Source: Promethearchaeota archaeon
Lineage (GTDB): Archaea; Asgardarchaeota; Lokiarchaeia; Sigyniarchaeales; SOKP01
Length of the DNA stretch: 64,000 nucleotides
Direction: 5' to 3'
Assembly: GCA_019058245.1 (NCBI GenBank)
Contig: JAHPZJ010000010.1
Span: 78,224-142,223, forward strand
Positions within the stretch are counted from its first letter, which is position 1, and the number at the start of each line of letters is the position of its first letter. The notes below the pieces were generated by a model. It worked only from the letters and a program-made list of their open reading frames with translations, searched no databases and had not been told where the DNA came from. Shown piece by piece: positions 1 to 64,000 of this stretch. Made by a program: the position numbers and the translations under genes.

Positions 1-63
1 ACTAAGCATCTGTGATAATTTCTCAATTTCATTTTCACTGTCTTTAGTAACCATTGATTTCAT
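1..63 (-). CDS. 5' end of a gene running off the left edge (MKSMVTKDSENEIEKLSQMLS...)
   Basis: ATG at 63-61 with an open frame to the edge; divergent from the ATP-grasp gene. Confidence 0.4.
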   Translation of the reverse strand, partial: MKSMVTKDSENEIEKLSQMLS

Positions 64-144
64 ATATGTTTTATAAGAACTTAAATTTATTTAAAAATTA
101 GTGCTATAGAATAATTAAGTAATTTATTTTTATGTGAAATTAAA

Positions 145-1017
145 ATGGAAGTAATGATAATAAGTCCTAATTCAAAGGATCCTGAAGTTCAAATTCTTTC
201 TAATGAATTTAAAAATCGTGGATATGAAGTTCGCTTTTTTATTCCATCAACAATTAAAGTCGGGATTGGATTCCAACCTAAATTTTCCGAACAGTTTGAT
301 CTTCTTGAGCCAAGAGCGGGATTAGTAAGAGGCTTTGGTGCTGCAGCTACTCAGAAAATATTTTCTAGACTTGATATTTTAAGGGCTATTGAAGAATATG
401 ATGTTAAATTAATTAATTCCAGAGAATCATTAGAGATTGCAAGTGATAAATTTTTAAGTTCTATATTTTTGGAAAAATATCAAATTCCAACACCAAAAAC
501 AATGATTTGTGAAGATTCCCATCAAGCTTTAAAAGCTTTTGATGAATTAGGGGGAGATTGTGTTTTAAAACCCCTATATGGCTCAAAAGGGATTGGTATA
601 ACTAGGTTGAATGATAGAGCTTTTGCCGAGAACGTGTTATATTCTCTAGATCAATTAAACCATGTTTTTTATTTACAAGAATTTATTGAGCATCAAAATC
701 GAGACATTAGGATCTTAGTATTAGGAGATAAGGTTATTGCTGGTATGTATCGAGTAAGTGATAGTTGGAAGTCAAATATTTATGCGGGTGCTAAAGCAGA
801 ACCTATTGAATTAACTAATGAATTAAAAAACCTTGCTATCAAAGCAGCAAAAGTAACAAAAACAAAAATAGCAGGTGTAGATATACTAGAAAGTGAAAAA
901 GGTTTTTCTGTAATTGAAGTAAATTCAATTCCCGGTTTTACAGCTTTACAAAAAGTATCAGATATAAATATTGCTGAAGAGATAATAAATTTCTTTCTTA
1001 ATGATGCTAAATCTTGA
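145..1017 (+). CDS. RimK-family ATP-grasp alpha-L-glutamate ligase (MptN/CofF-like)
   Basis: Motifs IN..ASDK, VLKPLYGSKGIG, LQEFI, DIRILV, WKSN, AGVDILE, EVNSIPG. Confidence 0.85.
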   Translation: MEVMIISPNSKDPEVQILSNEFKNRGYEVRFFIPSTIKVGIGFQPKFSEQFDLLEPRAGLVRGFGAAATQKIFSRLDILRAIEEYDVKLINSRESLEIASDKFLSSIFLEKYQIPTPKTMICEDSHQALKAFDELGGDCVLKPLYGSKGIGITRLNDRAFAENVLYSLDQLNHVFYLQEFIEHQNRDIRILVLGDKVIAGMYRVSDSWKSNIYAGAKAEPIELTNELKNLAIKAAKVTKTKIAGVDILESEKGFSVIEVNSIPGFTALQKVSDINIAEEIINFFLNDAKS

Positions 1018-1062
1018 TGTTTTTAATTTAAAAATAAAAAAAAGATATTTTAATGTAGATGT

Positions 1063-1407
1063 TTATAGCTCTTCTATTAATGCAACTAAAAACGCAATAA
1101 CCAATAGGACACATGCCCAAATTCCTGCTCCAAATACTATAAGCAAAATTGCTAAAATGAGAAATGTAAGCCAATGAAAGGGGATTGGATCATTTGGTCT
1201 AAATCCTGTTATAAAGGTTATTATTACAATAACTAAACCAATAATGAAAATAAGGACTCTTTCTAAAGCTACTAAAGGCGCAACAAATCCATAATCTCGA
1301 TACCCTGGAAATCCTGCTAGATATAAAATTAGGAATACTAATCCTATGAATGCGCCGAGTATTACCAATATTTGTATTAAATTTTCATTTTTGTACTTCC
1401 TTGTCAT
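1063..1407 (-). CDS. Small membrane protein of unknown function
   Basis: 114 aa with 3-4 hydrophobic segments. Confidence 0.7.
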   Translation of the reverse strand: MTRKYKNENLIQILVILGAFIGLVFLILYLAGFPGYRDYGFVAPLVALERVLIFIIGLVIVIITFITGFRPNDPIPFHWLTFLILAILLIVFGAGIWACVLLVIAFLVALIEEL

Positions 1408-1551
1408 ATTCTATCATCTTTTTTTTAATGAATATTTTTTATTAAGATTCTAAATAATAAAAGCATTTAATATTTTCTTTTCTGAAATATTGAAAAGTAT
1501 TATAAATGGGATTATAAATCTTTATTTAACATTTAAGCCAATTTAATAATT

Positions 1552-2496
1552 ATGAGCTTAAAGTACAATCAAACAAAAAATAAAATTATTGCCCATACAT
1601 ATTCTATTGTTGCCAGAGACCCTAAAACAGGCGAAATGGGTGTTGGAGTACAGAGTCACTGGTTTTCGGTGGGGAGTGTTGTCTCTTGGGGAGAGGCAGG
1701 AATTGGAGTTGTCGCAACACAATCACTTACGAATAAGTCTTTTGGATTACGAGGGCTTGATCTTCTAAAAGAAGGAAAATCTCCTCAAGAAGCTATAGAT
1801 ATACTACTCTCAGATGATGAAGGGAGAGATGTAAGGCAAGTTTCTATTCTGGATACTAAAGGAAGGGTAGCTACCCATACAGGATCAAAGTGTATTAAGC
1901 ATGCTGGTCACAAATTAGGAAATAATTTTTCTGTTCAAGCAAATTTAATGCTTTCTGACAAGGTATGGCCAGTTATGGCTGAAGTATATGAAAAAAGTGA
2001 GAATCTATCATTACCAGAGCGAATTGTTAAAAGTCTAGAAGCGGCAGAATCAGTTGGAGGAGATATAAGAGGAAAGCAGTCTGCCGCTTTATTGATTGTT
2101 GCTGGTGAATCAACAGAAAATAAATGGGAAGACCTTCTTATCGATCTTAGAGTAGAGGATCATATAGAACCATTAAAAGAGTTAAACAGATTACTAAAAG
2201 TTTATCGCGCATATGAGCATATGAACAATGGGGATCTTGCTATAGAAAAAGGTGATATAGATATTGCATTTAAAGAATATGAAACTGCTCAGAAAATGCT
2301 CCCAGAAATCCTAGAAATAAAATTTTGGGTAGCTGTCTCTTTAGCTAATCAGAAAAGGATGAATAAGGCGACTGAGTTGTTTAAAGAAGTTTTCAAGAAA
2401 GATAAAAATTGGCGTATTCTTACAGAAAGACTCCCGCATTCAGAATTATTAAATCTAAGTGATGATGATCTAAAAAAAATTTTATCATTAAAATAG
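1552..2496 (+). CDS. DUF1028 Ntn-hydrolase-like protein with TPR-like C-terminus
   Basis: TYSIVARDPKTGEMGVGVQS, VATQS, GGDIRGKQSAAL, DLRVEDH; helical tail. Confidence 0.85.
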   Translation: MSLKYNQTKNKIIAHTYSIVARDPKTGEMGVGVQSHWFSVGSVVSWGEAGIGVVATQSLTNKSFGLRGLDLLKEGKSPQEAIDILLSDDEGRDVRQVSILDTKGRVATHTGSKCIKHAGHKLGNNFSVQANLMLSDKVWPVMAEVYEKSENLSLPERIVKSLEAAESVGGDIRGKQSAALLIVAGESTENKWEDLLIDLRVEDHIEPLKELNRLLKVYRAYEHMNNGDLAIEKGDIDIAFKEYETAQKMLPEILEIKFWVAVSLANQKRMNKATELFKEVFKKDKNWRILTERLPHSELLNLSDDDLKKILSLK

Positions 2497-2579
2497 CATT
2501 ACTGAGGGTTAATCCTTAATTCATTGATATTATCACGATATTTTTTAGTTTTAAATAATATCGTTATTGAAAGAAAAAT

Positions 2580-2744
2580 GTGATTGAAGAAAAAATTGCA
2601 CGTTATAAAAATGGAATTATTACTGCAAAAGAGCTATCTAAAGGAAGATATGCTGATCGAACTTACTATGATAATTTAATTTCTAAATTTGAAAGGATAT
2701 TAAGGTTCTACGAAGATTTAAAAACTTGGAAAGAATTCACATAA
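2580..2744 (+). CDS. Small hypothetical protein, 54 aa (MIEEKIARYKNGIITAKELSKGRYADRTYYDNLISKFERILRFYEDLKTWKEFT)
   Basis: GTG..TAA ORF filling an intergenic gap, below the ORF-track length cutoff; amphipathic helix pattern. Confidence 0.55.
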   Translation: MIEEKIARYKNGIITAKELSKGRYADRTYYDNLISKFERILRFYEDLKTWKEFT

Positions 2745-2869
2745 GTTTAAGTATATAATTATTTCTCAAATCCTTAATATTAATCGAATCTATATTATAT
2801 ATAGAATGTAATGTTCATACATCTCTTAGAGTTAAGTTTTCTATTTTTACATTGATTTATTTACTCATA

Positions 2870-3478
2870 TTAAAATAAATGTAGTCCAAATTCTTTTTTT
2901 AAAATTTGATAAATTTTGTGCATAGGTAAACCTAATACATTTGAAGTAGAACCAATTATCTTACTTATAAACAAGTTTGCTTTATCCATTATTGAATAGG
3001 CTCCAGCTCTTCCCTTCCATTCATTAGTTTTGATATATTGCCATATTTCTTCATCAGTGAGTTCAAGGAATTCGACAATTGTGGTATCAGTATCAAAGAT
3101 AATTTTAGAAGTTTGAATATCAGTAATTGCGATTCCTGTAATTAGTTTATGAGATTTTCCTACTAATCTTTTAAGAATACTAAATGCTTGTTCCTCATTA
3201 TGAGCTTTTCCAATAATTTCTCCATTAAGTAATACAATAGTATCTGCAGCAATAATAATTCCGTCTATTTTCTTTTTTATTAATTCATTTTTTGCATATA
3301 ACATTTTTGCTTTAGCGAGTTCTTTCACAAGTTCAATTGCATTTGGAAATTTTGTTTTGTATTTCTCTTCTTTAATATTAGTGACAAATATTTCAAATGG
3401 AATTAGCGCGCGTTTGAGGATTTCACTTCGATCACTTGATTTTGAAGCGAGGATAATTCTTTTCAAAATTATTATCAC
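2870..3478 (-). CDS. maf: Maf-family nucleoside triphosphate pyrophosphatase
   Basis: IILASKS..R, AADTIV..GK, GRAGAY, NVLGLP. Confidence 0.93.
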   Translation of the reverse strand: MIIILKRIILASKSSDRSEILKRALIPFEIFVTNIKEEKYKTKFPNAIELVKELAKAKMLYAKNELIKKKIDGIIIAADTIVLLNGEIIGKAHNEEQAFSILKRLVGKSHKLITGIAITDIQTSKIIFDTDTTIVEFLELTDEEIWQYIKTNEWKGRAGAYSIMDKANLFISKIIGSTSNVLGLPMHKIYQILKKEFGLHLF

Positions 3479-3642
3479 ATTCTTGAAATTTGATATTTGT
3501 CTTAGAAAAAGTTCATTATTTTAGTAAATTTTTGTATTTAGTATTATTTAAAATAAACAATTTCATTTGTCTTAGAAATAAATTTATTTGACTAATTTTT
3601 ATACCCAAATATCAACTAATTATTAATTAAATCAATCTAATT

Positions 3643-4746
3643 ATGGAATACTTTTGGATTTGTTATTTATTAATTTTATTTTCTTTTTTTTTTATTCTTT
3701 TTAGTTATTTGCATTTTGCTTATAAACCAAACGTTCTAAATAACTTACTTGGATTTGGGGCTACCTTTTTTGTTTTTTTTAATATAGCTATGATGTTGGT
3801 ATTAATGAATCAGGATCTCGCACTTCGTCCATTTTTTATACCTTTTTGGTTATTTATTTTTGGGATTCCCATACTAACTGTAGGTATCTTAATTATTTTC
3901 AGTACTGGATTGTCTTTTTTAGCTAAAAACATATCTAATAAAGATTTATCTAAATATAAACAAAAAATAATTAGAAAAAACGCCAACTTAAGTAAATATA
4001 AAAAAGACATCCTTCGAAAGTCTAATCATGTTTTAATTTTTATTTGTTTTCTAATTGCTTGGTATATTGGTTTAGTACTTGCCAACCATTTTACTGGAAG
4101 CTCAAAAGGAATGATCCCTGAAGAAAATAATATGCTTTTATTATATTTCAAAATTGTAAGTACCCCAAATTCAATTGCAAATGTTCTTTTTTCACTAGGA
4201 TGGTTTTATTATCTATTATTTGTTATATTTTATATTTTAAATCTATTTATGCTTGCTAATGAGTTTACAAGAAAATCTCGTTTTATTTCTTTCCCTTTTA
4301 ATTTTTTTTCTAAAGTTTATCTTTCAAATGAGGAACAAGAGAATTATGGGACTTATCTTTATTTTACGATTGGTCAGATGTTTGCTTCCTTTATTTGTCC
4401 TCCAATGGTATTTCTTGCTATTTTAGGTATAAGTTCTATTGGTGATTTGATGACAAGTCAAATAGGTATAAGAATCGGAAAAAAACATATTTCTTGGAAT
4501 CAAGATAAAACTTGGGAAGGCGCTCTAGCAGGAATAATTACAACTTTTATTATTAGTTTTTTTTTTATAGGTTTATTTTGGTCTATAATTTTTTGTATTA
4601 TTTTTTTTGCGTTTGACATTTTAACAAACAAACCAATCAAAGTATCAGACAATCTCCTAATCCCAATTGGTCTAAGCATATCATTTATATTCATCAGATT
4701 TTTTTGTAATTTTAATTCTTTTTCTATTATAGTTCAATGGCTTTAA
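3643..4746 (+). CDS. CTP-dependent polyprenol/diacylglycerol kinase family membrane protein (SEC59/Dgk1/phytol-kinase-like)
   Basis: RKxxH, GD...IG..IGK, KTWEG, SDNLLIP; many TM segments. Confidence 0.78.
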   Translation: MEYFWICYLLILFSFFFILFSYLHFAYKPNVLNNLLGFGATFFVFFNIAMMLVLMNQDLALRPFFIPFWLFIFGIPILTVGILIIFSTGLSFLAKNISNKDLSKYKQKIIRKNANLSKYKKDILRKSNHVLIFICFLIAWYIGLVLANHFTGSSKGMIPEENNMLLLYFKIVSTPNSIANVLFSLGWFYYLLFVIFYILNLFMLANEFTRKSRFISFPFNFFSKVYLSNEEQENYGTYLYFTIGQMFASFICPPMVFLAILGISSIGDLMTSQIGIRIGKKHISWNQDKTWEGALAGIITTFIISFFFIGLFWSIIFCIIFFAFDILTNKPIKVSDNLLIPIGLSISFIFIRFFCNFNSFSIIVQWL

Positions 4747-4798
4747 ATCCTATAATCCTATTTTAAGGCAGTAAAAATTTTTAAATCATTCAGCTTTA

Positions 4799-5842
4799 AT
4801 GGTTAACAGTATGTACTTTTTACCTACAAGCATAATTTTCATTGGATATTTTATTTTAACCTTAATTTATACCTTAAAAAATAGGAAGGAAAAGATCAAA
4901 AATCACTTATTTAGTAATGAACTAGTAATCGCTTCATTATTTTTATTAGCAGGAATTTTATATCCCTATATCTATAGCTTTCATTCACCAAATTTAAGTC
5001 AAAATTCATTAAATTATTTATGGTTATTTACATCCACCATTTTTCTAGTTGAAATGGGTGTTTGGTTTCTTACCTTAATATATAATACTATTATTTCAAA
5101 AAGAAATCCTAAAATTATGGCTGAACGGGATTATAATAAATTTTGTGAAGACTTTAATAATAATTGGCAAGATAATTTAAAATCTGAAGTTGGTCGTAAA
5201 TTATTACACTTATTTACATGTTTTGTGATTTTTTTTTTTTGGACATTAGGAACTATCCTTGATAATTTGGGTATTTTATCTCAATGGGGATTAGATTATT
5301 ATAGTTTTTCTTACTGGTTAATAGTCACTGTAGGATTTGGATTTGTCATAATGTTTCAAGTCGCTGACTTGACACGATTAAATAAATTTTATATGCTCCC
5401 TAATTGGGCTAAGCGTTGGTATCGAGACATGAAACAAAGTGAACTAAATACATTTATAGCCTCTACTCCCTTAGTATTATCTTTTATTCCATTTCTTTTT
5501 GCACCCTTTCCTATTTTCGCTTCAGTAGCATTAATCACAACAGGTGCAGATGCTGTAGCATGTTTAATCGGTAAAAAATATGGAAAACACTATCTAAAAA
5601 CAAATTCTAAAAAAACAATTGAGGGTTTTATTGCAGGAGGGTTTACTACTTTTATGATAGTAATTTTCATTTCTATAATATATAATCCTTGGTTACAAGT
5701 AGGTTTTGAAAAAATAATTTTTATGAGCTTGATTGCTACTTCTTTATTTTTATTAGTTGATGCATTTGCCAAAAATATATCTGATAATATTTTAAATCCA
5801 TTATTAACCGGATTTGGAATGTGGATAATATTTTTGATTTAA
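4799..5842 (+). CDS. Second CTP-dependent polyprenol/diacylglycerol kinase family membrane protein
   Basis: RKLLHL, ADAVACLIGKKYGK, KKTIEG, SDNILNP. Confidence 0.8.
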   Translation: MVNSMYFLPTSIIFIGYFILTLIYTLKNRKEKIKNHLFSNELVIASLFLLAGILYPYIYSFHSPNLSQNSLNYLWLFTSTIFLVEMGVWFLTLIYNTIISKRNPKIMAERDYNKFCEDFNNNWQDNLKSEVGRKLLHLFTCFVIFFFWTLGTILDNLGILSQWGLDYYSFSYWLIVTVGFGFVIMFQVADLTRLNKFYMLPNWAKRWYRDMKQSELNTFIASTPLVLSFIPFLFAPFPIFASVALITTGADAVACLIGKKYGKHYLKTNSKKTIEGFIAGGFTTFMIVIFISIIYNPWLQVGFEKIIFMSLIATSLFLLVDAFAKNISDNILNPLLTGFGMWIIFLI

Positions 5843-5885
5843 AATTATTAAATATTAAAAAATACCAATAAGAAGTTAATAATTT

Positions 5886-6176
5886 TTATCCTCCAAAATA
5901 AATATAAATGAAAACAACTTGATCTTCATCCTTTAGTAATGTTTCCAAGAATTTATCGTGACGATAGCTCCTCCCATTGATAATAATTGAAAGAAGTTTG
6001 TTAAAAACACCCCTTTCTCCTTTTTCCCAGATTAAGTCAATAAATTTATTACCATATTTTTGTCCAAAGTAATCAATTAATTCATTTAAAGTCAATTCTT
6101 TATCAAATTCAAGAACTTCGAACACATTTTTAGTAATTTCATTAAAAGGCGGAGAAAATTCGAGATTTAACTTCAT
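5886..6176 (-). CDS. MoaD/ThiS/SAMP ubiquitin-like sulfur carrier
   Basis: 96 aa; IIINGR..L.DED.V.F and C-terminal GG. Confidence 0.85.
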   Translation of the reverse strand: MKLNLEFSPPFNEITKNVFEVLEFDKELTLNELIDYFGQKYGNKFIDLIWEKGERGVFNKLLSIIINGRSYRHDKFLETLLKDEDQVVFIYIYFGG

Positions 6177-6296
6177 TTTTAATGATAATGCTTTCTTTTT
6201 ATATTTTCTATAAATTAAATATTAACAACTGATTAAAAAGTTGATTATAATAAAAAATAAAAAATTTAGAGAAGAATTTTTATATTCAATTTTGAA

Positions 6297-6497
6297 TTAA
6301 TCATCTTCTTTTGCTTCTTTCATCCCTTTCTTTATCCCTTTCTTCAAGCTTCCAGATTTAACAGCTTTTTTCGCACCTTTACCAGCTGCTTCTGAACCTG
6401 TTACTCCTTCTACTAATTTTCCTAAACCTTTTGCGAAACCTTTCTTTATTTTCTTTCCCATTTTACTTTTCTTCTTTTTTTCTTCGTCGTCACCCAT
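6297..6497 (-). CDS. Small Lys/Gly-rich basic protein
   Basis: 66-aa ORF with GAGGTTGA SD-like motif upstream. Confidence 0.65.
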   Translation of the reverse strand: MGDDEEKKKKSKMGKKIKKGFAKGLGKLVEGVTGSEAAGKGAKKAVKSGSLKKGIKKGMKEAKEDD

Positions 6498-6789
6498 TAT
6501 ATTTCAACCTCTTGTCTATTTATAAGTTTATACGTCTTTTTTTTTTTCTTTAAAATCAATTCAGTTATAAAAAAAGTAAATTCATATATTAAGATAATGT
6601 CAATTCTGATATAATAAATGTTTTGAAAATCTAAAATAATGTACCTTTAAAAGAAACGATTTAAATGAATTAATAATTCAATGAACTCAATAATTTTTTT
6701 ATTAAAATTTTAACAAATATATTCTAATATTGTAAATAGTAAATATCCCTATCAATAAATAACAAATTAATAGTTTTGTACAGTTCAAA

Positions 6790-7794
6790 ATGGCTAAAGT
6801 ATTTTTTATTTCAAAAAATAATGTTCGAGATGCTTGGTTGTCTGCTTTAGGTCAAATATTATATAATGGTGATGATATTAAAACTGAGTATGATAAGCCA
6901 GAAGATCCTCCTTCTAAGGATGCTTCAGTTTTAATAGAAATAAAAGATCCTTTCAGTAGTCCTATAACACGAAAAGATAAAACTCTAAAAATAAAATCTA
7001 AATTTGGCAACTCTTATGAAATCTATGGCAGTATAGCCGATACTTATTTAATAGGATCGATTCAAAGTGGTTATATTGAAGAGATTTTGGATGGAATAAA
7101 TGATCATTATTTATTTGAGTCTGGAGCGAGTTTTCCATATTCTTATCATGATAGAATTTTCAATTATACTCCTTACGCTCTTGAGGATACTATCCACACC
7201 TATTATGATGTAGATTTTGTTGAAAGTGAATTTGTTAAAAAACATCAGAAGTTAATTAAAGCAGAAATGATAAAATTTTCAGAAGATAAGGTTATATGGA
7301 AATTAAAGAATGGTGTGGAATTTGAATTAGATAAAAATATTTCGCAGAGAATGGGAATAAAACAAATACCATTAGGTATTCTTAATTTTCCAAGAATCAA
7401 CCAAATTGAATATATTATAAATAAATTAAAAGAAAAACCATATAGTCGCCGAGCACAAGCAATAACTTGGAGACCACTTATAGACCCCTTTCATGTAGAT
7501 CCTCCTTGTTTGCAACGAATCTATATGCGAATTAAAGAAGGGAAGTTATTAATGCAGACAACATGGAGAAGTAGAGATTTATTCAGAGCTTGGGAAGCTA
7601 ATGTAAATGGAATGATTAGAATCCAAAAATATGTTGCTGAAAAATTAGATGTAGAAATTGGTCATTATTTGGATTTCAGCAATTCACTTCATATTTATGG
7701 AAGAACTATTTCTGAAGTAAAAGATATGCTAGAACGCATGAAAAGTAGAGGAGCATTACCTGAAGAAATTATTAATAAGATGGAAGGAGAATGA
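6790..7794 (+). CDS. thyA: Thymidylate synthase (archaeal ThyA type) with a large insertion
   Basis: YSYHDR, NQIEYII..L, SRRAQAITW, DPPCLQ, RSRD, SLHIY. Confidence 0.85.
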   Translation: MAKVFFISKNNVRDAWLSALGQILYNGDDIKTEYDKPEDPPSKDASVLIEIKDPFSSPITRKDKTLKIKSKFGNSYEIYGSIADTYLIGSIQSGYIEEILDGINDHYLFESGASFPYSYHDRIFNYTPYALEDTIHTYYDVDFVESEFVKKHQKLIKAEMIKFSEDKVIWKLKNGVEFELDKNISQRMGIKQIPLGILNFPRINQIEYIINKLKEKPYSRRAQAITWRPLIDPFHVDPPCLQRIYMRIKEGKLLMQTTWRSRDLFRAWEANVNGMIRIQKYVAEKLDVEIGHYLDFSNSLHIYGRTISEVKDMLERMKSRGALPEEIINKMEGE

Positions 7795-7825
7795 TATTCA
7801 CAAAACACGTTTTTTAAATATAGTT

Positions 7826-8440
7826 TTAAGTTTCACGTAAATAATTCAAAGAAAAAATAACTAGGTTTGAAAGAAAATCAATTATTTTTTCATCTGTATC
7901 AAATAATTCCATTATAGATAAATGATGATATAAAATCGCATTAATAAGATTATAAATAAAGATAAAAGTCTCAACTAATTTTTTCTCAGGTATTTGCTTA
8001 AAGCTTTCATTTGTCATTCTTAATTCTTGTGCCATATTTTTGAAAAAAATAAAAACTTCCTTTTTCTGTGAATTAAGTAGGTTTTTATCAGATTGTATAG
8101 CAGATCTAAAAGCTATTATGTATCCTTTGTTTTCAAGATGATTCTTATATAATTCTAAAATAAAATGATTGAGGAATTCTCTAATGTTTTTATTATTGAC
8201 ACTTATTAAATTAATTCTTTTAAAAAAGTGTTTCATTGATTCCTCAAAATATTTTCTTATTATATCTTCTTTTCCCTTAGGAAAATATTTATATATAGTA
8301 CCTATACTAATTTTAGCTGATTTTGCTACATGATTGGTGCTTGTTTTATGATATCCCCTTTTTAAAATTAGTGTGAAAAATGTTTTATAAATCAAATCTA
8401 TTTTTTCTTGTTTATTTCGTGAAAATTTTTTAGATGACAT
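7826..8440 (-). CDS. TetR/AcrR family regulator (likely start ATG 8440)
   Basis: GYHKTSTNHVAKSAKISIGTIYKYF HTH; the longer 8497 start would overlap the operator/promoter region. Confidence 0.88.
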   Translation of the reverse strand: MSSKKFSRNKQEKIDLIYKTFFTLILKRGYHKTSTNHVAKSAKISIGTIYKYFPKGKEDIIRKYFEESMKHFFKRINLISVNNKNIREFLNHFILELYKNHLENKGYIIAFRSAIQSDKNLLNSQKKEVFIFFKNMAQELRMTNESFKQIPEKKLVETFIFIYNLINAILYHHLSIMELFDTDEKIIDFLSNLVIFSLNYLRET

Positions 8441-8454
8441 AATAATTACAATAA

Positions 8455-8497
8455 ATGAGCAATTACTCATAAAGTTTATAAGCGAGTAAATACTCAC
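8455..8497. promoter_or_regulatory. Twin palindromic operators flanking a TATA box between the divergent tetR and methyltransferase genes
   Basis: ATGAG-CAATTA-CTCAT (8455-8470) and GCGAG-TAAATA-CTCAC (8482-8497) around TTTATAA. Confidence 0.65.
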
Positions 8498-8530
8498 TTA
8501 TTATAATATAATTAAAACAAATATTTAAAC

Positions 8531-9427
8531 ATGATTCAAGAAATTGTTACCGAATTTAATAAATCCAATAATCAAAACGATGTTTCTAAAGTAGAAAGTA
8601 TTATTTCTCCAATATTTTCTGGAAAAGATAAAGAGAGTAAGCAATTTCGCGAAAATATAAAGGGATTATTATTGGATGCTATGAAAAATGCAGGAACTAA
8701 TTCTTTTCAAAGAAATGCTTTTTGGTTTTATGTGAAAAAAACTATTACTAAAGGTTTAAAAAATGGAAAGCCAATAATAGAAGTGGAAGAGAGTTTGCGA
8801 AATTTTATTAGAAAGCATGTGGATAGAGATAAAGATATTAAGTCTCAAGAATTCAAATTTGCTAAATTGAGGTTTGAAAATATTAAAAACTACATTGTAG
8901 GAGATAAAATACTCGATCTGGGTGCGGGAAATGGTCTTTTAGCTTTAGAAATTAAGAAACAGCTTAAAAAAGAGGTTTTATTGGTTGATATAATTGATTA
9001 TAACTATACAGATCTTCCAATTATAATATTTAATCCTAAAGATCCTCTACCTATTGCTAATGAGGAAGTGGATACTACTATTCTCTATTGTGTTTTGCAT
9101 CATGCAAGTAATCCTGAACATTTATTGCATGAAGCAGCGAGAGTTACTAAAAGACGCTTAGTAATTAAAGAAAGCTATATTGAGAAAGAGAATATCATGA
9201 TAACTAATAGTTTTGTTGATTGGTTTTTTAATCGAGTGATTGGTGATGAAGATATAAATGTTCCACTTAATTTTCTTAAAATTAAATCATGGGAGACTCT
9301 TCTCAAATCATATGGTTTTACTGTAATTGAAACTAAATATGTTGGCACAGATGAGCCAGCAGTCCCGGAACATCATGTATTTATTATTGCTGAAAAATCT
9401 AATTCTATATATTCTAATTATCATTAA
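8531..9427 (+). CDS. Class I SAM-dependent methyltransferase
   Basis: ILDLGAGNG, VDIID, VLHH...LLHEAARV. Confidence 0.88.
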   Translation: MIQEIVTEFNKSNNQNDVSKVESIISPIFSGKDKESKQFRENIKGLLLDAMKNAGTNSFQRNAFWFYVKKTITKGLKNGKPIIEVEESLRNFIRKHVDRDKDIKSQEFKFAKLRFENIKNYIVGDKILDLGAGNGLLALEIKKQLKKEVLLVDIIDYNYTDLPIIIFNPKDPLPIANEEVDTTILYCVLHHASNPEHLLHEAARVTKRRLVIKESYIEKENIMITNSFVDWFFNRVIGDEDINVPLNFLKIKSWETLLKSYGFTVIETKYVGTDEPAVPEHHVFIIAEKSNSIYSNYH

Positions 9428-9455
9428 GTTGAATTTGAATATGGTTTTAAAGTTG

Positions 9456-10226
9456 TTAAAAAATTTTTGGGAAAATCTTTTGGGAATTCTTCTCTATTTG
9501 TTGTTCTAATTCTTTTGAATCAATGTTCTTTAGTTTAGAGATTGTATTTAAAACTTCTCGAATCATTGCTGGAGTGCCGATTTTTCCTGAATATTTAACA
9601 GGACCATCACTTTCAAGCAAAATAAATTCTTTTTCAACTTTTAAAACGGTATTTTTTACTGCTGGGGAATATGATATTGCTGGAGTAATTGAGAAATAAT
9701 AACCTCTGTCTATTCCCATATTTAAATATTGTTCAGGACCAGAATACCAATGAATATTTATATTAGGAATTGAATATGATGGAAGTATATCAAATACAAT
9801 TTTTTCAGCACCTTTAATATGCAAATTAACCGGTAATTCTAATTCTTGTGCTAGTGAAAGCATTTTTTCAAAAACTTCCTTTTGAAATGGATATAACTCC
9901 TTTTCTTTAATAAAGTGATGATCTAAACCAATTTCCCCTATTACACAAATTTTTTCTTTATTTTTTCTAATTATATCAATTGCTGAATCCAATTGTTTTT
10001 CTAGATCTCTATTCATTTTCACTTCTTCAGGATGGATTCCTAATGCGGGATATATAATATCATATTTATCAGAAATCTCTAAAATCCGTTCTAGACTAAT
10101 TACACTCATTCCAACGGAGATTATTTTTCGAACTCCAGCATTTTTTGCTTCCTTAATAATCTCATCAATAACTAAATAGAGATTAGCATGACAATGGATA
10201 TCTATTAACATTCTATAAACCCTCAA
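9456..10226 (-). CDS. tatD: TatD-family metal-dependent nuclease
   Basis: DIHCH, GIHP, IGEIGLD, LH, IHW, LESDGP. Confidence 0.92.
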   Translation of the reverse strand: MRVYRMLIDIHCHANLYLVIDEIIKEAKNAGVRKIISVGMSVISLERILEISDKYDIIYPALGIHPEEVKMNRDLEKQLDSAIDIIRKNKEKICVIGEIGLDHHFIKEKELYPFQKEVFEKMLSLAQELELPVNLHIKGAEKIVFDILPSYSIPNINIHWYSGPEQYLNMGIDRGYYFSITPAISYSPAVKNTVLKVEKEFILLESDGPVKYSGKIGTPAMIREVLNTISKLKNIDSKELEQQIEKNSQKIFPKIF

Positions 10227-10257
10227 AAAAGCCTTGAAAACGTAAAAAGTAGGAAAG

Positions 10258-10596
10258 CTACATACTATTTACTTGCTCCCGTAGCAGAGCAATTTTTTTT
10301 ACTAATTCAAATTTTCTTCTATAATTGTAATCCGCTGAATCTAAATGGTTTTGTAAAGATTCTAATTCCTTTAATAATAGATTTTTATAGTCTAGTTTAG
10401 TAAAATGCCCTATATGTTCTGGGAGTGGTTCTATTATTGCTGCTCGTTTTGATCTTAAATCTGAAATTGCTTTTGCCATTTGTGATTGAAATCCTTTTGC
10501 TTGAGTAGGATCTATATGTTCTAATGTATCAAATGAATCTTTCAAACCATCGATGAAAGCTTCTAAATCTTCAATATCAATTTTATCTTTTGCCAT
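10258..10596 (-). CDS. Hypothetical helical protein
   Basis: 112-aa ORF, no recognised motif. Confidence 0.65.
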   Translation of the reverse strand: MAKDKIDIEDLEAFIDGLKDSFDTLEHIDPTQAKGFQSQMAKAISDLRSKRAAIIEPLPEHIGHFTKLDYKNLLLKELESLQNHLDSADYNYRRKFELVKKIALLREQVNSM

Positions 10597-10848
10597 ATAA
10601 AATCGAGGAAAATCTTATTTTATAAAAATATAAGTTCTAGAAAGAAATTAAATATTTATTATTGTTTATTTATGTCAAAAATACAATTTGTTCCTACATA
10701 AACCAATAGTTACTAATTAAAATTAATGATAAAAATTAAAAAAGAAGATATAATCAATATGTTGATGTTTCTCTCTGAAATGAATGGTTTATATGGATTA
10801 AATAAATATTTAAAATTCTATAAAAAATACGTTAATCAAATTTAAAAT

Positions 10849-12771
10849 TTGTTAGGTGGTCTTTTGTCATATAAATCTAATCAAGATACTTCTAATTTGT
10901 TAAAGCAATATCAAGAGAAAAAGGTATCTTTAGATGATGCAATTAAAAAGTATATTAAGCCAGGTGTTCGGATTTTTATCGATTCTGGTTGTTCTGAACC
11001 TATCGATCTTACCAAAAAATTAATTGATCTTGGAATAGAACTTCCTGATGTTGAGATATTACACTTTCTTAGTCTAAGTGATTTAGATTACTATGAAACT
11101 GCTGGTAGTATAGAAGATTTGTTCAGACATAATGCATTTTTCATTGGAAAATCATTACGTAAATATGTTGATGCTGGTCAAGCAGATTATACTCCAATGC
11201 TTCTTTCCGAGATTCCAAAATTATTTAAATCTGGAAGAATGCATTTAGATACAGCTTTAATCCAAGTAAGTCCACCAGATCGTTATGGTTTTTGTAGTTT
11301 TGGAATTAATGTTGATATTGTTAAGCCAATTGCAGAATCAGCGGATTATGTGGTGGCAGAGATCAATCCAAAAATGCCCCGCACTTTGGGTGATTCATTT
11401 ATTCATATGAATGACATTGATGCATTTGTAGTGAGTAATCATGAAATAATTGAATTTAATTATGGTAAACTTGATGATACTTCTACGAGGATTGCTAAAT
11501 TTGTCGCTTCCTTAGTTGAAGATGAATCTACTATTCAGATGGGAATAGGGCAAATTCCTAATGCAGTTACTCAGCAATTAATGGAAAAAAAAGATTTAGG
11601 TGTTCACAGTGAAGTATTTTCCGATGGAATTGTAGATTTAGTAGAAAGCGGTGTAGTTACATGTAAAAAAAAGACGTTACATAAAGATAAGATTATATGC
11701 TCATTTGTTATGGGCTCTAAGAAATTATATGATTTTGTTGACGATAACCCTATGGTGGAATTCCATCCATGTGATTACACCAATAATCCCTCTATAATAA
11801 GTCAAAATAAAAAACAGGTAGCTATAAATGCTGCGTTAAGTGTTGATCTCACTGGACAAGTGAATTCAGATTCTATAGGTTATCGTTTTTATAGTGGAAT
11901 TGGAGGTCAAGTGGATTTTATCAGAGGTGCAGGCAGATCGATAGATGGTAAACCAATTATGACTTTACCTTCTACTGTGACTTTAAAAGATGGTACTGTG
12001 GTGTCTCGAATAGTTCCTTATCTTCAACCAGGTTCAGGAGTAGTAATTACAAGAGGAGATATTCACTATGTAGTAACAGAATGGGGTATAGCATCTCTCT
12101 ATGGAAAAAGTATTAGAGAAAGAGTTCTGGAAATGATAAACATAGCACATCCTGATTTTAGGGAAGAATTACTTGAGCATGCGAAAAAATGGAAGTATAT
12201 TTATTCAGACCAAAAATTGCCAATCTCGATTGATGGAAGAATAAGTATTTATCCAGAAAAATATGAAACTACTCTAAATCTTAAAAATGGAAAAACAATT
12301 AAAATACGACCAGTAAAACCAACAGATGAAAGAATGATTCAAGAACTTCATTATTCTTTGGATGAAAAAGATAGATATTTGAGATTTTTCACCCCTATGA
12401 AAGATTTTCGACATACAAAAATCCAACCAATGGTAAATATTGATTACTCTACAGATATGATTTTGGTATGTGAATTTAGTGAAAAGGAAGAAGAACAAAT
12501 AATTGGGTTAGGTGCATTTTTTAAAACAATTAAGCCTTCTATTGCAGAGTTAGCATTTGTAATTCATAAAAATTGGAGAAGTTTAGGAATATCTAAGTTT
12601 TTATTGAATTATTTGGTACAAATTGGAAAAGAACTTAATTATAGAACATTTACAGGTTCGATTTTACTTGAAAATAAACCAATGCTTCATATAATTAATA
12701 ACTCAGGATATTTACTAAAACTTAAAAGGATTGAGGGGGGAGTTACAAATTTCGCATTTGATCTTTCTTAA
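10849..12771 (+). CDS. Acetyl-CoA hydrolase/4-hydroxybutyrate CoA-transferase family fused to a C-terminal GNAT acetyltransferase
   Basis: QMGIG.IP, HSE, SGIGGQVDF, VVTEWG; C-terminal IRPVKPTD..YLRFF..AELAFVI..WRSLG. Confidence 0.9.
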   Translation: MLGGLLSYKSNQDTSNLLKQYQEKKVSLDDAIKKYIKPGVRIFIDSGCSEPIDLTKKLIDLGIELPDVEILHFLSLSDLDYYETAGSIEDLFRHNAFFIGKSLRKYVDAGQADYTPMLLSEIPKLFKSGRMHLDTALIQVSPPDRYGFCSFGINVDIVKPIAESADYVVAEINPKMPRTLGDSFIHMNDIDAFVVSNHEIIEFNYGKLDDTSTRIAKFVASLVEDESTIQMGIGQIPNAVTQQLMEKKDLGVHSEVFSDGIVDLVESGVVTCKKKTLHKDKIICSFVMGSKKLYDFVDDNPMVEFHPCDYTNNPSIISQNKKQVAINAALSVDLTGQVNSDSIGYRFYSGIGGQVDFIRGAGRSIDGKPIMTLPSTVTLKDGTVVSRIVPYLQPGSGVVITRGDIHYVVTEWGIASLYGKSIRERVLEMINIAHPDFREELLEHAKKWKYIYSDQKLPISIDGRISIYPEKYETTLNLKNGKTIKIRPVKPTDERMIQELHYSLDEKDRYLRFFTPMKDFRHTKIQPMVNIDYSTDMILVCEFSEKEEEQIIGLGAFFKTIKPSIAELAFVIHKNWRSLGISKFLLNYLVQIGKELNYRTFTGSILLENKPMLHIINNSGYLLKLKRIEGGVTNFAFDLS

Positions 12772-12865
12772 TCAAATATTTGGAAAAGGAATTATATTAT
12801 AAAATCAATAAGTTCATTTTTATATTCTTTTTATTGTTAATTACTAAGCAATTCTCCATGATTGT

Positions 12866-13747
12866 ATGTCAAAATTAAGTGAGAAAATATTTATCAATGA
12901 TTTTCATAAGGTATATAAAGAAAAAGGTTTAACCTTAGAAATAATTGAATTATTCAAGAAAATTATTTATGATTATTATAGAAATCATAAGAGAAAATTT
13001 CCTTTTAGGGAAAGAGTTACGCCTTATAATGTTCTTGTTTCTGAAATTATGCTCCAACAGACCCAAACTGGAAGAGTTGTCGAAAAATTTTTGAAATTCA
13101 TACAAAAGTTTCCAGATTTTTTAACATTATCTTCAGCTTCGCTTGAAGAAGTTCTCGGAATATGGAAAGGCTTAGGTTATAATAGAAGAGCAATAGCTTT
13201 AAAAAAAATTGCAGAAATTGTTATTAATGATTTCAATGGAAAATTACCCGATTCTCTTGAAATTTTAAAATCTTTTCCACAAATAGGACATAATACAGCT
13301 TCCTCTATATTAGCATTTGCTTTTAATAAAGCTGTGTTTTTTATTGAAACAAATATAAGAAGAGTATACATTTACTTTTTTTTTCCTGATAAAAATAAAA
13401 TCGAGGATAAAGAGATAATGAGTATAATAAAAAAGACAATAGACAATAATAATCCTCGTAAGTGGTATTATGCCTTAATGGATTATGGTGTTATGTTAAA
13501 AAAAACTCATCCTGAAATAAATAAAAGAAGTGTTCTTTATAGAAAACAATCACCATTTAAAGGATCAACAAGGCAAGTCAGAGGAAAAATCCTAAAACTA
13601 TTAATTAATGAGGGACCGATGGAAATTACTAAAATTCAAGAGCGTTCTAAAATTTTGGATAAAGAGAGAATAAAAAAAATACTCGTTCAATTAAAACAAG
13701 AAGGATTCATCGAGAGTAGAGATGGTATTGTAAAAATTGCTAAATAA
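12866..13747 (+). CDS. MutY-like HhH-GPD DNA glycosylase lacking the Fe-S motif
   Basis: VSEIMLQQTQ, WKGLGYNRRA, PQIGHNTA, ETNIRRV, ALMDYG. Confidence 0.85.
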   Translation: MSKLSEKIFINDFHKVYKEKGLTLEIIELFKKIIYDYYRNHKRKFPFRERVTPYNVLVSEIMLQQTQTGRVVEKFLKFIQKFPDFLTLSSASLEEVLGIWKGLGYNRRAIALKKIAEIVINDFNGKLPDSLEILKSFPQIGHNTASSILAFAFNKAVFFIETNIRRVYIYFFFPDKNKIEDKEIMSIIKKTIDNNNPRKWYYALMDYGVMLKKTHPEINKRSVLYRKQSPFKGSTRQVRGKILKLLINEGPMEITKIQERSKILDKERIKKILVQLKQEGFIESRDGIVKIAK

Positions 13748-13753
13748 ATAGAT

Positions 13754-15070
13754 TTATTTCAATTTCTTAGTTTTTATATAATTAGCTATTTTAATAGCGA
13801 CACTTTCTTGTCTCTTCCAATCTCCAAATGCATTTCCTTTTGAGATAAGGGAAATGATCTCCTTTTTATAGTGATCTTTTATTCTACTAACAGATTTCTT
13901 TTCAAAGGGTGTCTGAGGTAAGGGAATAAAAGAATGAGCATGTATTCGTGCTCCCATACTTGATAATGATTTCATCATTTCTATCGTAAGGTTCATATCT
14001 TCTTCATTTTCTCCTGGTAACCCGAAAATGAAGTCAAGATTAATCTTTAAATTATTTTTTAAAGTTAAATCTACAGCATGATATATATCTTCTACAGTAT
14101 GTCCTCTATGACATAAGTTTAAGATCTTTTGACTGCCTGATTGTACACCTATAGTTATATTATCATTATCAGCATATTTTAAAACTAAAGCTAATGTATC
14201 ATTCGTGACATGTTCTGGTCGTACTTCTGAGGGAAATGTGCCTAAAAATAATCTTCCTTTTTTACCAATTACTTTTCTTACATTAATAAGTAGAGTTTCA
14301 AGTCTCTTCAAATTTAAATTCATTCCATCAATAGAACCATATGAAAACGCATTAGGTGTAATAAATCTTATATCCGTATTATCCCCATAATAATTTTTTA
14401 ATTCTTTAACATATCTGCATATAGCATCAATACTTCTATGGCGAGGTGTGGTTCCTAAAATATAAGGTGTTTGACAGAAATAACATACATAGGGGCATCC
14501 TCTCGTGATCTCAATTGCTCCAAACCTAATATTTTTTACAGGAAATGGCGGATAATTATCTAAATTAATAAAATCTCTTTTACCTGTGAAAATATATTCC
14601 TTGTTTTCATTTAAATAAGCAATTCCCTTGATCATAGAATATTCTTCATTGTTGATAATAATTCGCATAAGTTCTATTATAGTTTCTTCACCTTCACCAA
14701 CCACAACAAAATCAAATCCCATTTTTAGAGTCCCATAGGGATCTCCTGTAGGATGAGAACCACCAGCAATAATCAATAATCTTTTAGTAAATTTTTTTTT
14801 CAATCTTTGAACTAATTCATAGCTTTCAAAAAGTTGAATAGTAGAAAAAGAAATTGCTAACACAATTTGATCATATTTTTCAAATATTCCTTTAAGTGTC
14901 AAGAAAATCTCATTTATAGTCTGAACAAAGTAAAAATCGATACTCTCAAATATTGCATCTGTTTCAAGTGCACCAGCAATAGCATTTAAACTATAAAAAT
15001 TTTGCTTATGATAATAAATTAGAAAAGCGATTTTTTTCAAAGAGGAATTACCAAAATAATATATTTCCAA
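13754..15070 (-). CDS. B12-binding-domain radical SAM protein (MJ_1487-like)
   Basis: AGGSHPT, GEGE, EITRGCPYVCYFCQT, FPSEVRPE. Confidence 0.87.
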   Translation of the reverse strand: MEIYYFGNSSLKKIAFLIYYHKQNFYSLNAIAGALETDAIFESIDFYFVQTINEIFLTLKGIFEKYDQIVLAISFSTIQLFESYELVQRLKKKFTKRLLIIAGGSHPTGDPYGTLKMGFDFVVVGEGEETIIELMRIIINNEEYSMIKGIAYLNENKEYIFTGKRDFINLDNYPPFPVKNIRFGAIEITRGCPYVCYFCQTPYILGTTPRHRSIDAICRYVKELKNYYGDNTDIRFITPNAFSYGSIDGMNLNLKRLETLLINVRKVIGKKGRLFLGTFPSEVRPEHVTNDTLALVLKYADNDNITIGVQSGSQKILNLCHRGHTVEDIYHAVDLTLKNNLKINLDFIFGLPGENEEDMNLTIEMMKSLSSMGARIHAHSFIPLPQTPFEKKSVSRIKDHYKKEIISLISKGNAFGDWKRQESVAIKIANYIKTKKLK

Positions 15071-15238
15071 TAATTTAAAATTATATAATAAAATATTTTG
15101 TAAATTTTATGTATAATTCATTATTTTAACATTAAATGTATTTTTCACATAAAAGCTAAACTCCGATGATTATTTAAATTCATCTTTATATTATTATTTC
15201 AAGATTAAATCAAAAAGAAAAGGTAAAGAACGATAATA

Positions 15239-15703
15239 ATGTTATTCAGTGAATTATTTGCCACGCAAATTGATGAAGTTGGAATTTCATGGTTTGATTT
15301 CTATTCTATAGGGCATATTTGTTTAGGAATTGGTCTCTTTCTATTCTGGTCCTTATTTTATACAATTCCAAAAAAAAAAGGGAGAGTACCAATTTTTTCA
15401 CTTTTGTTTGTTTTTATTCTTACTGTTATATTCGCAATAATTTGGGAGATCATTGAACATGTTATATTCCTCAATCTTGGATTGAAATTTGAAGATAGAC
15501 CTGATAGTTGGCAAAATATGACCACTGACGTAATATTATGCGTAGTTGGCGGTCTTGGAACTTGGCTTTTTGCTTACTTAATATTTGAAAAAGATAAAAG
15601 TGTAATTGGCTATTACATTTTTGGGATTATTGGATTTGGTGTTTGGATTGGCATTTTCATAATTCTGAGATATTTAACTCTACATAACTCACCAATTATA
15701 TAA
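15239..15703 (+). CDS. Hypothetical membrane protein
   Basis: FD..SIGH, WEIIE, DS..N..TD; 4 TM segments. Confidence 0.7.
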   Translation: MLFSELFATQIDEVGISWFDFYSIGHICLGIGLFLFWSLFYTIPKKKGRVPIFSLLFVFILTVIFAIIWEIIEHVIFLNLGLKFEDRPDSWQNMTTDVILCVVGGLGTWLFAYLIFEKDKSVIGYYIFGIIGFGVWIGIFIILRYLTLHNSPII

Positions 15704-15739
15704 TATATTTTTTATTCTATAATTTATATTCCTTATAAA

Positions 15740-16498
15740 ATGTCTGATCTTAGTGAGTTTATTGAATATCAAGAAGGTAATATACCATTAATTATCTCAG
15801 TTCCGCATGGAGGAATATTAGAATGTAATTCTATACCTAATAGAAAATCAGGAGTTTTAGGAATTGATAAAAACACTATAGAATTTTCTAGAAATCTTAT
15901 ATCCCAAATCAGTCGAAGATTTAAAGAGAAAAATTTAGAAGAAAAAAATCCTTATTACATTTTTTCATTGATCAGGAGAAGTAAAATCGATTTAAACCGC
16001 TTTAAAAAAGACGCATATAATCAAGAATCATTTCTAGCTAAGGAAATCTATAATTTCTATCACTCCAAAATCAAATATTGGGTATTAAATAATATAAAGT
16101 GGTATAAACATTCATTCTTGATAGATATTCACGGTTTTGAAAAATATAATCGTCCTCCTGGATTTCGAGATGTTGATATAATTTTAGGTACTAATAATTT
16201 AGAATCATTCTTTCCTGAATCAATTCCGAAAAGAAATTGGGGAAATAATATCCGCGGGAAAATTATTCAAAAATTTCTGGAATTTGACATATCGATTGCT
16301 CCAGGTCATCCAAGAAGGAGAGAATATGTTTTAACTGGAGGTTATATAACACAAACTTATGGTGCTTCTCATATTCCAAAAAGTCAGACAATTCAGATTG
16401 AAATCTCTGACAGAATAAGAATACATAATATAGAATTAAGAAAAATTGCTACTAAAATATTAGTTGATATTTTATTTGAGAATTTAAAGGATTTTTAA
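15740..16498 (+). CDS. N-formylglutamate amidohydrolase-like Zn hydrolase
   Basis: ISVPHGG, IDLNR, IDIHG, DIILGT, GGYIT, IQIE. Confidence 0.8.
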   Translation: MSDLSEFIEYQEGNIPLIISVPHGGILECNSIPNRKSGVLGIDKNTIEFSRNLISQISRRFKEKNLEEKNPYYIFSLIRRSKIDLNRFKKDAYNQESFLAKEIYNFYHSKIKYWVLNNIKWYKHSFLIDIHGFEKYNRPPGFRDVDIILGTNNLESFFPESIPKRNWGNNIRGKIIQKFLEFDISIAPGHPRRREYVLTGGYITQTYGASHIPKSQTIQIEISDRIRIHNIELRKIATKILVDILFENLKDF

Positions 16499-16513
16499 AG
16501 CTCTTATTAAGCT

Positions 16514-17134
16514 TTAACTGTGTAGTGATATGATTCTTCTAGCAATTCGATTAATAAATTTACTCTGCTGAATTTTGCAGATATGGGCAACTTTTTTGTA
16601 ATTAAAGGATTCTGCTAATGTATCTAGGTATGAGATATTATATAAAATTGAAATATTTCTATCATTTTTCATGAATAGCATATCTAATTCTTTCTTAATT
16701 ACAGATTCATGAATATTTAATTTCTTTAAAATCCTTTTTTTTATTTCTCTGATAGCTTCTTCAAAATTAAGATCTCTTATGCTAGATATAATAGAATTTA
16801 ATACAAGGGTGTAAATAATAACTGTGTTAATATTTTCAGCCTCCTTTACAGATTCAAATTTAAACTGAAGGTCTTGATATATTTCTCTTACAAAATTTTC
16901 ATCAATCCCTTTTATTTTTCTAAAGAGCTTAAGAAATTCCAAATATTTTCCTTCTAAAAATAAATTTAAATTTTGATTGAATATATCCTTAAATTTCCTT
17001 ATAATTTGTCCTGAGTTACTTATTTTAAGGGATATTTCGGGTGTCCTACCAGTAATGATATCTTTTCCTTTATAGAATTGTTGATTTATAAGGTTTTCTG
17101 TTCCTTCATACAATTGTTCTAAGACATTTTTTAT
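16514..17134 (-). CDS. Hypothetical protein (TTG 17113, or ATA 17134 behind an AGGTG SD)
   Basis: Long ORF; SD-like AGGTG lies 7 nt before the in-frame ATA. Confidence 0.65.
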   Translation of the reverse strand: MKNVLEQLYEGTENLINQQFYKGKDIITGRTPEISLKISNSGQIIRKFKDIFNQNLNLFLEGKYLEFLKLFRKIKGIDENFVREIYQDLQFKFESVKEAENINTVIIYTLVLNSIISSIRDLNFEEAIREIKKRILKKLNIHESVIKKELDMLFMKNDRNISILYNISYLDTLAESFNYKKVAHICKIQQSKFINRIARRIISLHS

Positions 17135-17426
17135 GGTATAACACCTATACTAAAATTTGTCAATATTTATCTTAATCAAATAATAAAAACGCATAGATTT
17201 AATTCTTTTCATCATCTTATTAAATTTTTTAAAAATAAATTTTAAGTTGAAATATTATAAGAGTAATACAGTCTCTATAAGGTTTTTACTCCACCCTTAT
17301 ATTAAATAACATAGGTTTTTTTAATTTAAACCAAAAAAAAGAATAATTTAAGATTGAAACTGAAAATTAATAAAAAAAAAGAAGATTTCTTTGAAAGCTT
17401 ATAGGTTGTGGCTAGATGATGATTAT

Positions 17427-17873
17427 TTAAAGATCTTCTATAAGATCTTCATATGCTTCCAAAGCCAATTCGACAATCTCTTGGAAAGCCATGGCGTCTT
17501 GAAGATTCCCTTCGACAGTAATATCTCCTGCCATATATGCTGAAGTTGCATCAACTTCTCCCATTAATATTCCAGCTCCTACTTCGAGAGAGGAAGACAT
17601 CGTAAATGAAGGATTCTCCACCTCTCCCTCACCAAAATCAAGATTACCTTCTTTAACTGTTAGCCAGACTTTCTTATCAATATCAGTTAGAATGCTTTGT
17701 ATTGCTATGTCCATATCTTCAAGTTCTTCTTTAAGGTCTTCATTCTCTTTAGAGATTTGCTTAATAAATTCATACATCTGCATAACTTCTTCAGCAGAAG
17801 CACTAGCTGCTCCAGCGTCTTGAGCTACCTTTATTTTCTTTAATAATGATTCGTCAACCATTTTAATTATCAA
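17427..17873 (-). CDS. SCP2 sterol/lipid-binding domain protein (acidic)
   Basis: GEGEVENPSFT, ILMGEVDATSAYMAGDITVEGN. Confidence 0.88.
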   Translation of the reverse strand: MIIKMVDESLLKKIKVAQDAGAASASAEEVMQMYEFIKQISKENEDLKEELEDMDIAIQSILTDIDKKVWLTVKEGNLDFGEGEVENPSFTMSSSLEVGAGILMGEVDATSAYMAGDITVEGNLQDAMAFQEIVELALEAYEDLIEDL

Positions 17874-18182
17874 CCTTTTTATATAATTTTCCTCATTTAT
17901 TTTGGAAATAGTTTATAATAATATTCTATAAATAACAATATTAAAAGGTCATAATGATATAAAAAGGTTTTATTATTTTACTATTCTAACTTTTAAGAGA
18001 ATTATCTGTTTTGCTTGTTAACTAGTAAAATTAATAAAAATTTTTAGAGAATTTAATAGAATAATCAAAAATTGTTAATTTTCGTTTTTGAAGTTATTTT
18101 ACGTTGAAATCTAAAATTTTTAAAGATAATTAGATTATTTTATTCTTTAGACTTATAAGGAATGTGAAGAGTTGTTTCAAAA

Positions 18183-18322
18183 TGGCGCGGCTAGCGGGAT
18201 TTGTCCTATAAAGAATAAAATTCTTTCCAATTGAACCCGCGTCGCAGGAGTGACAGTCCCGAATGCTTTCGATTAAGTAAACAGAAGTGTAATACTTAAA
18301 GACCGGGCTACACTATAGCCGC
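18183..18322 (-). tRNA. tRNA-Asp(GTC), CCA encoded, with two introns (18268-18299 in the D-loop; 18201-18230 in the T-loop)
   Basis: Acceptor stem GCGGCTA/TAGCCGC; anticodon arm CGGGA-CTGTCAC-TCCTG; removing two BHB introns gives a 78-nt cloverleaf. Confidence 0.92.
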
Positions 18323-18496
18323 AAAAAATTATAGGTATTGAATTAAAGGAATAAATGAATATATAAAAATTTTATTTTGCTTATTATTCAATACTTTTAA
18401 TAGAAAGATTTATATTGTTTAAAGTTGATGTAGATTATATAAAATATTTAGGTATAACAATATAATATATTTGAATTAGGAACAGATTTATTAATT

Positions 18497-18934
18497 ATGC
18501 TTAATTCAAAGGGCTTTAGTTCTGTAATCCATGATTTAGAGAATTATAATGAAGAATTTATTGCAGTTTTTGATAAGATCATTAAGTTTTTTGTAAAAAT
18601 ATTCAAGATTGCAGAAGAATTACAAGAAGAAATTGTAGAATATGACGATTTATTTCAAATTATTGTTTCGGATATAAATTTTAATTTCTGGTTAAGTATT
18701 TCTAATGGTTCAATTGTATACAAAAAGGGAATAAACAGAAACGCATCATTAAGAATCATATTTACTAAGGATCTCTTAGTGAGAATTTTAAAACGTGAGA
18801 TCTCTGGAACTGATGCTTTTATGAAAGGATTAATTAAGGCTGATGGAGATCTTTCTCAAGGTTTAAGATTTACAAAATTATTTCGATTATTCTTGAAATA
18901 TTTAAATAATGGATATATAAAACAAAATACCTAA
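18497..18934 (+). CDS. SCP2 domain protein
   Basis: ILKREISGTDAFMKGLIKADGDL. Confidence 0.82.
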   Translation: MLNSKGFSSVIHDLENYNEEFIAVFDKIIKFFVKIFKIAEELQEEIVEYDDLFQIIVSDINFNFWLSISNGSIVYKKGINRNASLRIIFTKDLLVRILKREISGTDAFMKGLIKADGDLSQGLRFTKLFRLFLKYLNNGYIKQNT

Positions 18935-19063
18935 ATTATCATCTATTTATCATTAATTAGATTTAAATCATCAGTAAAATATTCGCTATCTTAATTCAAT
19001 AAAATTTTTTAGAAATAATAGATAGTGAAATGTAACTTGAAATTTTATTTTATGTGTTTTATA

Positions 19064-19138
19064 GGGCTTGTAATCTAGTCTGGATAGGGTGCCCGGCTTC
19101 GGACTGGGATGTCGCAGGTTCGAATCCTGCCAGGCCCA
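19064..19138 (+). tRNA. tRNA-Arg(TCG), no intron
   Basis: GGGCTTG/CAGGCCC acceptor; CCCGG-CTTCGGA-CTGGG; GCAGG-TTCGAAT-CCTGC. Confidence 0.93.
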
Positions 19139-19354
19139 TTTTACTTTGTTAAGAAAAAAAACAATTAATCATTTTTGATAAGAAATTAATCGATGAAAAA
19201 TTATTATTCCTTTGAGGTATCAATTAAATTATTCATTTGAGTTTTTCATTAATTTTTACTGTTTAGATTTTAGTGTAAAATAAGATTTAAATATGCAAAG
19301 CCTACTAAATATGTATAAAAAAAAATATATATTTTTAAATCCGAGGGGGGAAAA

Positions 19355-20236
19355 ATACCGGAGCTTCAGAAAAAGACACCAGAAATGGAAAGATTTGAGA
19401 ATGAAACAGGAAAAAGGGCTATATGGCGTGGAAGTATAACAGAGAGTTTTAAAAAATGGCAAAATGGAGAGGAGGATTTCGAAGCAGATAAAGAAAGAAT
19501 ATCCTTGTATGTATCTAAGAATATAAAAGATGAGTGGTTAAATTTTGCTAGTAATAATGATTATTCTACCTTGTCTAAATTAATTAGAGAAGCTTTAAAG
19601 TTTTTTATTAAATATAGATCAAAAATCATAGTAAAAGATAAAAATTTAGACATCGATCTTTTATCAAGTCTATCCCATGATTTGAAAGAACCTCTAACTT
19701 CAATTAAAGGTTATTTACAACTAATAATTGAATCACATGGAAATAAAGTTGAAGATAAAGTGATATCAATAATAAATAATGTTCTAGGACAATGTACAAT
19801 TCTTGAAAATAAGATTATTGAATATTTAGAGAAATTTGAATATGCAAAAGAAGAGCAAATTGATAGATTCATGGAATATGATATTCTATTAATTGAAGAC
19901 GATGCTGAAACTGTGAGCTTATTAACAAGTTACTTTAAATCATTAGGGATCTCTTGTCAAGGCGTTTTAAGTGGTTTTAGAGGACTTAAAGAACTTAAGA
20001 GACATATTCCAAAACTAATATTACTTGATATCATTTTACCCGATATTAATGGCTATGAGGTTGTAAAAAGAATTAGAACTAATAATAAGTTAAAAGAAAT
20101 ACCAGTATTTTTTTTAACCGCAATTCCACATGTTGAAGTTGAAAAGAAAATACAAGATTTGGGGGTAACAGGCACAATTTTAAAACCTTTTAATTTATCT
20201 GATTTCGATGAAATCCAAGAATATTTAGATAGTTGA
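19355..20236 (+). CDS. Regulator with RHH-like, HisKA and receiver domains (ATG 19385; possible ATA start 19355)
   Basis: RISLYV...TLSKLIREAL; SHDLKEPLTSIKGY; ILLIEDD, LLDIILP, FLTA, KPF. Confidence 0.82.
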   Translation: MPELQKKTPEMERFENETGKRAIWRGSITESFKKWQNGEEDFEADKERISLYVSKNIKDEWLNFASNNDYSTLSKLIREALKFFIKYRSKIIVKDKNLDIDLLSSLSHDLKEPLTSIKGYLQLIIESHGNKVEDKVISIINNVLGQCTILENKIIEYLEKFEYAKEEQIDRFMEYDILLIEDDAETVSLLTSYFKSLGISCQGVLSGFRGLKELKRHIPKLILLDIILPDINGYEVVKRIRTNNKLKEIPVFFLTAIPHVEVEKKIQDLGVTGTILKPFNLSDFDEIQEYLDS

Positions 20237-20467
20237 TAATTCTTAAAGAATATTCTTGCTTTGACATGAAGTAAAAAATTTAATTCTCTTTTTCTCATAT
20301 AAATTTTCAAAAATTAAGAAATAAATGTCGATTAAAGGAGATTTCTTAGTTTTGGATTTTGTTATCAAAAAATGTAATCGTGAATAAAAGAATATTTAAA
20401 TAAGCAATACGTGGTTATATTATTAACACAAAAGATAATTTTTAGCACAAAAAAGTGTTGTAGTTGA

Positions 20468-21286
20468 ATGATAACCATTAATGAAAATTACCCAGAATTA
20501 TTAGACGATAGCCAGATCTTGCAATTACGAGGATTTTGCTTCTCAGAAGCAAATATTAACGGAGAGATCAAGATTATTTTCCAAAAAGGCATTGGTATTA
20601 CACTTACAAAAAAGATTATTGATTTATATAAAAATATTATATTCAAAAAAAGGCAAGGTTATATTAAAGATACAATAGGGAATCTTACTATATATATGCA
20701 ATTCTTTGACTATAAGGAAAATAATAAGATGGTCCTTACCTACATTGATAAAATAGAGAATGATATGAATTACAATGAGTTATATCAACTTTCGTTAAGA
20801 TTATACAATTGTATGAAAGCTAATAAAGCAAGAACGGAAATAGCGCATTTTTGTGAAAGAATTATTGAAATTCCTAAAGCAAGAGGAATAGTTGGAATTT
20901 TTGTTATTGATAAAGCGGGATTCTTATATTTTTCAAAAATTAATAAAAATCGACCGAAAATGGCAGATAATAATTTCCAAATTGCTGGATTTATCTCAGC
21001 CATATTGATTTATTCACAAGATTTCATTGCTAGAGAAGAATACGGAGAAAAGCTTGAAGATATTGACTTAGGAGGTTATCATATGTTCTTAAAAACTAAA
21101 AATAATCTAATATTTGCTTATATTATCGATACTGATAACCATACGGGTAATCTAAAAAGATATATGCAATTGGTAATGGAAGAATTTATAGATAAATATT
21201 ATTTTTCTCACGTGGTTAAATTTAACGGAGATTTATCCCCATTCCATATTTTTGAACAAGTGATTGACCAATATTTCGAAATATGA
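20468..21286 (+). CDS. Protein with a C-terminal longin/roadblock-like domain
   Basis: IFVIDKAG..FSK, IAGFISAI, LEDIDLG, FIDKY, FNGDLSPF pattern. Confidence 0.6.
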   Translation: MITINENYPELLDDSQILQLRGFCFSEANINGEIKIIFQKGIGITLTKKIIDLYKNIIFKKRQGYIKDTIGNLTIYMQFFDYKENNKMVLTYIDKIENDMNYNELYQLSLRLYNCMKANKARTEIAHFCERIIEIPKARGIVGIFVIDKAGFLYFSKINKNRPKMADNNFQIAGFISAILIYSQDFIAREEYGEKLEDIDLGGYHMFLKTKNNLIFAYIIDTDNHTGNLKRYMQLVMEEFIDKYYFSHVVKFNGDLSPFHIFEQVIDQYFEI

Positions 21287-21495
21287 ATATTAAAATTTTT
21301 GTTCAATAATAGTTTTTATTTGATAATATCACAATCTTTTTAATAAATTATCTAAATACTTTTATTTGATCAAGATTTCAAGTTAAAACAACGAGTTATA
21401 TCCAAAATTATTAAATGAAAAACCCATAAATAATATCATAAAGTTTATCATAAAACTTATTAAATTTATTAATACAAAATATTATATATAAAATA

Positions 21496-21849
21496 ATGAC
21501 AGCAACACTTCAACTTGACCTTGTCCTCGACAGTCTAATTAAAACATTTGGAGCTAAGGTCTATTTTATTATAATTACATCTGAAAATGGTGCTGTAATT
21601 AAATCATATATCAATGAAGAATTCAATAAGTCCTCAATTGGGTTAAATATGTCACAATTATATGAATTAGCAGAAGAAATTACTTCTGATATTGGAGTTC
21701 ATTCTCCAGATTTCAATGTAATTCATTCAGATAATTTTTATATATTATCTATTAAAATACTCGATAAAATAGTTACAGTTCTTACTGAAGATCAAATAGA
21801 TTTTTCGTCTATTTTTGAGATTATAAATAAGTGTATAGTAACAAACTAA
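21496..21849 (+). CDS. Roadblock/LC7-like protein
   Basis: 117 aa; helix-IIITSENGAVIKS-helix-beta pattern. Confidence 0.6.
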   Translation: MTATLQLDLVLDSLIKTFGAKVYFIIITSENGAVIKSYINEEFNKSSIGLNMSQLYELAEEITSDIGVHSPDFNVIHSDNFYILSIKILDKIVTVLTEDQIDFSSIFEIINKCIVTN

Positions 21850-21979
21850 ATAAGACGACTTCATATGAGAAAGGATTAGCTATAAAAAACAAAAAGCTAA
21901 ACATTTATAAAATCTTTAAACTAATAACTAGTGAATTCAATTATAGTAATATCTTTATAAGAAATTCGTGTGAATTAAA

Positions 21980-22465
21980 GTGAAATATGAAAAAAATCAA
22001 TATTCAGAAAGATTTTCAATTTGTGCCTTAATTATTGCTGGAGCATTTTTATACTGGGGAATTAATGAATTTATCCATTGGGGAGATGGTTCGGAGTGGT
22101 GGGGATTTATATTGACTGGAATTGGAATAGCAATCATAATCAGTCAAATATTTACAATAGCTAATAGAAGCAAACTGAGGAATGTGGTTTTATCAGAGTT
22201 TCAAGAGAATCCAGAAGCTACAATCGATGATATTAGTAAAAGTACAGGAATTTCAGCTAAAGATATTCAAGCAATAATCTTAGATTTAAAGGCCTCAGGT
22301 CAATTACGAGGAAAATTTAACAAAATAACTGGCCAAATTACACATTTTTCAATTCTTGAAAAAGAAAGCCCACCAGAACAACAAGCAAAATATTGTTCAA
22401 ATTGTGGAACACTTACGAAAAATGAGGTTGCTAAATTTTGTTCTTATTGTGGAGCAGAAATGTAA
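21980..22465 (+). CDS. 2-TM protein with a winged-helix-like domain and double zinc ribbon
   Basis: TIDDISKSTGIS..DL..GQLRG; CSNCG..FCSYCG. Confidence 0.7.
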   Translation: MKYEKNQYSERFSICALIIAGAFLYWGINEFIHWGDGSEWWGFILTGIGIAIIISQIFTIANRSKLRNVVLSEFQENPEATIDDISKSTGISAKDIQAIILDLKASGQLRGKFNKITGQITHFSILEKESPPEQQAKYCSNCGTLTKNEVAKFCSYCGAEM

Positions 22466-22579
22466 TTAATCATTCTCCATTTATTTTTGTATTGGATAAT
22501 TTTGATTCTATATACTATTAGTTCCTATTATTCATTTTACTCTTTAATTATAGATTTAAAAAAAGAAAAAGTTAAATAA

Positions 22580-23782
22580 TTATTTTTTAGTTTCTTTTAA
22601 GAAAAATGAGATTATTACAGCAATTACCAAAAAAACAGCTTGAATTAATAAAGCAGGCCAATAATCACCGTTTTTTGTAACATTTTCAAAACTAAGAATA
22701 AATAAAATCCCTCCAATTTGCCCTATCATCATTAACATTCCATTAGAACTTGCTTCTGGTACTGGTTTTGTAATATCTACTGCATATTCAAGGCCTACTG
22801 GTCCTGCTGAAAGCAAACCTAAACCTAAAAGAAATCCAAACGTATTTAACATTATGCGGTCAGATGTAAAGGTAATTATGAATAGAGAAATTGTTGCTAT
22901 TATAAGTGAAGATATCAACAGAGGTTTACGCTTTTTATATTTATCTGATAAGATAGACATTACAATACACCCCCCAATCCCCCCTAATAACATTAAAGCA
23001 CCTAATATTCCTGCAAAATTAGGATTATAACCTCGAGGTTCTACAATTCCTTCGATATATGTGGTTACTGTATTGAAAATACCAAGCCCTAAGAAAAAAA
23101 GAATAAGCAGAATGATAAACTGCTTATTCATAAATAACTTCTTCAACCCTTCAGATATTAAGACTTTCTCTTCCATAATATCTTTTGTGGGTGGCGTTGG
23201 TGGTTTATCTTTAACAAATACAATAAAAATAACACTAATAATTAAAGATAAAATACCATATGTTAATAACATTGGGAGAAGGTCATTTGCTGGTGTTAGG
23301 ATAGGAGTAATAAACAGCCCTAAAGCAATACCTATAAATTGTGAAATTAAAGCAATTCCGGTAGCTGTTGTTCTTTCATCATCAGGAAACCAGTTTGCTG
23401 ATAATTTTGTAATAGCATTAAGAATAAAAGGTTGTCCTATTCCAATTCCAATTTGGAATATTAGTACTAAAGTATAATCATCTAATGCAACAAATCTTAA
23501 TAATCCGAAAATCCCCGCGATTATTGCTCCTATTCCAGCTCCAATTTTAAAACCATATTTATCAATAATCCACGCTGATAAAAATGCTATTGGAATATAT
23601 ACAATCATAAAACTCATTGCTAATAAATCTATTAAAAGAGCATCAACCCCATAGTAAGTTACAGCAACGCTTCTTACTGGTGCAAAACTTATCCATAACA
23701 TTTGTAGTATAATATTTTCTAGCATAAACAGTAAAAGAACAATCCAGCGGTATCGATAAACTTGAATCATTATTTCATTCAT
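22580..23782 (-). CDS. MFS transporter (FLVCR/SLC49-like)
   Basis: YRYRW, GIGQPF, LSANWFPDDERTTATGI, P.TPP, EYAVDITKPVPE. Confidence 0.85.
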   Translation of the reverse strand: MNEIMIQVYRYRWIVLLLFMLENIILQMLWISFAPVRSVAVTYYGVDALLIDLLAMSFMIVYIPIAFLSAWIIDKYGFKIGAGIGAIIAGIFGLLRFVALDDYTLVLIFQIGIGIGQPFILNAITKLSANWFPDDERTTATGIALISQFIGIALGLFITPILTPANDLLPMLLTYGILSLIISVIFIVFVKDKPPTPPTKDIMEEKVLISEGLKKLFMNKQFIILLILFFLGLGIFNTVTTYIEGIVEPRGYNPNFAGILGALMLLGGIGGCIVMSILSDKYKKRKPLLISSLIIATISLFIITFTSDRIMLNTFGFLLGLGLLSAGPVGLEYAVDITKPVPEASSNGMLMMIGQIGGILFILSFENVTKNGDYWPALLIQAVFLVIAVIISFFLKETKK

Positions 23783-23939
23783 TAAGTTAACACTTTTATT
23801 GTTTGATAATTAATTTTAATTAATTAAATCAATTTAGACTTTAACAAATATAAAATTTTAATTTTTAATTAGAAAATTTGAAAGTATAAATTTATCCCAA
23901 ATTTTTTAAATTGTATTTAAAAGATATAAGTGATATATT

Positions 23940-24965
23940 TTGACAAATAAATTTACTGTTGGAGTATTTGGAGCTGGTAGAATTGGAAAGATACATATTG
24001 AAAATCTATTACGTAAAATGCCTGATGTTAATTTGAAAATTGTGGTTGACATTAATATTGATGAAAAATTAAGAGAATGGGCTGAAGAAAAAAGAGTTCC
24101 AAAACTCACCAATGATCAATTTGAAATTTTAAATGATCCTGCCATTGAAATAGTAGTAATTTGTTCACCTACGGATACTCATACTAAAATTATTCAGGAA
24201 GCTGCCAAGATGAATAAACACATTTTTTGTGAAAAACCAATTGATTCAGACATAAAGAAGATTAGAAAAACTCTTTCAGTTGTTAAAGAAAAAAATGTAA
24301 AACTCATGATGGGATATAATCGACGTTTTGATCGTAATTTCATGAGATGCCATGAGTCAGTCACCTCTGGTCAAATCGGTGAACCTCAAATTGTTAAAAT
24401 AACTTCGCGAGATCCAGCCCCTCCTCCCATCTCATATATAAAAGGTTCGGGAGGTATGTTTTTTGATATGACTATACATGATTGGGATATGGCAAGATAC
24501 CAAGTTGGAAGTGAAGTGGAAGAAATCTATGCAACTGGAGGTGTACTTATCGATCCCGAAATTGGGAAAGCCGGAGATATTGATACCGCTGTAGCTGTGT
24601 TGAAATTTGAAAATGGAGCAATGGGAATAATTGATAATACTCGTCAAGCAGTCTATGGATATGATCAACGTGTTGAAATATTTGGATCCAAGGGATGTGT
24701 TGTAGCGGATAATGAAGCCACTAACACAGTCCGTATTTATACTGCTGATTGTACTAGTATCGATAAAATCCCTTATTTTTTCATGGATAGATATATAGAA
24801 TCATACTCAGCTGAACTGAAATATTTCTTTGATTGCTTAGGTAAAAATTTGGAGCCTAAACCTAATGGAGAAGACGGATTAAAAAATGTGCTAGTAGCTT
24901 TAGCTGCTCAGAAATCATATAACGAAAATCGTCCTGTAAAGATTTCAGAAGTAGAAAACTATTAA
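23940..24965 (+). CDS. iolG: myo-Inositol 2-dehydrogenase
   Basis: GAGRIG, FCEKP, GYNRRFD, ITSRDP, DMTIHD, YGYDQRVE. Confidence 0.9.
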   Translation: MTNKFTVGVFGAGRIGKIHIENLLRKMPDVNLKIVVDINIDEKLREWAEEKRVPKLTNDQFEILNDPAIEIVVICSPTDTHTKIIQEAAKMNKHIFCEKPIDSDIKKIRKTLSVVKEKNVKLMMGYNRRFDRNFMRCHESVTSGQIGEPQIVKITSRDPAPPPISYIKGSGGMFFDMTIHDWDMARYQVGSEVEEIYATGGVLIDPEIGKAGDIDTAVAVLKFENGAMGIIDNTRQAVYGYDQRVEIFGSKGCVVADNEATNTVRIYTADCTSIDKIPYFFMDRYIESYSAELKYFFDCLGKNLEPKPNGEDGLKNVLVALAAQKSYNENRPVKISEVENY

Positions 24966-25555
24966 TGTATCAAGTTATAATGATTAATATAAAATCAAAA
25001 AGTCAACTAATTATGTCTTATGATTTAACTGCTTTTAAAGTATTGATAAAGAAACTCTTTCCACCAAAGGAATGCGTGTTTACTGTGGATACTGATGGTG
25101 ACGGGAATGTAGATTCATTACAAATAAAATTCATTAATTTACTTCTGCCTTTTGTAATTCCAAAAGAAATTCAAATTGGAGATTTTAATTTGAATGATTT
25201 TAATCCTGAAGATCTTGATTTTTCTAAATATGTAAAATTTTATCTAGATAATGTTGAATTAAATTTTTCAAAAGAAAGTCTTAATTTAGATACAATAAAG
25301 AGCCGCATTTTAATTTATCACAAAGGAGATTCGTTTAATTTAAATGATATTATAGAAGGTAAATTTAGTGGCAGAATTATTAACTTAAATGATACAATCA
25401 GTATTTTAATAAAAATAGATAAGGAATCTTTGAAGAAATTTACCGAAGGTGCTCATTATTTTAAAATTGAAAGTGAATTGATATCTAATCTATTGATTAA
25501 TTTTGAATTGAATGAAACCAATATGAATATTAGATTCAATCCAAATGATGCTTAA
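24965..25555 (+). CDS. Hypothetical protein with a DxDxDG loop
   Basis: DTDGDGNVD; follows iolG directly. Confidence 0.6.
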   Translation: MYQVIMINIKSKSQLIMSYDLTAFKVLIKKLFPPKECVFTVDTDGDGNVDSLQIKFINLLLPFVIPKEIQIGDFNLNDFNPEDLDFSKYVKFYLDNVELNFSKESLNLDTIKSRILIYHKGDSFNLNDIIEGKFSGRIINLNDTISILIKIDKESLKKFTEGAHYFKIESELISNLLINFELNETNMNIRFNPNDA

Positions 25556-25672
25556 TATATTATTATAAATTACTTATTAAGACCTGTCCCCTAACTTAAA
25601 TTTCATAAAATTCTTTAAGAAATAAATGGGGTTTTTATTTCTATTTTTAAATTAATTCAAGAAGGTGTTATT

Positions 25673-26182
25673 ATGGCCATTACAGAAGCTAAGAAAAATA
25701 TAGATATTAGTATCGCCAGTGTTCAATTTATTTGTCCGGTCTGTAAAACTAAAAAAACTCTTGATATACCTAAATCTGTTATAGAAGAGGCAAAACAATT
25801 GACTACAATGTCAATAGCACGTGGATTGGTATGTAATCACCAATTTCAAGCTTATGTAGATAAAAATTATCAGGTTCGAGGATATCAAAAAGTAGATTTT
25901 GAATTTGAAAATACAGTTCATCAAGAAGAAGTTTTAGATTCCAACAATACCAAACAAGATGATAGTGAACTTATTGAAAATTTAATACTTGAAGGTAATT
26001 ATGTTGAATATAATCCACTTAAAACCAAAATAAAAATAGGTAATAACATAAAGAATAAAGAAATCACTTCTCAAAAGAAAAAAATGACCCTCAAAGAAAT
26101 ATATGATGAATTTTGGGAATTAATAGATGATAATAATGAAGAATTTAAGGTCTTCCTTAGAAATGATTTGAGAAGAAATTAA
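25673..26182 (+). CDS. Putative Zn-binding hypothetical protein
   Basis: CPVC...CNH..F.AYVDKN..VRGY; AGGTG SD. Confidence 0.65.
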   Translation: MAITEAKKNIDISIASVQFICPVCKTKKTLDIPKSVIEEAKQLTTMSIARGLVCNHQFQAYVDKNYQVRGYQKVDFEFENTVHQEEVLDSNNTKQDDSELIENLILEGNYVEYNPLKTKIKIGNNIKNKEITSQKKKMTLKEIYDEFWELIDDNNEEFKVFLRNDLRRN

Positions 26183-26275
26183 AGGTTAATAGTATAAAAA
26201 ACTATTTTATATAATTAGAGAAAAGCATTTGAATAAAATCTGTTTTTATAGAACTATTATGAAAAACAATCATAA

Positions 26276-26408
26276 TGCCAAGGGGGAGATTTGAACTCCC
26301 GATACCTAGATCTTCAGTTTCACCATTATCAGTAATTCTGATGATTCTAGTGCGTTCTTACCCGACATCAGGGAAATTCTAATGTTCACCGGGCTACGCC
26401 ACCTTGGC
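26276..26408 (-). tRNA. tRNA-Phe(GAA) with two introns (about 26359-26387 in the D-loop; 26319-26346 in the anticodon stem)
   Basis: GCCAAGG/CCTTGGC acceptor; spliced CTAGA-CTGAAGA-TCTAG; GGGAG-TTCAAAT-CTCCC. Confidence 0.9.
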
Positions 26409-26578
26409 TAGATTATGAATTTTTACTTTATAAAACGTTTAAGTTTTTAAAATATCAAAATTCGTAATTTAGAAAGGGAAAAATATCATATAAATTTTTT
26501 TCAAAAGAATCTTATTTAAATCAAAATTAATCAAAAAACATAATTAATTTCATTACTAACGGGAGTTTGATCTTTTTT

Positions 26579-27607
26579 TTATTTGGTAAGGTTTGTAATA
26601 ATGGCTCTACCCACAAATTTTCCTTTTTTCATTTCCTCAAATACTTCATTAATTTCTGAAAGATTAGCAGTTCTCCCGACATGAGTTTTAACCTTGCCTT
26701 CTACTGCTATTTGGACTAATTCTCTCATATCTTCTACAGTACCAGTTAGGGATCCGATTATTTGTAAGTCTCTTATTATTACTTCAAAAGGAGTTACTGA
26801 TATTGTTCCCTCATCGAATGGGGGTATACCTACTCCAATTAGTGTTCCTCCAACTCTGAGTAATTTTATTCCAAGATTATAAGCCGAAATATTTGCTGCA
26901 AATACTATACTTACTTGAACGCCCCCTAACTTTTTTTCAACGAACTTCTCAGCTTCATTAACATCTATTGCATGATCAGCACCGAGGTTCTTAACGATCT
27001 CTAATTTTTCAGATCCTTTATCAATTCCAATGATTTTATATCCAAAATTTTTTGCGATCTGTACAGCATAATGACCAAGTCCACCAGCAGCCCCAATGAT
27101 GGCAATATATTTATCAGAAGGAATTTTGAGGCTCTTAAGTTTTTTGATTGCTCTATACGCTGTTAAACCCCCACATGCTAGAGAAACTTCAGTATCACTT
27201 AGTTCATCCGGGATTTTTACCAAAGATTGAGCCCACACGGAAATATATTCACTAAATATTCCGAACAAAGGTTTTCTTTCTGGACAATACATAGCTTTTC
27301 CTGAGAGACAATACTCACAGGTTCCACACCAGTATCCTAATGTTCCACCAAGACCCAATATAACTCTATCACCTACTTCTATATCAGATTCAGAATTAGG
27401 ACCCAATTCCTCAACTATGCCAATTCCTTCATGTCCCAAGGGACGTGGAGTCGGCAATTTCATCCACTCTCCCATCACAACATGTAAGTCTGTATGACAA
27501 ACACCTGCGGTTGTAATTTTTACTAGGGCTTCTCCAGCTTCGGGAGAGGGTTTAGGAACATCAATAATACTTACTTTTCCAATTTCTTGAAGTATTGCAG
27601 TTCGCAT
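26579..27607 (-). CDS. Zn-dependent alcohol dehydrogenase (AdhP-like MDR)
   Basis: GVCHTD, GHEG, CGTCEYC..C, CGGLTAY, GAAGGLG. Confidence 0.92.
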   Translation of the reverse strand: MRTAILQEIGKVSIIDVPKPSPEAGEALVKITTAGVCHTDLHVVMGEWMKLPTPRPLGHEGIGIVEELGPNSESDIEVGDRVILGLGGTLGYWCGTCEYCLSGKAMYCPERKPLFGIFSEYISVWAQSLVKIPDELSDTEVSLACGGLTAYRAIKKLKSLKIPSDKYIAIIGAAGGLGHYAVQIAKNFGYKIIGIDKGSEKLEIVKNLGADHAIDVNEAEKFVEKKLGGVQVSIVFAANISAYNLGIKLLRVGGTLIGVGIPPFDEGTISVTPFEVIIRDLQIIGSLTGTVEDMRELVQIAVEGKVKTHVGRTANLSEINEVFEEMKKGKFVGRAIITNLTK

Positions 27608-27726
27608 TTTACTTTTTTCATCTCATAAATTTCTTTGTTGAATATTAATTTGTTGTTGAATTTTAAATAGCTATTCTATTTGATAATAATCAAATTATAA
27701 TTAGACAGTTATTTTATCTAAATATT

Positions 27727-28467
27727 TTATTTCTTTAAAATTAGTTTTCTTTTTTCATTTGACAATTTTTCACTAGCATATCTCAGAACAGGGCGAGAAA
27801 ATCTCTCCTTATTACGTAATAAGTAATTATAAATTAAATCGGGATTATACTTCGAACAGGTTTTAAGAATCCATCCAATAGCTTTCTGAATATAATCTTC
27901 AGAGTAATTTTTCATTTTTTCTACCAACTCAAATACATAATTCTCATCGAATTCCTTATTTATCATTATTATTTTAATAAGAATTACTAATGATGCCCGT
28001 CTAACCCATAGATTTTCATTCATAGACCATTTCTCAATGGTTTTTTTCCCAAGCTTTTGATTATTTTTTTTTCCTAAAAAGGGTCCAATTACTCTTATAC
28101 AACTAGAATCACAAAAAGCCCATGTATCACAGTGATTAGAGAATAGATCTTCAAACACACCAATAGTTTCTTGATTGAAATTGCTTTTAAAGTGATTAAG
28201 AAAAAATATACCAGAAAATTTCTCCTCAAGAATATTAGAACTAACTAAATTTTTACAAATATCGACAGCATCCTCATAACTGCATTCATATTTTTTATAT
28301 ACATTTTTAGTAATTTTTTCTATATCAGAAATTTTATGACCATATCCAAAAAAATTAGGATTATCAGAATTCAGTATTTTATTTCTTCGAATAATCTGTT
28401 CAGGTGTTAATTTAGGAGTAGATTTTTTTAATTCTAGTTTAATTTCCTGAGTTATTGATGTTTTTAT
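27727..28467 (-). CDS. AlkD-like HEAT-repeat DNA alkylation repair protein, 246 aa, probable ATA start
   Basis: W..CD, W...NLWVRRAS, EDYIQKAIGWILK, LRYASEK; frame is open for 103 codons upstream of the track's GTG. Confidence 0.82.
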   Translation of the reverse strand: MKTSITQEIKLELKKSTPKLTPEQIIRRNKILNSDNPNFFGYGHKISDIEKITKNVYKKYECSYEDAVDICKNLVSSNILEEKFSGIFFLNHFKSNFNQETIGVFEDLFSNHCDTWAFCDSSCIRVIGPFLGKKNNQKLGKKTIEKWSMNENLWVRRASLVILIKIIMINKEFDENYVFELVEKMKNYSEDYIQKAIGWILKTCSKYNPDLIYNYLLRNKERFSRPVLRYASEKLSNEKRKLILKK

Positions 28468-29630
28468 AGAAATTTCTCTAACCCCGTCTTTTTTTTTAAA
28501 TCTTCTCTTTTTTCTAAGTAAGATTCAACAATTTTAATTATTTTAGGTGTAAAATTCTTTATAGTGTGTAATTCACCTCTTTTATAAACATCCAGAATCG
28601 ATTCATCCAAGTTATTTAGATTTAATCCTGCCCACATTAATGTCTTATTAGTTTTCCCTGTTTTTACTGCATCTATATATTCGCTATTTAGGAGAAATTC
28701 TGATAAAATGTAATTCCATTTCCGGAAATCTGAAGGAATCCAACGTTTTACTCGGATATTAATTTTACATTTTTGACATAAATCCCATAATCGAGTATTA
28801 ATTCTTTTAGTATAATCTGATGGTGGATGAATTTGTCCTTTATACAAATTTAATAGAAGTTTAACAATGTGAGTATATTTACTTTTTTTCAACTTATTGA
28901 TAAAATATTGAGCTTGAGAATCTCGTAGTGTCAAACCAGGAGAAAATAAAATAAAATCTGCCCCTGCGTCTTTTGATTTTTTTATTACATCTTCTAGATT
29001 TTCATCATTATCTTCTAGAAATGGGATAATTGGAATAAAATATGTACCAATTTGAATATTGGGGGCTTTTTTTTTAATGGTCTTAAGAGCTTCAAGCCTT
29101 TCGGAAGGTTTCGATGAAAAAGGTTCTAAAAATTCAGCAAGTTCATCATCACTTGTACTAATAGAAAACCCAATAGTACACCACGTATCAGCAGCAATTT
29201 TTTGAAGAATGTCAATATCTCGAGTGATTAAGTCTGATTTAGTTGCGATATTAATAGGAAATTTATATTTCGCTATTATTCCTAAAACTTTTCTAGTATG
29301 CTCAATTTTCCTTTCTATTGGTTGATAAGCGTCATTTACTCCACCAGGGGCAATTATATCAGGTAATAAGGTTCGTGCTCTTTTAAATCTCTGATCTAAT
29401 TTTTTATCAAAATTTGTCTTAATTATTACTTCATTCTCAAAGTCTTCAATATAGTATCGTTGACTACGGGCATCACAATAAATACATGCATGAGCACATC
29501 CCGAATAAGTATTCAGGGTATAGCGAGACCAAAACCATGAATCTGGAAATTTTAATTTATTTAGAGCCGATTTAAATTCCTTATAAATATACTTAACCAT
29601 TATAATGAATGCAACTTCAGTAAAGGTCAA
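28464..29630 (-). CDS. Spore-photoproduct-lyase-like DNA repair radical SAM protein
   Basis: NTYSGCAHACIYCD, DAYQPIE, IATKSDLITRDID, LEP...ERL. Confidence 0.87.
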   Translation of the reverse strand: MTFTEVAFIIMVKYIYKEFKSALNKLKFPDSWFWSRYTLNTYSGCAHACIYCDARSQRYYIEDFENEVIIKTNFDKKLDQRFKRARTLLPDIIAPGGVNDAYQPIERKIEHTRKVLGIIAKYKFPINIATKSDLITRDIDILQKIAADTWCTIGFSISTSDDELAEFLEPFSSKPSERLEALKTIKKKAPNIQIGTYFIPIIPFLEDNDENLEDVIKKSKDAGADFILFSPGLTLRDSQAQYFINKLKKSKYTHIVKLLLNLYKGQIHPPSDYTKRINTRLWDLCQKCKINIRVKRWIPSDFRKWNYILSEFLLNSEYIDAVKTGKTNKTLMWAGLNLNNLDESILDVYKRGELHTIKNFTPKIIKIVESYLEKREDLKKKTGLEKFL

Positions 29631-29910
29631 TAATAAAGGAAAAAATTTAAGATTAATTCTAAAAATCTATATCTAGTTCAAAAGATATGAAAAAACGCCG
29701 TTTTTACATAAAATTTGAAGTGATCCAAAATAGTAAATAGAGGCGTTTTTTCACCAATTACATACAATTCTGTAAATTTAACTTTTTGCTTTTTGAATTA
29801 TAAATAAGAAATTAATTTCTTTTTATTTAATGAAAATATCGTGAAACCATCCTTTCACGAAGATTTTTGGATAATAATTTACTTTCTAAATCAATCCTAA
29901 TAATAAAAGA

Positions 29911-29982
29911 TGCGCGATCCGGGAATTGAACCCGGGTCATCGGCTTGGAAGGCCGAGATCCTAACCACTAGACTAATCGCGC
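29911..29982 (-). tRNA. tRNA-Gly(TCC), no intron
   Basis: GCGCGAT/ATCGCGC; TCGGC-CTTCCAA-GCCGA; CCGGG-TTCAATT-CCCGG. Confidence 0.95.
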
Positions 29983-30044
29983 TTGAAAATTTTAAAAGGC
30001 AGTGTAAGTGTAAAAATTTACCATTTCTTTTAATTTTAGTGATT

Positions 30045-30719
30045 TTAAAGAATACCATAAATAAGTTCATAGTAAGTTATAATTCTATTGGTAGCAACCC
30101 AAGCATCCAAAGAGTATTCAGAAATAGAAATTAAATTATCTGAAAGATTTTTGATATATTTCGAGAATCCACTTTTTTGAAATCCACCAATAAATGCAAT
30201 GTAATTTTTATTTATATCCTTTATAAATAATTCTTCATAATCTTTAATTCTTTTACCCTTACTCGATAAGATACATACTTCTGGATCTTTAAAATTATCT
30301 ATAAGGTTTTGAAGATTACCTTCGAATGGTGTTATAAGCTTTAAAGATTCTATTTCAATTCTCCCATCTATTAACAATTTAGCTATTAAACCTTTAAATC
30401 GATTATAATTTCTTGTTATCCTAATTTCAGGATTAAATCTGAAAATTTTATTATTAAATGTGTGGACAAATACAATTAGATTACCACTTTTATTGAGAGA
30501 TGATCCTAATGCATTGAGTAAACATATATGAGTGATATCTGGTCTTCCTCTTTTTTGAAAATTTTTCAAATCTTTCATCGCAGAAAAATGTAATGTGTTA
30601 TCTAAGAGTTGAGAGGCGTAAATTCTTGGTGATAGATTCTTCTTAACTGCAGGGTGAGATCGTATTTGTTTAGGAATTAATTCTAAACCACATTCAGTAA
30701 AGACAATAATTAATGGCAT
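30045..30719 (-). CDS. nep1: 16S rRNA pseudouridine N1-methyltransferase Nep1/Emg1
   Basis: LLD..H..M, RGRPDI.H..LL, RNYNRFKGL, IGGF. Confidence 0.92.
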   Translation of the reverse strand: MPLIIVFTECGLELIPKQIRSHPAVKKNLSPRIYASQLLDNTLHFSAMKDLKNFQKRGRPDITHICLLNALGSSLNKSGNLIVFVHTFNNKIFRFNPEIRITRNYNRFKGLIAKLLIDGRIEIESLKLITPFEGNLQNLIDNFKDPEVCILSSKGKRIKDYEELFIKDINKNYIAFIGGFQKSGFSKYIKNLSDNLISISEYSLDAWVATNRIITYYELIYGIL

Positions 30720-30735
30720 AACAATTATAAAATAT

Positions 30736-31092
30736 TTATTGAATATTACTTCTAATTTGGTTTGTTTTTAATTTTATAAAGTATCTTGTCGTTTTATTAC
30801 ATTCAAAACAAGTTAAAGAAACATGAGAGCCTTTTCCTTTAGAGTGAATTCTAATCCGGTAATTCAATCCAGGGTATAAAAACCTTTTGCATTTATGACA
30901 AATTCTCTTTTTCCACTCATCAGGAACTCTTATCTTGGTCCTTTGGGCATATCGTCTTGCCAAATAAGTGTATCGATTTGCTAATTCTCGATTTTCTAGG
31001 AAAATTTCGTGAGCTTTCTGAAATAAATAAAGCATTCTGATGTTTGCAATTTTTTTTACAATATATCTCGAATTTTTACTCCTTTTTGGCAT
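30736..31092 (-). CDS. rnp4: RNase P protein Rpp21
   Basis: IA..R..YL, ANRY..LAR, KRICHKC..L.PG, CFEC. Confidence 0.92.
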   Translation of the reverse strand: MPKRSKNSRYIVKKIANIRMLYLFQKAHEIFLENRELANRYTYLARRYAQRTKIRVPDEWKKRICHKCKRFLYPGLNYRIRIHSKGKGSHVSLTCFECNKTTRYFIKLKTNQIRSNIQ

Positions 31093-31112
31093 TTAAATTA
31101 TCTTTAATATTA

Positions 31113-31400
31113 TTATTTTAACTTATCCAACTTAACTAAGGAAAGGATGAATATTTTACCTCTAACATCTATTAAATGAGAGGATGTTAATTGTGAAATC
31201 TTATTAGCTAATTCACTTATATTTAATTTTAGAGCAATAGATTTTAATGCCTTGACTTTAATTATCTTATATCTCTTTAATAATTTATTTACATGGTTAA
31301 CAAACTCATCCGTTATCCCATTTTTTCCTATAATACAATCTGGTTGTGATATTAAAGTTTTCTTAAATTCTTTTTGGTAATCCATCGTTCTAGAACGCAA
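31113..31400 (-). CDS. YhbY/CRM RNA-binding protein
   Basis: IGKNGIT, IIKVK, VRGK; conserved gene context. Confidence 0.88.
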   Translation of the reverse strand: MRSRTMDYQKEFKKTLISQPDCIIGKNGITDEFVNHVNKLLKRYKIIKVKALKSIALKLNISELANKISQLTSSHLIDVRGKIFILSLVKLDKLK

Positions 31401-31477
31401 AAAATAGGAAAAATTTTTAATTTATTCTGACTTTTTAAACGTATTATAGTTAATAAAGAAGTATACAATTAAAGATC

Positions 31478-31903
31478 ATGTCAATATATGTCGTTCAACC
31501 AGAAAGACTTGTTGAAGCAATAGCAGAAAAATTGAAAGAGTATCCAGAAATTTCACCACCTAAAGGCTCAGAATTTTGGAAAACTGCCTTTTTTAAAGAA
31601 TTAGCCCCACATGACTCAGATAACTTCTGGTATATCAGATGTGCCTCTCTTCTTAGAAAAGTGAAGAAGTTTGGTCCCATTGGTGTAAATAAACTTAGAA
31701 AATTTTATGGGGGACGAAATAGAAAAGGTCCTGGTCGAAGTCACTCTGCAAAGGGAAGTGGAAAAATTATTAGAGTAGCCCTACAACAATTAGAAAATGC
31801 AAATTTACTCATGAAAGTTGAAAAAGAAGGAAGAGTAGTTTCTGCTGAAGGTACAAGTCTATTAGAACGAACGGCATATACAGTTTTAAGACATAAAACC
31901 TAA
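31478..31903 (+). CDS. rps19e: 30S ribosomal protein S19e
   Basis: KE..P...WYIRCASLLRK, YGGR, GSGKIIR.ALQQLE. Confidence 0.97.
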   Translation: MSIYVVQPERLVEAIAEKLKEYPEISPPKGSEFWKTAFFKELAPHDSDNFWYIRCASLLRKVKKFGPIGVNKLRKFYGGRNRKGPGRSHSAKGSGKIIRVALQQLENANLLMKVEKEGRVVSAEGTSLLERTAYTVLRHKT

Positions 31904-31928
31904 GAATTGGAAACTTTAGGGATTTAAA

Positions 31929-32270
31929 GTGAGTAATGACGAGGAATTAGATAATATCAGAAAAAGAAAGTTACAGGAACTGCAACAACAAGCGGCTCAA
32001 CAACAAATAGCTGAAGCTCAACAAAAAGATTTTGAAAAAAAAAAATATCAAATTATGAGAAAGATATTAAGTCAAGAAGGAAGACAACGATTAGAAAATA
32101 TTCGGATGGTTAAACCAGAATTTGCACAACAAATCGAATTACAGTTGATCCAATTATTTCAATCAGGACAACTAAGAGGAGCAATACCTCTACCAGATAA
32201 AGCATTTAAAAAACTTTTAGAGCAAATATCCTCGATGGGAAGGAAGAAAGGATTTAATATAAAAAAATAA
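31929..32270 (+). CDS. PDCD5-like DNA-binding protein
   Basis: ELDNIRKRKLQEL, IL..EGRQRL.NI.MVKPE. Confidence 0.93.
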   Translation: MSNDEELDNIRKRKLQELQQQAAQQQIAEAQQKDFEKKKYQIMRKILSQEGRQRLENIRMVKPEFAQQIELQLIQLFQSGQLRGAIPLPDKAFKKLLEQISSMGRKKGFNIKK

Positions 32271-32308
32271 TTTAAATTATTACAAAAATTTTAAAGAGAT
32301 TGAGATCT

Positions 32309-32470
32309 ATGGCAAGAAATAAGGATTTACCTTCTAAATTACGAAGAGCAAAAAAATATAAGCAGAGTCAATCAATTCCAAGCTGGGTTACAATAAAAAC
32401 AAATCGTAAAGTGAGGGATAGCCCCTACTCTTCAAGAACATGGCGAAATACAAGATTAAAACGAGATTAA
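32309..32470 (+). CDS. rpl39e: 50S ribosomal protein L39e (53 aa, not in the ORF track)
   Basis: MARNK..K.R.AK..KQ..IPSWV..KT....R.WR.T.L; canonical position before L31e. Confidence 0.93.
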   Translation: MARNKDLPSKLRRAKKYKQSQSIPSWVTIKTNRKVRDSPYSSRTWRNTRLKRD

Positions 32471-32499
32471 ATAAAATAATTTCAAAAAATTGAAGGATA

Positions 32500-32940
32500 A
32501 TGGCAAAAAAGGAAAAAGAGATCAATTTAGAGGATTTGGAAGAGGAATTAGGAGAATCTGAAGAATCAGAAGAAATTGAAGAAATAGAAGAATTCAGTTT
32601 GGATGAAATCTCAGAAGAAGAAGAAATAAGTGAGATTTTTGAAGAAGAGATTGAAGAAGAGGAAGAAGAAATAGAAGTTCCAAAAGAAGAAATAATTGAT
32701 GAACGGATATATATAGTCCCTCTTGCTAAAGCACGGAATGGCCCAAGAAATAAAAGAGCTAAAAAAGCAATTAGGTTTTTAAAAGAATATATAACACGAC
32801 ATTTCAAGCCAGAATCTTTAGTAATTACTCAAGAAGTGAATGAACGTATTTGGTCCAAAGGAATTCAAAAACCACCACGAAAATTAAAAGTTAGGGCAAC
32901 CAAAAATATTGATGGATTAGTGGTTGTTTATTTAAGTTAA
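32500..32940 (+). CDS. rpl31e: 50S ribosomal protein L31e with an acidic N-terminal extension
   Basis: ERIYIVPL, KRAKKAI, VNERIWSKGIQKPP. Confidence 0.95.
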   Translation: MAKKEKEINLEDLEEELGESEESEEIEEIEEFSLDEISEEEEISEIFEEEIEEEEEEIEVPKEEIIDERIYIVPLAKARNGPRNKRAKKAIRFLKEYITRHFKPESLVITQEVNERIWSKGIQKPPRKLKVRATKNIDGLVVVYLS

Positions 32941-33030
32941 AAATCACCACTTGTTATATAATTTTAAAAGTAAAATGTTCTCTTTTTAGATAAAAAATTA
33001 AAGAAATAGAATCAAATCAGTTTATCATAA

Positions 33031-33702
33031 ATGGCAATTATTAAGGCGCAAATTTTTGGTCGAAATTTAATTGGAGCGTTTCTAGCTGCTAATAATTCTT
33101 ATGTACTTTATCCACCAACAATGATAAAACCGTTACTAAAAAAATTCAAAATTATTTTCGAAGAACCTTTTTATCCACTTACAATTAATAATTCTAATTT
33201 ACTGGGTATCTATTCTGCATCAAATAAATATGGAATTATTGTACCTCACATTATAAGAGAAGATGAGCTAAATAATTTAAGATCATTTGTAAATAAATCA
33301 TATAATATAGGAGTTTTAAAATCAGTTGATAATGCTTTTGGAAATTTAATTCTATGTAATGATAAGGGAGCGATAATTAGTTCATTTTTAAAAAATTATA
33401 GAACTGAGATTGAAGAAATATTAAATGTTGAGACTGTAATTTATGAATTTGCTAATTTTTTCCTTCCTGGTTCAATTTCAATAGCAAATAATAATGGTTG
33501 TTTGGTTCATCCTTTATCTACAGATGAGGAGATTGAATTTATATCATCAATTTTAAAGGTTGACGAGGTTGATGTATCAACCATTAATCGTGGAGTACCT
33601 TATTTAAGTTCAGGAGCAATAGTAAACGATAAAAGTGGAATATTTGGTATGAATTCTACAGGTCCAGAATTAATGAGACTTACATCAGTTCTTAAACTTT
33701 AA
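33031..33702 (+). CDS. eif6: Translation initiation factor 6
   Basis: AFGNLILCND, ANNNGCLVHP, TINRG, STGPEL. Confidence 0.95.
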   Translation: MAIIKAQIFGRNLIGAFLAANNSYVLYPPTMIKPLLKKFKIIFEEPFYPLTINNSNLLGIYSASNKYGIIVPHIIREDELNNLRSFVNKSYNIGVLKSVDNAFGNLILCNDKGAIISSFLKNYRTEIEEILNVETVIYEFANFFLPGSISIANNNGCLVHPLSTDEEIEFISSILKVDEVDVSTINRGVPYLSSGAIVNDKSGIFGMNSTGPELMRLTSVLKL

Positions 33703-33798
33703 TTCTTATTCTTTATTAAAGCAGAAAAAAGAAAAAATTAATATTTTTTTATAAATTATCCTATTCTAAAGGTTTTGAAATTGTGGTTTTAATTAGTT

Positions 33799-34026
33799 AT
33801 GTCAGAAATAAAAATTTTTAGAATAATTGGTAGTTATAAAAAAGATCATAAAAAATATTTATTTAGAAAAGAAATTCGTTCATTGAAGGAAGAAGATGCT
33901 CTTGAAAAGGTATTAAGTCAAATTACTTCAATTGGTATATTCAGACGTCAGATTAATGTTCAAGAAATAAAGGAAATATCTTTAGAAGAATCTCAAGATC
34001 ATCTTATTCGAGAATTATCAGAATAA
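33799..34026 (+). CDS. rplX: 50S ribosomal protein LX (L18ae/eL20)
   Basis: FRIIG, FRKEIR...EDALEKV, RRQI.V.EI; gene context. Confidence 0.88.
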   Translation: MSEIKIFRIIGSYKKDHKKYLFRKEIRSLKEEDALEKVLSQITSIGIFRRQINVQEIKEISLEESQDHLIRELSE

Positions 34027-34049
34027 ATAGAAAAGAAGTATTACTAGAA

Positions 34050-34475
34050 TTGATAAAGATGGAAGGATCTCAAAAATACCAAGAACAATTATTACAAATT
34101 CAATACTTTAGGGAACAGTATAGTATGATTCAAGAACAATTAGAATTAATGAATGCCTCTCTTGGAAATATTTTAAATACTAAAATAACCATTCAAAATA
34201 TTAAAGAAGGAGTAAAGGAAGGTGATGAAATTCTTGTTCCGATTGGAGGTTTAGTCAATATAAAAGCAATAATTAAAGAACCAGAGAAGTTTTTATTAAA
34301 TATTCCTCAAGATGTTGTTATTGAAAAGGATTTAGATGGAACCATTGAATTTCTTGATAAAAATATTGAAAAACATAATCAGCAAATTGAATATTTAAAT
34401 AACCAACTACAAAAAGTGGAAATGACCCTTCGGCAAATTTCCGAAAATGTACAAAGGACTTATTCACAACAGTAG
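34050..34475 (+). CDS. pfdA: Prefoldin subunit alpha
   Basis: Coiled coils around EILVPIGG...VVIEK; gene context. Confidence 0.92.
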   Translation: MIKMEGSQKYQEQLLQIQYFREQYSMIQEQLELMNASLGNILNTKITIQNIKEGVKEGDEILVPIGGLVNIKAIIKEPEKFLLNIPQDVVIEKDLDGTIEFLDKNIEKHNQQIEYLNNQLQKVEMTLRQISENVQRTYSQQ

Positions 34476-34533
34476 AATTATTTATTTAAACTTATTTTAA
34501 ATTTAACATATTTTATAATTTCTGGAGAATTTC

Positions 34534-35427
34534 ATGCTTGAAAAATTAAAAAAAACTTTTTCTTCATTTGTTAATAAAACTTTAACAGAAAAAAAATTAG
34601 AGAATACAATCAATGATTTAAAACTGCTTCTTTTAAGTAATGATGTGGCTGTTGATACGGCTGATGAAATATGTAAAAAGATTACTGAATCTTTTGAAGG
34701 AGAACAATTAGGTCGTTTGAGTTCAACGCGAAAAATATTATTTGAGACTTTAAAAGAGACCATAACTAAGATTCTAACACCAGAAGAAGAAGTTAATTTA
34801 CTTGAAGAAATTAAAAAAAAAAAAGGAAAACCTTATGTAATTGTTTTTCTTGGTGTCAATGGTACAGGAAAAACTACTACTATGGCTAAAATCGCGAATC
34901 TTTTAAAAAATAATGGTTTTTCAATTGTAGCAGCAGCAGCAGATACATTCCGAGCAGCTGCAATTGAACAGTTAAAATATCATATGGATAAGGTAGGAAT
35001 AAGAGTTATAAAACATGAATATAAATCAGATCCTGCTTCCGTCGCCTATGATGCTATTGAACACGCAAAAGCAAAAAATATTGATGTTGTTTTAGTGGAT
35101 ACAGCCGGTAGACAAGTGACAGACAAAAACTTAATGATCGAAATTCAAAAAATATGCAGAATTGCCAAACCTGATTTAATTCTTTTTATAGGTGATAGTT
35201 TAGCAGGAAACGATGCTCTTTTTCAAGCAAAAGAGTTCAATAAACATGTAGGGATTGATGCCAATATTTTGACTAAACTTGATGCTGATGCTAAAGGTGG
35301 CGCTGCCTTATCAATTTCTTTTGAAACCAAGAAGCCAATAATTTTTTGTGGTGTGGGACAAGGTTATAATGATTTAATTCCATTTGATCATGAGATTTTT
35401 ATATCAAATATATTAGAGCAAGAATAA
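34534..35427 (+). CDS. ftsY: SRP receptor FtsY (NG domains only)
   Basis: GVNGTGKTT, DTFRAAA, DTAGR, TKLDADAKGG, GVGQ. Confidence 0.96.
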   Translation: MLEKLKKTFSSFVNKTLTEKKLENTINDLKLLLLSNDVAVDTADEICKKITESFEGEQLGRLSSTRKILFETLKETITKILTPEEEVNLLEEIKKKKGKPYVIVFLGVNGTGKTTTMAKIANLLKNNGFSIVAAAADTFRAAAIEQLKYHMDKVGIRVIKHEYKSDPASVAYDAIEHAKAKNIDVVLVDTAGRQVTDKNLMIEIQKICRIAKPDLILFIGDSLAGNDALFQAKEFNKHVGIDANILTKLDADAKGGAALSISFETKKPIIFCGVGQGYNDLIPFDHEIFISNILEQE

Positions 35428-35488
35428 AATGAAATAGAGCTTTGATCTCAAGAGATAAATTTTTATCTGACAGTACTTTATTTTAAGT

Positions 35489-35737
35489 GTGTCAAATTAC
35501 CCGAAATATGATAAATATAATATAGCTAAGAAGAAGAAAAAGGCAGGTTATTATAATAGAATCACAACTTTTTTCCAAAATTCAAGGAGAATATTAAAAG
35601 TAGCATCTAAGCCAAGTAGAAAAGATTACTTCTTAGTTTTCAAAATATGTATCATAGGAATTGCACTTTTAGGTGTTGTTTCATATGTAATTCAATTAAT
35701 CTTTTCTCTTCTTAACATTACTAAATGGGGACAATAA
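35489..35737 (+). CDS. secE: Protein translocase SecE/Sec61-gamma
   Basis: RILKVASKPSRKDY followed by a C-terminal TM helix. Confidence 0.92.
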   Translation: MSNYPKYDKYNIAKKKKKAGYYNRITTFFQNSRRILKVASKPSRKDYFLVFKICIIGIALLGVVSYVIQLIFSLLNITKWGQ

Positions 35738-35757
35738 CACTTAAGAGATAAATTCAT

Positions 35758-36942
35758 TTAGAAAAAATGGATTAATATTTGCTCGGGAATAGTTAATTCT
35801 TCTTCTTTATTTTTACATGCAATAAATTTAATTTTCATATTTATTGAGAGAGATAGAAGTCTTTTTGTTAAAATACCATCAATAATTAAAAACTTAGTAT
35901 CTTTAAAGTCTCTAATTTTTTCAAATAGTTCACCCACAGGGATATCAAACAACTTATCAAGATTCTTATTAAATCCAATAGCAAACCCCGCTTCAATATT
36001 CTTAGTTGATTCGATTATAATTCCATCATCCTTAATTTTGAGTTTTTTTAAGATTTTTTGAAAATTATCGGTTGATTCAACAGCTAATTTCTTATTTATT
36101 CCATTTTCTTTTGATATTTTCAGTGATTTTGCTGGCTTTTTATTTTGTAAAGCTTTTATCATTTGTTTTCTGGTTAATTCTTCAACTTCAAATCCATCAG
36201 GAGCTCTAGTAACAGAATTAATCTTAGTCACTTGTAAAAGTTCATTAAGGATAATTGTTCCCCCCCTATCTCCATCTACAAAAGCTGTAACTGATTTCTT
36301 TTGCTTAGCTAATTTGATTACAGATTTGGGTACATGAGTTCCTTGAACTGCTATAGTATTTTTAATACCAATTCTTAATAAATTAAGAACATCAGCTCGA
36401 CCCTCAACAATAATCAATTCTGGATTTGATTCCACTTCTGGACCTGCTGGAAGATTTTCAGGACCCCAAGAAATTATTTCTCCAAGTTTAATATCTGTAT
36501 CGATTTGTTCTTCAATTTCACTCTGATCTAATGATTTTTGATCCCATTCTTTTAAAAGTTCGGCGGCTCTTTCAATAATTTTTTGCCTTTTAGTTTCTCT
36601 TACATCTCGAATTTCAATTAGTTTAATTTCAGCTTCGCAAGGACCAACTCGAGAAACCGTCTCTACAGTAGCGGCTAAAAGAGCAGTCTCCCTTCTGGTT
36701 AATGATGATGGAATGTTAATGGTACCTTCTGAAATTCCTTCTTTAGATTCATTTTCCACTTCAATTCTTCCAATACGTCCTGATTTCTGTAGATCTCTTA
36801 AATCTAGATCTAAAAGTAATCCTTCTGTTTGTCCAAATATTGCCCCGACAATATCTGACTTCTCTACAACTCCTTTAATTTTGAATTTGACTTCAATAAT
36901 ATATTTTGTTGTAAATTCATTTTGGCTTGTAATTTTGACCAC
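35758..36942 (-). CDS. dnaG: Archaeal DnaG (TOPRIM; exosome-associated)
   Basis: GAIFGQTEGL, IVEGRADV, DGDRGG. Confidence 0.95.
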   Translation of the reverse strand: MVKITSQNEFTTKYIIEVKFKIKGVVEKSDIVGAIFGQTEGLLLDLDLRDLQKSGRIGRIEVENESKEGISEGTINIPSSLTRRETALLAATVETVSRVGPCEAEIKLIEIRDVRETKRQKIIERAAELLKEWDQKSLDQSEIEEQIDTDIKLGEIISWGPENLPAGPEVESNPELIIVEGRADVLNLLRIGIKNTIAVQGTHVPKSVIKLAKQKKSVTAFVDGDRGGTIILNELLQVTKINSVTRAPDGFEVEELTRKQMIKALQNKKPAKSLKISKENGINKKLAVESTDNFQKILKKLKIKDDGIIIESTKNIEAGFAIGFNKNLDKLFDIPVGELFEKIRDFKDTKFLIIDGILTKRLLSLSINMKIKFIACKNKEEELTIPEQILIHFF

Positions 36943-37489
36943 TTCCTTTTCTATTTTAATAATTTTTTATTTGTTCAATAAAACAGAACTTAAAGGAAGT
37001 CTTATGAAATAGAAGTAGAATCTAGCAAAATGGAATAGAAATCATTCCATTATAGTTTTATCTAATTGAATTCTATATTATTTTATCATTTAAGATATTA
37101 TTATAAATTATTATTAAACTTGAATTATAAAACTACTTCTTATTTATAATTATATTTCTTACTTGTAAGTTTGATTTACTGAACTCTTTATTTTTTTATT
37201 TTTTTTTTATTAACTACTTAATCGTTTTAATTAATTGGTGAAAATTTTTAATTCTTTTATTTGGAAATTTAATAATATAAATGTAATATTATGATTGGTT
37301 ATTATTTTTATAATATAATAAATAATTTTGATAACATTTACTATTATATCTACTAAAAATTATTTAACCAATTTATTTTTTTGCTAATTGGAAAAAAATT
37401 ATCGTGATTTGTCGATCTATTTAGTTAGTTTTTTATGTTATTTTTATTTTTGATATTATAAATTATAGGTTTCAAACCAAGTTTAAAAT

Positions 37490-38515
37490 ATGGAGAAAAT
37501 CATAGTTTTAGGAGGAAAAGGAGGAGTCGGGAAGAGTTCTATTAGTGCTGCTACAGCTGTGTTACTTTCAGATCTACTTCCTGAGAAAAAAATTTTACTT
37601 ATTTCTTTTGATATGGCCCATAACCTTAGTGATTTATTCAAATTAAAAATTGGAGATAAACTAACATTATTAAATAAAAATTTATGGGGTATTGAACCCG
37701 ATGCGGATAGTTATGCTAAGAAATATACAAAGGATTTAATAGAAAAAATGAAAACCCTTACAAGACAAATGCCACTTGTAGGAATGCTACCTCAAATTGA
37801 AAAATTTATAGATAAAACATTTACTGCTGATTCCATTCCATTGGCTTTAAAAAATGCTATGTTTTTTCAACAAATACTAGATGCTGAGGATATTAATACT
37901 CAAAATATTCAATTTGATATTATAATTGCAGATTTTCCCCCTACAGCAAACATGATTACTCTTTTTGAAATACCTGAAGATCAAGTAAAAGTAGTGCTCA
38001 AATACTCATTAAATTTCTATAATTCTATTAAAGGTGCTATTCGAAATATCTCAAAAATGTGGAGAAATATAGTTAAACCTTTTGATGATCAAGAGGAAAG
38101 AAGAGAGTTAGGGAAAGATATTTTCAACATGATTGTTGAATTAGAAAAGCGTGGAGAACGAATCTCAGACCTAATTCACAATATTGGATCACTTAGACTA
38201 GTAACTATAGCTGAAAAACCAAGTTTTGAAGAAATCAAAAGAGCTAGAGATTTAACACAGCGTTATATTAAATTAGAGGGTATCCATATAAATATGATTA
38301 TCCCGGAACCAAAAAAATGTGATTTTTGCGAAAAAATTAGAAATCTTCAACTTAGCTATACTACCGCAATTAAAAAAGAATTTAAAAAATTAAAAATCTG
38401 GCAATCAGAAAAACTTAAAGAAGAACCGATAGGATTAGATGGTTTGAGAGCTCTTGCTTATGAAGTTTATGGAGATAATATTAGTGCTGAGGAGATTTTA
38501 AAGCCTAAGATGTAA
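37490..38515 (+). CDS. ArsA/GET3-family ATPase
   Basis: GKGGVGKS, DMAHNLSD, DFPPT, CDFC, EEPIG. Confidence 0.88.
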   Translation: MEKIIVLGGKGGVGKSSISAATAVLLSDLLPEKKILLISFDMAHNLSDLFKLKIGDKLTLLNKNLWGIEPDADSYAKKYTKDLIEKMKTLTRQMPLVGMLPQIEKFIDKTFTADSIPLALKNAMFFQQILDAEDINTQNIQFDIIIADFPPTANMITLFEIPEDQVKVVLKYSLNFYNSIKGAIRNISKMWRNIVKPFDDQEERRELGKDIFNMIVELEKRGERISDLIHNIGSLRLVTIAEKPSFEEIKRARDLTQRYIKLEGIHINMIIPEPKKCDFCEKIRNLQLSYTTAIKKEFKKLKIWQSEKLKEEPIGLDGLRALAYEVYGDNISAEEILKPKM

Positions 38516-38661
38516 TTTCCGACAAAGTGAGTAATTTTTTATCTTTAGTATGGATTAAGAGCTTTTATTTTTAACTTAAAATTAGTTTTCTATTTCATGT
38601 AAATCTTTTTGAAATAGAATATATTTTGTAAAACTAAAAAGTTAAGATTATTAAGCGAAAA

Positions 38662-39120
38662 GTGAGGTTAATTATGAAAATAACTGATGATATGAAGAAT
38701 AATATAAAGGAACATTATGGATATACAGATGAGGAATTAGAAACTTTATTTGAAAATCCTAGAAATATTGAGGCAATTTCAAAATCATTGGGATTATTAG
38801 ATCGAACTATCGTAATTGAAGTCGTTTGCTCTCATGGTTGTACTGCGCAACATAAAATAGGAGATAAATTTTATTTTAATGGAATAGGACAATTACTTAC
38901 AAGGTATTGTCCTAAAAAAATTTGTATATATGCTTTAAGTGCATTAGACCATTTAATCTTTGCTGCAAATGAATTGTATTATGCGGGTGTTGATTCTAAT
39001 GAAATGAGGTTTAAACGTGCTGACTGTAAAGCCGATGTTGGTTTAAAGTGTGGAGGATTTGGTAAAATAGTAATGGAAATTAAAGTTGAAGATAGAAAAA
39101 AAATTCAAATTGGAAAATAA
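38662..39120 (+). CDS. Cys-rich conserved hypothetical protein (TIGR04076-like)
   Basis: EVV.SHGC..HKIGDKF, IC..AL, C.D.G..CGG.G. Confidence 0.6.
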   Translation: MRLIMKITDDMKNNIKEHYGYTDEELETLFENPRNIEAISKSLGLLDRTIVIEVVCSHGCTAQHKIGDKFYFNGIGQLLTRYCPKKICIYALSALDHLIFAANELYYAGVDSNEMRFKRADCKADVGLKCGGFGKIVMEIKVEDRKKIQIGK

Positions 39121-39293
39121 ATAATTTTAAGGATTCTAGAGAAATAAAAACCTAAAATTTATTTTTTTTATGATAAGTTATGGAATAGTTTTTTTATTAT
39201 TTTAGAAATAAGGGGAAGGATATAAATTTTTTAAGATCCTGATCTATTTTTTGTTGTATTGCTTGATTCTTAATTAAGAAATTCATTAATATT

Positions 39294-40448
39294 TTACTTA
39301 TTCATCTTTCTTTTTCTTGCAAGTTCCATAGATTTATTTAATATACCATTAAAAAGCTCTACATTTTTAAATAAATTGATTTCCTCACCACAGCTCATCC
39401 TTAGTAGTTCTAATACAGATAAAACCTTGTATTTTTTCATTTGAATTCGATAATCAAATGCAAAAGTAGAAATACACCCGGGGCAAGTATTAATTATATA
39501 TTTGGTATTTGCTTTCTTAAATTCTCTAAATCTTTTCGTTCGGATTTTTTCCATAAGGTTTCGATTCAATAAACTAAGAGACAAACCGCAACATAACGCA
39601 TTCTCACGATTATGCTCTAATTCTATTATTTCACAACCAGTTAGTTCAACAATTTTTCGAGGATAATCCAATAACTCGGGGTATTTTTTTACAACACAAG
39701 AATCATGAAAAGCGACTTTGAGATTCAATTTATTTGTTATTTTTAAATCACCTGCTTCAATTGCTTTCACAATATATTCCCAAATTGAAATTACCTCAAA
39801 ATCATTAGAAATTCTTTTATATTCAGTTTTATAAGCTTCATAACATTCATTACAAAAAAGAATTAATCGTTTAGCTCCTAAGCTAGAAAATCTAGAATAT
39901 AAATGATCTTCAAAGTCAATATTCGGAAGAGGCATACACGCTCTATGATAAACTTCACCACAACAAAAATCAATACCTCCTACAAGAGTCTTTCCTTCTA
40001 ATAACCCTTCAAGTGTAGGATTTTTATATAGATATTGCATAAGATACGAAATTGCGCACCCCAATACAACCAGTTCTTCAGATTTCGAAGGTGATTTCCA
40101 TTCTTCCAAATTCTTTGCTTCTTCAGGACTCATCATTACTTTTTCATAAAATTTATAAACATTTGGTTTATTAAATGGGAATATAAATTTACTTGAACTT
40201 CGAATTTTGCCATTTTCCTCTAATTCTTTTATTTTTGCTAATTTCAGTTCTTTAATTAAATATGATGGAGTTAAATCATTAGGACAATTTAAATCGCAGG
40301 TTCCACAAATTGCACATTGGTCAACAATAAAACTCGATCCATTAATAAGATTCTCAATTTCTTCCATAGCTTGATCGATATTCAAATCTATTATAGGACA
40401 GCTTTCTAAGCATACTCCACATCTTACACACTCATTTAAATCAAACAT
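39294..40448 (-). CDS. HdrD/GlpC-like Fe-S oxidoreductase (2x[4Fe-4S] plus CCG domains)
   Basis: CVRCGVCLESCP, CAICGTCDLNCP, CCG, HDSC, CCG, CPGC. Confidence 0.88.
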   Translation of the reverse strand: MFDLNECVRCGVCLESCPIIDLNIDQAMEEIENLINGSSFIVDQCAICGTCDLNCPNDLTPSYLIKELKLAKIKELEENGKIRSSSKFIFPFNKPNVYKFYEKVMMSPEEAKNLEEWKSPSKSEELVVLGCAISYLMQYLYKNPTLEGLLEGKTLVGGIDFCCGEVYHRACMPLPNIDFEDHLYSRFSSLGAKRLILFCNECYEAYKTEYKRISNDFEVISIWEYIVKAIEAGDLKITNKLNLKVAFHDSCVVKKYPELLDYPRKIVELTGCEIIELEHNRENALCCGLSLSLLNRNLMEKIRTKRFREFKKANTKYIINTCPGCISTFAFDYRIQMKKYKVLSVLELLRMSCGEEINLFKNVELFNGILNKSMELARKRKMNK

Positions 40449-40586
40449 AATTACTTATACTATTGATTTGGTATTATCAGTATTTTTTATTAATAAAAAT
40501 ATTTGATAATTCTAATAATAAAACATTTTTAAATAAATTAAAGGTAATTTTGAAAGAATAGATGAAAAATAAAAAATATTGACTAT

Positions 40587-40686
40587 TTATGGCCCCTCAA
40601 AAAAAACAGTGGATGTAGTTATATTGTTCCTCGGTCAGTTTATCAATCTCAACGCCCTTTGATTGCAGTTTTAGGAATCCTATCAT
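40587..40686 (-). pseudogene. Decayed copy of the last 33 codons of ahcY
   Basis: Encodes MIGFLKLQSKGVEIDKLTEEQYNYIHCFF, then a +1 frameshift, then EGP*; aligns to 42480-42578. Confidence 0.88.
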
Positions 40687-40929
40687 AAATACATAAGAAA
40701 TATTCCAATTATTTTGGAGCGTTAAGTAAAAGAGCTCTATATTCGCCAGAACTCGAAAAAATGTTGGAAAAGATCATTAGTAGTTCATTATAGGAGAAAC
40801 TGAATCAGAGAAAAAAAGATATCTCTATTTTACTTGTACTATTCTATTTTTATGAATAAATCATTAGAAAAATCTTTTTATTATAGAAGAAGTTTGAATT
40901 CATAATCCTATAAATAAGGAATTATTAAA

Positions 40930-42375
40930 ATGGTACGTTATAAGTGGACTGTATTAATAATAACGACTATTGGAGTATTTATGTCTTCTTTAGATGCAAG
41001 TATCGTAAATATTGCGATACCTTCTCTTTCAAGAGATTTAAAAACATCATTTGAAGTTGTCCAATGGATTCCGATAATATATTTGTTAGTTCAAGCAGTT
41101 ACGCTCATCGGTTTCGGGAGATTATCGGACTTAAAAGGAAGAAAATTATTTTTTTTGTTTGGAATCTTTCTTTTTACATTTGCAAGTTTTTTTTCTACAT
41201 TTGCAGCCTCTGGAATTATATTAGTAATTTTTAGAGCTATCCAAGGTCTTGGTAGTTCCTTTATATCAGCGAATGCTCCTTCTATGATAACAGACATTTT
41301 TCCTCGAGAAGAGACTGGTAAAGCGTTAGGTATTAATGTTGCAACTATATATTTAGGATTAATTATTGGACCCGTTTTAGGAGGAATAATTGTCCAATTT
41401 TCCACTTGGAGGCTTATATTCTTTATAAACGTTCCAATAGGATTTATACTCATAATTGTGGGATGGTTTAAGCTAAGAAAAGTAAATCCGGGAATAAAAG
41501 AAGAGAGATTTGATATTTGGGGGACACTACTCTTTATGTCATTCTTAGTTACTTTGCTTTTAGCATTGACCATCGCTAACCTAGTTGGATGGGGTTCTAT
41601 TCAAGTTATTTTATTATTGATTATTTCAACATCAAGTATTATCTTATTCATTTATATAGAAAGTAAAGCAAAATATCCATTATTTAAACTAAGTTTATTT
41701 AGAAGAAATAGAGTGTTTTCATTTGCTAATTTTGCCGCTTTATTCAATTATACAGCAATATCTGGGGTTAGTTTTTTACTTTCAATATATCTTCAATCAA
41801 TATTAGGAATCTCGCCTGCTATTACGGCTTTATTTTTATTACCGACAACAATTACAATGGCCAGTATAGCCCCATTAAGTGGGAGATTTTCAGATAAATG
41901 GGGAACTAGGATTTTAACGACGTTAGGTATGGTTATTATGGCGATTGGATATGTCATTTTAAGTATATTTATAAGATTTTTACCTATAATATATATTCTA
42001 ATAACCCAATTTGTGGTTGGATTTGGGATTGGACTATTCTCTTCTCCGAATAATTCTGCTATCATGAATGCTGTAGAACCAAAAGATCACGGGATTGCTG
42101 CTGGAACTCTTTCTACCATGCGTGTGGTTGGACAATCAATTAGCGTAGCATTATTAAGTGCAATATTAACTCTTTTCATCCCTCTCTCCATTCTAAATCC
42201 AATATTATCAAATTCAACATTACTAACAGATCCTACTGCAAAACAAGAATTCATAATAGGTATGCAAATTTTATTAATTGTTTCATCAATAATTTGCTTT
42301 ATTGGGGCTTTCTTGTCATATATGAGAGGGAAAAAAGCTTTAAATGACAATATTGATTTTAAAAAAGCTATATAA
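40930..42375 (+). CDS. MFS drug:H+ antiporter (DHA2/EmrB-like)
   Basis: LDASIVNIA, GRLSDLKGRK, FRAIQGLG, WRLIFFINVPIG. Confidence 0.92.
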   Translation: MVRYKWTVLIITTIGVFMSSLDASIVNIAIPSLSRDLKTSFEVVQWIPIIYLLVQAVTLIGFGRLSDLKGRKLFFLFGIFLFTFASFFSTFAASGIILVIFRAIQGLGSSFISANAPSMITDIFPREETGKALGINVATIYLGLIIGPVLGGIIVQFSTWRLIFFINVPIGFILIIVGWFKLRKVNPGIKEERFDIWGTLLFMSFLVTLLLALTIANLVGWGSIQVILLLIISTSSIILFIYIESKAKYPLFKLSLFRRNRVFSFANFAALFNYTAISGVSFLLSIYLQSILGISPAITALFLLPTTITMASIAPLSGRFSDKWGTRILTTLGMVIMAIGYVILSIFIRFLPIIYILITQFVVGFGIGLFSSPNNSAIMNAVEPKDHGIAAGTLSTMRVVGQSISVALLSAILTLFIPLSILNPILSNSTLLTDPTAKQEFIIGMQILLIVSSIICFIGAFLSYMRGKKALNDNIDFKKAI

Positions 42376-42479
42376 ATTCCAATTTAATACTCAAAATTAA
42401 AATATAATATTTCGGAAGCAGAATTTGAAATTGAAAAGATATTAAAAAAATAAAAAAAATTGCTTTCAAAAATGATTAT

Positions 42480-43780
42480 TCATGTCCCCTCAAGAAAACC
42501 GTGGATATAATTATATTGCTCTTCAGTTAGTTTATCAATCTCAACGCCCATGGATTGAAGTTTTAAAAAGCCCACCATGTCATCTATCTCTACTGGAACA
42601 TCTATCATTCCTGACTTTAATTTATCTTTATTTTTTACGATATACTCAGACATTAAAGATTGTAAGCCAAATGACATATCCATGACTTCAGCGGGATGCC
42701 CTTCAGAGAGCACTAAATTAGCCAAGCGTCCTTTTGCAAGTAAATATACTTTCTTACCATTAGGCATTAGCAGTTCTTCTACATTTGAACGAATAGGTTT
42801 TATCTCCTTTGCGTAATCGTAGAGCTCTTTAGTTGGAATTTATTGATTTAACACGAAATATGTGCAAAATTTTCAATATCAAAGTGCCCTAAATTACCCA
42901 AAATAACTCCCTCCTTCAATTTGTCGAACACTTCTTTTCTCGGAGCAATGACATGTTTACATCCTGTAGCAGTTAGAATTATATCTGCGTCCTGTAAAGC
43001 TTTCTCAATAGGCATAACTTGATAACCTGAGAATTTAGCTTGGAGGGCCTTAATTGGATCAACTTCAGTTACAATTACATTCGCACCAAGACCCCTTGCC
43101 CTCAAAGCCATCCCACTACTGCAATGTCCATATCCAGCAATAACTACATTCTTTCCAGCAAAAAGAACATGCATTCCATAAATTGCAGAAACTATACCTT
43201 GACCTGTACCTAATTCATTATCAAATTGATTCTTACATCGAGCATCATTAACAGGAAATAGTGGCACTTTTAATACTCCTTGTTTATCCATTGCCCTGAA
43301 TCTTTTAACTCCAGTGGTAGTTTCTTCCTGACACGCAAGAATGTTATCAGAATTTATAAGATTTTCATATTCTTGATGAGCAGTGACTATCATATCACCG
43401 CCATCATCTATCAATATATTTGGTTTGGCGTCTAAACATTTCCTTATACACCAATAGAATTCTTCATCAGTATTACCATGCCAAGCAAAGACATTAATTC
43501 CTTCCTTTATTAATGCTGCAGCTACATCATCCTGAGTTGATAAAGGGTTACTACCGCACAGATAGACTTCAGCACCACCCGCTTTAAGAGTCAAAGCAAG
43601 ATTACCCGTTTCTTTCGTTACATGTAAACAACCAGCTACTGTTATATCCTTTAGTGGTTTTTCTTTTTGAAATCTTTCACGAATCACCTTAGCAGTTACA
43701 GGCATTTTACTTTCTGCAATATACAGTGCTTCTTTTCCTTTTTCAGCTAGACTTTCATCAGCTACTTTATAATTGACCAT
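42480..43780 (-). CDS. ahcY: S-adenosylhomocysteine hydrolase, two exons (43780-42872 and 42839-42480), 422 aa if spliced
   Basis: SNPLSTQD, DDGGD, EETTTG, GYG, TEVDP, GHFDIE | IP..GRLANL..GHP.EVMDMSF. Confidence 0.9.
42840..42871 (-). other. Candidate 32-nt BHB intron in the ahcY mRNA
   Basis: 4-bp helix ATTG/CAAT, two AAA bulges and an intron stem; predicted cuts restore GAA|ATT in frame. Confidence 0.8.
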
Positions 43781-43899
43781 TTAAATCACTTTATTTTTTG
43801 TAAGAATATTAATTTTAATTAATTAATAAAACTTTTTTTGGTCAAGTGCAATTAATTTATATATAATATTTAACATTTAATTAATAATAAGAAAAAAAA

Positions 43900-44871
43900 T
43901 TGGATATTTGTCATAATTTGAATAATATCATAGATCAAGTAGAAGCCCAAAAATTTATAAAAAACTTAAGTGGAAAAACCAAATTTATCATTTCAAAAAT
44001 TTCACATGCGCTTGGACTCTCTAGGCAAACCTATCAAAATAAACTTGATAGTTTGAGAGTTCAAAAAATAATTAAGAATTTTACAATAAACATTAATCCA
44101 AATATTCGTCCAAATGCCTTGAAATATGTAATGATGGAAATCAAAACCAATCCAAAAGAACCTAAGCTAGTAAAAGAATTATTAGATATACCTCAACTAA
44201 GAATGTTGGATGGTATTATTGGAGATTTTTCATTATTTGCCTTATTTGTCTTTAAATCTCCTGAAGAATACTATCAAATTTTAAATAATATTGATAAAAT
44301 TATGGCAAAGTCATACTTTAAAAAATATCAAATTATTGACACCATAAAAGTATTTAAAACAAATGGAATTAGTCTTAAAAATTTAAAAGTGACTGAATTA
44401 GACGATATTGATTATGAAATTTTGAATATACTTCGAGATAATCAAGGACTTAAGCCAATATCCACTTATGAGATAAGAAATATATTTAAAGAAAAACTTC
44501 AGAATGAAATATCTCAATCAACGATTCATAACAGAATTAAAAAACTCGAAGAGCAAGATATTATTTTAAATTATACTATTAATTTTTATCCAAAGAAAAT
44601 TGGGTTCGAAGGAAAATATCTCCTTCGAATTAAACCAAAAGATCCATCAAAATATAGCGAACTTGCTTTCAAATTGGATATGAACAAGAAGATTACTGAT
44701 TTATTTCGAATAGGTGAGCAATATGGACTCTTTGCAATTGTGAGAGTAAAAAAAATAGAAGATTATGCTTCATTTATAAGAGATTTATATAGTACAGAAG
44801 ATATTGAAGATACTTATACAAATTTTGTATTGGATGAATTAAAACCATATTTAAATTTCTCATTGTTTTAA
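43900..44871 (+). CDS. Lrp/AsnC-family regulator with duplicated HTH-RAM units
   Basis: Two HTHs (ISHALGLSRQT; SQSTIHNRIKKLE), each followed by a RAM-like domain. Confidence 0.85.
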   Translation: MDICHNLNNIIDQVEAQKFIKNLSGKTKFIISKISHALGLSRQTYQNKLDSLRVQKIIKNFTININPNIRPNALKYVMMEIKTNPKEPKLVKELLDIPQLRMLDGIIGDFSLFALFVFKSPEEYYQILNNIDKIMAKSYFKKYQIIDTIKVFKTNGISLKNLKVTELDDIDYEILNILRDNQGLKPISTYEIRNIFKEKLQNEISQSTIHNRIKKLEEQDIILNYTINFYPKKIGFEGKYLLRIKPKDPSKYSELAFKLDMNKKITDLFRIGEQYGLFAIVRVKKIEDYASFIRDLYSTEDIEDTYTNFVLDELKPYLNFSLF

Positions 44872-45023
44872 ACGTAATGATTCATAATATTGTAATAATT
44901 ATAAGTCTTACAAAATATTTAGTGAAAGATTAGTTAAATTCATAAATTCTTAATAATTTTGAGAGATTTCATAATTTAAAGTTAAAAAATTTATATTACT
45001 AAATAATATTTTTTTATGAAGAT

Positions 45024-47108
45024 ATGACATATCTCTTTGAAGTTTTAGCCACTAAGATTGGTTATTCTAGAATTGGACGAATTCTATTTTCTAAAGAACG
45101 AAAATTATATATTTCGACACCTAATTTAATTGTTCCTATAAAAAGTGCATTAATGAAACAATTGAACTTTATCCAAGAGTTTGAGGATCATAAGATTTTC
45201 ACTATTTCAAAAGAATTTTTCTTAAAAATTGGATTTTTACGAGAGAAATTTATAAATAATGGATTTATTTTCACTTATCCTGGAACAATTCAGAAATTTC
45301 AAAATATATTAGAAAAAAATACCAGAATTTTTACTGAGGATAACATAATATCAATCATTCCGTTTAATATCCCTACTACTAGCATTAATAAAGAATTTGC
45401 TCTAACAGAGATAAAAAATTATCTTCAATATGCAGAAAAAATTGTAAAAAATTATCCCAATTTAAATTTCGGCTTATCAATAAGAACATTTGATTTTGCT
45501 GAATTATTTGGTCTTTTTGTTGAAACTATAAATCAATTCGAAAATATTAAAATATTGAATTTAGTTGACCTTTTTGATAATTTAAGTAACTTTAGAAATA
45601 AGCTAAAAATTATCTCGAGGATAAAGAGAGAATTAGATAATAACTTAATTTTAATGGCCTCAGGCAGGATTATTCCAAAATATTATCCATTATTAGTATA
45701 TTTAGGGATAGATCTAATTGATTGTTCATATTCACTGTTTTTATCCGCTGAAAACTTCTATGATACGATAGAGTATCTATTACCTATATATAAGATAAAA
45801 TATTTTCCTTGTTCTTGCATAGCTTGTAAAGACAATTTAAAAACTAAAATTAAGAATAAATATTCCTCTGAAAAAATTGACTTATTGTGTATACACAATT
45901 TAATTACCGCCTCAAATTACATGAATAAGATTAAACAGTATTTGAATTATGAAGAGTTCCGAGGGTTTGTAGAAAAATCTTCTATGGATGATATAAATTT
46001 AATTTCGATATTAAGAGTATTAGATAAAAAATATTATGAAGATCTTAAGTACGAAACGCCACTAATACAAAAAAATAAAATAGTAAAAAGTCTAGGTCCT
46101 TCATCATATCATAGACCAGATTTTCAATTTTTTAGAGAAAATACAATTAAATTTTTTGAATCCGAATATTGGACTAATTTAATAATTCTATTACCTTGTT
46201 CAGCAAAAAAGCCTTATTCACAATCAAAATCACATAAAAAGTTTTACAATATTATAAGGAAATTTAGAGAATTTCCTAATTTTCAAGAGTTTATTTTAAC
46301 TTCACCTTTAGGAGTAATACCAAGACAGTTGGAAAATGTATATCCTGTTAATGCTTATGATATCTCCGTTACGGGTGAATGGGATAATGAAGAAATCAAT
46401 ATTACATCTGAAATGCTTGTTAAATTATTGGAAAAATATGATAAAAATATCCCTATAATAAGTCATTTACAAAATGGATATCTTGAAATTGTCAAGAGAG
46501 CATCCTCCAAATTACCTCATAAATTTTACTTTTCCGAAATTGAAGATAAAATGACTTCCAATAAATCACTTCAATCATTAGAAGAACTGATTAAAAAGTA
46601 TAAAGATTTATATCAAGTTAAAATTGAAAATCCAAATAAAGACTATTTATCAAAAACATGGAGTAGAAAGATTGTAAAAGTTTTAGATTATCAATTTGGA
46701 ATTGGCTCAGGAAATAAAATTAATTCCAATGGTTTAAAACTGGATCATTTAAAAGCTAATAATAAGAGTGATATAAGAGATTTAAAAACTCAAGAAAAAT
46801 TGGGTGTATTTAATTTTTCAACAGGTCAAATCATACTATCAATTAAAGGGCTTAGAAAATTAGTTCAATCTCCTCAAACGATTAGTTCTCACTATATTGT
46901 TTTCGATGGGGACGAAATTCAAGGAAATACATTATTTCGTAAGGGTGTATCAGAATATAGTCAAGATCTTATCCCTTACAGTCAAGTGATGATAGTTAAT
47001 AAAGAAAAGAAAGAGATCATTGGGAGTGGAGAATTAATTGTTAGTTCTAATTTCATAAAAAATTCTAAAAATGGGAGAATTGCAAAAATCTATGAACCAA
47101 CGCAATAA
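45024..47108 (+). CDS. arcS: Archaeosine synthase alpha subunit
   Basis: TGT-like N-terminus (YLGID..D, CSC..C, HN); LLPCSAKKPY..SKSH, TSPLG..PR.LE.YP..YD..VTG.W; PUA; adjacent to RaSEA. Confidence 0.9.
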   Translation: MTYLFEVLATKIGYSRIGRILFSKERKLYISTPNLIVPIKSALMKQLNFIQEFEDHKIFTISKEFFLKIGFLREKFINNGFIFTYPGTIQKFQNILEKNTRIFTEDNIISIIPFNIPTTSINKEFALTEIKNYLQYAEKIVKNYPNLNFGLSIRTFDFAELFGLFVETINQFENIKILNLVDLFDNLSNFRNKLKIISRIKRELDNNLILMASGRIIPKYYPLLVYLGIDLIDCSYSLFLSAENFYDTIEYLLPIYKIKYFPCSCIACKDNLKTKIKNKYSSEKIDLLCIHNLITASNYMNKIKQYLNYEEFRGFVEKSSMDDINLISILRVLDKKYYEDLKYETPLIQKNKIVKSLGPSSYHRPDFQFFRENTIKFFESEYWTNLIILLPCSAKKPYSQSKSHKKFYNIIRKFREFPNFQEFILTSPLGVIPRQLENVYPVNAYDISVTGEWDNEEINITSEMLVKLLEKYDKNIPIISHLQNGYLEIVKRASSKLPHKFYFSEIEDKMTSNKSLQSLEELIKKYKDLYQVKIENPNKDYLSKTWSRKIVKVLDYQFGIGSGNKINSNGLKLDHLKANNKSDIRDLKTQEKLGVFNFSTGQIILSIKGLRKLVQSPQTISSHYIVFDGDEIQGNTLFRKGVSEYSQDLIPYSQVMIVNKEKKEIIGSGELIVSSNFIKNSKNGRIAKIYEPTQ

Positions 47109-48192
47109 TCTTTTGGAAGAAAGAAATTCTTTAATCGAAAAAATTAATTCGATCAAGCAAGACGCTTATAGACGGAAAAATATTTACAGAAAAGAACAAC
47201 TTTCACGACCAATAAGTTATTGGATAAAAAACGATAGGTTATTAAATGAAATAGGAAAGACTTTCACAATAATTTTACGGACAAGAGGATGTAGTTGGGC
47301 ATTAAGTAAGTATGGAGGATGTTCTATGTGTGGATATTATTTAGATGCCAATAACGCTGATGTACCTGTTGCTGATCTTATAGAACAATTTAATTATGCA
47401 TTTGATGATAAGATTAATGAAATCAAGAAAGATACAGATAATTTTGTTTTTAAATTATTTAATTCTGGTAGTTTTTTAGATGAAAAAGAAATACCCAAAA
47501 AAGTCAGGACCTACATTTATGAAAAAATTTCAAAATTAGATAAAATTAAGGAAGTAGTTATTGAATCACGTGTGGAATATATTACTAAAGAAAATTTAGA
47601 GGAAATTTCAGAGTATTTTGAAAAAAAGCACTTTGAAATTGCTATTGGACTTGAAACTGTAGACGATTACATTAGGAATAATTATATAAATAAAGGGTTA
47701 TTATTTAAGGATTTTAGAGATGCCTTGAAAAGATGTAAAGACATGGGCATTGGAGTGAAAGTATATTTATTGTTTAAACCATTATTTTTAAATGAACAAG
47801 CGGCAATTGATGATTGCTCTAATTCAATACAGATATTAAAAAGTCTAGGAGTAAATTCTATTTCAATTAACCCAATGAATATTCAAAAAGGTACCCTTAC
47901 AGAATATTTATGGTTTCAGAAGAGATATCGTCCACCATGGTTTTACTCCTTATTTAAATGTATTAAAAAAACCTTTGATAAAGGAGGATTAAATAATATA
48001 CGAATATTAAGTGATCCTTCGGGAGCTGGTACAAAAAGAGGAATCCATAATTGTTTAAAGAAAAAATGTGAGAATTCTGCAAAAACAAAACTTAAAAACT
48101 TTGTTTTAACACAAGATATAACTGAATTAGAACAACAAGAATATGAATGTGATTGTAAGAAAAACTATAGTTTGACAAAAGATTTTCACTAA
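47071..48192 (+). CDS. Archaeosine biosynthesis radical SAM protein RaSEA
   Basis: ILRTRGCSW....GGCSMCGY, SGSFLD, ESR, GLET, YRPPW, GAG..RG.HNC. Confidence 0.9.
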   Translation: MGELQKSMNQRNNLLEERNSLIEKINSIKQDAYRRKNIYRKEQLSRPISYWIKNDRLLNEIGKTFTIILRTRGCSWALSKYGGCSMCGYYLDANNADVPVADLIEQFNYAFDDKINEIKKDTDNFVFKLFNSGSFLDEKEIPKKVRTYIYEKISKLDKIKEVVIESRVEYITKENLEEISEYFEKKHFEIAIGLETVDDYIRNNYINKGLLFKDFRDALKRCKDMGIGVKVYLLFKPLFLNEQAAIDDCSNSIQILKSLGVNSISINPMNIQKGTLTEYLWFQKRYRPPWFYSLFKCIKKTFDKGGLNNIRILSDPSGAGTKRGIHNCLKKKCENSAKTKLKNFVLTQDITELEQQEYECDCKKNYSLTKDFH

Positions 48193-48353
48193 AAAGTTAA
48201 TAATTGGTACTATATAGACTTATTAGGATATTATATTAAATTATTAAGTTATTATTAACCATTTTTGTCGAAATTCATTTAAAAAACATTATATTTAAAT
48301 ATTACCTACCATCATTTACTTTAATTTTAAATTTCATCTCTCTATAAGGGTAT

Positions 48354-48611
48354 TTGTTGAAGAAGAATTGGATTAAATTGAATTTATTCTATATTGGACA
48401 ATCAACTAAGAAACATCAAATATTTAGAGCAAAGGAGTGGGATAAAAGCTTAGAAAAGATTCTAAAAAGCACAATTTATAATGCAAAATATGAAAAAATT
48501 GGACACATTAAAGATATTTTTGGTCCAATAGAGTTTCCCTTTATATCTGTTAAAACTCTACAAACCCAATCATTTGGTTCAGATGAAAAATTCTATACTA
48601 AGATAGTTTAG
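48354..48611 (+). CDS. gar1: H/ACA RNP subunit Gar1
   Basis: IG.IKDIFGP..PFISVK; canonical position upstream of tfb. Confidence 0.82.
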   Translation: MLKKNWIKLNLFYIGQSTKKHQIFRAKEWDKSLEKILKSTIYNAKYEKIGHIKDIFGPIEFPFISVKTLQTQSFGSDEKFYTKIV

Positions 48612-48658
48612 TTTTCGTAAGAACTTCATTAATGTAAGATTATATATTTTAAAAGAAG

Positions 48659-49636
48659 GTGTCGTATATTTCTAATTGGAAAGAAGTGAAATCAGAAACA
48701 GAAGAACTCATAACTTTTGAAAATGATATATGTTCTGAATGTGGCGAAAATATATTTTTTGATGAAAACAGAGGGGTAATAGTTTGTGAAAAGTGTGGTT
48801 TAGTTCATTCAGAAAAGTATATAGATTGTGGACCAGAATGGAGAGCGTTTGATGCTGATCAGAAAAAAAAGAGAACTAGAACTGGTGCTCCAATGACATA
48901 TATGATACACGATAAAGGGCTCAGTACAATGATAGATTGGAAAAATAGAGATATTTTTGGCAAAGAAATACCCGCTAAATTAAGAGGTCAAATATATAGA
49001 TTGCGTAAATGGCAAAGTCGTATAAGAGTTTCTGATGCAACTGAAAGAAATCTTACATTTGCTCTAAGTGAACTTGATAGAATGGCCTCCAATTTAGATC
49101 TTCAAAAAAATTTACGAGAATGTTCAGCCAAAATATATCGAGATGCTGTTGAAGCCCATTTAATTCGTGGTAGAAGTATAGAGGGTGTAGCTGCTGCAAG
49201 TTTATATGCAGCTTGCAGAATGTATAAAATTCCACGAACTTTAAACGAGATTGCTGAAGTAGCTCGTGTTGATAAGAAAGAAATTGGTCGATCCTTTAGA
49301 TTTATTTCAAATGAATTATCACTAGAATTAAATCCTACTAGACCTATGGATTATCTTATAAGATTTATATCAGAGTTAAAACTACCAGCAAAATGTCAAA
49401 AAACAGCGAAATTGATAATTAGAATGGCAGAAGTGCGTGGTTTAACTTCAGGAAGAGGTCCAACAGGAGTTTGTGCCGCTGCGATTTATGCTTCATGTAT
49501 TTTAACCAATGAACGAAGAACTCAAAGAAAGATTGCACGAATTAGTGGTGTTACTGAAGTTACTGTGCGTAATCGGTTCAGTGAGATTGTGGAAAACCTT
49601 AATTTAGGGATATCATTAAAAAAAACACCTAAATAA
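48659..49636 (+). CDS. tfb: Transcription initiation factor IIB
   Basis: CSEC..CEKC zinc ribbon, [28 protein letters not shown]. Confidence 0.97.
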
Positions 49637-49814
49637 TTGAAAAACTCAATTCTAATTAATTTGATGGAAGAATAATTCATCATATAATAATAGTTAATCC
49701 CTATAATATCTTCATATCATAGATTTATTGTCTAATTTTACTATGGTATATACTTTTTTTGATTGGACAATGATATTATCTCCATATTATAACATTTAAT
49801 GAGAATCTATCAAC

Positions 49815-50192
49815 TTGATTATATTAAATCAATTTGATGCATTAGGTGTAGTATTATTGGATAATCTAATAAACGAGAGTGAAGTTAGGTATTTTTTATA
49901 TAGAATAGAAAAAAATTTTCCCAATTTTGTTGCTGGTGTCATAACCGATAGACATGGTTTTCCAGTTGCTTCAAAAATCTCAAAGAAATTATGGGTTCTC
50001 GAAAATACATTAGCCTTATCTGCGATTACTAAGAATCGCGATTTTATAGAAGATTCTCAGCTGATTAAAGTTAAACGAGATTTAGATAAATCAAAAAATT
50101 ATAAGTTAATGATTTTATTAGAAAAATCTAAGGAAAATAAGAGTCGTATAAAGCTATTAAAATCTTTAATTAAATCTCAAGAACTTTTTTAG
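49815..50192 (+). CDS. Roadblock-like protein
   Basis: FVAGVITDRHGFPVAS. Confidence 0.55.
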   Translation: MIILNQFDALGVVLLDNLINESEVRYFLYRIEKNFPNFVAGVITDRHGFPVASKISKKLWVLENTLALSAITKNRDFIEDSQLIKVKRDLDKSKNYKLMILLEKSKENKSRIKLLKSLIKSQELF

Positions 50193-50400
50193 AGAAAAAT
50201 CTTTCTAAAAAAGAGTTTATAATTATCTTTTCTCGCATCCCGTAGAAAATTAGATACTTAACTAACATTTTTATATTTAAAATTTCTTCTTTATCTAAAG
50301 TAGAATTTAGCTAAAAATATAAAGATAAGTTTAAATAAATATATTTTAAACTTAAAGAAACTTTTAATATAAGAAAATTAAAATATAGGTTGATGTATAT

Positions 50401-50871
50401 TTGAATTACTCCGAGGACGAGATTAGATTAAAGAAGATTTTAATCTCAATTATCAATAGTGCCCCCGGATTAAAGTATGCTCTATTAACCGATGATACAG
50501 GAATAACAATTTTAAGTCAATCTAAATTTAAATTTTCTGATAGTGATGGGATCTCTGTAGAGAAAATTGGTGCTATAGGAGGTGCTGTTTTCGTTGCTGG
50601 TGAGGAGCAAGGTCATATTCTGGGTTATGGCGCTATTGGTCTTCAAATAACCGAATATCTTGAAGGAATGATATTTTCTATGAAAGTTGGTAAAGGAGTT
50701 TTATGTATTGTTGCAGATAAAAATGCACAAATAGGATTTATAAGAGCAACCATGAAAAAATGGGGTCCTATGCTTGAATCTATTTTAGGAAGGTATCTAC
50801 AATCTGATCAAGCAGAGCTTGGTAAGGAAATGAAGGAACTATTTAAATCTGATTCTATTGGTATGCTATAG
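50401..50871 (+). CDS. Roadblock/LC7 (MglB/LAMTOR-like) protein
   Basis: ALLTDDTGITILS, IGAIGGA, ITEYLEG, GVLCIVA..AQIGFIR. Confidence 0.8.
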   Translation: MNYSEDEIRLKKILISIINSAPGLKYALLTDDTGITILSQSKFKFSDSDGISVEKIGAIGGAVFVAGEEQGHILGYGAIGLQITEYLEGMIFSMKVGKGVLCIVADKNAQIGFIRATMKKWGPMLESILGRYLQSDQAELGKEMKELFKSDSIGML

Positions 50872-50875
50872 TTGA

Positions 50876-51185
50876 AATCAGCATATTATTGTTGCCTAAA
50901 ACACTAACTCTTATTTCTCATTCAATGGATTTTCCATAAAATCAAAATAGCTCTCTCGTGCTAGGCGTTTAATTTCTATGCCTTTTTAGGACATAATCAT
51001 GTTTCCTGTCTGGGTACTGACTCAAACTTCATTGCTGTTGGTATATACCATTGCTAAGTTAAGAGCCCATTTGTTCAGGAATATTACTGATTAATCAACT
51101 CAAGTGTAAGCGTACTCTTGCGCTACATAATCATATATAATCATATGTGCCCTCGACGACGCTAGTAATCAATCATAGTTGTCCC
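50876..51185 (-). ncRNA. Structured non-coding RNA, H/ACA guide-like with three hairpins
   Basis: Own BRE/TATA; raised GC; three hairpins, each followed by ANA; K-turn-like AAUGA motifs. Confidence 0.62.
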
Positions 51186-51208
51186 AATATAGTAAAAGAA
51201 TAAATTGA

Positions 51209-51226
51209 TTATAAAAATTTTTGTTT
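51209..51226 (-). promoter_or_regulatory. BRE/TATA promoter for the ncRNA
   Basis: AAACAAAAA-TTTTTATAA, 23 nt upstream of GGGAC. Confidence 0.55.
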
Positions 51227-51721
51227 TTAAGAGAAAGGAAAAGGATCTTTTTTATTCACTCCTTTAATTTTGTCTTCTATTCTTGAAATCAAACTATTTA
51301 GACAGTCATAGAGTATTTTTCTTATTTGTTCATAGGTAATATCAATTTCTAAATCATTACTATTACGAAAATCATCATCCTTATAAAGAGCCTTATATAC
51401 ATTTTTAGTTTTAAGAATTTTATAAGAAGCATCGACTATAAAGGCATAAACTAGTTCACTTTCATATTCTCTTTTCATAATTAAAGACAGCATAGCAAAT
51501 TCTTTTTTCCCGCGTCCCCAATCAGATGGAATCTCAAAATGGAAATTGATTATTTTTTTTTTTTTGGTTATTAAAACAATTTCAAAAAAAGTTTCATCAA
51601 TTTCAAGATCAAAGAATTTGAGAAGGTTACTTACAATATCCTCTTCTAATTTAACATCTGGATAAGAAATTAATACATTTGGACCTTTGATTTGATGAAA
51701 ATAAGTAAGGGTGAGAAGCAT
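51227..51721 (-). CDS. Longin/uDENN-like domain protein
   Basis: LTYFHQIKGPNVLISYP N-terminal motif; FEIPS..RG..E...SL. Confidence 0.6.
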   Translation of the reverse strand: MLLTLTYFHQIKGPNVLISYPDVKLEEDIVSNLLKFFDLEIDETFFEIVLITKKKKIINFHFEIPSDWGRGKKEFAMLSLIMKREYESELVYAFIVDASYKILKTKNVYKALYKDDDFRNSNDLEIDITYEQIRKILYDCLNSLISRIEDKIKGVNKKDPFPFS

Positions 51722-51807
51722 GACATTTTAGATTAAATTTTATTATAGTATAAATTTAGCAAATTTAAAATTAATTTAACAGAAAAAGGGGTGATTGAAT
51801 ATATTAA

Positions 51808-52560
51808 TTATCTATTTTTTATCAGAGTTAATATATCATCATATGAGCCTAACAATTGCTTAACATCTGAATTTCTTAATCCTTCATGAGGTTTTCCATC
51901 AAAAAGAATCCTTCCATTGTCCAAAAATAACATTTTTTTCGCCCAGTGTTCAACGAAAAACAAATTGTGAGAGGTGAAAAAGATAGTGATTTCATTTTCT
52001 TTTCGTAGTTTTTCTAAAATTACAAGATGATTGTAGATTGATGTAAAATCTAAATTTGCAAAAGGTTCATCTAAAATGAGTAATTTAGGTTTCATAGCTA
52101 ATAATCCTGCTAAAGCGGCTCTTTTTTTTTGTCCCCAAGAAAGATTAAAAGGTGAATACGTTCTAAACTCAGATAAGTTTACAGCATCTAAAGCCCAATC
52201 TACTCTTACTTTTACCTCTTCCTCATCGAGTTTTAAATTTCTTGGCCCAAAACTAATATCTTCTTCAATAGTAGGGGCAAATAATTGATCATCAGGATTT
52301 TGGAATAAAAATCCAATAGATTCCCTAATCTCCCATAATTCTTTTTTATTTCTTGTAAGTATATTATTAAATATCTTAATATTACCCGATTTAGGTTTTA
52401 ATAATCCAACTAATAGTCTCAATAGAGTAGTTTTACCTGAACCATTATTTCCCGTAAGTCCGCATACTACTTTTTCCTCCAGTTTAAATGATATATTCTG
52501 TATTTTAAAACCAGAATTATAACTATAATTCAAATCCTCTACTTCTACGGCATAATTAAT
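51808..52560 (-). CDS. cbiO: ECF transporter ATPase (probable ATT start 52560)
   Basis: GNNGSGKTT, FQNPDDQLF.PT..D..FGP.N, LSWGQ, LDEP. Confidence 0.92.
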   Translation of the reverse strand: MNYAVEVEDLNYSYNSGFKIQNISFKLEEKVVCGLTGNNGSGKTTLLRLLVGLLKPKSGNIKIFNNILTRNKKELWEIRESIGFLFQNPDDQLFAPTIEEDISFGPRNLKLDEEEVKVRVDWALDAVNLSEFRTYSPFNLSWGQKKRAALAGLLAMKPKLLILDEPFANLDFTSIYNHLVILEKLRKENEITIFFTSHNLFFVEHWAKKMLFLDNGRILFDGKPHEGLRNSDVKQLLGSYDDILTLIKNR

Positions 52561-53342
52561 GTGAATACACCTCGATAAATTAATTCCAAATTAATTACAA
52601 AAATAAAATTGACGATTATTAATATGAATAAAATCAAAATCCCAATATCAGATGCTTTCAATTTAATTGGTGCAAATGAAATTTTGCCAGAAAAACCTCG
52701 CATTTTTAGACTTTCATATAATTTTTCACTTCTTTCCATATTCATTACGATACTCTTGCCCAAAATATAAGCATGTGTCTTTAAATTTTGCCAGTATGTA
52801 CTAATTTTTTTACCCCTCATTTCCTGCGCTTCAAGTATCTTTTTATTAGAACTAGCAAGGATTGGGATATAATGTAGCATAATTATTAAAGATCCAATTA
52901 ATACTGAGGGTATTCTTAATTTTGTTAAGGCACCTATAAATTCTGAATATGTTAAAGTTGAGAAAAACGACATGAAAATAAATAGAGCACCAAATATTCG
53001 AAGTGATAAAAGAAAAGCAAGATTTAATCCTTCTTGATATATTGTAATTCCAATAGGGAATCTATAATATACCGTTTCACCAACATAAAATGGAATAAAA
53101 ATCGTTATTAAAAAAACAAATGGGATAACAATTTTTAATCTTGAAAATATTGTTATAAAATTTACTCGGAGGAGTAGATCAATAATTAATGTAATAAATA
53201 AAATTGTTATTGTTAGATAAAAATCCTCCAAAACTAAAAAAGGTATTACTAGAATAAATGGTATAATTAAACGAATTAAAGGGTGTATCCTTCTTAAATA
53301 AAGTCTTTCATTCTCCAGTCTAAAAGGTAATGTAGTTCTCAA
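52545..53342 (-). CDS. cbiQ: ECF transporter T component
   Basis: IHP..RL, AL.KL.IP, AQEMRG, ERSE..YESL.MRGF. Confidence 0.9.
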   Translation of the reverse strand: MRTTLPFRLENERLYLRRIHPLIRLIIPFILVIPFLVLEDFYLTITILFITLIIDLLLRVNFITIFSRLKIVIPFVFLITIFIPFYVGETVYYRFPIGITIYQEGLNLAFLLSLRIFGALFIFMSFFSTLTYSEFIGALTKLRIPSVLIGSLIIMLHYIPILASSNKKILEAQEMRGKKISTYWQNLKTHAYILGKSIVMNMERSEKLYESLKMRGFSGKISFAPIKLKASDIGILILFILIIVNFIFVINLELIYRGVFTLIMP

Positions 53343-53481
53343 AGTTTAATCAGTTGGAGTAATTTTTAAAAAGTGATACTAATTATTTAAAAAAGTAATA
53401 CTTATAAAAATCATACTCTTTTATAATATAGTAACATTCTAATTATACATAACAAATAAAATTAACCTCTATTTTTTAAAA

Positions 53482-54477
53482 ATGCATATACCAGATGGAT
53501 TATTGGATCCCGCCACTATTATTGTCCTTTGGGTTGTAGTAATAGCTGTAATGGTTCTTGGATATTTTAAGATTGGAAAAGTTTTTGAGAAAGAGGATTC
53601 TGAGAAACTAATTCCTTATATTGGAGTTTTAGCTGCTGTAATATTTGCATTTCAATTTGTAAATTATCCTGTTCCTGGAGGAACTTCTGGTCATTTAATA
53701 GGAGGAACTCTTGTTGCAGTTATATTAGGTCCATGGGCATCAGTTATCATTATTTTTTTAGTTTTAGTTGTTCAAAGCATGTTTGGAGATGGAGGAATAT
53801 TAGCTTTAGGCGCAAATGCTTTCAATATGGGAATAATTGCAGGAATGGTTGGATTCTATATTGTAGTATTTATAGTAAAAATCCTAAACAAAACATCTAT
53901 TAAGAAAGAAATAGCAGTAACCATTGGAACTGCTATTGGATCATATATTTCTATTGTATTAGCCTCTTTTATTTGTGGGATTGAAATCAGTATTTCAGGT
54001 GCAGTTCCATTTCAAATTGCTATCCCCGCTATGGTTTATTGGCACCTCTTAATAGGTATTGGTGAAGCGATTATTTCTGCTTTAATTGTTTTATACATTT
54101 ATAGAGTTAAACCAGAAATAATTATGACTGAATCTATTATGATGGAAAAAGTGCTAAAAATAAATATTTCTAAATATAGGAAACCTATAATTACAATATT
54201 CGTAGTTTCTATAACATTAATATTAATGATAGCAGTAGGATTTACGATTGGAATTTTATCGAATGCCCCAGATGGATTAGAACGAGTATTGATAGATCAA
54301 AATGGTGAATCTTGGCTTGAGAATTTAGTATCTCCCTGGGTACCTATATTTAGCTGGATAACTAGTGAATATGGTGCAGCAATTTTAGGCATCGCAATAT
54401 CTGTTATTTTAATGTCATCTGTTTTCTATTTAATTATTAGATATAAAAAAAATAATTCGATTGATGACGATTTATAA
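53482..54477 (+). CDS. cbiM: Ni/Co ECF S component fused to a PDGLE (NikN-like) domain
   Basis: MHIPDG N-terminus, GTSGHLIGG, FGDGG..LGAN; C-terminal PDGLE. Confidence 0.92.
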   Translation: MHIPDGLLDPATIIVLWVVVIAVMVLGYFKIGKVFEKEDSEKLIPYIGVLAAVIFAFQFVNYPVPGGTSGHLIGGTLVAVILGPWASVIIIFLVLVVQSMFGDGGILALGANAFNMGIIAGMVGFYIVVFIVKILNKTSIKKEIAVTIGTAIGSYISIVLASFICGIEISISGAVPFQIAIPAMVYWHLLIGIGEAIISALIVLYIYRVKPEIIMTESIMMEKVLKINISKYRKPIITIFVVSITLILMIAVGFTIGILSNAPDGLERVLIDQNGESWLENLVSPWVPIFSWITSEYGAAILGIAISVILMSSVFYLIIRYKKNNSIDDDL

Positions 54478-54539
54478 AAAAACCTTTTTTTCTACTGAAC
54501 ATTAATTTAAAAAAAAAGAATAGAGATTCATACGAATAT

Positions 54540-55277
54540 CTATTTATTTCCAAATTTCTTGAATAAGAACATACCAATAATTATTATTATCAAACTCACT
54601 ATAGTAATAAACGTAAAACCAGTAATTATCCAAGAATTTGTTAAATCGCCACTGAAAATCGCAGATAAAGCATTAGTTGCATAATAACTTGGCATGAACA
54701 TAGCAATAGGTTTAGTAGTTGCAGTGACCGGTATAAAAGTTCCAAGAAACATTTGAGGTAAAATAAAGATAAATGATAAGCCTGTGGCGGTTCCGGAAGA
54801 TTTTGAGATTGTGGCTGTTATAAGTCCTAATCCTACTGAACTTAGGGAAAATACAATCATCAAAAGAAACGCCAAGAACATTCCAAGAACTTTCGTATTT
54901 GGATTAAATCCAAAGGGAAGAGCCAAAAGATACACTATAATTACTTGAAATATAACCATAATCATATTTGAAATGATTTCGCTAGCCATAAAATCTCCTG
55001 ATGTCATAGGGGATATGTTTAATCTCTTTAATAGCCCCTGATCTCTCATTTCGGTAAATGATTGGGCAACAATCATTATGATAAAAATGCAAGCATATCC
55101 AAATAATCCAGGGGCAACAGTTTCCATAGACATACCAAACTCAGGATCTGCAAAAATAAATCCAAACATAATTGTAAGAACTGCGGGAAATAATAGCATC
55201 AGAAACAAAAATGCTGGTTCTCGAACTATCTTTAATAATTCCATCTTCAATAAAACTCTTATTCTCTTAAAATTCAA
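54540..55277 (-). CDS. ABC-2 exporter permease
   Basis: R..GLLKRL..SP, FLGTFIP, MP.YY. Confidence 0.88.
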   Translation of the reverse strand: MNFKRIRVLLKMELLKIVREPAFLFLMLLFPAVLTIMFGFIFADPEFGMSMETVAPGLFGYACIFIIMIVAQSFTEMRDQGLLKRLNISPMTSGDFMASEIISNMIMVIFQVIIVYLLALPFGFNPNTKVLGMFLAFLLMIVFSLSSVGLGLITATISKSSGTATGLSFIFILPQMFLGTFIPVTATTKPIAMFMPSYYATNALSAIFSGDLTNSWIITGFTFITIVSLIIIIIGMFLFKKFGNK

Positions 55278-56150
55278 TTACATCCCCTCCATTATTCTTC
55301 TTCCTGTAATTTTCATAAATACTTCCTCCAAATTGTTAACTGAGTATTTTTCAATCAGTTCCTTTGGATTTCCGATTTCAATTAATTTTCCATAATCTAT
55401 TATTGCTACTCTATCACAGAGTTTTTCAGCTTCTTCAATGTAATGTGTTGTTAGAAATATTGTTTTATTCGTTTTCTTTAGTGAACGTATGAATTCCCAA
55501 GTTGCTCTACGGACTCTAGGATCCATGCCAACAGTAGGTTCATCTAAAAAGGCTATTTTGGGGTCATGTATTAATGCTATTATCAGATTTAACTGTCTCA
55601 ACATTCCACCACTATACCCTTTAGTTTTTCTCTTACTCGCATTAGACAAATTTAGAATATCTAATAATTTATTCGTTCTCTCCTTTATTTCAGCTTTATT
55701 CATTGAATGAAGACCACCAAAAAGTTCAATCATTTCTTTTCCTGTTAAAAATTTAAATATCGCAGGTTCTTGAGGGCAAACTCCAATCAATTGTTTAATA
55801 TGATAGAGCCCGTCTTGCACATCATATCCGTTTATAATTGCAGTGCCACTTGTTGCTTTTAATAATCCAATCAAGATATTAATTGTCGTTGTTTTTCCTG
55901 CTCCATTTGGACCTAAAAAACCGAATATCTCGCCAGATTTTACTTTAAACGAGACGTCGTCAACCGCGATTACGTCATCATAGCCTTTCTTTGCGTTAAA
56001 TACTTTCCTAAGGTTATCTACCTCAATGGAAAATTTACTATTTGGGTTTATAATATTTTCAGGTTTTTCATATTCTTTTGTTTTAATTTCTGACATTTTA
56101 TTCACTTGCTTTGTTTTACATAATTTAACATTTAGATCAATATAAAACAT
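55278..56150 (-). CDS. ABC exporter ATP-binding protein
   Basis: GPNGAGKTT, YSGGM, LDEPTVGMDP, TTHY. Confidence 0.93.
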   Translation of the reverse strand: MFYIDLNVKLCKTKQVNKMSEIKTKEYEKPENIINPNSKFSIEVDNLRKVFNAKKGYDDVIAVDDVSFKVKSGEIFGFLGPNGAGKTTTINILIGLLKATSGTAIINGYDVQDGLYHIKQLIGVCPQEPAIFKFLTGKEMIELFGGLHSMNKAEIKERTNKLLDILNLSNASKRKTKGYSGGMLRQLNLIIALIHDPKIAFLDEPTVGMDPRVRRATWEFIRSLKKTNKTIFLTTHYIEEAEKLCDRVAIIDYGKLIEIGNPKELIEKYSVNNLEEVFMKITGRRIMEGM

Positions 56151-56411
56151 TTTTAGTCCATTATTTGATATTGAAATATCATATACCGCTTATAAATTCG
56201 ATGATACCTTATAATATTATAAATGAGTAAAAAGTAATGGCAAAATAGGTGTTTTTTAACCCAAGTGGGTTAAGAAAAGTATAATTATTACTATTCTATT
56301 TTGTACTATTTAAATCAATAATTAAATTACTAAGTAAAAAATATATAGAAAGACCTTATTCTACATTATCACCTTATTAGGTATGAAAACTGAGAATTTT
56401 TATTCCAAAAG

Positions 56412-57347
56412 TTATCTTTTTAGTTTAAGTTTTATATCTTTAACTCTATCCTCTAATTGTTTGTCAATCCATGTAGGATACATTTTTCCTTGAATAAGTA
56501 TAGTTACTTCTACTGATTCATATCTTATATCGGAAAGAAATGAAGTTTCAATGTTTTGTAATTCCTTCATTGATTCAATCCAGATAGAAACAAGTTTAAT
56601 ATGAGGTAAATTGCTAAAGGACCACGTAAAAAGGATTTTTGAACCATAATGGTTTTTTAGATTATTAATGAATTCATTATCTTCTATAATCAATTCAGAC
56701 TTTAAATTTAAGATAATTATTGAGATAATTTGACCAGAATTATCAGGATACCAGTCAATCTGGAATTGGACTAAGAAGTTGTTGATTAGGTTATCTAACC
56801 TCCTACTAACAGTTTTAGTGGAAATATCTAATTCATTAGCGATATCTGATATATTTTTTCTAGCATTATCCTTTAAAGAATCTATAATAAGATAATCCAT
56901 ATCTGAGAGCTTTTTAATGTTTTCTGAAGAAAATGATGGCATATTCCTATCAATACCAATAGTTAAATCGCTAATATCTCCATTTTTACGGATATATGAA
57001 ATTAAATAATCCAATTCACTTGTATTTTGAATATAAGCGTAAATATAGAATAAGTTTCCACTTGCACGAGTTATATTGTAAATATTTTCATTATTGCCCA
57101 ATTTTTTCATCAATTTTTTTTTATCTTGAATATTTGAGATACCATACATTAAAATATTAGAAATATTCGGAAAGTTTGCAAAACCAAGCCGAGCTTTAAA
57201 ACCTTGAATAATATTAAGATTGACTAAAGATCTAATTCTCTTATGGATGGAATTAACGCTTATATGGAAAAATTCTGCTAAATTTTTATAAGGCATCCTT
57301 GAATTAGCCATTAGAAGCATGCAGATTGTGAAATCAATTTCATCCAT
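56412..57347 (-). CDS. Lrp/AsnC-family regulator, duplicated
   Basis: MDEID..I..L..NSR..HTH; second unit LSDMD..II..LKDNARK..IA.EL..S.KTV.RR. Confidence 0.87.
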   Translation of the reverse strand: MDEIDFTICMLLMANSRMPYKNLAEFFHISVNSIHKRIRSLVNLNIIQGFKARLGFANFPNISNILMYGISNIQDKKKLMKKLGNNENIYNITRASGNLFYIYAYIQNTSELDYLISYIRKNGDISDLTIGIDRNMPSFSSENIKKLSDMDYLIIDSLKDNARKNISDIANELDISTKTVSRRLDNLINNFLVQFQIDWYPDNSGQIISIIILNLKSELIIEDNEFINNLKNHYGSKILFTWSFSNLPHIKLVSIWIESMKELQNIETSFLSDIRYESVEVTILIQGKMYPTWIDKQLEDRVKDIKLKLKR

Positions 57348-57462
57348 ATTATTATCTCATTTTTTAAATTTGAATAATTACGTTATATTATTATCAAACC
57401 TTATTATAATACTTTTAATAAAAATACGATTTCTCATACATATTAAATAAATTGTTTATGCT

Positions 57463-58059
57463 ATGAATATTGTCTTCTTTATCTATTCTAAAACAGTAAA
57501 CATTGATAATTATAATATTAAAGATATACCAGGAACCTCAGGAAGATTAGACGTAATTTCACGATGCATCTTAGCAGTATTGCTACGGAATAAATATTTT
57601 GAAAGATATATTCAGATATGGATATTTCTGGACCGTTATGGTACTTTTTTTTTAAATTCTAAGTTTTTTGATTTTGATTTTTTTCCTAAAAATGAAATCC
57701 TTTTCACAGATTATTTTGTTGATTTCCTTCAAAAACTTAAGAGTAATAATGATTTGAAGCTTAATCCGCTAAACACAATTAGAAATTCAACAATGAATTT
57801 TAAAGAAGCATTAAGATACTTTCAACAATTAAATTACAATATATACATTTTAGTTGAACAAGGCCAAGATTTTTTTGAGATATTAAGCAATCTAAAAGAA
57901 AAAAAAAGTATCCTCTTTATAATTGGGAGTCAAGAGGATGAATATATTTACTCAAAGGAATTATCTACACTAAAAATTCCGAATATAAGTATTGGAAATC
58001 AATCTTATCTAGCTTCTTCAGTTATAAGATTATTGAAATTACATTTACTAGCATTATAA
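57463..58059 (+). CDS. trmY: tRNA pseudouridine-54 N1-methyltransferase (SPOUT)
   Basis: DIPGTSGRLDVISRC, L.EQG, FIIG, ISIG..SYLAS. Confidence 0.8.
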   Translation: MNIVFFIYSKTVNIDNYNIKDIPGTSGRLDVISRCILAVLLRNKYFERYIQIWIFLDRYGTFFLNSKFFDFDFFPKNEILFTDYFVDFLQKLKSNNDLKLNPLNTIRNSTMNFKEALRYFQQLNYNIYILVEQGQDFFEILSNLKEKKSILFIIGSQEDEYIYSKELSTLKIPNISIGNQSYLASSVIRLLKLHLLAL

Positions 58060-58130
58060 TAAATTTTTTATTATAATATAATTTTAAAAATAATAATCTA
58101 AATTATTAGATATTAGGTTTTATAACGGAA

Positions 58131-58853
58131 TTGAATGAAATAGTTGATACAAAAAAGAGAAGGCAACAGAGGGAAATTTCAAGTAGGTTTATTGATCGCC
58201 CAGTAGAATTTTTAATTAAACATAATTTTACTCCTAATAAAATTTCTTATTTAGGATTTATATGTACGTTAGTTGTTTCATTATTAATTGCAATATGTGG
58301 CTTATATTTTTCAATATGGCTTTCATGGATAATTCCTTTCATCTTGGGGTTTGCAGGTGCTTTTGATTTATTTGATGGCGAAGTAGCAAGAAGAACAGGA
58401 AATGAAACGCAATCTGGTGCATTTCTTGATTCAAATTTGGATAGACTTTCAGATGCTATATTTATTTTGGGTTTAATATATGGAGGATTATTAAATTATT
58501 TATTAGGTTATATTATTCTGTTTCTAGTTATCATGATCTCTTATATTCGTTCTAGAGCTGAAAGTGAGGGTGTAAGTATGAAAGGCATTGGATTTATGGA
58601 ACGAGCTGAACGGATTTTATTTTTGCTTTTTACTATTATAATAGAATTAATTATATATTTTTCAACAAGTATTTTATCAGGTGAACCGTTAACAATTCTT
58701 ATTCCATTTGTTACGAGAATCCCAGTAACACCTGTTTTTCTTATAGCTATTTTAATTTACACTTGTACTTTAATCTATACTATTCTGCAAAGACTAAGTT
58801 ATGCCTTTAAAGCTTTAAAAAGTCCTAATAGTAATAGAAAAGGTATAAGTTAG
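58131..58853 (+). CDS. CDP-alcohol phosphatidyltransferase (archaetidylinositol-phosphate synthase-like)
   Basis: TPN, DLFDGEVAR...GAFLDSNLDRLSD, SYIRSRAE, GFMERAER. Confidence 0.9.
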   Translation: MNEIVDTKKRRQQREISSRFIDRPVEFLIKHNFTPNKISYLGFICTLVVSLLIAICGLYFSIWLSWIIPFILGFAGAFDLFDGEVARRTGNETQSGAFLDSNLDRLSDAIFILGLIYGGLLNYLLGYIILFLVIMISYIRSRAESEGVSMKGIGFMERAERILFLLFTIIIELIIYFSTSILSGEPLTILIPFVTRIPVTPVFLIAILIYTCTLIYTILQRLSYAFKALKSPNSNRKGIS

Positions 58854-58988
58854 TTTGTAATTTAACCAAAATTAAATATTTGTCTTTATGATTCTTATAC
58901 CTAAAGATAAATTTTTTAAGTTTTACACTATTCTATTAGTTAATACTGTAAAATGCAAATAAGATAAATTAAATATTAGCTGATTTTT

Positions 58989-59261
58989 ATTCCAAAAAAA
59001 AGAAAAAGTGGTGGTAAAAGCGGTTCTAGTAAAGGACACTATGCTAGAGTTCAATGTAGCAAATGTGGAAGATTTGTACCAAGAAGTAAAGCAAAAGCTG
59101 TAACAAGAAAGGTTTCTCTTGTGGATGGGCGAATGTATACTGAACTAAAAAAAACAGGTACAATTATTCAAGCTCCAAGCAAAACTAAATATTACTGTAT
59201 TTCATGCGCGGTACATAGTCATCAAATTAGTCAACGTGATAAGAGTTTAAGAAGAGAATAA
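58989..59261 (+). CDS. rps26e: 30S ribosomal protein S26e, 90 aa, ATT start (missing from the ORF track)
   Basis: (M)PKKRKSGG..KGH..VQCSKCGR.VPR.KA....YCISCAVH. Confidence 0.93.
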   Translation: MPKKRKSGGKSGSSKGHYARVQCSKCGRFVPRSKAKAVTRKVSLVDGRMYTELKKTGTIIQAPSKTKYYCISCAVHSHQISQRDKSLRRE

Positions 59262-59854
59262 GGAATTATTTATTTAATTTTTGTTTGAATATAGGTTATC
59301 AAAAAACTCTTTATTTTTAAGAATAACCCTATGACTACGTTTTCTATCATTTTTTATAATTTTTTTAAAGAAAATTTTATCCTTTCCTAAATAGTTATCG
59401 CGTAATTCAGCTAATTTGACTAAATTGAAGTTTGTGTTATTAATATTATTATAATCTCTTAAATTAAATGAGTCAAAAATATAGTAAGTACCAATTGAAT
59501 TGCCTCTAGTGCGTTTTTTACACTTAAGAATCTATTTTTACAATAATTTATAAATCTTTTAGAAATTACTAATGGTTGTATATAATTTGTATTATTTACT
59601 TCTGAATCGAAAAAATAATAATTGAATTTTTGTTCAGAAAGTCCATTTTTTAAATGGTTCCCCTTCTTTATTTCCGCAGTTAATAAAAGGAATAAAAGTA
59701 AAAATCTATAGAATTGAATAATGCTTTTGCAGTAATATCTTTTGAAATATTGAAAATTTATCTTATTTATAATGATTGTTATTATCGGATAGTATAGATT
59801 TTTAAAGTAAGTAAAATCTTAAATATAGCACTGTGATTTCTTTATAACAATCGT

Positions 59855-60127
59855 TTATTCATATGGTATTAAATATACATATTTCGAAAGATCAAATTTT
59901 TCTATCTTAATTTCTTCGTAAGAAATTCTTTTTAAGAGACTTATTAAGGGTAATTTTAAGACCGTGTTAGAATCTTCAAAATAAATATTATCATAAAAGA
60001 TTTGCTCAACCTTATTATAATCTATATGCTTTCTTTTACCAAAATCTAGTTCTTTTTCTTTAAAAAACATTTTTAATGGTACTTTGTAGTATATATATGG
60101 ATTATCCCTACATTTTAGTATATTCAA
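59855..60127 (-). CDS. Hypothetical protein or gene remnant
   Basis: 90-aa ORF in a sparsely coding AT-rich stretch. Confidence 0.35.
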   Translation of the reverse strand: MNILKCRDNPYIYYKVPLKMFFKEKELDFGKRKHIDYNKVEQIFYDNIYFEDSNTVLKLPLISLLKRISYEEIKIEKFDLSKYVYLIPYE

Positions 60128-60456
60128 TATAAAAAAAGTTATATTTAAAGTTAAGTAGAGTGATGAGTGCAGAAAATTTGTAAGAACAAATTTGTTGGTT
60201 TAGAATCGTGAATTTTAATGATTGTTTTAAAATAGAGAATTTAATAAAGATAAAAACTGTGTAAAAGAATTAAAACAGGTTAAGATCATCCAAATTTATC
60301 TTTTTGACTAAAATAAGAAGAAATAAGTAAGTTAACAACAATCTTGAAATTTGAGAAGAGAGAGATTTATTTGTTTGATAATTATTCCCGACAAATATGA
60401 CTAAATTTAAATATTAATTCTATTATTCTATTATCATTCTTATTTCTTAGTTAAGG

Positions 60457-61737
60457 GTGCAAATGTTGAGTTCATTTATAAAGAGGATTTTAAATTTTTT
60501 TTTTTTAATTCATAAAAAAGATTCTGAGGAAATGAGAAAAAAAAAAGTTCTCAATATTTTACTTCTCGGAATACAATCTACAAATTGTTGGATTATTTTT
60601 ATATATTTTAGTTTCTTCATCATTGGATCTCCTATTGGAGGAATTAAAGAAACAATTTTGATATTAGGTTTATCCATCTTTGCTTTTTTCGGAGGTATTG
60701 TGATTTTCTTGGTAAATAACTATTTTTCTAATAAATTAGCTATTAGCGCTTTTCTAGTACTAGTAACAATACTTATATTTCTTTCAGACACACCCTATGA
60801 ACTTGTCTTAGGTAGATCTCTTCTTCTGCTTGTGTTACCTATCATTATGGCTGGATTTTTAATAACCCCATATATGAGTTTTATTATGACATTTTTGATT
60901 ATTTTTGTCAATATACTTATTTGTTTTATCAATGGATTCTTTCCTAATTTTATTGGATTAAACATTTATGTACTTATTGCATTCATAACATGGTTTTCTG
61001 TATTTAATTTCGAGAAATCTATTGAAAAATATCAAGAAGCGTATAATAGAGAAAGTTTTTATAAGGATCTTTTCGTTCATGATACTAACAATATTCTTCA
61101 AAATATATTAATGGGTTTAGAATTATTTGAACAAGACTTAAAAATTTCCAGAGATTCAACTGAAGATGAATCATTAAACTTGATTAAAGAACAAATTGAC
61201 AGGGGAACACACTTTATTAGGAATGTTAGAAAATTTAGCTTAATTTTCGAATCTGAAACATTTTTAGAAAAACTAGATTTTAAAGTATTTTTAGAAGAAG
61301 CCATTAAAAAGCTTAAAAAAAAGACCGAAAAAAGAGAAGTAAAAATTCTAATTGAAACCAAGCTACAAAATTTTACTGTAATGGCAAATAAATTCTTACT
61401 TGATGTATTTGAAAATATTCTCTTTAATTCTGTTATTCACAATGATAGTTTAATTGTTGAGATATTAATTAAGATCTCTCACATTCAAGAAGAAGGAAAA
61501 CAATTTTTAAAGACCGAGTTTATTGATAATGGAGTAGGCATTCCAGATTCAAGAAAACAAAGTCTATTTACCAGGGATTTTGGGATGAATAAAAGTCTTA
61601 ATGGATTAGGATTGGGATTATCGCTTGTTAAAAGCATTTTAGATATGTATAATGCTAAAATCGGAGTTAAAAACAAAATTCCAGAGGATTTTACCAAAGG
61701 AAGTAATTTTATTCTTAAATTTCCGGAGGTAGAATGA
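60457..61737 (+). CDS. Membrane-bound sensor histidine kinase
   Basis: About 6 TM segments; HDTNNILQ, NILFNSV.H, DNGVGI, GLGLGL. Confidence 0.92.
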   Translation: MQMLSSFIKRILNFFFLIHKKDSEEMRKKKVLNILLLGIQSTNCWIIFIYFSFFIIGSPIGGIKETILILGLSIFAFFGGIVIFLVNNYFSNKLAISAFLVLVTILIFLSDTPYELVLGRSLLLLVLPIIMAGFLITPYMSFIMTFLIIFVNILICFINGFFPNFIGLNIYVLIAFITWFSVFNFEKSIEKYQEAYNRESFYKDLFVHDTNNILQNILMGLELFEQDLKISRDSTEDESLNLIKEQIDRGTHFIRNVRKFSLIFESETFLEKLDFKVFLEEAIKKLKKKTEKREVKILIETKLQNFTVMANKFLLDVFENILFNSVIHNDSLIVEILIKISHIQEEGKQFLKTEFIDNGVGIPDSRKQSLFTRDFGMNKSLNGLGLGLSLVKSILDMYNAKIGVKNKIPEDFTKGSNFILKFPEVE

Positions 61738-62132
61738 AAATGTCATCAATCTTTATAGCAGAAGATGATAACCAATTAAGAAGATTTTACAAAATGGCTT
61801 TAGAAAGTAAAGGTTATACGATATTAGGCCTAACAGGTGATGGAGAAGAAGCCATTTCATTATTCAAGAATTTAAATAAAAAACCAGATATTATAATTTT
61901 GGATTATCGAATACCAAATAAAAATGGTATTCAAATCCTTGAAGAAATCTTAAAGATTGAAAATACTGCAAAAATAATATTTGCTACTGCAGATAATAAA
62001 ATTAAGATTGAAGCTTTGTCCAAAGGAGCAAAATTTTTTTTAGAAAAACCATTTTCTTTAGAAAAATTATATAAAACTGTTTTAAAATTATTGAATAGAA
62101 AGGACATTAAAAATAATAGTATTTTAAGTTAG
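61734..62132 (+). CDS. Single-domain response regulator
   Basis: AEDD, ILDYRIP, ATA, EKPF; ATGA overlap with the kinase. Confidence 0.92.
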   Translation: MKMSSIFIAEDDNQLRRFYKMALESKGYTILGLTGDGEEAISLFKNLNKKPDIIILDYRIPNKNGIQILEEILKIENTAKIIFATADNKIKIEALSKGAKFFLEKPFSLEKLYKTVLKLLNRKDIKNNSILS

Positions 62133-62345
62133 AATTTGTAGATGTAAAACTCATTTCAAAAATAAAGTGTTCTTATTGTAATGTACCTTTTTGGAATAAA
62201 AAAGATTTAAATATAAGTTTTTTTATAGAAATTTCAATCTTTTTAGTATTGTAATCCAAATTTTACCCTAAAATATAATTAACTTTTTATAAGAAAAATA
62301 AAAAAATTCAATAAAAACGATTAACATCATAATTGGTGACAAACA

Positions 62346-63083
62346 ATAGAGAAAAAAGGTGTATTAGATACATATGGAGATATCTTAATTCATGATTTTG
62401 GGACTATTCTTCATATTATTCAGTCTTCTCTCCAACTTTGCTCGTTTTCTTTAACCAAACCTGAACAAATGAGGATATATATGAATATTATAAATAAACA
62501 GGTGATGAGGGGAATTCAAATTATTTCAAATGTGAAAAAAGTTACTAATTTTAATAATTCTAAGAATTCTCTTCAACCTATTGATGTTCTTCATATATTA
62601 AAATCATCCATAGAATATATTGAATCATCATTTCAAGAAAATAATGTAAAAATTAATTTTAACTATTCATGCATACAAAAATCATATTTTAATGGATTAT
62701 ATGTTCAAGGAGATAAATTATTACAGAATGTATTTGAGAATATTTTATTTAATGCAATATATCACAATGACAACTCAAATATTCAAATATTAGTTAAAGT
62801 TTCAAAAATAATTTTGAATAATGATTTTTTTGTTAAAATCGAATTTATTGATAACGGAGTTGGTATTACTAATGCTAGGAAAAAATATATTTTTCAAAAA
62901 GGTTATGAAATCCAAGAATGCTTGAATGGAATGGGTTTTGGATTAACTCTTGTTAAAAAATTAATAGAGAAATATAATGGTTATATCTGGGTGGAAGATA
63001 AAGTGAAAGGGGATTATAAAAAGGGTAGTAATTTCATAATTTTGATTCCTGAGATAAACGAAAAACCTTACGTTCTTACTTAA
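62346..63083 (+). CDS. Soluble sensor-less histidine kinase (probable ATA start 62346)
   Basis: H-box LIHDFGTIL lies upstream of the track's ATG; ENILFNAI, DNGVGI, GMGFGL. Confidence 0.82.
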   Translation: MEKKGVLDTYGDILIHDFGTILHIIQSSLQLCSFSLTKPEQMRIYMNIINKQVMRGIQIISNVKKVTNFNNSKNSLQPIDVLHILKSSIEYIESSFQENNVKINFNYSCIQKSYFNGLYVQGDKLLQNVFENILFNAIYHNDNSNIQILVKVSKIILNNDFFVKIEFIDNGVGITNARKKYIFQKGYEIQECLNGMGFGLTLVKKLIEKYNGYIWVEDKVKGDYKKGSNFIILIPEINEKPYVLT

Positions 63084-63329
63084 GGAAAATGTCATAATTC
63101 AAAATATTAAACAATAGTATGGAAAGAAAACTCCAGTTTGATTATTCAAGTCTAATTAGATCTTTCTTAATAATTACAAAACTAAGAAACTTTAAATTAT
63201 TTAATGAAATATAATAGCAGTAAATATTTAAAAAATTATAAAGAAATATCTGATTACAGAACAAATAAAAAAAGCTAAAAGTTTTAAAGTGTAGTACTAA
63301 TTAATCTAAGAGAGTATTGCATAAGATGA

Positions 63330-63710
63330 TCAGTTGAATAACAAATTTTTTACGATTTCTCTAAATTTTTTAGTGTTTATTGGCTTTGAGAAATATAAAC
63401 TAAAACCAGCTTCCTTAAAATAAATCTCTCTATCAACTTCCTTCTCAATAGGGGTTGAAGAAACCGCAATTATCGGAATATCTTTGAATTTTTCCATTGT
63501 TCTTAACTCTTTACATATCTCAACACCAGTTGTATTTGCCAGTTTATAGTCTAGAATAATCAGATCTGGATTACTCACTTTTAAGCTCTCTAAACCTTTT
63601 ATCCCATCTCTCTCCGTAATGATTTCTAAATTAGGGATACCATTAAAAATCGCTTTAAATAACTTTAAATTTCTCTCATAATCATCAATAATAAATACTT
63701 TTTTAACCAA
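63330..63710 (-). CDS. Single-domain response regulator
   Basis: IIDD, ILDYKL, IAVSS, SKP. Confidence 0.9.
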   Translation of the reverse strand: MVKKVFIIDDYERNLKLFKAIFNGIPNLEIITERDGIKGLESLKVSNPDLIILDYKLANTTGVEICKELRTMEKFKDIPIIAVSSTPIEKEVDREIYFKEAGFSLYFSKPINTKKFREIVKNLLFN

Positions 63711-63714
63711 ATCT

Positions 63715-64000
63715 TTACCCTTCTTTTAAATCTTTAGGAATTGTAAATGAAAATGTGGACCCTTTTCCTAATTCGCTTGTAAAGCTGATAGTTCCACCAT
63801 GAAGTTCAACTAATCTTTTTGTAACAGAAAGGCCGAGTCCAGTTCCTTCTGTTGAATTTACATGGGGATCGTCAATTCTTTTAAAATCTATAAAAATAAA
63901 ACCAAAATTTTCCTTAGCTATACCAATACCTGTATCAATCACGTTAAATGTCCATAACTTCTCATCTTCAGAAATTTTCAAAGTGATAGTGCCTTTTAAT
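63715..64000 (-). CDS. C-terminal HATPase_c of a histidine kinase (partial)
   Basis: [23 protein letters not shown]; frame open to the right edge. Confidence 0.9.

What the first reader, a model, noticed from the sequence alone, without database searches (positions are those of the whole stretch)
42840..42871. Candidate tRNA-type (bulge-helix-bulge) intron inside the ahcY mRNA
Seen: ahcY breaks right after the conserved GHFDxE motif. The sense strand reads GAT ATT GAA [AATTTTGCACATATTTCGTGTTAAATCAATAA] ATT CCA ACT. The 32-nt insert carries an in-frame stop and shifts the frame. It folds as a BHB: central 4-bp helix ATTG/CAAT, 3-nt bulges AAA and AAA, intron stem ATTTTGCAC/GTGTTAAAT (one U-U, one G-U) closing a 7-nt loop, and a weak exon stem GA/TC behind a U-U. 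Established: archaeal splicing endonuclease cuts after the second nt of each bulge, and BHB introns in protein genes are rare (crenarchaeal cbf5 is the classic case). Applying that rule removes exactly these 32 nt and gives GHFDIE-IPTKELY..., a full 422-aa AhcY with no other lesion. The tRNA introns in this window have similar size (28-32 nt) and geometry. Inference: this is endonuclease-dependent mRNA splicing of a metabolic gene in an Asgard archaeon. It could tie SAH turnover, and hence methylation capacity, to tRNA-splicing activity; the unspliced message gives a 310-aa protein lacking the GRLxN and C-terminal oligomerisation regions.
Basis: partly seen in the sequence, partly recalled or inferred. 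Interest (0 to 1): 0.92.

Follow-up and report, generated by a model that had tools for sequence, protein, structure and literature searches.

The report
tRNA-type intron in Asgard ahcY gene
The only S-adenosylhomocysteine hydrolase gene found in this Asgard (Loki-type) archaeon is broken by a 32-base insert shaped like a tRNA intron and kept, with matching base changes, at the same spot in 13 related genes, so its messenger RNA is very probably cut and rejoined by the tRNA-splicing enzymes, which the papers I could search confirm inside only one archaeal coding sequence (cbf5).

Summary
Confirmed in DNA; splicing itself not observed. The 32-nt insert (42840-42871, minus strand) is real: DNA contigs of other samples carry it. 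Removing it gives a 422-aa AhcY whose junction matches 29 intronless relatives exactly. Fourteen distinct alleles carry a 30-, 32- or 33-nt insert at this codon. All end CAATAA, all stop or shift the frame, and the intron stem covaries (97% of cells paired; 4 pairs changed on both sides). Exon 2 stays under purifying selection. The genome encodes two EndA subunits, the catalytic one with the broad-specificity loop, and RtcB. The motif is relaxed (HBh'), like the window's tRNA-Phe introns, and is chance-level on its own. No RNA run was available. The regulatory idea is unsupported: only 2 of 54 genus genomes have this intron, whereas an RNase HII intron is in 50 of 54. Extra finding: the intron is patchy, coincides with recombined tracts, and lies about 10 nt upstream of a hotspot where DNA cassettes insert into ahcY. 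This scan noted such introns before on other Asgard DNA, ahcY included (AI notes, unchecked).

The parts
42872..43780 (-). ahcY exon 1, codons 1-303, ending ...GHFDIE
42840..42871 (-). 32-nt BHB-type (relaxed HBh') intron; in-frame TAA at 42848-42850 and a frameshift
42480..42839 (-). ahcY exon 2, codons 304-422 plus stop (IPTKELY..., GRLANL, SEGHP, C-terminus)
42874..42877 (-). exon strand of the central 4-bp helix (ATTG; GTTG in 2 of 14 alleles, keeping a G-U pair)
42842..42845 (-). intron strand of the central helix (CAAT, invariant in 14 alleles)
42862..42870 (-). 5' arm of the intron stem h'
42846..42854 (-). 3' arm of the intron stem h' (covaries with the 5' arm)
42820..42891 (-). predicted outer exon-exon pairing that encloses the motif; not recovered in the consensus fold of 14 alleles, so unproven
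42817..42830 (-). inferred insertion/recombination hotspot, +10 to +23 nt after the splice junction (from relatives)
40580..40686 (-). decayed second copy of the ahcY 3' end (81% identical, frameshifted), displaced behind an MFS transporter gene
40930..42375 (+). MFS-type transporter ORF between the two ahcY 3' ends; absent at this place in the closest relative G024
   Evidence: family judged from the sequence, not scanned
26276..26408 (-). tRNA-Phe(GAA) with a 31-nt D-loop intron (26358-26388; ends uncertain by 1-2 nt) and a 28-nt anticodon-stem intron (26319-26346); internal evidence that relaxed motifs are spliced here

Best explanation
The insert is a tRNA-type intron in the ahcY pre-mRNA. 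The transcript folds so that exon ATTG pairs with intron CAAT, a 3-nt bulge and a 9-bp intron hairpin lie on one side, and the 3' site lies in an open internal loop (relaxed HBh'). The two-subunit splicing endonuclease EndA cuts after the second base at each site, RtcB joins the exons, and the 422-aa enzyme is translated. Shown: the insert, its conserved position and covarying fold, selection on both exons, and the enzyme genes. Inferred: cleavage and ligation in the cell. The intron is best read as a tolerated passenger that is gained and lost together with recombined tracts of ahcY, not as a regulator.
For: Removal restores GHFDIE|(I/V)P(T) exactly as in 29 intronless genus relatives, colinear with solved AhcY structures. 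14 distinct alleles have inserts of 30, 32 or 33 nt at this codon; the cut rule gives the exact junction in all, and the in-frame ones end in TAA. 97.1% of cells paired, 4 pairs with changes on both sides, 0/500 shuffles as high, slid controls 25-43%. Exon positions -4, -1, +1, +3 are invariant in 14/14 intron alleles versus 18, 17, 22, 15 of 28 intronless. The ten 32-nt introns average 83% identity while third codon positions average 50%. pN/pS in intron alleles: exon 1 0.15, exon 2 0.14, codons 304-327 before the first ATG 0.12, as in intronless genes. Single ahcY in G000 and in three other carriers searched with exon 2; G076 has only decayed extra fragments. EndA catalytic subunit with Tyr/His/Lys and the L1-loop Lys aligned to the crenarchaeal enzymes, plus a second paralogue; intact RtcB. 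PMC5829648: Asgard EndA is (alpha-beta)2 with L1, the type that cuts relaxed motifs. Same-size introns in the window's tRNA-Phe. RNase HII is split inside DEAG|RG by a 29-30-nt insert in 50 of 54 genus genomes, with an in-frame stop in all 12 read.
Against: No RNA, cDNA, cleavage or peptide evidence for this gene. No joined 422-aa protein of this lineage among the best 120 full-length hits (top 92%). The exon helix is weak and the BHB conformer is not the predicted minimum. The motif is chance-level genome-wide. Five alleles came from a pattern that fixed the last 12 exon-1 bases, and alleles are related, so the covariation statistics overstate. The genome is 76% complete.
Confidence: 0.9

Rival explanations
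1. Split gene: translation stops in the insert and re-starts at the ATT just behind it (or at the first ATG, codon 328), giving two polypeptides that assemble.
For: TAA lies directly before an ATT that is invariant in 14/14 alleles. An unchecked note proposes AUU starts elsewhere in this window (e1-5570112).
Against: Does not explain the covarying hairpin, the invariant CAAT complementary to the exon or the 3-nt spacing. The ATG version is excluded by selection on codons 304-327. The same design inside the catalytic DEAGRG of RNase HII, within a codon, cannot work by re-initiation.
Confidence: 0.04
2. Recoding: ribosomal frameshift, hop or stop read-through across the insert.
For: An A-run (GAAAAUUUU) and a hairpin lie at the 5' junction.
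Against: 32-nt alleles need a frameshift and 30/33-nt alleles need read-through or a hop, so one mechanism cannot serve all. The insert-encoded residues vary freely and would sit next to a conserved motif. L046 has AAT at the junction.
Confidence: 0.02
3. Pseudogene or assembly artefact.
For: Most relatives lack the insert; two genus genomes of 94-95% completeness gave no ahcY hit with these queries, so the gene may be dispensable in some.
Against: Present in DNA of other samples and in 13 other alleles at 76-77% nucleotide identity for those measured; no second lesion in any; exon-2 selection unchanged.
Confidence: 0.02
4. The intron is spliced and also serves as a regulator that couples SAH hydrolysis to splicing capacity. 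Not exclusive of the best explanation.
For: An unspliced message would give a truncated enzyme; the intron sequence is more conserved than silent sites.
Against: Found in 5 of 161 class genomes, scattered over the tree (7 changes on a tree of the 5' half; one clade rejected, p-AU 5e-55), missing in relatives with 97-98% identical protein. A divergent AsnC/Lrp-family gene offers ordinary control.
Confidence: 0.08

Closest known systems
cbf5 pre-mRNA intron of Desulfurococcales and Sulfolobales (Yokobori 2009, PMC2738675; Watanabe 2002 cited there)
   Same: Short (16-44 nt) intron in a coding sequence at a conserved motif, often relaxed BHB, cut between bulge positions 2 and 3 by hetero-oligomeric EndA; lineage-specific absence.
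   Different: Here: Asgard archaeon, a metabolic gene unrelated to RNA processing, rare and scattered among close relatives with recombination tracts, and one of several such genes in the genome; splicing not yet shown by cDNA.
Non-canonical tRNA introns of Asgard archaea (PMC11291895; bioRxiv 10.64898/2026.10.13.758758)
   Same: Same lineage, same enzyme, similar size and relaxed motif (the window's tRNA-Phe); repeated gains.
   Different: These papers deal with tRNA genes; a term search found no mRNA or cbf5 mention in the preprint and only tRNA introns in the other.
BHB intron in the 5' UTR of Haloferax HVO_1309 (Schwarz 2020, PMC7714728)
   Same: mRNA substrate of the splicing endonuclease.
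   Different: Outside the coding sequence; homodimeric euryarchaeal enzyme.
tRNA intron gain at mobile-element attachment sites (Randau and Soll hypothesis; Caldiarchaeum tRNA-Thr, PMC3293823)
   Same: Intron presence/absence in one population next to displaced gene fragments; intron proposed to arrive with, or block, integrating DNA.
   Different: Here the target is a protein gene, and no integrase was found in the cargo examined.

Membership tests
Archaeal BHB (EndA-type) intron | 4-bp central helix between exon 1 and the intron 3' end | tested here: met
   56/56 cells paired in 14 alleles, one one-sided change
Archaeal BHB (EndA-type) intron | 3-nt bulge followed by an intron helix h' | tested here: met
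   9-bp stem 95% paired, 4 pairs changed on both sides
Strict hBHBh' motif | second 3-nt bulge closed directly by an exon-exon pair | tested here: not met
   closing pair U.U or C.U in all alleles; two pairs follow. The relaxed HBh' form is met.
Archaeal BHB (EndA-type) intron | cutting after the second base of each bulge restores the mature sequence | tested here: met
   exact junction for 30-, 32- and 33-nt alleles
Archaeal BHB (EndA-type) intron | host encodes an EndA able to cut relaxed motifs, and a ligase | tested here: met
   two EndA paralogues, L1-loop Lys and Tyr/His/Lys in one; RtcB; activity not tested
Archaeal BHB (EndA-type) intron | intron removed from the RNA in vivo or cut by EndA in vitro | not testable with these tools
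   no RNA holder listed
Group I / group II self-splicing intron | ribozyme core of well over 100 nt | tested here: not met
   32 nt; no Rfam match other than two tRNAs in the window
Integrase attachment site (attB) in a protein gene | displaced copy of the gene's 3' part with a fixed 5' boundary downstream of inserted DNA | tested here: met
   19 listed extra fragments all start at or after residue 307, none before the junction
Integrase attachment site (attB) in a protein gene | integrase gene in the inserted DNA | tested here: inconclusive
   no Pfam integrase among 10 cargo ORFs of G076; other cassettes and the rest of the genomes not searched

The most novel reading that the evidence does not exclude
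The intron is tied to DNA traffic. It sits about 10 nt upstream of a site where cassettes repeatedly integrate into ahcY, it is delivered or removed by those events, and it may alter the target for integration while splicing keeps the enzyme intact. This would be the tRNA 'intron at the attachment site' model realised in a protein-coding gene, and a route by which mRNA introns spread in the archaeal relatives of eukaryotes.
Probability: 0.2. Interest if true: 0.9.

Novelty: new variant of a known kind. Interest (0 to 1): 0.78.

Why it matters
In the papers I could search, endonuclease splicing inside an archaeal coding sequence is confirmed for cbf5 only. A covarying intron in a housekeeping metabolic gene, together with an RNase HII intron nearly fixed in the genus, implies that mRNA splicing is routine in these Asgard archaea. 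It also means such genes are mis-called as broken in databases (at least nine 310-313-aa AhcY entries). Because alleles with and without the intron exist among near-identical relatives, gain and loss of an mRNA intron can be studied directly, which bears on how protein-gene introns spread before the spliceosome.

Tried and rejected
RNA evidence: no RNA holder listed; this says nothing on expression. Motif-only genome scans: 585 loose hits, no enrichment of the canonical geometry over shifted controls, one filter lost ahcY itself and all missed the RNase HII intron; not used as a count. Search for a joined protein of this lineage by exon 2: none above 92%; short-contig near matches (P0134, P0108, P0158) proved to be intronless alleles on metagenome contigs. 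The joined protein has no reference, so it was not sent to any search or fold. Phylum-wide pattern was too loose and matched intronless genes; the listed matches from other classes show no insert at this codon, but 70 rows were unlisted and many genomes did not match, so the ahcY introns noted earlier in Thorarchaeota and Jordarchaeia were not placed. Run X9 covers the insert but with only 19 letters on one side, so it is not counted as bridging; X7 does not cover it. ARAGORN at low threshold gave noise. A local tree of +/-45-60 nt did not group the intron alleles, so a single recent donor is not shown. Divergent tracts also occur between intronless sister pairs, so tracts are not specific to the intron.

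Full report
Observation. The minus strand reads GAT ATT GAA, then 32 nt (42871 to 42840), then ATT CCA ACT. Unspliced, the frame stops at 42848-42850 after 310 codons. Removing the 32 nt gives one 422-codon ORF. It is the only ahcY in this 76%-complete genome, apart from a decayed copy of the last ~33 codons. DNA contigs of another study (X5) and another sample (X6) span the insert without a gap, and no joint skips it, so it is not an assembly error. No RNA run was listed.

Junction. Twenty-nine genus relatives read GHFDIE(I/V)PTK without an insert, so 32 nt at this codon is the right size and place. Solved AhcY structures are colinear across the junction; exon 2 holds the GRLxN and EGHP motifs and the C-terminus, which by established knowledge of the family belong to the active site and the oligomer contacts.

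Other alleles. A pattern that assumed nothing about the insert, a degenerate pattern over the genus, and a protein search for truncated AhcY gave 14 distinct alleles with an insert at the same codon. Lengths are 30 (3), 32 (10) and 33 (1). All end in CAATAA. The in-frame ones therefore carry a stop. None has a second lesion in the sequence available. Named records among them are Promethearchaeia and 'Hermodarchaeota' MAGs, and homologues are labelled Lokiarchaeota or Promethearchaeota, which places the window among Loki-type Asgard archaea.

Structure. The central helix keeps all 56 cells, with A-U changing to G-U in two alleles. Silent exon positions in the motif are fixed in intron alleles and variable in intronless ones. 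The pair that should close the 3' bulge is U.U or C.U, so the motif is the relaxed HBh' type. The BHB conformer is 2.3 kcal/mol above the predicted minimum. The motif alone proves nothing in this 29% G+C genome: shifted geometries score as often. Caveats: alleles are related, and five were found with a pattern fixing the exon-1 end.

Selection. In intron alleles pN/pS is 0.15 for exon 1, 0.14 for exon 2 and 0.12 for the 24 codons before exon 2's first ATG, against 0.12-0.14 in intronless genes; pairwise dN/dS for exon 2 is 0.03-0.07 where measurable. Exon 2 is therefore translated from its first codons. That excludes a pseudogene and a restart at ATG. One recoding mechanism cannot serve both 32-nt and 30/33-nt inserts.

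Machinery. The genome has two EndA paralogues. One aligns with crenarchaeal catalytic subunits, with Tyr, His and Lys and the loop GSPLGINKPR; the other lacks the KFG motif. RtcB is intact. PMC5829648 reports (alpha-beta)2 EndA with this L1 loop in Asgard archaea and links it to cleavage of relaxed motifs. The window's tRNA-Phe has introns of 31 and 28 nt, the latter without an exon helix, and their removal gives a normal tRNA.

Not a lone case. Earlier notes of this scan (unchecked AI notes) list many such inserts in Asgard genomes, ahcY in other classes among them. I tested three leads in this genome: inserts of 30-31 nt with BHB-like ends split DEAG|RG of RNase HII, the Walker B region of an ABC ATPase and the GxGxxG of a nucleotide-sugar dehydrogenase. 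The RNase HII insert is in 50 of 54 genus genomes and has an in-frame stop in all 12 read; its central helix has a mismatch in some. The genus as a whole thus appears to need mRNA splicing.

Distribution and movement. The ahcY intron is in 2 of 54 genus and 5 of 161 class genomes, in three genera of one family. Carriers are scattered; one clade is rejected. The window's gene and its intronless sister (G024) differ by 6% outside and 24% inside CDS 618-1146, a tract that spans the junction at 909; G076 and G018 show the same. Two closer pairs are almost identical upstream of the junction and differ at 12-13 of 16 silent codons from +12 to about +66, with one amino-acid change. Displaced, decayed ahcY 3' fragments lie downstream of the gene in the window and in several relatives, six in G076. 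With a query covering residues 201-422, all 19 listed extra fragments start at or after residue 307; none crosses the junction (12 weaker matches unlisted). I infer a hotspot about 10-20 nt after the splice site where cassettes enter and replace the gene's 3' part. No integrase was found in the cargo scanned, tracts also occur between intronless pairs, and the direction (gain or loss) is not settled. The link between intron and hotspot is a hypothesis, with a precedent for tRNA genes in PMC3293823.

Mechanism and verdict. Most likely (0.9) EndA cuts the pre-mRNA at the two sites and RtcB ligates it; these steps are inferred. A regulatory role is not supported. In print I found splicing within an archaeal coding sequence confirmed only for cbf5, with other cases merely predicted (PMC2738675), and a 5' UTR intron in Haloferax (PMC7714728); searches for Asgard mRNA introns returned nothing relevant, though the library lacks most subscription papers. 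It works like the cbf5 intron and meets every sequence test of a relaxed BHB intron; the defining biochemical test is open. New variant of a known kind; interest 0.78.

Noticed in passing
G000:C25:92012-92041 (+); L075-L086: RNase HII gene split inside DEAG|RG by a 29-30-nt BHB-like insert in 50 of 54 genus genomes; in-frame stop in all 12 read. The spliced ORF in G000 is only 149 aa as assembled (near the contig end); not examined further.
   Followed up: partly
G000:C23:15430-15459 (+) and G000:C3 near its end (-): 30- and 31-nt BHB-like inserts in a nucleotide-sugar dehydrogenase (GxGxxG) and an ABC ATPase (DEPTTG); removal restores the motifs. Relatives not checked.
   Followed up: partly
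L087/L088 (G076:C22:11200-28730): Six decayed ahcY 3' fragments alternate with cargo genes (nSTAND3 NTPase, luciferase-like oxygenase, PEP-utilising enzyme, seven ORFs without Pfam hit): a cassette array built at ahcY.
   Followed up: partly
window 40580-42375: Decayed ahcY 3' end plus an MFS transporter ORF, absent at this place in G024; probably one such cassette.
   Followed up: partly
L044 vs L070; L040 vs L071, CDS +12 to +66: Near-identical intron/intronless pairs differ at most silent codons only in this 3' tract, while keeping even rare residues (VKPVRTD, 1 of 174 proteins). Unexplained.
   Followed up: partly
codon 311, window 42816-42818: Asp in 11 of 14 intron alleles but in 1 of 174 full-length proteins (mostly Glu); linked to the intron by descent or by RNA structure.
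   Followed up: partly
G127:C38, G134:C231, G086:C195: Contigs end within a few codons of the junction, as expected if populations are mixed at this site.
   Followed up: no
window 26276-26408 (-): tRNA-Phe(GAA) with two non-canonical introns, missed by Rfam and by ARAGORN without its intron option, and mis-called as Ser with it.
   Followed up: yes
window 43900-44871 (+): AsnC/Lrp-family regulator gene divergent from ahcY, conserved next to it in most fetched loci.
   Followed up: no
G006, G008, G036: No full ahcY found with these queries in three genus genomes of 90-95% completeness; G006 keeps a short 3' remnant.
   Followed up: no

Follow-up and report, generated by a model that had tools for sequence, protein, structure and literature searches.

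Two convergent genes, one for a roadblock-fold protein (50401-50871, plus strand) and one for a longin-like protein of 164 aa (51227-51721, minus strand), border a gap at 50876-51185 in the 64,000-nt stretch of Lokiarchaeial DNA analysed here (the window). The gap contains no ORF of 50 aa or more, its GC content is 33-37% as against 20-24% in nearby spacers, and its folding beats 100 out of 100 shuffled sequences (z -3.0). On the minus strand it holds the gene for a predicted guide RNA of about 305 nt (51185-50881), the ends of which are inferred from conservation and RNA contigs. A TATA box (51215-51208, minus strand) with an A-rich, BRE-like run directly upstream lies before the gene, and 23 nt separate the end of the TATA box from the first G of the RNA (51185). 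In a position profile of 67 homologs the TATA box is conserved at -30 to -24 and the start is an invariant GGG. An earlier note on this DNA, made without database searches, had proposed an unannotated RNA in an ORF-free, GC-enriched gap between convergent genes with its own minus-strand TATA box 23 nt before the start, and the ORF, GC, folding and promoter results all agree with it.

The RNA element is single-copy in this genome and no tRNA is called at the locus. Of 36 genomes of the genus, 35 contain it by BLAST, with identities of 68-91%, and a search with a domain model finds one copy in 52 of 54. Metatranscriptome contigs from relatives, contributed by four studies, cover only 50887-51176 and leave both flanking genes bare. 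They include a contig of 311 nt and several that span two or three domains of the RNA, and as the RNA runs consist of contigs only, strand, ends and expression level cannot be read from them. Lack of conservation or of a transcript, which the earlier note had named as grounds for giving up the RNA, is therefore not what was found. In an Rfam scan of the region at E<=10 only chance matches were obtained, all outside the RNA; SRP RNA, RNase P RNA, tRNA and mobile elements, three of which the note had listed as possible rival matches, gave no match at this threshold, and the element is single-copy. The gap holds a real, expressed and conserved structured RNA gene with its own promoter.

The RNA is flanked by two roadblock-like genes (49815-50192 and 50401-50871) and by the 164-aa ORF, which has no Pfam match, and this arrangement is syntenic across the family. 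Database proteins with 90% identity to those of the neighbouring genes carry the label Lokiarchaeia/Promethearchaeota. Other RNA-modification genes are present in the window at 45024-48192 and 57463-58059, and encode an archaeosine-synthase-like TGT/DUF5591/PUA protein, a radical SAM protein and a SPOUT-type methyltransferase.

Secondary structure

The fold was derived with RNAalifold on 30 homologs. Covariance models were made for three domains, the full length of the RNA being too great for calibration. RNAalifold identified a covarying helix, 51163-51159/51113-51109, that is incompatible with the first hairpin as previously drawn. The two stems of that hairpin are paired in only 70% of cells with zero compensatory changes, 472 of 500 shuffles are as good, and the A-ATA box assigned to it is kept in only 8 of 30 homologs. 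In the revised structure 93% of cells are paired and 21 pairs have double changes, well above shuffled and slid controls. Covariation, which the earlier note had suggested as a check, thus supports a revised three-hairpin fold and excludes the former hairpin 1. The stems and ACA box of hairpin 2, the lower stem and ANA box of hairpin 3 (each box in 30/30 homologs) and the K-turn-like motifs in the hairpins are present as described there; the outer helices and two further K-motifs had been overlooked.

All parts of the RNA lie on the minus strand. Each of the three hairpins has a lower stem, a pocket and an upper stem, as in archaeal H/ACA RNAs, and each ends in an ANA box in 30/30 homologs. 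The nucleotides between the predicted target U and the ANA box number 14, 14 and 16 in motifs 1, 2 and 3, and this spacing is kept in distant homologs. Motif 1 (51105-51163) has the covarying helix 51163-51159/51113-51109 as its lower stem, a pocket formed by 51158-51151 and 51121-51114, an upper stem with an apical K-loop, and an ACA box at 51107-51105 (30/30). Motif 2 (51000-51080) has the lower stem 51080-51076/51008-51004, a 5' guide at about 51072-51067, a 3' guide at 51016-51010, an ACA box at 51002-51000 and a K-turn with a non-standard second pair, in which U or A takes the place of G in 29/30 homologs. Motif 3 (50890-50966) has lower stems, a K-turn, a 5' guide at 50957-50953, a 3' guide at 50908-50903 and an ACA box at 50892-50890.

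Every hairpin is enclosed, together with its ANA box, by an additional helix. Around motif 1 this is a fourth K-turn, formed by a C-box-like strand (51170-51179) and 51104-51098, which has tandem GA/GA in 29/30 homologs, contains compensatory pairs and is retained in distant Asgard homologs. The helix enclosing motif 2 (51088-51093 pairing with 50999-50994, directly after the ACA box) is 97.8% paired with one double change; some lineages have lost that enclosing motif 3 (50977-50981 with 50885-50881). Within the genus the closures of motifs 2 and 3 hardly vary and so provide little covariation, and their support comes from distant homologs, in which unrelated sequences pair at the same places. 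When own and cross-species duplexes are compared in admittedly crude sequence windows, the closure of motif 3 shows a clear difference (-11.6 vs -6.4 kcal/mol, sd 3.5) and that of motif 2 a weak one (-6.3 vs -4.3, sd 2.1). An outer helix, P0 (51180-51185 with 50993-50988), joins the 5' end of the RNA to the end of domain 2 and so closes domains 1 and 2; 90% of its cells are paired.

Predicted rRNA targets

This assembly has no rRNA, and the 16S and 23S rRNAs of congeners were therefore used as targets, with positions given in E. coli numbering and checked by alignment to E. coli 23S. The two target patterns that had been predicted for hairpins 1 and 2 are absent from all 18 rRNA sequences tested. 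In the revised fold, bipartite complementarity around an rRNA uridine of the congeners is strong for motif 1 and atypical for motifs 2 and 3. Motif 1 pairs 8 + 5 bases around 23S U2496. Motif 2 has ACCC exactly 13 nt before its ANA box and pairs with 2579-2584, and its 5' strand pairs with 2590-2593; this pairing requires an enlarged pocket or partial opening of the stem. In distant Asgard homologs the 5' pairing of motif 2 reaches 6 bp with the upper stem intact. In the motif 2 of this genome a U faces U2585, which makes U2585 an alternative target here. Motif 3 pairs with four bases before U1915 and five after A1919, and two helix-69 uridines stay unpaired. For motif 1, U2496 ranked first of 1076 uridines in 68/68 homologs; for motif 2, U2586 ranked first in 47/53; and for motif 3, U1915 was in the top three in 66/68 and first by score alone in only 6/68, ranks that count as support and not as probabilities or independent blind tests, since the registers of motifs 2 and 3 were set after the likely targets had been recognised and the homologs are related. 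We are highly confident that motif 1 is directed to U2496. Motif 3 is likely to act at helix-69 U1915/U1917, and motif 2 in this genome probably, with appreciably less assurance, at U2586.

Several other matches were rejected. An 8-nt match of the motif 2 3' strand to 16S near 319 puts no uridine at the pocket, and matches of the motif 2 stem to 23S near 1900 and of motif 3 to 23S at about 430 and 1010 are unsupported by homology to tested guides.

Motif 2 and helix 69 vary in some of the genomes compared. A subclade of the genus (L022-L025, L029, L076-L079) has lost the 3' guide of motif 2 and kept the hairpin, K-turn and ACA. In family f5 (L128:179-520, L129) a hairpin is inserted in the 3' strand of motif 2, and its conserved loop is complementary to 23S at about 2595-2603, just 3' of the U2586 site; this loop may be a third antisense arm that replaces the weak 5' guide. 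The 23S of G077 (L038) has C at 2586 and the motif 2 guide of its RNA (L065) is shifted by one base, with a low score, possibly a single case of guide-target co-decay. The 23S sequences of G077 and G063 (L038, L045) have short insertions, probably introns, that split helix 69 immediately 3' of U1917, within the target of motif 3, and one 23S of G061 (L039) has an insertion a few bases further along the helix. Two other 23S sequences (L041 from G029 and L047 from G061) are strongly unlike the others in the genus and probably represent contamination of the bins.

Distribution in Asgard archaea

The motif 1 model found the RNA in 114 of 126 genomes of the host's family, in two other families of the class, and in Ca. 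Lokiarchaeum ossiferum. With a pattern for motif 3, homologs that have all three motifs were identified in one more Lokiarchaeial family and elsewhere among the Asgard archaea, one of them labelled Heimdallarchaeota, and homologs are also present in a Helarchaeota-like genome. In several Asgard families most genomes gave no match to the helix-69 pattern, perhaps because of divergence. No homolog was found in G044 and G050 by model, pattern or short synteny window, which does not by itself prove absence. The enclosing helices are seen in most of the distant homologs, the fourth K-turn being absent from some. The synteny with roadblock and longin-like genes is stable within the family, and in other classes the RNA has other neighbours. 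One locus from another Asgard group (L137:1375-1590) has motif 1 and motif 3 and no motif 2, and the K-turn that closes its motif 1 has an exact CUGA box.

Function of the RNA

We consider it very likely that in this RNA Asgard archaea have their counterpart of Pab40/Pf7/Afu-4 (HgcG) and of Haloferax sR-h45, a stand-alone box H/ACA guide of the archaeal type that most likely directs pseudouridine formation at 23S positions 2496, 2586 and 1915/1917. The guide mechanism itself is textbook. By analogy with the tested homologs, from which we infer both protein binding and catalysis, L7Ae would bind each K-motif, Cbf5-Nop10-Gar1 would bind the ANA box and lower stem of every hairpin, and pseudouridine would be made from the uridines presented by the pockets: U2496 in the peptidyl-transferase centre, U2586, and U1915/U1917 of helix 69. 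For the fourth K-turn and the extra helices, the most likely role would be to insulate the AT-rich modules, three in all, and to shield the ends of the RNA.

Cbf5 and L7Ae are encoded in this genome, as identified by sequence motif. Nop10 was not found in this 76%-complete assembly and is present in 19 of 20 congeners. The gar1 gene, which the earlier note had placed near the RNA, is at 48354-48611. Its linkage to tfb is retained in family f2; as gar1 is not seen beside the RNA in the loci of other classes, we give its linkage little weight.

An alternative is that this counterpart of Pab40 is mainly a folding chaperone for rRNA, whose pockets, while the 50S subunit is assembled, would bind helix 69 and the peptidyl-transferase centre, and in which at least one hairpin, motif 2 above all, no longer modifies. 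The atypical pairing of motif 2 and its loss in a subclade are in keeping with this, as is the added loop of family f5 complementary to 2595-2603, and the helices after the ANA boxes could alter the docking of Cbf5. However, selection on catalysis would be expected to preserve the ANA boxes and their spacing, both of which are strictly conserved across Asgard classes, and the equivalent sites are modified by the Pyrococcus and Haloferax homologs (PMC2377435, PMC7075261). We regard a predominantly chaperone function as improbable.

Of lower probability still, in our estimate, is a composite C/D-H/ACA guide, in which the fourth K-turn would be a functional C/D motif that recruits Nop5-fibrillarin and guides 2'-O-methylation. 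Composite eukaryotic scaRNAs resemble such a guide, C-like and D-like strands do enclose motif 1, and in L137, a distant homolog, the D box reads exactly CUGA. However, C/D motifs typically contain a U-U pair, which is not conserved here, the D-like box varies and some homologs (L138, L139) are without this K-turn. In addition, the ANA box and lower stem of motif 1 sit upstream of the D-like box, which leaves no free antisense element of the kind that defines a box C/D RNA. No support was found for U3-like, Sm-site or C/D-methylation readings. Finally, the absence of an Rfam match and the stable synteny with the roadblock and longin-like genes in the family would fit an RNA of a new class without kinship to known guides, or else a conserved structure belonging to the flanking genes, either untranslated or a terminator, an idea that we find scarcely credible given the RNA's own promoter, RNA contigs on this stretch only, the different neighbours in other classes and three ordered pockets that match a described family, and that homology to HgcG and sR-h45 largely refutes.

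A box H/ACA guide of the Pab40 lineage thus remains our preferred reading. The earlier proposal of a multi-hairpin H/ACA guide with extra helices stands, on covariation, ANA spacing, rRNA complementarity and homology to Pab40 and sR-h45; its register of hairpin 1 and its targets do not, and in place of the new RNA class that it offered as an alternative we see the diverged counterpart of a family already described. The literature searched, the coverage of which was incomplete, yielded no paper on an Asgard H/ACA guide. Our reading makes specific predictions of pseudouridine at the peptidyl-transferase centre and helix 69 for a cultured Asgard archaeon, Ca. Lokiarchaeum ossiferum, and would extend the Pab40 lineage, missed here by Rfam, from Euryarchaeota to several Asgard classes. 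The enclosed ANA boxes, with a helix that starts right after the ACA, also raise the question of how Cbf5 docks.

Comparison with known guide RNAs

Outside the Asgard archaea the comparison covered Thermococcus copies, fetched for this work, and published guides. Pab40, Pf7, Pho40 and Afu-4 (Rfam HgcG, RF00064; PMC2377435) resemble the Asgard RNA in having three motifs in the same order, with motif 3 targeting helix 69. In vitro, motif 1 of P. abyssi Pab40 modifies 2588 and motif 3 modifies helix-69 position 2016 (PMC2377435); the sites of Pab35 imply an offset of 92, with which P. abyssi 2588 would correspond to E. coli 2496. Motif 1 of the Thermococcus copies agrees with that of the Asgard RNA in its K-loop, pocket core and 14-nt spacing, and the ACCC + 9 nt + ACA of motif 2 recurs in Pf7 stem II. 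The Asgard RNA has its pockets for 2496, 2586 and helix 69 in the HgcG/Pab40 order. The target of motif 2 differs, in that Pab40 motif 2 acts at P. abyssi 1932 and the 2586-equivalent, the predicted target of Asgard motif 2, is unmodified in P. abyssi.

Haloferax sR-h45 supplies the parallel for that site. Its SL1 and SL2 correspond to motifs 2 and 3 and have been described as homologous to stems II and III of Pf7, with 2586 and 1915/1917 as their sites (PMC2584109); their action at these positions is proven (PMC7075261). SL1 has the same spacing of ACCC + 9 nt + ANA as motif 2. SL2 shares with motif 3 four unpaired target bases, a long spacing and nearly identical pocket strands (PMC7075261), and the one G-to-A guide change between the two pockets mirrors the helix-69 difference between Haloferax and these genomes. 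In contrast to the Asgard RNA, sR-h45 has two hairpins, a 56-nt spacer and no 2496 motif. In yeast, snR46 and snR191 guide 25S 2865 and 2258/2260 (PMC5699541), and 2865 would equal E. coli 2496 by the offset of 369 taken from 2826/2457 in PMC11077068. Two of the three target regions are also modified in yeast, by separate two-hairpin snoRNAs without K-turns; the comparison with these concerns the equivalent sites.

The Asgard RNA departs from HgcG in its composition and in what surrounds the motifs. It is AT-rich and undetected by RF00064 (Thermococcus copies score 215 bits); a search with this model in five Asgard genomes gave no match, this RNA falling below the gathering threshold. The adjacent motifs with single-stranded ANA linkers characteristic of HgcG are absent. 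Thermococcus motifs abut and leave no room for enclosing helices, whereas the Asgard RNA has these helices, the fourth K-turn and the outer P0. On account of the missing RF00064 score and the abutting Thermococcus motifs we treat the Asgard RNA as a variant and not as a plain member of the family. Common descent is the simplest reading of the same pockets, spacings, order and targets. A further possibility, which we put forward tentatively and think rather unlikely, is that an ancestral guide for three targets (2496, 2586 and helix 69) has been retained by Asgard archaea with an architecture of its own, where a basal helix closes each H/ACA unit and a C/D-like K-turn closes the first. If this enclosed architecture is confined to Asgard archaea and has a function, such as a part in processing or the recruitment of additional proteins, it would represent a structural step between simple archaeal guides and the composite C/D-H/ACA RNAs of eukaryotes.
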